Shown: positions 1-11,659 of the stretch, piece after piece | Layout: each line of letters starts with the position of its first letter | Position numbering within the stretch: position 1 is the stretch's first letter | Virus genome (UHGV): UHGV-1582668 | Origin: a virus | Direction: 5' to 3' (one strand) | DNA length: 11,659 bases | Notes under the pieces: model-generated | The model's database searches: none | The model's input: only the letters and a program-made list of their open reading frames with translations | What the model was told of the DNA's origin: nothing | Translations under genes and position numbers: made by a program

Positions 1-139
1 CAATCGACGATTGCTGGAAAGGCTGGGCCATACTCCTCCGGCAGAAGCAGAAAAAGCTTATTATGCTTCCATCGGAAACGATGATCTGGCAGCCTGAGTT
101 CACAGATAAAATACTCTCCAGGAAACCCGGGGCGGTTCA
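1..139 (+). mobile_element. 3' terminal fragment of an IS3-family insertion sequence (IS629/IS1203-like): last 31 codons of the transposase (2..97) plus the right terminal inverted repeat ending ...CCCGGGGCGGTTCA at 139; the rest of the element lies left of the window
   Basis: Frame starting at nt 2 translates to NRRLLERLGHTPPAEAEKAYYASIGNDDLAA followed by TGA at 95-97, a typical C-terminus of IS3-family OrfB/InsF-type transposases. The segment ends in ...TCA, matching the 5'-TG...CA-3' termini of IS3-family elements. Positions 1-139 are the exact reverse complement of 11521-11659. Assignment to IS629 specifically is from memory and unverified. Confidence 0.8.
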
Positions 140-163
140 AATGCCTGGTCAGCAACGCAGGAT

Positions 164-2284
164 ATGCGTGAGCAGATTATTGAGGCTCAGCGTTTCGTCC
201 GGGTGTCCGGCGCACAGTGGGAAGGCAGCACAAACGCTGGTTACTCATTTGATGAAGGCAGGTTTGAGCATTATCCGCGTTTTGAACTGAATAAGATTTC
301 CCGTGAATGTGATCGCATCATTGGCGAGTATCGACAGAATCGCATCAGCGTTAAATTCAGGCCGAAGGATGACAAGGCATCGGAAGCTTTAGCCGAAAAA
401 ATGAACGGCAAATTCCGCGCTGACTATCAGGAAACATCCGGTGGCGAAGCGTGTGATAACGCATTTGATGATGCCGTAACGGGTGGATTCGGTTGTTTCC
501 GCATGTGTGCCGATTACGAAGATGAAATGGATCCGAGTAACGAGCAGCGCCGCATCAGCCTTCTTCCTGTTTACGACCCAGCGACATGCGTCTTCTTTGA
601 TCAGGACAGCAAGCAATATGACCGCTCTGATGCTATGTGGGCTATGGAAATGTTCTCCATGACGCCTAAAGCGTTCGAGGCTGAATACCCTGATTCCATC
701 GCGGCAAGCCTTTCTCGTGATGACACTGGCACTCAATATGACTGGTCAACGCCAGATGCCATCTATGTTGGACGTTACTACGAAGTCCGCATAGAGAAGG
801 TGAAGCTCACGGCGTGGCGCAACCCTGTTAGCGGAGAAACGGCAATCTATGATGAAGATCAAATCAAAGATATTGTCGACGAGCTAACCGATGGCGCATT
901 CGAACTGATTGGTGAGCGAACGGTGAAGAAACGCCGCGTTTATTGCGGCCTTCTGTCTGGCGCTGAATGGCTGGAAGAACCGAAGCGTATTCCGGGCGAA
1001 CATATTCCACTCATCCCGGTATATGGGCGTCGCTCATTTGTTGATAATCAGGAGCGAATCGAAGGCCACGCAGCAAAAGCGATGGATGCACAGCGTCTTG
1101 AGAACCTGATGGTTTCCATGATTGCAGATAACGCCACTCAGGCTGGCGGTGATGGCATTCCTATCGTGGATGTTGATTTCATTCCCGGCCCATTAATGAA
1201 TCACTGGGCAGAGAGGAATAAGAAAAGACCTGCAGTTCTTCCTATGACCAGCAAGAAGGACAAAAACGGAACAGTCATTTCAGAAGCTCAGGTTGCTGGC
1301 TGGACACCTCCGACACAAATGCCGCCAGCTCTTGCCGGGCTATTGCAGTACACCGGAACGGCTATTCAGCAAATTACAGGTGCGTCGCAGCTTGAGAACA
1401 TGCCGAGCAACGTCGCTACCGATACCGTTGATAGCATCTTTAACCGGATGGACACGCAGTCCTATATCTACATGGACAACATGGCTAAATCCATGCGCCG
1501 TGCTGGCGTCGTGTGGCTTTCTATGGCTCGTGAAGTCTATGGCAGCGATACGCCAATGCGCATCGTTAATGAGGATGGCAGCGATGACGTGGCGCTGATG
1601 ACTGGTGAAGTGGTTGACCGTCAGACAGGGCAGGTTATCGCGCTTAACGACCTTTCGCAGGGTAACTATGAAGTGACTGTCGATGTCGGTCAGTCGTTCG
1701 CTACTCGCCGTGACGCAACGGTTAAGTCGTTACTTTCCATGCTGGCACTTATCCCGCCCGGAACGCCGAAACACGACCTTGTATCGTCGATGATCCTCGA
1801 CAATATGGACGGCGAAGGGATGGACGACCTTAAAGAATACAACCGCAATCAGTTGCTTCTGTCTGGAGTTATCAAGCCGAGAACGCCAGAAGAACAGCAG
1901 ATGGTTGAGCAGGCGAAACAACAACAGGCCAGTCAGCCAGATCCGGCTATGGTTGCTGCGCAAGGTCAGCTTCTTGCTGGTCAGGCTGAATTGCAGAAAG
2001 CGCAGAACGAGCAGGCAGCCATTCAGGTTAAAGCATTCCAGGCACAGACTGATGCTCAGGTTGCAGCGGCAAATGTTGTGAAAATCCTCGCATCTGCCGA
2101 TAGCCAGCAGAAATCTGATATCCGCGAGGCTCTGAAACTGCTCGGACAGTTCCAGCAACAGCAAGGAGACAATGCCCGTGCTGATGCAGAGCTTGTCCTG
2201 AAAAGTCAGGCACAGGGCCATGCGCAGCGCATGGACATCAGCAGCATCCTGCAAAAATCAACTCAGCAACAACCACAGCAGTAA
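164..2284 (+). CDS. Portal protein, P22 gp1 family, 706 aa from the first ATG; appears 5'-truncated by the IS junction at 139/140
   Basis: Long ORF at the expected position upstream of scaffold and coat. Translation shows motifs recalled from P22 portal (FRPKDD, ADYED, KKRRVY, GEHIPLIPVYG) and a Gln/Ala-rich C-terminal tail consistent with the portal barrel. Phage-derived sequence in this frame is open from nt 140 with no ATG or Shine-Dalgarno before 164; by offset against P22 gp1 roughly 13-20 N-terminal codons are missing. Confidence 0.88.
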   Translation: MREQIIEAQRFVRVSGAQWEGSTNAGYSFDEGRFEHYPRFELNKISRECDRIIGEYRQNRISVKFRPKDDKASEALAEKMNGKFRADYQETSGGEACDNAFDDAVTGGFGCFRMCADYEDEMDPSNEQRRISLLPVYDPATCVFFDQDSKQYDRSDAMWAMEMFSMTPKAFEAEYPDSIAASLSRDDTGTQYDWSTPDAIYVGRYYEVRIEKVKLTAWRNPVSGETAIYDEDQIKDIVDELTDGAFELIGERTVKKRRVYCGLLSGAEWLEEPKRIPGEHIPLIPVYGRRSFVDNQERIEGHAAKAMDAQRLENLMVSMIADNATQAGGDGIPIVDVDFIPGPLMNHWAERNKKRPAVLPMTSKKDKNGTVISEAQVAGWTPPTQMPPALAGLLQYTGTAIQQITGASQLENMPSNVATDTVDSIFNRMDTQSYIYMDNMAKSMRRAGVVWLSMAREVYGSDTPMRIVNEDGSDDVALMTGEVVDRQTGQVIALNDLSQGNYEVTVDVGQSFATRRDATVKSLLSMLALIPPGTPKHDLVSSMILDNMDGEGMDDLKEYNRNQLLLSGVIKPRTPEEQQMVEQAKQQQASQPDPAMVAAQGQLLAGQAELQKAQNEQAAIQVKAFQAQTDAQVAAANVVKILASADSQQKSDIREALKLLGQFQQQQGDNARADAELVLKSQAQGHAQRMDISSILQKSTQQQPQQ

Positions 2285-2374
2285 TTAACCCATAACGTGC
2301 AATGGCTGTCTTTATGAGGCCTGGCACCCTATTGCCTTCCGATGGGCTGAACATCGAGTAAACAGGGGTAACAA

Positions 2375-3268
2375 ATGGACCAGATGGCAGAAAACACACC
2401 AGAAGTTGAAATCGAAACCGACGCGTCAGAGCAGATTCCTGATGATGTCGAACTGGCTGAAAAAGTCGAAACAGAAGATGGCAGTGAGTCCTCAGGCAAT
2501 GATGCAGAGGAGGCTACTGAAACTGATGACGACGAATCAGAACAGGAATTCTACTTTGGTGACGAAAAGCTGGATTCGCCAACCAGCGAAGATGGCGCTG
2601 AGCATGGACTGGTAAAACACCTGCGCAAGACGATTAAAGAGAAAGACCGCGAGCTGAAAGAGCTGATGCGTCAGTCTCAGAAACCCGTCGAGCAGCAGCC
2701 GGTAATCACTCAACCACCGCGAATGCCAAAACTGGATGATGAGGACATCGGTTTCGATGAAGAAATCTACCAGCAACGCATGGCTAAGTGGGCAGAGGAT
2801 AATGGCAAGTACCAGCAACAGGAGATGGCTCGCAAGCAGAAGGAGCAGGAGCTTCAGGCTGCCTATCAAGAGCGATTATCCAAATATCAGCAACGTGTTA
2901 AGGCTCTCAAAGTTCCTGGCTATCAGGAAGCTGAGCAGGCCGTACTCGAGGAAATCCCCATCGAGACACAAAACGCGATCCTGTTTGAGTCAGAGAAGCC
3001 GGAAATCGTTGTTCTGGCGCTTGGTCGCAACGCTGAACTGCGCAAGCAACTGGCAGAAGCTACCAACCCCGTAGCAATTGGTCGTCTGCTGGAACGTATC
3101 GAATCGAAGGCCAGAATCATGCCAAAAGCAAAAACCACGGCAGCCACAACCCCGACGGTTAAGGGGAGCAACGGCGCAGTAATCAACAACCTCGACAAAT
3201 TGAAAGCCAAGGCGCTGGAAACTGGTGACTGGACGCCGTATTTCGCCGCTAAAAAGGCAAAAAAATAA
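2375..3268 (+). CDS. Scaffolding protein, P22 gp8-like, 297 aa
   Basis: Sits between portal and coat; size close to P22 gp8 (303 aa as recalled). Strongly acidic N-terminal third, charged and coiled-coil-like middle, basic C-terminus ending ...KKAKK as expected for a coat-binding helix-turn-helix. Shine-Dalgarno AGGGG 5 nt upstream of the ATG. Confidence 0.8.
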   Translation: MDQMAENTPEVEIETDASEQIPDDVELAEKVETEDGSESSGNDAEEATETDDDESEQEFYFGDEKLDSPTSEDGAEHGLVKHLRKTIKEKDRELKELMRQSQKPVEQQPVITQPPRMPKLDDEDIGFDEEIYQQRMAKWAEDNGKYQQQEMARKQKEQELQAAYQERLSKYQQRVKALKVPGYQEAEQAVLEEIPIETQNAILFESEKPEIVVLALGRNAELRKQLAEATNPVAIGRLLERIESKARIMPKAKTTAATTPTVKGSNGAVINNLDKLKAKALETGDWTPYFAAKKAKK

Positions 3269-3286
3269 CCTATTGGAGCATTAAGC

Positions 3287-4540
3287 ATGGCTAACCAATT
3301 AGCAAAAGACCTTGAAATCATGTTCGAAAACTACGTTGAAGGCTTTGAGGCCGCCTGCGTAGTTTCCCGTAACGCTAAAAAATTCCGTCCCGGTGATACA
3401 GCAATGCAGCGAGCAGGTGATGTTCTGTATCGTCCGCAGCATTACCACATGAATATTGAGGAAGGCCTCGACCTCAGCAGCAAAACGCCAACAGCACTGG
3501 TTCAGCGCCTTGTTCCTTCAGTGTTCAAGGAGCCGAAAAACATTCTGTACACTCTGGATGCGCGTGAAATGCGTGATCCGGAACATAAAACTGAAGCTGG
3601 TCGCGCCGCAGGTATGCGCCTTGCTGCACAGATTGACTCTGACCTGATTTCCATGGTCACGCAGCGTGCTACTAACGTGATCACGATGGCTGACTCAACC
3701 GCAGGTACACAGGGCCGTGATTTGTGGAACTGTGCGGCAGGTATTGATGCCACCATGACGGCGATTGGTGTACCTCAGGGTATCAACCGTCGCTCTTTCT
3801 GGAACCCCTTCAACTACAAAGACCTTGCTGGCGAGCTTGGTCACCGTGCCTATGCTCAGGGCGCAACCCTGACAGCATACGAAAAAGCGCAAATCCCTCC
3901 GGTTGCGTCCTTCGATAGCTACAAGACCGATATTTCTGGTCGATTACCGAAAGGAAGCACTGAATCCTTGACAGTATCAGGCCAACCTGAACACAAGGTT
4001 GAAGCGAAAGATTCAAATGGTATGCCAGTTGATAACCGACAGGGGACTATTACGGTATCTGCATCTGGCTTGCAGGTTGGTGATGCGTTCACCATTGCCG
4101 GTGTGAATTCCGTACACCAGATCACAAAAGATACCACCGGTCAACCGCAGGTATTCCGTGTTCTGGCTGTTAGCGGAACTACCGTAACAATTTCTCCAAA
4201 GATTCTCCCTGTTGAAAATACTGATGTTGCGAGTCGTCCATATGCAAACGTCGATGCCAAACCGGCAGAATCAGCAGCAATCACCATTCTCAACAAGAAC
4301 GCAGCACCTGCTAACCTCTTCTGGGCTGATGGTTCTGTTGAGCTGATGTACGGCAAACTGGCATTCCCGACAGGTCAGGGTCCACAGGTAATGACAGCAA
4401 CCACCGAGCAGGGCGCTACGCTGATCATGTCTTATGCCTTCGACCACATCAAAGGCGTAACCACTGCTCGTTTCACCACTCTGTACGGTTGCTCTGTACT
4501 TGTTCCTGAATATACGGGCATCGTTATTGCCGGGCAGTAA
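3287..4540 (+). CDS. Major capsid (coat) protein, P22 gp5 family, 417 aa
   Basis: Position immediately after scaffold; size near P22 coat (430 aa as recalled). Segments alignable to recalled P22 coat motifs (AKKFRPGD...MQRAG; NLFWADGSVELMY versus P22 NVFWADDAIRIV). GGAG Shine-Dalgarno 8 nt upstream. Followed directly by a strong intrinsic terminator, typical of a highly expressed coat gene. Confidence 0.88.
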   Translation: MANQLAKDLEIMFENYVEGFEAACVVSRNAKKFRPGDTAMQRAGDVLYRPQHYHMNIEEGLDLSSKTPTALVQRLVPSVFKEPKNILYTLDAREMRDPEHKTEAGRAAGMRLAAQIDSDLISMVTQRATNVITMADSTAGTQGRDLWNCAAGIDATMTAIGVPQGINRRSFWNPFNYKDLAGELGHRAYAQGATLTAYEKAQIPPVASFDSYKTDISGRLPKGSTESLTVSGQPEHKVEAKDSNGMPVDNRQGTITVSASGLQVGDAFTIAGVNSVHQITKDTTGQPQVFRVLAVSGTTVTISPKILPVENTDVASRPYANVDAKPAESAAITILNKNAAPANLFWADGSVELMYGKLAFPTGQGPQVMTATTEQGATLIMSYAFDHIKGVTTARFTTLYGCSVLVPEYTGIVIAGQ

Positions 4541-4546
4541 TTTTGG

Positions 4547-4569
4547 TGGGGCTTCGGCCCCATTTTTAT
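4547..4569 (+). terminator. Rho-independent terminator or attenuator downstream of the coat gene
   Basis: Perfect 6-bp GC-rich stem TGGGGC (4547-4552) and GCCCCA (4557-4562) around a TTCG tetraloop, followed by TTTTTAT (4563-4569). Begins 7 nt after the coat stop codon. Confidence 0.75.
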
Positions 4570-4581
4570 TGGGAGAAGACA

Positions 4582-4770
4582 ATGGCACGAACAATGCTCT
4601 ATAAGCCTGGCAACATGATCACCTGTGGTCAGTTTGCTGTCGATTACGTCATTGTTGATGACGAAGAAGTTAAATCTCACCTGAAAAAAGGTTGGGTAAA
4701 AACTCCTGAAGAAACCGCAACGAAGCAAAAAGTGGCTAAGGCGGAAGAAGATGGCGAAAACGAAGGGTGA
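4582..4770 (+). CDS. Small hypothetical protein, 62 aa, in the coat-to-gp4 gap (conserved small-ORF position in P22-like phages)
   Basis: ATG at 4582 preceded by a strong Shine-Dalgarno GGGAGAAG at 4571-4578. The ORF track's start at 4543 is a TTG lying inside the terminator hairpin and is unlikely to be used. The 3' end overlaps the gp4-like start by 20 nt. Acidic C-terminus (AEEDGENEG). Function unknown. Confidence 0.5.
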   Translation: MARTMLYKPGNMITCGQFAVDYVIVDDEEVKSHLKKGWVKTPEETATKQKVAKAEEDGENEG

Positions 4771-5212
4771 TCTCGTTCTAAAGGCTTTACGAAAAGCCGG
4801 GCTGTATTCCAATGCCACGTTGACAGATGCTGACCCTCAGGCAATTGAAGATGCCATTAATGACCTCGAAGACATGATGGCAGCATGGCAGGCTAAAGGT
4901 ATCGAGCTTGGATATCAGTTTGCTGATACAGAAAACGGCATCATGCCGTTACCTGACGATGATTCAGGTATCCCTGCATGGGCAAATGATGGCGTCGCTT
5001 TGAAACTCGCTGTGCAAGTGTGCATGGATAACGTCATTCAGCCGTCAGACGCTCTCCTTACCGCTGCTGACAGTGCATATCAGACAATCTGTATCGCTTT
5101 AACCAAAATACCACCACTTGAGCGGCGAAATGACATGCCTCGCGGTAGTGGTAACAAAAGCGCGTTTACGTGGAATCGGTTTTACATCGAGAAAGATGAT
5201 CCGAGTACGTGA
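4751..5212 (+). CDS. Tail accessory / head completion protein, P22 gp4-like, 153 aa
   Basis: Position and size match P22 gp4 (166 aa as recalled). N-terminus MAKTKGDLVLKALRKAGL...ATLTD resembles recalled P22 gp4 (KTKGDLVRAALRKLG...ATLTD); also a shared PRGSGN-type motif near the C-terminus. Shine-Dalgarno GGAAGAAG upstream. Confidence 0.8.
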   Translation: MAKTKGDLVLKALRKAGLYSNATLTDADPQAIEDAINDLEDMMAAWQAKGIELGYQFADTENGIMPLPDDDSGIPAWANDGVALKLAVQVCMDNVIQPSDALLTAADSAYQTICIALTKIPPLERRNDMPRGSGNKSAFTWNRFYIEKDDPST

Positions 5213-5221
5213 GGTGAATAA

Positions 5222-6640
5222 ATGCCGATTCAGCAACTTCCGCTTATGAAAGGTGTCGGCAAAGACTTTAGAAACGCCGACTATATCGACTATCTGCCAG
5301 TGAATATGTTGGCTACACCCAAAGAAATCCTTAACAGCAGCGGATATCTTCGCTCATTCCCGGGCATTGCCAAACGCTCTGATGTAAACGGTGTATCGCG
5401 CGGAGTTGAGTACAACATGGCGCAGAATGCTGTTTATCGCGTGTGTGGCGGCAAGCTGTACAAAGGAGAAAGTGAAGTCGGTGATGTTGCCGGAAGTGGT
5501 CGTGTATCAATGGCGCATGGTCGAACATCTCAGGCTGTAGGCGTTAATGGTCAACTGGTTGAGTATCGCTATGATGGCACGGTTAAAACCGTCTCAAACT
5601 GGCCTGCAGACAGCGGATTTACGCAGTATGAGTTAGGTTCAGTCCGCGACATTACACGCTTACGTGGGCGTTATGCGTGGTCAAAAGACGGCACGGATTC
5701 ATGGTTTATTACTGACCCTGAAGACGAATCGCACCCTGACCGATACAGCGCACAATATCGCGCAGAATCGCAGCCTGACGGCATTATCGGCATCGGAACA
5801 TGGCGAGACTTCATTGTCTGCTTTGGTTCATCAACGATTGAATATTTCTCCATGACTGGTGCAACCACTGTTGGTGCCGCTTTGTATGTCGCACAGCCAT
5901 CGCTGATGGTGCAGAAAGGTATTGCCGGGACTTACTGCAAAACGCCGTTTGCTGATTCGTATGCGTTCATCAGCAATCCGGCAACAGGCGCGCCTTCTGT
6001 ATACATCATCGGCTCCGGTCAGGTATCACCAATAGCCAGCGCGAGCATTGAGAAAATCCTCCGCTCCTACACTGCTGATGAACTGGCTGATGGCGTGATG
6101 GAATCGTTGCGGTTTGATGCTCATGAGTTGCTGATTATTCACCTGCCGCGCCACGTCCTCGTGTACGACGCATCTTCAAGCGCCAATGGTCCGCAATGGT
6201 GTGTACTGAAAACAGGCCTGTATGACGATGTGTACCGCGCTATCGACTTCATTTACGAAGGCAACCAAATTACGTGCGGCGATAAGCTTGAATCGATGAC
6301 AGGGAAATTGCAGTTCGATATCAGCAGCCAGTACGACAGGCAACAGGAACACCTGCTGTTTACTCCGTTGTTCAAAGCGGATAACGCCAGAGTTTTCGAC
6401 CTTGAGGTTGAGTCGTCAACTGGCGTTGCGCAGTATGCTGACCGCCTTTTTCTCTCTGCAACCACTGACGGCATCAATTACGGGCGTGAGCAGATGATTG
6501 AGCAGAATGAACCGTTCGTTTACGACAAACGTGTTTTGTGGAAGCGAGTAGGGCGCATCAGGAAAAATGTCGGCTTCAAATTGCGCGTTATCACGAAGTC
6601 ACCTGTCACTCTGTCTGGTTGCCAGATAAGGATTGAGTAA
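5222..6640 (+). CDS. Tail hub / packaged-DNA stabilization protein, P22 gp10-like, 472 aa
   Basis: Same length as P22 gp10 as recalled and the same position after gp4. N-terminus MPIQQLP... as recalled for P22 gp10. Shine-Dalgarno GAGGTG 5 nt upstream. Stop overlaps the next start (TAATG). Confidence 0.85.
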
Positions 6641-7341
6641 TGGCTGATTCGAATCTCAATGAGCCGGTAACAATTCAGGCTACACGACTCGATACATCAA
6701 TCCTTCCACGCAATATATTCAGCCAGTCTTACCTGCTGTATGTCATTAATCAGGGGGCTGATGTCGGCGCAATTGCCGGGAAGGCAAATCAGGCTGGTCA
6801 GGGCGCTTACGATGCCCAGGTAAAAAACGATGAACAGGATGTCGAACTGGCTGATCACGACGCAAGAATCACCGCAAACACAAAAGCGATAAATCTACTT
6901 GAGGTCAGGTTAACAACTGCCGAAGGGAAGATAGTCGTACTGCGTAGCGATGTTGATTACTTGCTGGATGAGGTTATCGATATTCAGGCGCATCTGGTCA
7001 CTGTTGACCAAAGACTGGATGACGTAGAAAACGATGTCTCTGGCATTAAGAGTGATTACGTATCGAAAACCGTAACCGAATCGCAGTCTCTTGCGTCACC
7101 GCTGGATGTAAAAACATCATATTCAGTTGATGGAATTCAGGTTGTTGGAGCAAGAAATACCGGATGGACTGCAGCCACAGGTACACCTCTTCTTGGCTCA
7201 TTCAACGCTAACCAGTCATACACGGTCGGCACTACGTACACACAATCCGAAGTCGCGGCTCTCGCTACAGGTTTGCAGCAGGCGCGGCAGCGTATTCTGG
7301 CGATTGAAACGGCACTTAGATTACATGGGCTGATTGACTGA
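6640..7341 (+). CDS. Tail needle (cell-puncturing plug) protein, P22 gp26-like, 233 aa
   Basis: Same length as P22 gp26 as recalled. N-terminal region ([20 protein letters not shown]) followed by a heptad-repeat coiled-coil-like centre and C-terminus ...[20 protein letters not shown], matching the trimeric needle architecture. Translationally coupled on both sides (TAATG, TGATG). Confidence 0.85.
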
Positions 7342-7796
7342 TGATTACATTCAAACCAACGCGAAACATCGACCTGATAGAAGCCGTAGGAAATCACCAT
7401 GACATTATCGCCGGGAGCAACAACGGTGATGGATACGACTACAAACCTGAATGCCGTTACTTTGAGGTGAACGTGCACGGGCAGTTCGGCGGAATTGTTT
7501 ACTATCAGGAGATTCAGCCGCTAACCTTTGATTGCCACGCCATGTACCTGCCAGAGATTCGCGGCTTCAGCAAGGAAATCGGGCTGGCGTTCTGGCGATA
7601 CATTCTGACTAACACCACCGTTCAGTGCGTCACATCGTTCGCTGCACGCAAATTCCGCCACGGGCAGATGTACTGCGCAATGGTTGGCCTTAAGCGTGTA
7701 GGAACCATCAAGAAATACTTCAAAGGCGTGGATGACGTGACGTTTTACAGCGCCACACGCGAAGAACTAATCGACTTCCTGAATCACGGGAGATAG
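7341..7796 (+). CDS. Hypothetical protein at the P22 gene 14 position (gp14-like head assembly / DNA-delivery accessory), 151 aa
   Basis: Located between the needle and the first ejection-protein gene, where gene 14 sits in P22. Start overlaps the needle stop (TGATG). Contains several Cys and His residues. Assignment rests on position only; I cannot confirm sequence similarity from memory. Confidence 0.5.
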   Translation: MITFKPTRNIDLIEAVGNHHDIIAGSNNGDGYDYKPECRYFEVNVHGQFGGIVYYQEIQPLTFDCHAMYLPEIRGFSKEIGLAFWRYILTNTTVQCVTSFAARKFRHGQMYCAMVGLKRVGTIKKYFKGVDDVTFYSATREELIDFLNHGR

Positions 7797-7798
7797 CC

Positions 7799-8488
7799 AT
7801 GTTATATGCATTTAAGCTGGGCAGAAAACTGCGCGGCGAGGAACCTTATTGCCCTGAAAAAGGCGGGAAAGGTGGCTCCGATAAAAGTGCAAAGTATGCC
7901 GCAGAAGCTCAGAAGTATGCCGCAGACCTGCAAAATCAGCAGTTCAACACCATCATGAATAACCTGAAGCCGTTTACTCCTCTGGCTGAGAAGTATGTCG
8001 GCAGCCTCGAGAACTTATCGTCTCTGGAGGGGCAAGGTCAGGCACTTAACCAGTATTACAACTCTCAGCAGTATAAAGACCTTGCAGGTCAGGCTCGCTA
8101 TCAGAGTCTGGCGGCAGCGGAAGCAACAGGTGGATTGGGTTCCACCTCAACCAGTAATCAGTTAGCAACAATCGCACCAACGCTTGGTCAGCAATGGCTA
8201 TCTGGACAAATGAACAACTACCAGAATCTGGCAAATATTGGTCTTGGCGCGCTTCAGGGGCAGGCAAATGCTGGGCAAACATATGCCAACAACATGAGCC
8301 AGATTTCACAGCAAAGCGCGGCTCTTGCAGCGGCAAACGCCAACAGACCATCAGCAATGCAATCTGCTATTGGCGGAGGTGCGTCTGGTGCCATTGCTGG
8401 GGCTGGACTTGCGAAATTAATTGGTTCATCAACTCCGTGGGGGGCTGCGATCGGCGGCGGTCTTGGTCTGCTTGGCTCGTTGTTTTAA
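7799..8488 (+). CDS. Ejection (DNA transfer / injection) protein, P22 gp7-like, 229 aa
   Basis: Same length as P22 gp7 as recalled; N-terminus MLYAFKLGRKLRGEE... matches my recollection of gp7. Gln/Asn/Ala-rich centre and a Gly/Ala-rich hydrophobic C-terminal tail (AIGGGASGAIAGAGLAKLIGSSTPWGAAIGGGLGLLGSLF). Shine-Dalgarno GGGAG upstream. Confidence 0.8.
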   Translation: MLYAFKLGRKLRGEEPYCPEKGGKGGSDKSAKYAAEAQKYAADLQNQQFNTIMNNLKPFTPLAEKYVGSLENLSSLEGQGQALNQYYNSQQYKDLAGQARYQSLAAAEATGGLGSTSTSNQLATIAPTLGQQWLSGQMNNYQNLANIGLGALQGQANAGQTYANNMSQISQQSAALAAANANRPSAMQSAIGGGASGAIAGAGLAKLIGSSTPWGAAIGGGLGLLGSLF

Positions 8489-8497
8489 GGGGTAATC

Positions 8498-9913
8498 ATG
8501 GCTACGTGGCAACAGGGTATTAATTCTGGTGGTTTTCTGGCTGGCATCGGTACGCAAAATGAGAATGCGCCAAAGGCAAGCGACATTAACGCAACGCTTG
8601 GTCTGATCCGCGAAAACAATGAACTGGCTCGCTCAGGTGCAAATAACATTGGTCTGACCGCGTTACGTGGTCTGGCTGGAGTTGCTGATATTTACAATCA
8701 GGAACAGCAACAGAAAGCTATTAGTGCGTTCAATAAGGTTCACGCTGATGCATGGGCTTCTGGTGATCCATCTGGACTATTTAAGTTTGCCCAGGAAAAT
8801 CCAGCGTTTGTTGCACAGGCACAACAGGCGTTTTCCGGTCTTAATGAGCAGCAACGCAACGATATGGGCGATTTAGCCATGAGGGCTAACGTCGCTCTTT
8901 CCCAGGGACCGGAAGCCTACAGTAAATTCATTACTGACAACAAGGACAGGTTAAATCGCGTGGGGGCGAATGCTGACTGGATGATTCAGACAGGTATCCA
9001 GAATCCAGAGCAGCTATCACACATGCTGACTACTATGTCTCTCGGTGCGCTTGGACCAGAAAAGGCGTTTGCTGTTCAGGACAAGATGGCTGGTCGTGAA
9101 ATTGACCGAGGCAAACTGGCAGAGACAATCCGCAGCAATCAGGCTGGAGAAGCACTTCAGGCGAGAGGGCAAAACCTTTCCTATCAGTCAGCAATGACTG
9201 GGCACAATATCGCAGCACAACGCTTGGCTCTGGATCAGCAAGAGTTCGGGTTTAAGATGCAGCAAGCGCAGGAAAAGGCTCAGCAGTTGATTAGTGAAGC
9301 ACCTAAGCTGTCAGTAAACATGGAAAAAGGCATCGAGACGGCTGTAAACAATGCCACAGCATCATCAAACTCAGCCAATTCTATGAGTGCGCTTGCTCAA
9401 CAGTTCAGAGCAGAAAAACCAACGACAGGTTTGTTCGGTAACGCACAGAACATGTTCGCAAAACTTACCGGAAGCGATACGACATTGCGTGATTTGCGCA
9501 TCCGCCAAAATGCCCTTGTTAACAGTCAGGTTCTTAAATTCCTACCTCCCGGCCCAGCAACGGATAAAGACGTTGAGATCGTTCGACAGGGTGCGCCAAC
9601 TGACATGGATAACCCTGAGACGGTCGCAAGATGGCTTGATGCAATGGCAAACCTTGAGCGACGAAACGCGCAGTTTAATGAGTTTAAAGCCGAGTGGATG
9701 AGCGCGAATGGCAACCCTGGACAATCGCGTAATGGCGGTCAGATATTGGGGTTGGATGTTAAAAAAGGTGAATCACTGGGGAGTGCCGTTAAGCGGTATA
9801 TGTCAATGAATACTGACGCAGCGCCAGCACAAGATTCGACACCTTCAGGAGAACCACGGAATCAGGTTGGATCATATACCTCAAAATCAGGCATTCAATT
9901 TACGGTGGAATGA
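8498..9913 (+). CDS. Ejection (DNA transfer) protein, P22 gp20-like, 471 aa
   Basis: Same length as P22 gp20 as recalled and in the conserved order gp7, gp20, gp16. Shine-Dalgarno AAGGGG upstream; stop overlaps the next start (ATGA). Confidence 0.75.
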
Positions 9914-11523
9914 TGAAAGTAACTGCAAACGGTAAGACATTTACCTTTCCTGATGGTACGAGCACCGAAGATATTGGGGCCGCCATTGATGAGTATTTTG
10001 CTGGTCAGGCTGTTCAGCAACAAACAGTTAATCAGGCCAATAATGCACCAACACGGGAAGAACCATCATTGATGCAACAAGCTGGCGATTGGCTCACAGG
10101 TGGTCAAAGTGCAGGGCAAATTGCAGAACAGGCTGGTCGTGGTCTGGTAAACATACCATTTGACGTATTGCAGGGTGGCGCAAGTCTGATTAATGCAATC
10201 AGTCAGGGGCTTGGTGGTCCAAAAGTATTGGATGATGTCTATCGTCCAGTCGATCGACCGACAGACCCTTATGCGCAAACTGGAGAAACAATTGGCGGGT
10301 ATTTAGTTCCAGGAGTTGGAACGGCAGGAAGCATGGCTATTGGATCACTGGCAGAGGCCGCAAATCAGAAAGGCGATTTCGCACAAAATGCAGCAAAAAA
10401 TGCCGGAGTTAACCTTGCCGCTCAGGGGGTTCTTTCCGCAGCAGCAAAGGGAATAGGGCGTGGAATAACGGCTATAAAAGGTGATATTGCGCCAGAAGTG
10501 GCGAAGAAAATTGCCACATCAGAATCGATGGGCGTGACACCAATGACATCTGATGTTATCCCGCCGAAAAATGCTTTCACTCGCGGCCTTACTCAGGATG
10601 CCGAGGGGGCTTTGCTCGGGACAGGTTCAAAGCGTGCGGAGCAATATGCAAAAAGAAGTCAGCTAGTTAAAAAACAGCTTGAGAAATATGGTGAATATAG
10701 CCCATCAGTTGTTGTTGACGATCTGTATGGTTCTCTGAAGTCAAGGAAGGATTCAGCTGGAAGCGTTATTGAAGACATTACAACTAAAATGGGAGATACA
10801 CCTGTTGACACATCAAAATCCATTAAGGTTATCGACAACGTGCTTACCAGGGCTAACAGGCTTGGGAAAGTGGCAAATAAGGATTTGATTCGCGGGCTAT
10901 CCGATTTGCGAGAAGAGCTTGCTAAACCAGATGTAGATTTTGGACTATTGAGAGAGTTGCGGTCAGCATTAAGGGAAAGTATTCAGGGAGATGCCATGGT
11001 TTTTCCTAATAGCGCGAAAGCCGCAACTGATGCCGTGGAGAGGGCAATGGGTTCAGATTTGAGGAATAACGCAGCACGGTATTTGGGGGCTGGAGAGGCT
11101 GCCAGATACGTCAAAGCAAACTCTGACTACTCCAACGTCTTCAATAAGGTTCTCAATAAAAGGATTGCGAACAATCTCAACAAAGCTAAAAAAGAGTTTA
11201 CTCCAGAGCTAATAAACAGCGTTGTATTCAGCAGAAAACCATCAGATATTAAGAGGATATGGCCTGCTCTTAGTGAAGATGGAAAGAACGCTATGCGTGC
11301 TGCTTATATTAGCAAGATTGCAGAAAAGGCAGGAGACTCGCCAACAAAATTTCTTACCGAGTTAAATAAGTTGAAGTCGCAATCTGACGGTCAGATATAT
11401 AACACGATATTCAGTGGGAGACACATGAAAGAGCTTGATGCTCTTCATGAAGTTCTACAGCAAACAGCAAGGTCAGACATCGCAAATGTTGTAACTCAGA
11501 CAGGGCAATCGCAAGCCAACTGA
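9910..11523 (+). CDS. Ejection (DNA transfer) protein, P22 gp16-like, 537 aa; apparently 3'-truncated, with its stop codon supplied by the first three bases of the flanking IS end
   Basis: Third gene of the conserved ejection-protein trio. ORF ends on TGA at 11521-11523, which is exactly the terminal TGA of the IS inverted repeat, so the reading frame runs straight into the IS. P22 gp16 is about 609 aa as recalled, implying roughly 70 C-terminal codons are missing. Confidence 0.7.
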
Positions 11524-11659
11524 ACCGCCCCGGGTTTCCTGGAGAGTATTTTATCTGTGAACTCAGGCTGCCAGATCATCGTTTCCGATGGAAGCATAAT
11601 AAGCTTTTTCTGCTTCTGCCGGAGGAGTATGGCCCAGCCTTTCCAGCAATCGTCGATTG
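11521..11659 (-). mobile_element. 3' terminal fragment of a second, inverted IS3-family insertion sequence copy (IS629/IS1203-like): transposase C-terminal 31 codons on the minus strand (11563..11658) plus terminal inverted repeat beginning TGAACCGCCCCGGG at 11521
   Basis: Exact reverse complement of positions 1-139 (139 of 139 nt). Same features as the left copy in the opposite orientation; the element body must lie right of the window. Confidence 0.8.

Follow-up and report, generated by a model that had tools for sequence, protein, structure and literature searches.

Two inverted right ends of an IS629-type element flank the structural module of a CUS-3/P22-like Escherichia coli prophage in a metagenomic contig

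The window analysed here, the whole 11,659-nt stretch of UHGV virus genome UHGV-1582668, carries at its two extremities the inverted right ends of an IS629-type insertion sequence (IS) of the IS3 family, and between them lie head and DNA-ejection genes from a CUS-3/P22-like prophage of E. coli. Two inverted right ends abutting a P22-like structural module imply two IS-derived ends in one genome, and the arrangement was probably produced when two copies of this common element disrupted a resident CUS-3-like prophage in one E. coli strain. The IS ends flanking the segment are real but ordinary. The coordinates of all features are given in Table 1.

Table 1. Features of the 11,659-nt window, with position, strand and basis of assignment.
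Feature	Position	Strand	Basis
IS629-type IS3-family right end, cut by contig end	1..139	+	identical to last 139 nt of the reference copy
Last 31 codons of orfB	2-94	+	identity to reference OrfB C-terminus
orfB stop codon	95-97	+	
Right inverted repeat, ending ...GGTTCA	about 112-139	+	
Portal gene without its first 18 codons (54 nt)	140..2284	+	Pfam P22_portal E=6e-166; PA45B comparison
Scaffolding protein gene	2375..3268	+	scaffold annotation in related prophages/phages; no Pfam match
Major capsid (coat) protein gene	3287..4540	+	Pfam P22_CoatProtein E=2e-76
Small 62-aa ORF, kept in intact prophage	4582..4770	+	gene calls
gp4-type tail accessory/head completion gene	4751..5212	+	Pfam P22_Tail-4 E=7e-41
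gp10-type packaged-DNA stabilisation gene	5222..6640	+	Pfam Phage_stabilise E=3.5e-299
gp26-position tail needle gene	6640..7341	+	P22 gene order; annotated tail needle/phage tail protein in relatives; no Pfam match
gp14-position gene (DUF2824)	7341..7796	+	Pfam DUF2824 E=1.6e-52
gp7 ejection protein gene	7799..8488	+	Pfam P22_gp7 E=1.7e-131
gp20 ejection protein gene	8498..9913	+	Pfam Inj_translocase
gp16-type ejection protein gene, IS-truncated, without its last 72 codons	9910..11523	+	PA45B comparison
Second copy of the same IS right end, opposite orientation, cut by contig end	11521..11659	-	reverse complement of 1-139

Direct comparison of bases 1-139 with 11521-11659 confirmed the first-pass annotation of these ends as exact reverse complements (139/139). 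A repeat search reported arms of 1-146 and 11514-11659 at 98% identity; the perfect match ends at 139 and the 7 nt past it are chance, and a chance origin cannot account for a 139-nt perfect inverted match in 11.7 kb. Frame 2 of the left arm (bases 2-94) translates to NRRLLERLGHTPPAEAEKAYYASIGNDDLAA, followed by a stop codon, and the OrfB protein of a full 1,310-bp reference copy, whose final 139 nt match those of the window exactly, ends in the same peptide. The element terminates in ...GGTTCA at position 139 and in TGAACC... at position 11521 (+ strand), and the IS right end directly adjoins phage DNA at both junctions. The earlier description of each end as the last 31 transposase codons plus the right terminal repeat, both pointing inward, is therefore correct by reading frame and by the reference copy, with the right ends facing the intervening phage DNA.

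Matches to the 139 nt occur in 6,199 E. coli records and reach an identity of at least 99% in 2,755; all are annotated as IS3 family transposase. Copies annotated in this way are 100% identical to the repeat in thousands of records, which bears out its earlier assignment to the right end of an IS629-type element of the IS3 family. The 1,310-bp IS629/IS1203/IS3411-type element is present in about 4,000 of the 5,426 complete E. coli genomes. Its reference copy (1,310 bp, termini TGAACCGCCCCGGG...) has TG..CA ends, terminal inverted repeats matching at 25/28 positions, an orfA of 108 aa with an HTH_Tnp_1 domain, an orfB in the -1 frame with HTH_21, rve (E=5e-28) and rve_3 domains, and an ALIL frameshift pseudoknot (RF01497, 120 bits). 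Two full copies of the element elsewhere are flanked by 3-bp target duplications (CTG and AGA). Both window ends agree with the TG...CA termini of the IS3 family, the right repeat alone being present in the window; likewise, the window holds only the last 31 orfB codons, and the frameshift signal and the DDE (rve) transposase domain, the catalytic core of which falls beyond the contig, are known from the reference copy sharing the identical 139 nt. Aligned over its full length with O157:H7 copies that PGAP labels IS1203, the reference copy shows 96.0% identity, and over its first 795 nt (1-795) it is 99.6% identical to a copy labelled IS629 family. In the terminal 60-80 nt, identity to O157-type copies is only about 90-93%, so that, as judged from these bases, the IS of the window is a variant common among non-EHEC E. 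coli.

The 11.4 kb between the repeats were recognised by Pfam as a P22-type morphogenesis/ejection module, with the families P22_portal, P22_CoatProtein, P22_Tail-4, Phage_stabilise, DUF2824, P22_gp7, Inj_translocase and Phage_P22_gp16. The genes follow the order portal-scaffold-coat-gp4-gp10-gp26-gp14-gp7-gp20-gp16, with Pfam matches in 8 of the 10 large ORFs, in the expected order. Across the 11,381 nt of positions 140-11520, 15 complete genomes show 100.0% identity, and the alignments stop exactly at 140 and 11520. The identical prophages belong to human extraintestinal E. coli isolates, e.g. PA45B (ST95, phylogroup B2, K1), and are located at tRNA-Arg/yfdC together with intS, a tailspike gene and a neuO-type acyltransferase gene with an AAGACTC repeat. 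A Shigella or enterohaemorrhagic host, as proposed in the first-pass annotation, is not supported by this identity. The comparison with IS-free relatives that it recommended was provided by PA45B, in which the same stretch lies, collinear and without any IS, inside an intact prophage.

Comparison with PA45B placed both junctions exactly (slashes mark the breakpoints). The portal gene is interrupted 54 nt into the gene (PA45B TTTGAT/AATGCC, window GGTTCA/AATGCC), and the gp16 gene, 608 codons long in PA45B, is interrupted 219 nt before its end (PA45B GCCAAC/AGGATA, window GCCAAC/TGAACC), the stop codon of the truncated gene (TGA, 11521-11523) being the first bases of the IS end. Neither junction was found in any of the 5,426 complete RefSeq E. 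coli genomes using 121-nt junction-spanning queries. The 537-aa gp16::IS product matched seven contigs, all of which end inside the IS; the left junction is represented only by the identical contig in three samples. Six left-junction-specific products had zero exact matches in a collection of 15 billion proteins, and the two inner-junction DNA patterns had 0 matches in IMG/VR; in the JGI metagenomes the inner junction, included as a control, was found in one contig. The first in-frame ATG of the truncated portal gene lies at 164 and gives a called product of 706 aa, which is not specific to the junction, as gene callers choose the same internal ATG in intact prophages. A consensus scan detected no promoter-like site at either junction, and a hybrid outward promoter at the IS-portal junction was rejected on this result.

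The window is the entire contig k141_191 of a MEGAHIT short-read metagenome assembly (ena:ERZ27234353), and three samples yielded the same contig. The length of the repeat is set by the assembler and not by biology, since the assembly graph breaks inside the multicopy IS. Unable to resolve that element, the assembler stopped about one k-mer (139 nt at k=141) inside each copy, and the two k-mer-length stubs appear as a neat 139-nt terminal inverted repeat. The right junction recurs, 100% identical over 2.9 kb, in independent assemblies, two SPAdes contigs and one Logan contig, with IS overhangs of 55, 37 and 28 nt versus 139 nt for MEGAHIT at k=141. Every contig recovered ends within the IS and none crosses either copy. 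As the repeat length reflects assembler truncation of a window that is a whole contig, the 139/139 identity is uninformative on recency or gene conversion, and the first-pass reading of it as a sign of either does not hold. On a short-read contig, a neat terminal inverted repeat can thus be a k-mer-length stub that the assembler left of a multicopy IS, and where it is, its length and perfect identity hold no evolutionary information. A single IS on a circular molecule was rejected as a source of the two ends, because both are right ends, and the left end of the element diverges from the right one beyond 14 nt.

Under the favoured explanation, two IS copies would have inserted in opposite orientation, one after the first 54 nt of the portal gene and the other ahead of the last 219 nt of gp16, with the right end of each facing the intervening 11.4 kb. 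We infer that both ends belong to full-length 1,310-bp copies in one genome, that each copy arose by simple copy-out/paste-in insertion with a 3-bp duplication (predicted AAT and AAC), and that the remaining prophage persists beyond both copies. The outer junctions predicted under simple insertion are ...CAACTTTGATAAT/TGAACCGCCCCGGGAATCC and GGATTCCCGGGGCGGTTCA/AACAGGATAAGGACG. Portal and gp16 are both essential in P22; since both are broken here, the prophage should, by analogy, make no infectious particles.

Predicted outer junctions were searched for as protein and as DNA. Ten exact outer-junction products, covering 3-bp and 0-bp duplications, several starts and edge truncations, were absent from the 15-billion-protein collection, and the predicted DNA of both outer junctions gave 0 matches in IMG/VR, as did that of the outer junction in the JGI metagenomes; the searches were low-powered, since the lineage contributes just one low-coverage contig there. 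Used as a homology query, the missing 72-aa C-terminus of gp16 returned only homologue fragments starting at an internal Met, with no IS fusion. This absence of the simple-insertion junctions (IRL+AAC+gp16 3' end; portal 5' end+AAT+IRL) wherever they were searched, including the collection in which one assembly holds the inner junction, would fit an IS-mediated rearrangement. The 11.4-kb segment would then be an isolated remnant, the rest of the prophage having been removed, relocated or inverted by recombination between the IS copies or by adjacent deletion, and the outer flanks would not be the missing portal and gp16 pieces. We consider this unlikely: the searches, made in low-coverage assemblies with short ORFs and one relevant sample, were weak, the complete match to intact prophages (0 differences across 11,381 nt) fits a very recent disruption in situ, and two simple insertions need no extra events. 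Inversion between identical inverted IS copies leaves all junction k-mers unchanged and is resolvable only by reads longer than 1.3 kb.

The source being a MEGAHIT metagenome assembly, portal::IS and gp16::IS could also derive from two E. coli strains whose minority uninterrupted paths were pruned, leaving both junctions in one contig; the right junction was seen in four other contigs in which the state of the portal gene is not visible, and the insertions need not always co-occur. This is distinctly improbable, as the identical 11,659-nt contig was obtained from three samples and a strain with an intact portal or gp16 gene would have created a graph branch at 140 or 11520, where the contig would end instead of reaching 139 nt into the IS. 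We regard it as very improbable that, in a circulating ST95-like gut lineage, the two inverted IS629-type copies turn the 11.4-kb head/ejection-gene block into a cassette that recombination can invert or mobilise. If so, the arrangement would go beyond passive prophage decay and could, for example, act as a switch that uncouples the structural genes from late transcription, with the capsule-modification gene neuO of the prophage retained. The composite-transposon-like architecture suggested in the first-pass annotation, in which two inverted IS copies would mobilise the structural module as a unit, draws on the architecture alone (two right ends of the same IS around the segment, visible up to the contig ends) and is scarcely credible, given that the boundaries lie inside genes and correspond, in exact collinearity, to the intact resident prophage that relatives carry at tRNA-Arg/yfdC, that among the 128 genomes containing 80% or more of the window the segment occurs in no other genomic context and nowhere as a unit at a new site with one target duplication, that the cargo has no selectable function, and that two left ends would have to form the outer limits of the unit, and these were not seen.

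Two insertions in a resident prophage remain the preferred explanation, and would amount to two IS629-type insertions expected to inactivate the CUS-3-like prophage of an ST95/K1-like E. coli lineage present in several metagenomes. The junction sequences are possible lineage markers, and current understanding is unchallenged: this is routine IS-driven prophage disruption, as already documented for IS629, most copies of which in O157 sit in prophages (PMC3271280).

Among known systems, the prophages CUS-3 and phiv205-1 of K1 ExPEC/APEC share the gene order from portal to gp16 with the window and are 96-97% identical over about 81-83% of the insert, whereas the distal gp16 is mosaic here, without alignment to either, and portal and gp16 are interrupted in the window. 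As judged through the reference copy, the window's IS resembles IS629, IS1203 and IS3411, the latter two being treated as isoforms of IS629 (PMC3271280), in its right end, 1,310-bp size, orfA/orfB organisation, ALIL -1 frameshift and 3-bp duplications, although each copy in the window is known for 139 nt only; like IS629, with its documented preference for prophages (PMC3271280), both copies lie in a prophage. The contig also resembles repeat-induced de Bruijn contig breaks, in that both ends stop about one k-mer into a multicopy repeat and the overhang length varies with the assembly. Unlike a pure assembly artefact, however, its junctions are genuine biology, and only the repeat length and the apparent symmetry are artefactual.

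Positions 1-139 and 11521-11659 of the window are perfect reverse complements, a match that chance cannot produce in 11.7 kb; repeat-finder arms reach 146 nt at 98%, the 7 nt past position 139 being chance. The phage DNA between them (140-11520) was found at 100.0% in 15 complete genomes (0 differences over 11,381 nt), and all 15 alignments end exactly at 140 and 11520. In Escherichia coli PA45B the matching stretch lies within an intact prophage without the IS. Set against the PA45B genes, window base 140 falls 54 nt inside the 732-codon portal gene, and the 608-codon gp16-type gene runs on for 219 nt past window base 11520. The intact TTTGAT|AATGCC reads GGTTCA|AATGCC at the left junction of the window, and GCCAAC|AGGATA reads GCCAAC|TGAACC at the right, where the IS terminus supplies the stop codon (TGA) of the truncated gp16 ORF.

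Frame 2 of positions 2-94 reads NRRLLERLGHTPPAEAEKAYYASIGNDDLAA, with a stop at 95-97 and 42 nt more to ...GGTTCA and the terminus at base 139. Among 5,426 complete E. coli genomes, 4,068 have matches to these 139 nt (6,199 records in all), and the 2,755 records with ≥99% identity are always labelled 'IS3 family transposase'. The 139 nt are exactly the last 139 nt of a full 1,310 bp reference copy in E. coli 4/2-1 (NZ_CP023834.1; L001:1330-2639), which starts with TGAACCGCCCCGGG, ends with CCCGGGGCGGTTCA, has terminal inverted repeats agreeing at 25/28 positions and has the 3-bp duplication CTG on either side; for a second full copy, from a different genome, the duplication is AGA. The reference copy encodes OrfA (108 aa, HTH_Tnp_1) and, in the -1 frame, OrfB (296 aa; HTH_21, rve and rve_3), with the ALIL frameshift pseudoknot RF01497 at 120 bits. 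Identity is 96.0% over the whole length to O157:H7 copies labelled IS1203 family by PGAP, and 99.6% over the first 795 nt to a copy labelled IS629 family; since IS1203 and IS3411 are treated in the literature as IS629 isoforms (PMC3271280), 'IS629-type' is a fair label.

The right inverted repeat of the IS contains a small GC-rich hairpin (CCGGGTTTCCTGG; 118-130 and 11530-11542) and then, in the direction of the element's interior, a T-rich run; a consensus scan marks it as terminator-like on the strand entering the IS from outside. The reference copy interrupts a P4-like satellite prophage (L001 1-5139) with genes for a polarity suppression protein, ogr/delta, a truncated 'glycoprotein 3' and an Icd-like protein, and Rfam places C4 antisense RNA and isrK near it.

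The ORFs of the insert follow the canonical P22 order, with matching Pfam families. The nearest named phages, phiv205-1 (97.4% over 83%) and CUS-3 (96.2% over 81%), are P22-like phages of K1 APEC/ExPEC.

Open reading frames of the phage insert, in window coordinates
Feature	Position
Portal	164-2284
Scaffold	2375-3268
Coat	3287-4540
62-aa ORF	4582-4770
gp4	4751-5212
gp10	5222-6640
Tail needle	6640-7341
gp14/DUF2824	7341-7796
gp7	7799-8488
gp20	8498-9913
gp16	9910-11523

Of the terminator-like hairpins in the window, the best (GGTGGGGC-TTCG-GCCCCATT, then TTTATT; 4545-4564) lies 5 nt past the coat stop codon, upstream of the 62-aa ORF and gp4. The gp16-type gene is mosaic in its distal two-thirds (about 10300-11520): alignments to phiv205-1 and CUS-3 end at ~10,163-10,334 within the 11,381-nt insert, and Salmonella phages Emek and ST-35 match to the insert end at 86-87%. 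Within gp16 (11427-11520) an in-frame ATG has GGGAGA just upstream, and homologous C-terminal pieces of ~100 aa from that Met are stand-alone calls in several other assemblies (for example P0001, with 28 member sequences), which may reflect frequent gp16 disruption or gene-caller behaviour.

PA45B is ST95, phylogroup B2, with a K1 capsule (PMC5654933). Its prophage lies at tRNA-Arg/yfdC with intS, a tailspike and an acyltransferase that has 20 AAGACTC repeats ahead of it in an uninterrupted run (20.3 copies, L011 11295-11436), which is the CUS-3/neuO arrangement (PMC3046976). Type and arrangement therefore point to K1 extraintestinal E. coli as host, and away from Shigella and EHEC. Zero differences from the 15 genomes, of which at least PA45B is typed as ST95/K1, suggest that this lineage has either shared the prophage type very recently or inherited it clonally. 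In E. coli AREA_R504 (NZ_CP123315.1; L003 20290-21660) a 1,310 bp IS copy of the same type, with 1 mismatch to the 139 nt and a 3-bp duplication AGA, sits inside the AAGACTC run and presumably would lock neuO off; this run is poly-psi, the phase-variable repeat found at the 5' end of neuO, the capsule O-acetyltransferase gene of CUS-3 (PMC3046976).

The window is a complete contig (ena:ERZ27234353:k141_191, 11,659 nt; MEGAHIT, k=141 graph), identical in 3 samples. In protein look-ups the gp16::IS fusion protein marks the right junction specifically. That junction was also found in two SPAdes contigs and one Logan contig from other samples (100% identity over 2.9 kb), with IS overhangs of 37, 55 and 28 nt in that order. 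Each of these assemblers halts ~1 k-mer into the multicopy repeat; the IS overhang varies by assembly and is therefore set by the assembler, not by biology, so that 139/139 identity is uninformative on recency or gene conversion.

No contig crossing either IS was retrievable. Exact look-ups of 10 predicted outer-junction fusion or edge products and 6 left-junction products found none, four junction DNA patterns had no match in IMG/VR, nor an outer-junction pattern in JGI metagenomes, and the missing C-terminus of gp16, used as a homology query, did not reveal the outer junction. These negatives are weak because, as the positive control shows, a single low-coverage contig represents the lineage in the JGI set.

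A single IS copy giving both right ends was ruled out, as the left and right ends diverge past 14 nt; the genome must therefore contain two inverted IS-derived ends. On the simplest history, resident IS copies would have inserted twice, independently and by copy-out/paste-in, into a CUS-3-like prophage already in the genome, once at portal codon 19 and once at gp16 codon 537. In the 100%-identical ST95-type genomes a record has as many as 8 matching places, most of them IS-end matches. Infectious P22 particles are known to need both portal and gp16, and the prophage should therefore be disabled. That sequence comparison shows no further difference from intact prophages suggests that the disruption is recent. 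The right insertion may be the older event, its junction occurring in more assemblies than the left demonstrably does.

An IS-mediated deletion or inversion that has cut the segment off from the remaining prophage seems unlikely; inversion between identical copies keeps all junction k-mers and is thus undetectable in short-read assemblies. That the assembler merged junctions of two strains is quite improbable. A true composite transposon is hardly credible, as both boundaries keep their collinearity with the resident prophage and no other context of the segment was seen among 128 genomes carrying at least 80% of the window. The first-pass annotation described both ends exactly (139/139 complementarity, last 31 transposase codons), and its IS3/IS629-type assignment, inverted orientation and P22-like cargo hold; its reading of the 139-nt identity as recent events or gene conversion, its Shigella/EHEC host and composite-transposon behaviour are wrong or unsupported.

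The feature brings together an IS and a prophage type that are both known, along with an ordinary assembly break. IS629 insertions concentrate in prophages, where 62% of those in O157 genomes lie (PMC3271280). Other related prophages carry IS insertions too: strain 1368KP has an IS66-like element, for example, and AREA_R504 an IS3-family copy.

Follow-up and report, generated by a model that had tools for sequence, protein, structure and literature searches.

An IS629 insertion very probably truncates the portal gene of a P22-like Escherichia coli prophage

Insertion of IS629 into E. coli prophages has been described for O157:H7 (Sakai, EDL933) and for Stx phages. In O157:H7, 62% of the IS629 copies lie in prophages, and the target duplications are 3-4 bp long (PMC3271280). 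The locus analysed here shares with these cases the same element, a 100%-identical element end, a prophage gene as the target and the inactivation of that gene. It differs from the O157:H7 cases in the prophage, which is a P22-like Lederbergvirus of ExPEC/APEC-type strains and not a lambdoid Stx phage, and it differs from known IS629 insertions in that its allele is absent from 5,426 complete RefSeq E. coli genomes. The locus is also like the 'grounded' (defective) prophages inactivated by IS elements, in which essential morphogenesis genes are interrupted and the remainder is intact. Unlike an old grounded remnant, however, it shows no sign of long-term decay: the other 11.4 kb are free of mutations when compared with an intact prophage, and the grounding is very recent. 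Disruption of a prophage gene by IS629 is in itself an ordinary, already known event, and the components found here are known at 99.9-100% identity.

The window, that is, the whole stretch of DNA that was analysed (11,659 nt, UHGV-1582668), is the entire MEGAHIT contig ena:ERZ27234353:k141_191, and an exact-protein look-up retrieved an identical contig in three samples. Judged by its sequence, the window comes from an E. coli strain with a P22-like prophage that belongs to the genus Lederbergvirus and is of the CUS-3/phiv205-1 type. Its phage part (140-11520) aligns to the prophage of strain PA45B with 0 mismatches in 11,381 nt (100%, 11.4 kb), and the window is 98.7% identical to phiv205-1 over 6.1 kb. 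The sole differences from the PA45B prophage are the two IS junctions flanking 140-11520; since the phage part has no mismatch to this intact prophage, the IS events are very recent. The morphogenesis genes follow the P22 order (portal, scaffold, coat, gp4, gp10, gp26, gp14, gp7, gp20, gp16), and the head, neck and ejection genes at 2375-9913 are intact and P22-like. A scan of the window at the Rfam gathering threshold gave 0 matches. The features referred to below are as follows.

1-139, plus strand: assigned right (IRR) end of IS629, IS3 family, with the terminal ...GGTTCA reached at 139
2-94, plus strand: last 31 codons of the transposase OrfB, with the stop TGA at 95-97
107-109, plus strand: TAA stop within the IS, in the portal frame (from the translations)
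140-2284, plus strand: portal gene remnant, codons 19-732 and stop; 100% identity to phiv205-1 and PA45B begins exactly at 140
159-166, plus strand: AGGA (159-162), T and ATG164, the only available in-frame portal start, with the Shine-Dalgarno (SD)-like motif 1 nt upstream
164-2284, plus strand: longest translatable portal ORF, 706 aa, without residues 1-26 (ORF list; Pfam PF16510)
2375-3268, plus strand: scaffold gene (gene calls, Pfam families)
3287-4540, plus strand: coat gene (gene calls, Pfam families)
4582-4770, plus strand: 62-aa ORF (gene calls)
4751-5212, plus strand: gp4-like gene (gene calls, Pfam families)
5222-6640, plus strand: gp10-like gene (gene calls, Pfam families)
6640-7341, plus strand: 233-aa ORF in the gp26 position (gene calls)
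7341-7796, plus strand: DUF2824 gene (gene calls, Pfam families)
7799-8488, plus strand: gp7-like gene (gene calls, Pfam families)
8498-9913, plus strand: gp20-like gene (gene calls, Pfam families)
9910-11523, plus strand: gp16-like DNA-ejection gene, cut after codon 537 of about 609, with its stop from the IS terminus
11521-11659, minus strand: assigned second IS629 right (IRR) end, inverted, the exact reverse complement of 1-139

Bases 1-139 can be assigned to the right end of IS629 because they are identical at 139 of 139 positions (100%) to the last 139 bases (L010 1601-1739) of a complete 1310-bp element from E. coli 4/2-1 (L010 430-1739), which is itself 99.9% identical over its full span to features annotated as 'IS3 family IS629' in Stx-phage records, including LC567824.1. 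This reference element is flanked by a 3-bp CTG duplication on each side, starts with TGAACCGCCCCGGGAATCC and terminates in GGTTCA. Its annotation names an IS3-family transposase and a programmed frameshift, and its OrfB contains the rve and HTH_21 domains (Pfam). In the window, bases 1-139 close with ...CCCGGGGCGGTTCA, and the left IS629 end at base 139 reads ...GGGGCGGTTCA. The IS terminal sequence had no match in the literature, and the element was identified through the annotated phage records instead. Of each IS629 copy, 139 nt are present on the contig, and the full element with orfA, orfB and the frameshift is known from the reference copy only. OrfB is oriented in the same direction as the portal remnant and ends 42 nt before the junction; its stop TGA and the TAA at 107-109 are both in the portal frame. 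A transposase-portal fusion was considered and rejected: the frame is shared, but these two stops lie in between.

The intact portal allele, which is 100% identical to the remnant, is present in phiv205-1 and PA45B (L001/L002 3947-6145) and comprises 2199 nt encoding 732 aa. Base 140 of the window is base 4001 of that locus and base 55 of the intact coding sequence; exactly 54 nt (18 codons) are missing at the junction, together with the ATG and the terminase-coupled start region. In both phiv205-1 and PA45B, the portal ATG follows the terminase stop after a single nucleotide (GGT TGA T ATG). The first-pass annotation had described the portal frame as open from base 140, the first base after the IS, with an in-frame stop at 107-109 inside the IS and a first start at ATG164. 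All three points were borne out: the IS ends at 139 and identity to the intact phage sets in at the next base, a TAA occupies 107-109 in the portal frame, and there is no in-frame ATG, GTG or TTG between 110 and 163, which leaves the 706-aa ORF. The same annotation put the loss at 13-20 codons, which agrees with the DNA, from which 18 codons are gone, and falls short for the protein, any translatable product lacking 26 residues. ATG164 is codon 27 (Met27) of the intact gene; coding sequence for residues 1-18 is absent, and that for residues 19-26 lies ahead of the first usable start and cannot be translated.

Over its full length (140-2284) the remnant is 100% identical in nucleotide sequence to the phiv205-1 portal gene and 95-96% identical to those of CUS-3 and Sf101, and bases 140-1200 are 100% identical to prophages in about 20 complete E. 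coli genomes, including PA45B, APEC IMT5155, BEN2908 and UPEC129. The portal protein matches the PF16510 profile with E=6.3e-166 (553.8 bits, cut-off 26.1). Compared with the phiv205-1, CUS-3 and Sf101 portals, however, the product of the window has 706 aa instead of 732 and is without positions 1-14 of that profile, and the allele lacks the complete N-terminus and the native initiation site of the family. Sequence comparison thus places it in the P22-like portal family as a truncated allele or pseudogene. We give the reading described here, a P22-like prophage whose portal gene is truncated by an IS629 insertion, a probability of roughly 0.9. Because the window is a whole contig that stops inside the IS, 'lost' may here mean displaced, and the terminase genes and the beginning of the portal gene could still be present on the other side of the element, 1.3 kb off.

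The upstream residues belong to the portal protein as it is known from its relatives. The intact portal aligns with Sf6 gp3 from residue 7 onwards (chain residues 6-692, E=3.9e-249) and with P22 gp1 from residue 12 onwards (chain residues 10-717, E=1e-117) in the PDB, and these alignments take in the wing, stem, clip, crown and barrel. The Pfam family P22_portal (PF16510) is matched by the intact protein from profile position 2 and by the 706-aa product from position 15 only. In a tblastn search of 50,697 phage records with the first 118 portal residues, 74 records matched and 72 of them spanned at least 80% of the query; most of the 74 alignments begin at residues 1-10, including those of the distant APSE, Sodalis phiSG1, HK620 and Sf6. 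Full-length homologues starting at the equivalent of Met164 would have meant an IS placed just upstream of an intact gene; instead, Sf6 gp3, P22 gp1, the Pfam profile and most of the 74 homologues extend upstream of it. In P22 itself, mass spectrometry of the portal recovered residues 2-624 (PMC13386823), and disorder is limited to residues 1-5, the wing domain being formed by residues 6-319 and 417-524 (PMC12005531).

The defect of this prophage is larger than the loss in the portal gene alone, because a second, inverted IS629 truncates gp16. The last 139 nt of the window are the exact reverse complement of the first 139 nt, so that both IRR ends face inward, and the stop codon of gp16 (TGA, 11521-11523) is supplied by the IS629 terminus. 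Intact gp16 in PA45B extends for another 219 nt, that is, 72 codons and the stop. Seven contigs, which come from several samples and different assemblers, carry the IS-terminated gp16 of 537 aa, and each of these contigs runs 28-55 nt into the IS.

One IS629 copy follows nt 54 of the portal gene, its right end toward the gene, and parts codons 1-18, together with the ATG and the terminase-coupled start site, from the other 714 codons. A second, inverted copy follows codon 537 of gp16 and gives this gene its stop codon. The portal remnant can start only at Met27 (ATG164), which has no promoter of its own and lies behind two in-frame IS stops. The most likely history would be that IS629 inserted twice, recently and by simple insertion, so that the missing gene ends lie just past each IS. 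That both events were simple insertions, with the missing ends directly beyond the IS copies, is reasonably probable. Simple insertion predicts target duplications of AAT (140-142) and AAC (11518-11520). To the left of the left IS copy it predicts ...CAACTTTGAT(AAT) and the terminase, with an outer junction at which ...GTGCAACTTTGATAAT is joined to TGAACCGCCCCGGGAATCC at the IS629 left end (IRL); on the right, GGATTCCCGGGGCGGTTCA would be joined to AACAGGATAAGGACG, again at the IS629 left end (IRL).

An IS-mediated rearrangement is unlikely to have produced this arrangement, though it is the most probable of the alternatives. DNA may have been deleted, or a segment inverted when IS629 copies recombined or transposed within the molecule. 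In that event the left IS would be bordered by something other than the portal 5' end and the terminase, leaving the 11.4-kb block as a prophage remnant that is isolated or inverted. At both inner junctions it is the IRR end of the element that meets the phage DNA, in opposite orientations, and an intramolecular event of the inversion type gives the same geometry; a deletion between IS copies, too, would produce inner junctions like these. Rearranged IS629 junctions are moreover common, as only 21 of 47 IS629 sites in O157:H7, fewer than half, have kept intact target duplications (PMC3271280), and no outer junction was found in the collections scanned. On the other hand, the absence of any mismatch between the phage block and the intact prophage argues for very recent events, and in one scaffold (L004) the terminase and the beginning of the portal gene are joined to the 3' part of that gene over a gap at the insertion site. 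The single N run of this scaffold (3392-3401) stands for 15 nt centred on that site, which is a hint of a simple insertion, or of a mixture of alleles, in the sample from which L004 came.

The searches for junctions were as follows. With megablast against 5,426 complete RefSeq E. coli genomes, both junction regions retrieved only intact alleles, with matches ending at 140 and 11520. Both inner junctions had 0 exact matches in the GTDB representative genomes and in IMG/VR, and the left one had 0 in the JGI metagenomes. The predicted outer junctions, with a duplication of 0-8 nt allowed, likewise gave 0 matches in IMG/VR (both junctions) and in the JGI metagenomes (left junction only). The ORF predicted across the outer right junction retrieved no IS629-gp16 fusion in a search of 5.8 billion proteins; the matches were either usual C-terminal pieces of gp16 or ORFs, unrelated to it, that run out of the IS629 left end. 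This negative has little weight, as gene callers would probably begin such an ORF downstream of the IS, at an internal ATG. Exact-protein look-ups for sequence spanning either IS copy gave only contigs of at most 20 kb, all of which break in the IS. The negative results for the outer junctions do not discriminate between the histories, the collections scanned being without the inner junctions as well.

It is improbable that the portal lesion alone would be harmless, that is, that a portal protein starting at Met27 is made through read-through from the IS629 transposase and weak initiation at ATG164 and then forms working rings. The orientation of OrfB, which ends 42 nt short of the junction, would suit such read-through, and the plus strand has no terminator-like site there. 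No sigma-70-like promoter was found in bases 1-500, and so no outward promoter at the IS end; transcription of the remnant would therefore need read-through from the IS. As to initiation, ATG164 had been described as having no convincing SD and only an AGGA 1 nt upstream, and the sequence reads accordingly, with AGGA at 159-162 followed by T and the ATG. The predicted anti-SD duplex at this site (-4.1 kcal/mol) ends next to the ATG and is about as stable as that at the native start (-3.9 kcal/mol), while the downstream late genes pair at -5.6 to -7.5 kcal/mol. A spacing of 1 nt between SD and ATG is, however, far under the functional range. The claim that the ribosome-binding site was lost holds only in part, since the native SD is weak too; what has gone is the proper spacing and the coupling to the terminase stop (TGA-T-ATG). 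From this arrangement we infer that the native portal start probably relies on coupling to terminase translation, and any Met27 product would probably be scarce.

Such a product, by analogy with P22, would also be short of the first 20 or so ordered residues of the wing domain. Residues 1-5 of the P22 portal are disordered, a point in favour of a working product, but residues 6-25 are an ordered part of the wing (PMC12005531), a domain in which even small changes upset portal ring formation and incorporation (PMC13386823). The N-terminal segment is conserved in distant homologues as well, and gp16 is truncated in the same prophage. Since portal and gp16 are both interrupted, no infectious particles are to be expected from this prophage, and the second IS629 in gp16 strengthens that expectation.

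An assembly artefact, in which a de Bruijn assembler made a chimeric IS-portal join at a repeat and the real gene is intact, is very improbable. The name k141_191, which we take to denote k=141, makes the 139-nt IS arms equal to k-2, and read in this way the contig stops on both sides where the assembler met the IS repeat. This is the observation that favours an artefact. At k=141, however, every k-mer that spans the junction must be present in the reads. The left junction, furthermore, coincides to the base with the end of IS629; SPAdes and Logan assemblies of other samples contain the right junction as well, and scaffold L004 is broken at the portal insertion site. Both inner IS junctions are real, given that the same contig occurs in three samples and that the IS-terminated gp16 is found on seven contigs from different assemblers. 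A contig with a reverse-complementary repeat of about size k at both ends should be regarded as bounded by the assembler, and 'missing' neighbour genes are not inferable from such a contig.

There is similarly little reason to believe that the IS629-bracketed 11.4-kb block is a mobile composite unit, or that a selected, host-beneficial 'grounding' of the prophage retains the block for use by the host. Two inverted IS629 copies do bracket an 11,381-bp segment, as in a composite transposon, but neither a second location in the collections searched nor an outer target duplication was found, and the cargo consists of two gene fragments and phage structural genes, which is what two independent IS hits in one prophage would leave. 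Apart from the inverted arrangement of the IS copies and the fact that the allele recurs in several samples, nothing points to a composite unit or to selected grounding.

Finally, an IS629 lying just upstream of an intact portal gene whose true start is Met164 can be dismissed as extremely improbable, because the homologues and the Pfam profile reach upstream of Met27, the first 26 residues having counterparts in the portals of Sf6 and P22, in the profile and in most homologues; annotation gives the intact allele 732 aa, P22 portal peptides begin at residue 2 (PMC13386823), and the identical 706-aa product called on two contigs with an upstream terminase gene (L004 and L005) is caused by the N gap in L004 and by a TAG at Trp21 in L005, not by natural starts. 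The 706-aa 'portal protein' and the 537-aa 'gp16' reported by gene callers are products of IS-truncated pseudogenes and not natural variants. This prophage copy is to be scored as defective in annotation, beyond which the significance of the finding is small.

In the intact allele of the phiv205-1 locus (record MN340231; L001), the region that lies upstream of window position 140 places the native portal ATG 1 nt past the stop codon of the terminase large-subunit gene (TGA T ATG, L001 3943-3949). The Shine-Dalgarno match of this ATG is only a weak one, at -3.9 kcal/mol. Taken together, the TGA T ATG arrangement and the weak Shine-Dalgarno match suggest that the native portal start is translationally coupled to the terminase large subunit.

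At the IS629 junction, the portal remnant and the IS629 OrfB share one reading frame (window 2-109), and a transposase-portal fusion is prevented solely because of two stop codons, TGA at 95-97 and TAA at 107-109. At the other end of the window, the gp16-like DNA-ejection gene, which begins at 9910, retains the first 537 of its roughly 609 codons before the inverted second IS629 copy cuts it off, and the TGA at 11521-11523, within the terminus of that copy, acts as the stop codon of the truncated gene. The resulting 537-aa product is present on 7 contigs from several samples.

The window is one whole MEGAHIT contig (k141_191), the ends of which (1-139 and 11521-11659) are exact reverse complements of 139 nt each (k-2); both of its boundaries are assembly breaks within the repeat rather than biological ends. 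Another 10.7-kb sequence, L004 (ERZ28568250 scaffold_335), has a single run of Ns, at 3392-3401. This run stands for 15 nt with the IS629 insertion site at their centre, and it connects the terminase gene and the portal 5' end with the 3' part of the portal gene. The position of the run and the portal parts that it joins suggest that the assembly of this scaffold was broken either by the same IS629 insertion or by a mixed population.

Two other contigs differ from the window. One (L006, ERZ857894 NODE_504) has the right IS junction in common with the window, while its first ~750 nt (1-750) are unlike the window and match a second locus of E. coli PA45B (4086144-4087113), annotated as a phage DNA ejection protein; this contig either arose by recombination between two P22-like prophages or is a chimera assembled at low coverage. 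The other (L005, ERZ28527921 NODE_3047, coverage 4.2) carries, at 5471-5490, a TGG>TAG change at Trp21 of an otherwise intact portal gene and a second substitution 8 nt beyond it, both at most 16 nt from the IS site of the window. These substitutions could be low-coverage sequencing errors or an independent lesion.

Two gene labels in record MN340231 are probably annotation errors. The coat gene (L001 7148-8401), named 'terminase small subunit' there, matches Pfam P22_CoatProtein and is annotated in PA45B as 'P22 phage major capsid protein family'. The 146-aa gene named 'HNH homing endonuclease' (L001 2093-2533) overlaps the large terminase gene at its start, where the small terminase gene is usually found.

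Follow-up and report, generated by a model that had tools for sequence, protein, structure and literature searches.

Truncation of a gp16-type ejection protein gene at the terminus of an IS629/IS1203-type element in a P22-like Escherichia coli prophage

Results

A late operon segment between two IS ends

The DNA analysed here, called the window throughout, is a stretch of 11,659 nt (UHGV virus genome UHGV-1582668) which an exact-protein look-up identified as the complete MEGAHIT contig ena:ERZ27234353:k141_191. Its principal features are the following:

1..139, + strand: IRR (right, orfB-proximal) end of an IS629/IS1203-type element of the IS3 family, transposase on the + strand
140..11520, + strand: stretch of the late (virion) operon of a P22-like prophage, 11,381 bp, identical to positions 5001..16381 of the intact PA45B prophage (L003)
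140..2284, + strand: P22-type portal gene without its first 18 codons (54 nt), compared with the intact L003 gene
9910..11523, + strand: truncated gene for a gp16-type ejection (DNA transfer) protein, 537 aa, without the C-terminal 72 aa
11518..11520, + strand: AAC, the final native codon (Asn) and presumed 3-bp target site
11521..11523, + strand: TGA stop codon, the initial three bases of the IS terminal inverted repeat
11521..11659, - strand: IRR end of a second, inverted copy of the same IS, transposase on the - strand, toward gp16

Between the IS ends (140..11520) the genes follow the order portal, scaffold, coat, gp4, gp10, gp26, gp14, gp7, gp20 and a C-terminally cut gp16. The gp16 gene lies directly after homologues of gp7 and gp20, as it does in P22, in a late operon collinear with those of P22 and PA45B. 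The domain records place P22_gp7 and Inj_translocase genes immediately upstream of the gp16-type gene, PF26808 was precomputed for its product and Pfam P22_portal is recorded for the portal product; Rfam and tRNA scans of the window gave no matches. When the whole window was compared by megablast with 5,426 complete E. coli genomes, at least 16 of them were found to be 100.0% identical over 140..11520, and the alignments to intact prophages ended exactly at window positions 140 and 11520. As a reference we used the intact P22-like prophage of E. coli PA45B (NZ_CP021288.1, 2556592-2580167; L003), to which the window is base-for-base identical over the entire phage segment. A 28-nt direct repeat, 82% identical, is present at 2444-2471 in the scaffold gene and at 6838-6865 in the gp26-like gene and probably reflects chance or shared codon usage.

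The gp16-type ORF (9910..11523, + strand) begins with an ATG and ends with the TGA at 11521-11523; the RefSeq start of the intact gene is the second ATG, at 9913. In PA45B the gene extends over L003 14774..16600 and encodes 609 aa counted from its first ATG, or 608 aa if the second is taken as the start. The position of the breakpoint is unambiguous, reading ...CAAGCCAAC|AGGATAAGG in the intact allele and ...CAAGCCAAC|TGAACCGCC in the window. After ...CAAGCCAAC the PA45B gene goes on with AGGATAAGGACG... for 72 more codons, while the truncated product terminates in ...TGQSQAN. The first-pass annotation had described this ORF as running unbroken to 11520 and stopping on the TGA of the IS terminus, with a product of 537 aa against about 609 aa for P22 gp16. 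This description of the ORF and its stop holds, two full copies of the IS beginning exactly with TGAACC, and P22 gp16 does have 609 aa (PMC8954989). Read in either of the remaining frames, the IS end would append 13 or 53 residues ahead of a stop, so the donated in-frame stop is a one-in-three accident of frame without special meaning. If AAC at 11518..11520 is the 3-bp target site, as we presume, the second copy of the duplication would lie past the IS and outside the contig.

At the left edge, window position 140 corresponds to L003 5001, which is codon 19 of the intact portal gene (L003 4947..7145, 732 aa). The callable portal ORF (164..2284, 706 aa) starts from an internal Met; the portal frame is open upstream to position 110 within the IS, but without a start codon there. 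Neither the missing 54 nt of the portal gene nor the missing 219 nt of gp16 occur elsewhere in the window. The earlier proposal that the portal gene is truncated at an IS end, and that both edges of the phage segment break precisely at IS ends, therefore holds: positions 1..139 are IS, the portal gene lacks its first 18 codons, and the same IS end is found on both sides in inverted orientation. Read outward, the 7 nt beside the IS ends (140-146 and 11514-11520) share 4/7 bases (AATGCCT vs GTTGGCT), which is too few for calling a target preference.

Identity of the insertion sequence

The window itself contains only the final 139 nt of each IS copy. On the left, positions 1..139 carry the last transposase codons and their stop at about 2-97, and the element ends with ...GGCGGTTCA at 139. 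On the right, the sequence from 11521 to the end of the window (TGAACCGCCCCGGGTTTCCTGGAGAG...) matches at 100% identity the termini of 1310-bp elements that many E. coli genomes carry under the annotation 'IS3 family transposase'; related copies are annotated as 'IS3-like element IS1203 family' transposase. Since positions 1..139 are the exact reverse complement of 11521..11659 and phage DNA begins at 140, the two IS copies have opposite orientations, the orfB/IRR end of each pointing toward the phage DNA.

Full copies of the element are present in an IMG/VR contig (L004 9741-11050), in E. coli 4/2-1 (NZ_CP023834.1; L014 1601-2910) and in an O157:H7 genome (L013). All three are 1310 bp long, about 96% mutually identical and bounded by TGAACCGCCCCGG.../...CCGGGGCGGTTCA termini, and the first 139 nt of the L014 copy are identical to the IS end of the window. 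Transposition of IS3-family elements is of the copy-out-paste-in type and generates short target duplications. Such 3-bp duplications flank the copies in L004 (ATC) and L014 (CAG), both of which start exactly with TGAACC, so the TGA at 11521-11523 belongs to the IS. The terminal inverted repeats are imperfect and of the form 5'-TG ... CA-3', with TGAACCGCCCCGGGTTTCCTGGAGAG at the window ends and TGAACCGCCCCGGAAATCCTGGAGAC at the other end of the full copies. The organization of the ~1.3-kb element, with orfA and orfB connected by a programmed -1 frameshift and a DDE (rve) transposase, is seen in L014, and rve domains were also found over the 608 nt of IS sequence in another contig (L016, see below).

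In its termini (TGAACCGCCCCGG...) and, for the full copies matching the window ends, in the length (1310 bp), the programmed orfA/orfB frameshift and the 3-bp duplications, the element resembles IS629, IS1203 and IS3411. IS1203 and IS3411 are isoforms of IS629 that diverge by ~4-5%, and IS629 produces target duplications of 3-4 bp (PMC3271280). Identity to a copy annotated as IS1203 family is ~96%; as to the named isoforms, the best-matching full copies are labelled only 'IS3 family' in RefSeq. The choice of a prophage as target is likewise shared with IS629, 62% of whose copies in O157 genomes lie inside prophages (PMC3271280).

The missing C-terminal tail is a family-wide feature

The window protein is 68% identical to P22 gp16 over all its 537 residues, and it coincides exactly with the first 536/537 residues of the E. 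coli protein of 608/609 aa (RefSeq 'P22-gp16 family phage DNA ejection protein'). The alignments with Salmonella phage P22 gp16 (609 aa) and with gp13 of phage Emek (636 aa) continue through the breakpoint, and both of these proteins possess the tail, with identities over its 72 aa of 47/72 and 63/72, respectively. Alignment to P22 gp16 had been suggested as a check, and it places the C-terminal region outside the window protein. Unlike P22 gp16, the window protein does not have the conserved residues equivalent to P22 538-609, including the SieA-escape site P546, and the stop codon of its gene is supplied by the IS.

Pfam-A and NCBIfam scans, with sets that do not include recent gp16 models, gave no match for the truncated or the intact protein, and PHROGs profiles were used for family assignment in their place. 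On PHROG 770 (668 positions) the window protein covers positions 1-584 (phrog_770, E = 1.1e-229) and the intact protein 2-663, and the missing 72 aa alone match positions 586-663 (E = 3e-23). What the window protein does not contain is a conserved C-terminal segment of the type ...MRLYESK..LLRLANTK.GTPAYERAL.... Among the 120 nearest cluster representatives from a collection of 5.8 billion proteins, 119 have the TPAYERA motif near the C-terminus and 113 have a length of 608-611 aa. DNA coding for the tail is present in 392 complete E. coli genomes, with an identity of 90-95% in most (333 records).

These comparisons bear directly on the alternative that the gene is naturally about 537 codons long and that the IS inserted just downstream of its natural end. 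The only relative of about the right length is the one representative without the motif (P0001, 539 aa); however, it is cut by the end of its contig and is already three residues into the tail (...QSQANRIR), and it therefore lends no support. No homologue of about 537 aa ending at the equivalent residue was found; the allele that is 100% identical goes on for 72 codons, the tail is part of the PHROG 770 profile and is found in 119/120 nearest relatives, and the stop codon itself is IS sequence. On comparative grounds we consider a naturally short gene refuted, its remaining probability being vanishingly small. The gp16 gene of the window is effectively a pseudogene, encoding a truncated member of the PHROG 770/PF26808 family. 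The uninterrupted allele, the profile and the nearest relatives together support the original view of an IS-mediated disruption as opposed to a natural gene end.

Recovery of the junctions in different assemblies

The perfect terminal inverted repeat of the window has a length of 139 nt, which is k-2 for k = 141. Since this length equals k-2 and the same IS end lies on both sides, the contig ends most plausibly mark the points where the assembler stopped on entering a multi-copy repeat and are not biological termini. A short-read metagenome contig that ends within a multi-copy repeat might also be a chimera, with an intact gp16 gene in the real genome, and indeed none of the 5,426 complete E. 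coli genomes has either the gp16|IS or the portal|IS junction. Yet the identical gp16|IS junction was recovered in four assemblies: MEGAHIT ERZ27234353, SPAdes ERZ857894 and ERZ1743281 (the latter contig being the same as OKPB01000366.1) and Logan SRR3132449. The SPAdes and Logan contigs each stop 28-55 nt into the IS, so that overall the contigs enter it by 28 to 139 nt, approximately as expected for a transition from unique to repeated sequence at the word size of each assembler, and the breakpoint is situated exactly at the canonical IS terminus. A chimera is extremely improbable in our estimation. The portal|IS junction was also found in ERZ857894, on a contig (L016) whose 608 nt of IS sequence agree with the L014 copy at every position. 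Recovery by different assemblers and from different samples argues that the junctions are real and stem from a lineage that has been seen repeatedly.

Records of the 537-aa product come from ENA and Logan assemblies only. A scan with degenerate patterns for both inner junctions yielded only the known right-junction contig in metagenome_contigs and none in genome_contigs; a pattern match in viral_contigs, L004, was dismissed as chance, the same IS having inserted there at another place, in a gp20-like gene. The 40-mer CAATCGCAAGCCAACTGAACCGCCCCGGGTTTCCTGGAGA could serve as a tag sequence for identification of the host lineage.

The ERZ857894 contig carrying the gp16|IS junction (NODE_504; L006 1-747) has no match to the window left of 8490, at the gp7/gp20 boundary. 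This mismatch suggests that in ERZ857894 the junction resides on a mosaic variant, or that two related prophages are present. According to the contig names the coverage is 8 for L006 vs 25 for the portal-side contig.

Three contigs that carry the allele without interruption (L010 11617, L011 2914 and L012 2521), one of them from an NCBI isolate and the other two from Logan runs, each break off 9-11 nt beyond the IS insertion site. Contigs L008 and L011 share their start at window position 8618, and a k55 contig (L007) starts 25 nt earlier. These offsets in contig starts and ends point to a repeat in common with a second P22-like prophage of those samples: it looks as if a gp20-gp16 module of ~2.9 kb is flanked by such shared sequence, with its right boundary ~18 nt from the IS site. 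A mosaic boundary at the insertion site itself was considered as the reason for the ends of the three contigs and rejected, the complete genomes placing the boundaries ~100 nt either side and not at the site.

Discussion

We are almost certain that a copy of a 1310-bp element belonging to the IS629/IS1203/IS3411 group entered the gp16-type gene of this P22-like E. coli prophage and thereby cut off its last 72 codons. It inserted between AAC, the codon for Asn at residue 537 (609-aa reading), and AGG, which comes next. Since both IS ends start with 5'-TGA and the insertion falls exactly between two codons, the first IS triplet is read as a stop, giving a product without added residues. A second, inverted copy of the IS similarly cuts the portal gene after codon 18, leaving an 11.4-kb virion module bracketed by two IRR ends. 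There is no evidence against the insertion itself. The phage DNA has zero substitutions with respect to intact prophages over 11.4 kb, which suggests that the insertions are recent.

Two simple insertions would be expected to give an IS left end followed by AAC-AGGATAAGGACG... on one side and ...TTTGATAAT followed by an IS left end on the other, with 3-bp duplications. The segment might instead be the remnant of an IS-mediated deletion or inversion, in which case the distal gp16 and portal portions, along with the remaining prophage, would be gone or located elsewhere; we treat this as a sub-alternative within the main explanation, the mechanism of truncation at 11520/11521 being the same. Scans for the reciprocal (outer) junction patterns, such as an IRL end followed by AAC and AGGATAAGG..., found none in viral_contigs or genome_contigs. 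A protein search with the predicted 118-aa chimeric ORF at this edge (the readout of the IS left end, N and the 72-aa tail) did not detect any fusion of an IRL readout to a gp16 tail, but brought up dozens of IRL-readout ORFs joined to other flanks, and such ORFs are thus called and indexed. Together the two negative searches lean slightly towards the distal part not being adjacent, and other E. coli contigs do show deletion remnants at the gp16 3' end (e.g. P0149 and P0130). On the other hand, the candidate set of the chimeric-ORF search was incomplete, full-length proteins that share the tail being unlisted, and two recent simple insertions would agree equally well with the zero divergence and with the known preference of IS629 for prophages. 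A remnant is thus a serious possibility that falls somewhat short of an even chance; since the candidate set was visibly incomplete, we moderately favour simple insertions in spite of the negative searches. The two remnant proteins deserve a brief description. P0149, from E. coli, has a terminase-like N-terminus fused to the gp16 tail, implying that the whole virion module has been deleted, and P0130 is another 5'-cut gp16 remnant in which homology begins 8 aa ahead of the breakpoint described here. The gp16 3' end seems to be a frequent edge of prophage remnants.

With two inverted copies of one IS at its borders (1..139 and 11521..11659), the segment has the arrangement of a composite transposon, and the 11.4-kb module could conceivably act as such or as a cassette exchanged by recombination. 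Phage structural genes would then move between genomes or prophages, and this might explain why the junctions recur in several metagenomes but were found in none of the complete E. coli genomes searched. There is no positive support for mobility of the virion module as a composite unit, which we regard as very improbable.

As for the functional consequences, P22 gp16 is packaged into virions and is required for the DNA to cross the inner membrane, and gene 16 mutants of P22 form virions that fail to deliver their DNA (PMC10883804). Judging from the conservation of the tail only, the truncated gp16 of the window is likely to have lost its function. Part of its activity could survive, since Perez et al., as cited in PMC10883804, found P22 gp16 to associate with membranes in vitro even when residues 476-609 are missing. 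The possibility that the missing tail contains a transmembrane helix was considered as well and rejected: hydropathy is moderate only (0.91 over 19 residues), and the tail falls within the residues (476-609) described there as dispensable in vitro. The prophage as a whole is very probably defective, since the portal gene has lost its start and the link to the upstream terminase genes and the late operon, and gp16 its family-wide tail.

Two changes in P22 gp16 that allow escape from SieA, G532W and P546S (PMC10883804), are located on either side of the breakpoint, the former five residues ahead of it and the latter nine residues beyond. The breakpoint is thus placed between the SieA-sensitivity residues G532 and P546 of P22 gp16, and a natural truncation at this position could be an idea for a reagent, though it does not reveal new biology.

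The disruption of a prophage gp16 gene by an element of the IS629/IS1203 group is of an ordinary, well documented and already known kind, and the present case adds one further example of IS629-type elements inactivating prophages. It differs from known IS629/IS1203/IS3411 insertions in E. coli and Shigella prophages in its site, at which none of the 5,426 complete E. coli genomes searched carries this insertion. Annotations should treat both the 537-aa ORF and the portal ORF of 706 aa as IS-disrupted pseudogenes of a defective prophage and not as variant proteins, and the 139-nt inverted contig ends as assembly breaks at a repeat and not as phage or transposon termini. A comparable event is found in IMGVR_UViG_2534681702_000004 (L004), another P22-like prophage, whose gp20-like ejection gene is interrupted by an element of the same IS group (9741-11050) between copies of an ATC duplication. 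It differs from the window in the gene, the site and the host genome, and in showing both flanks, by which a simple insertion is demonstrated. L004 represents a second case of this IS group striking genes for ejection proteins.
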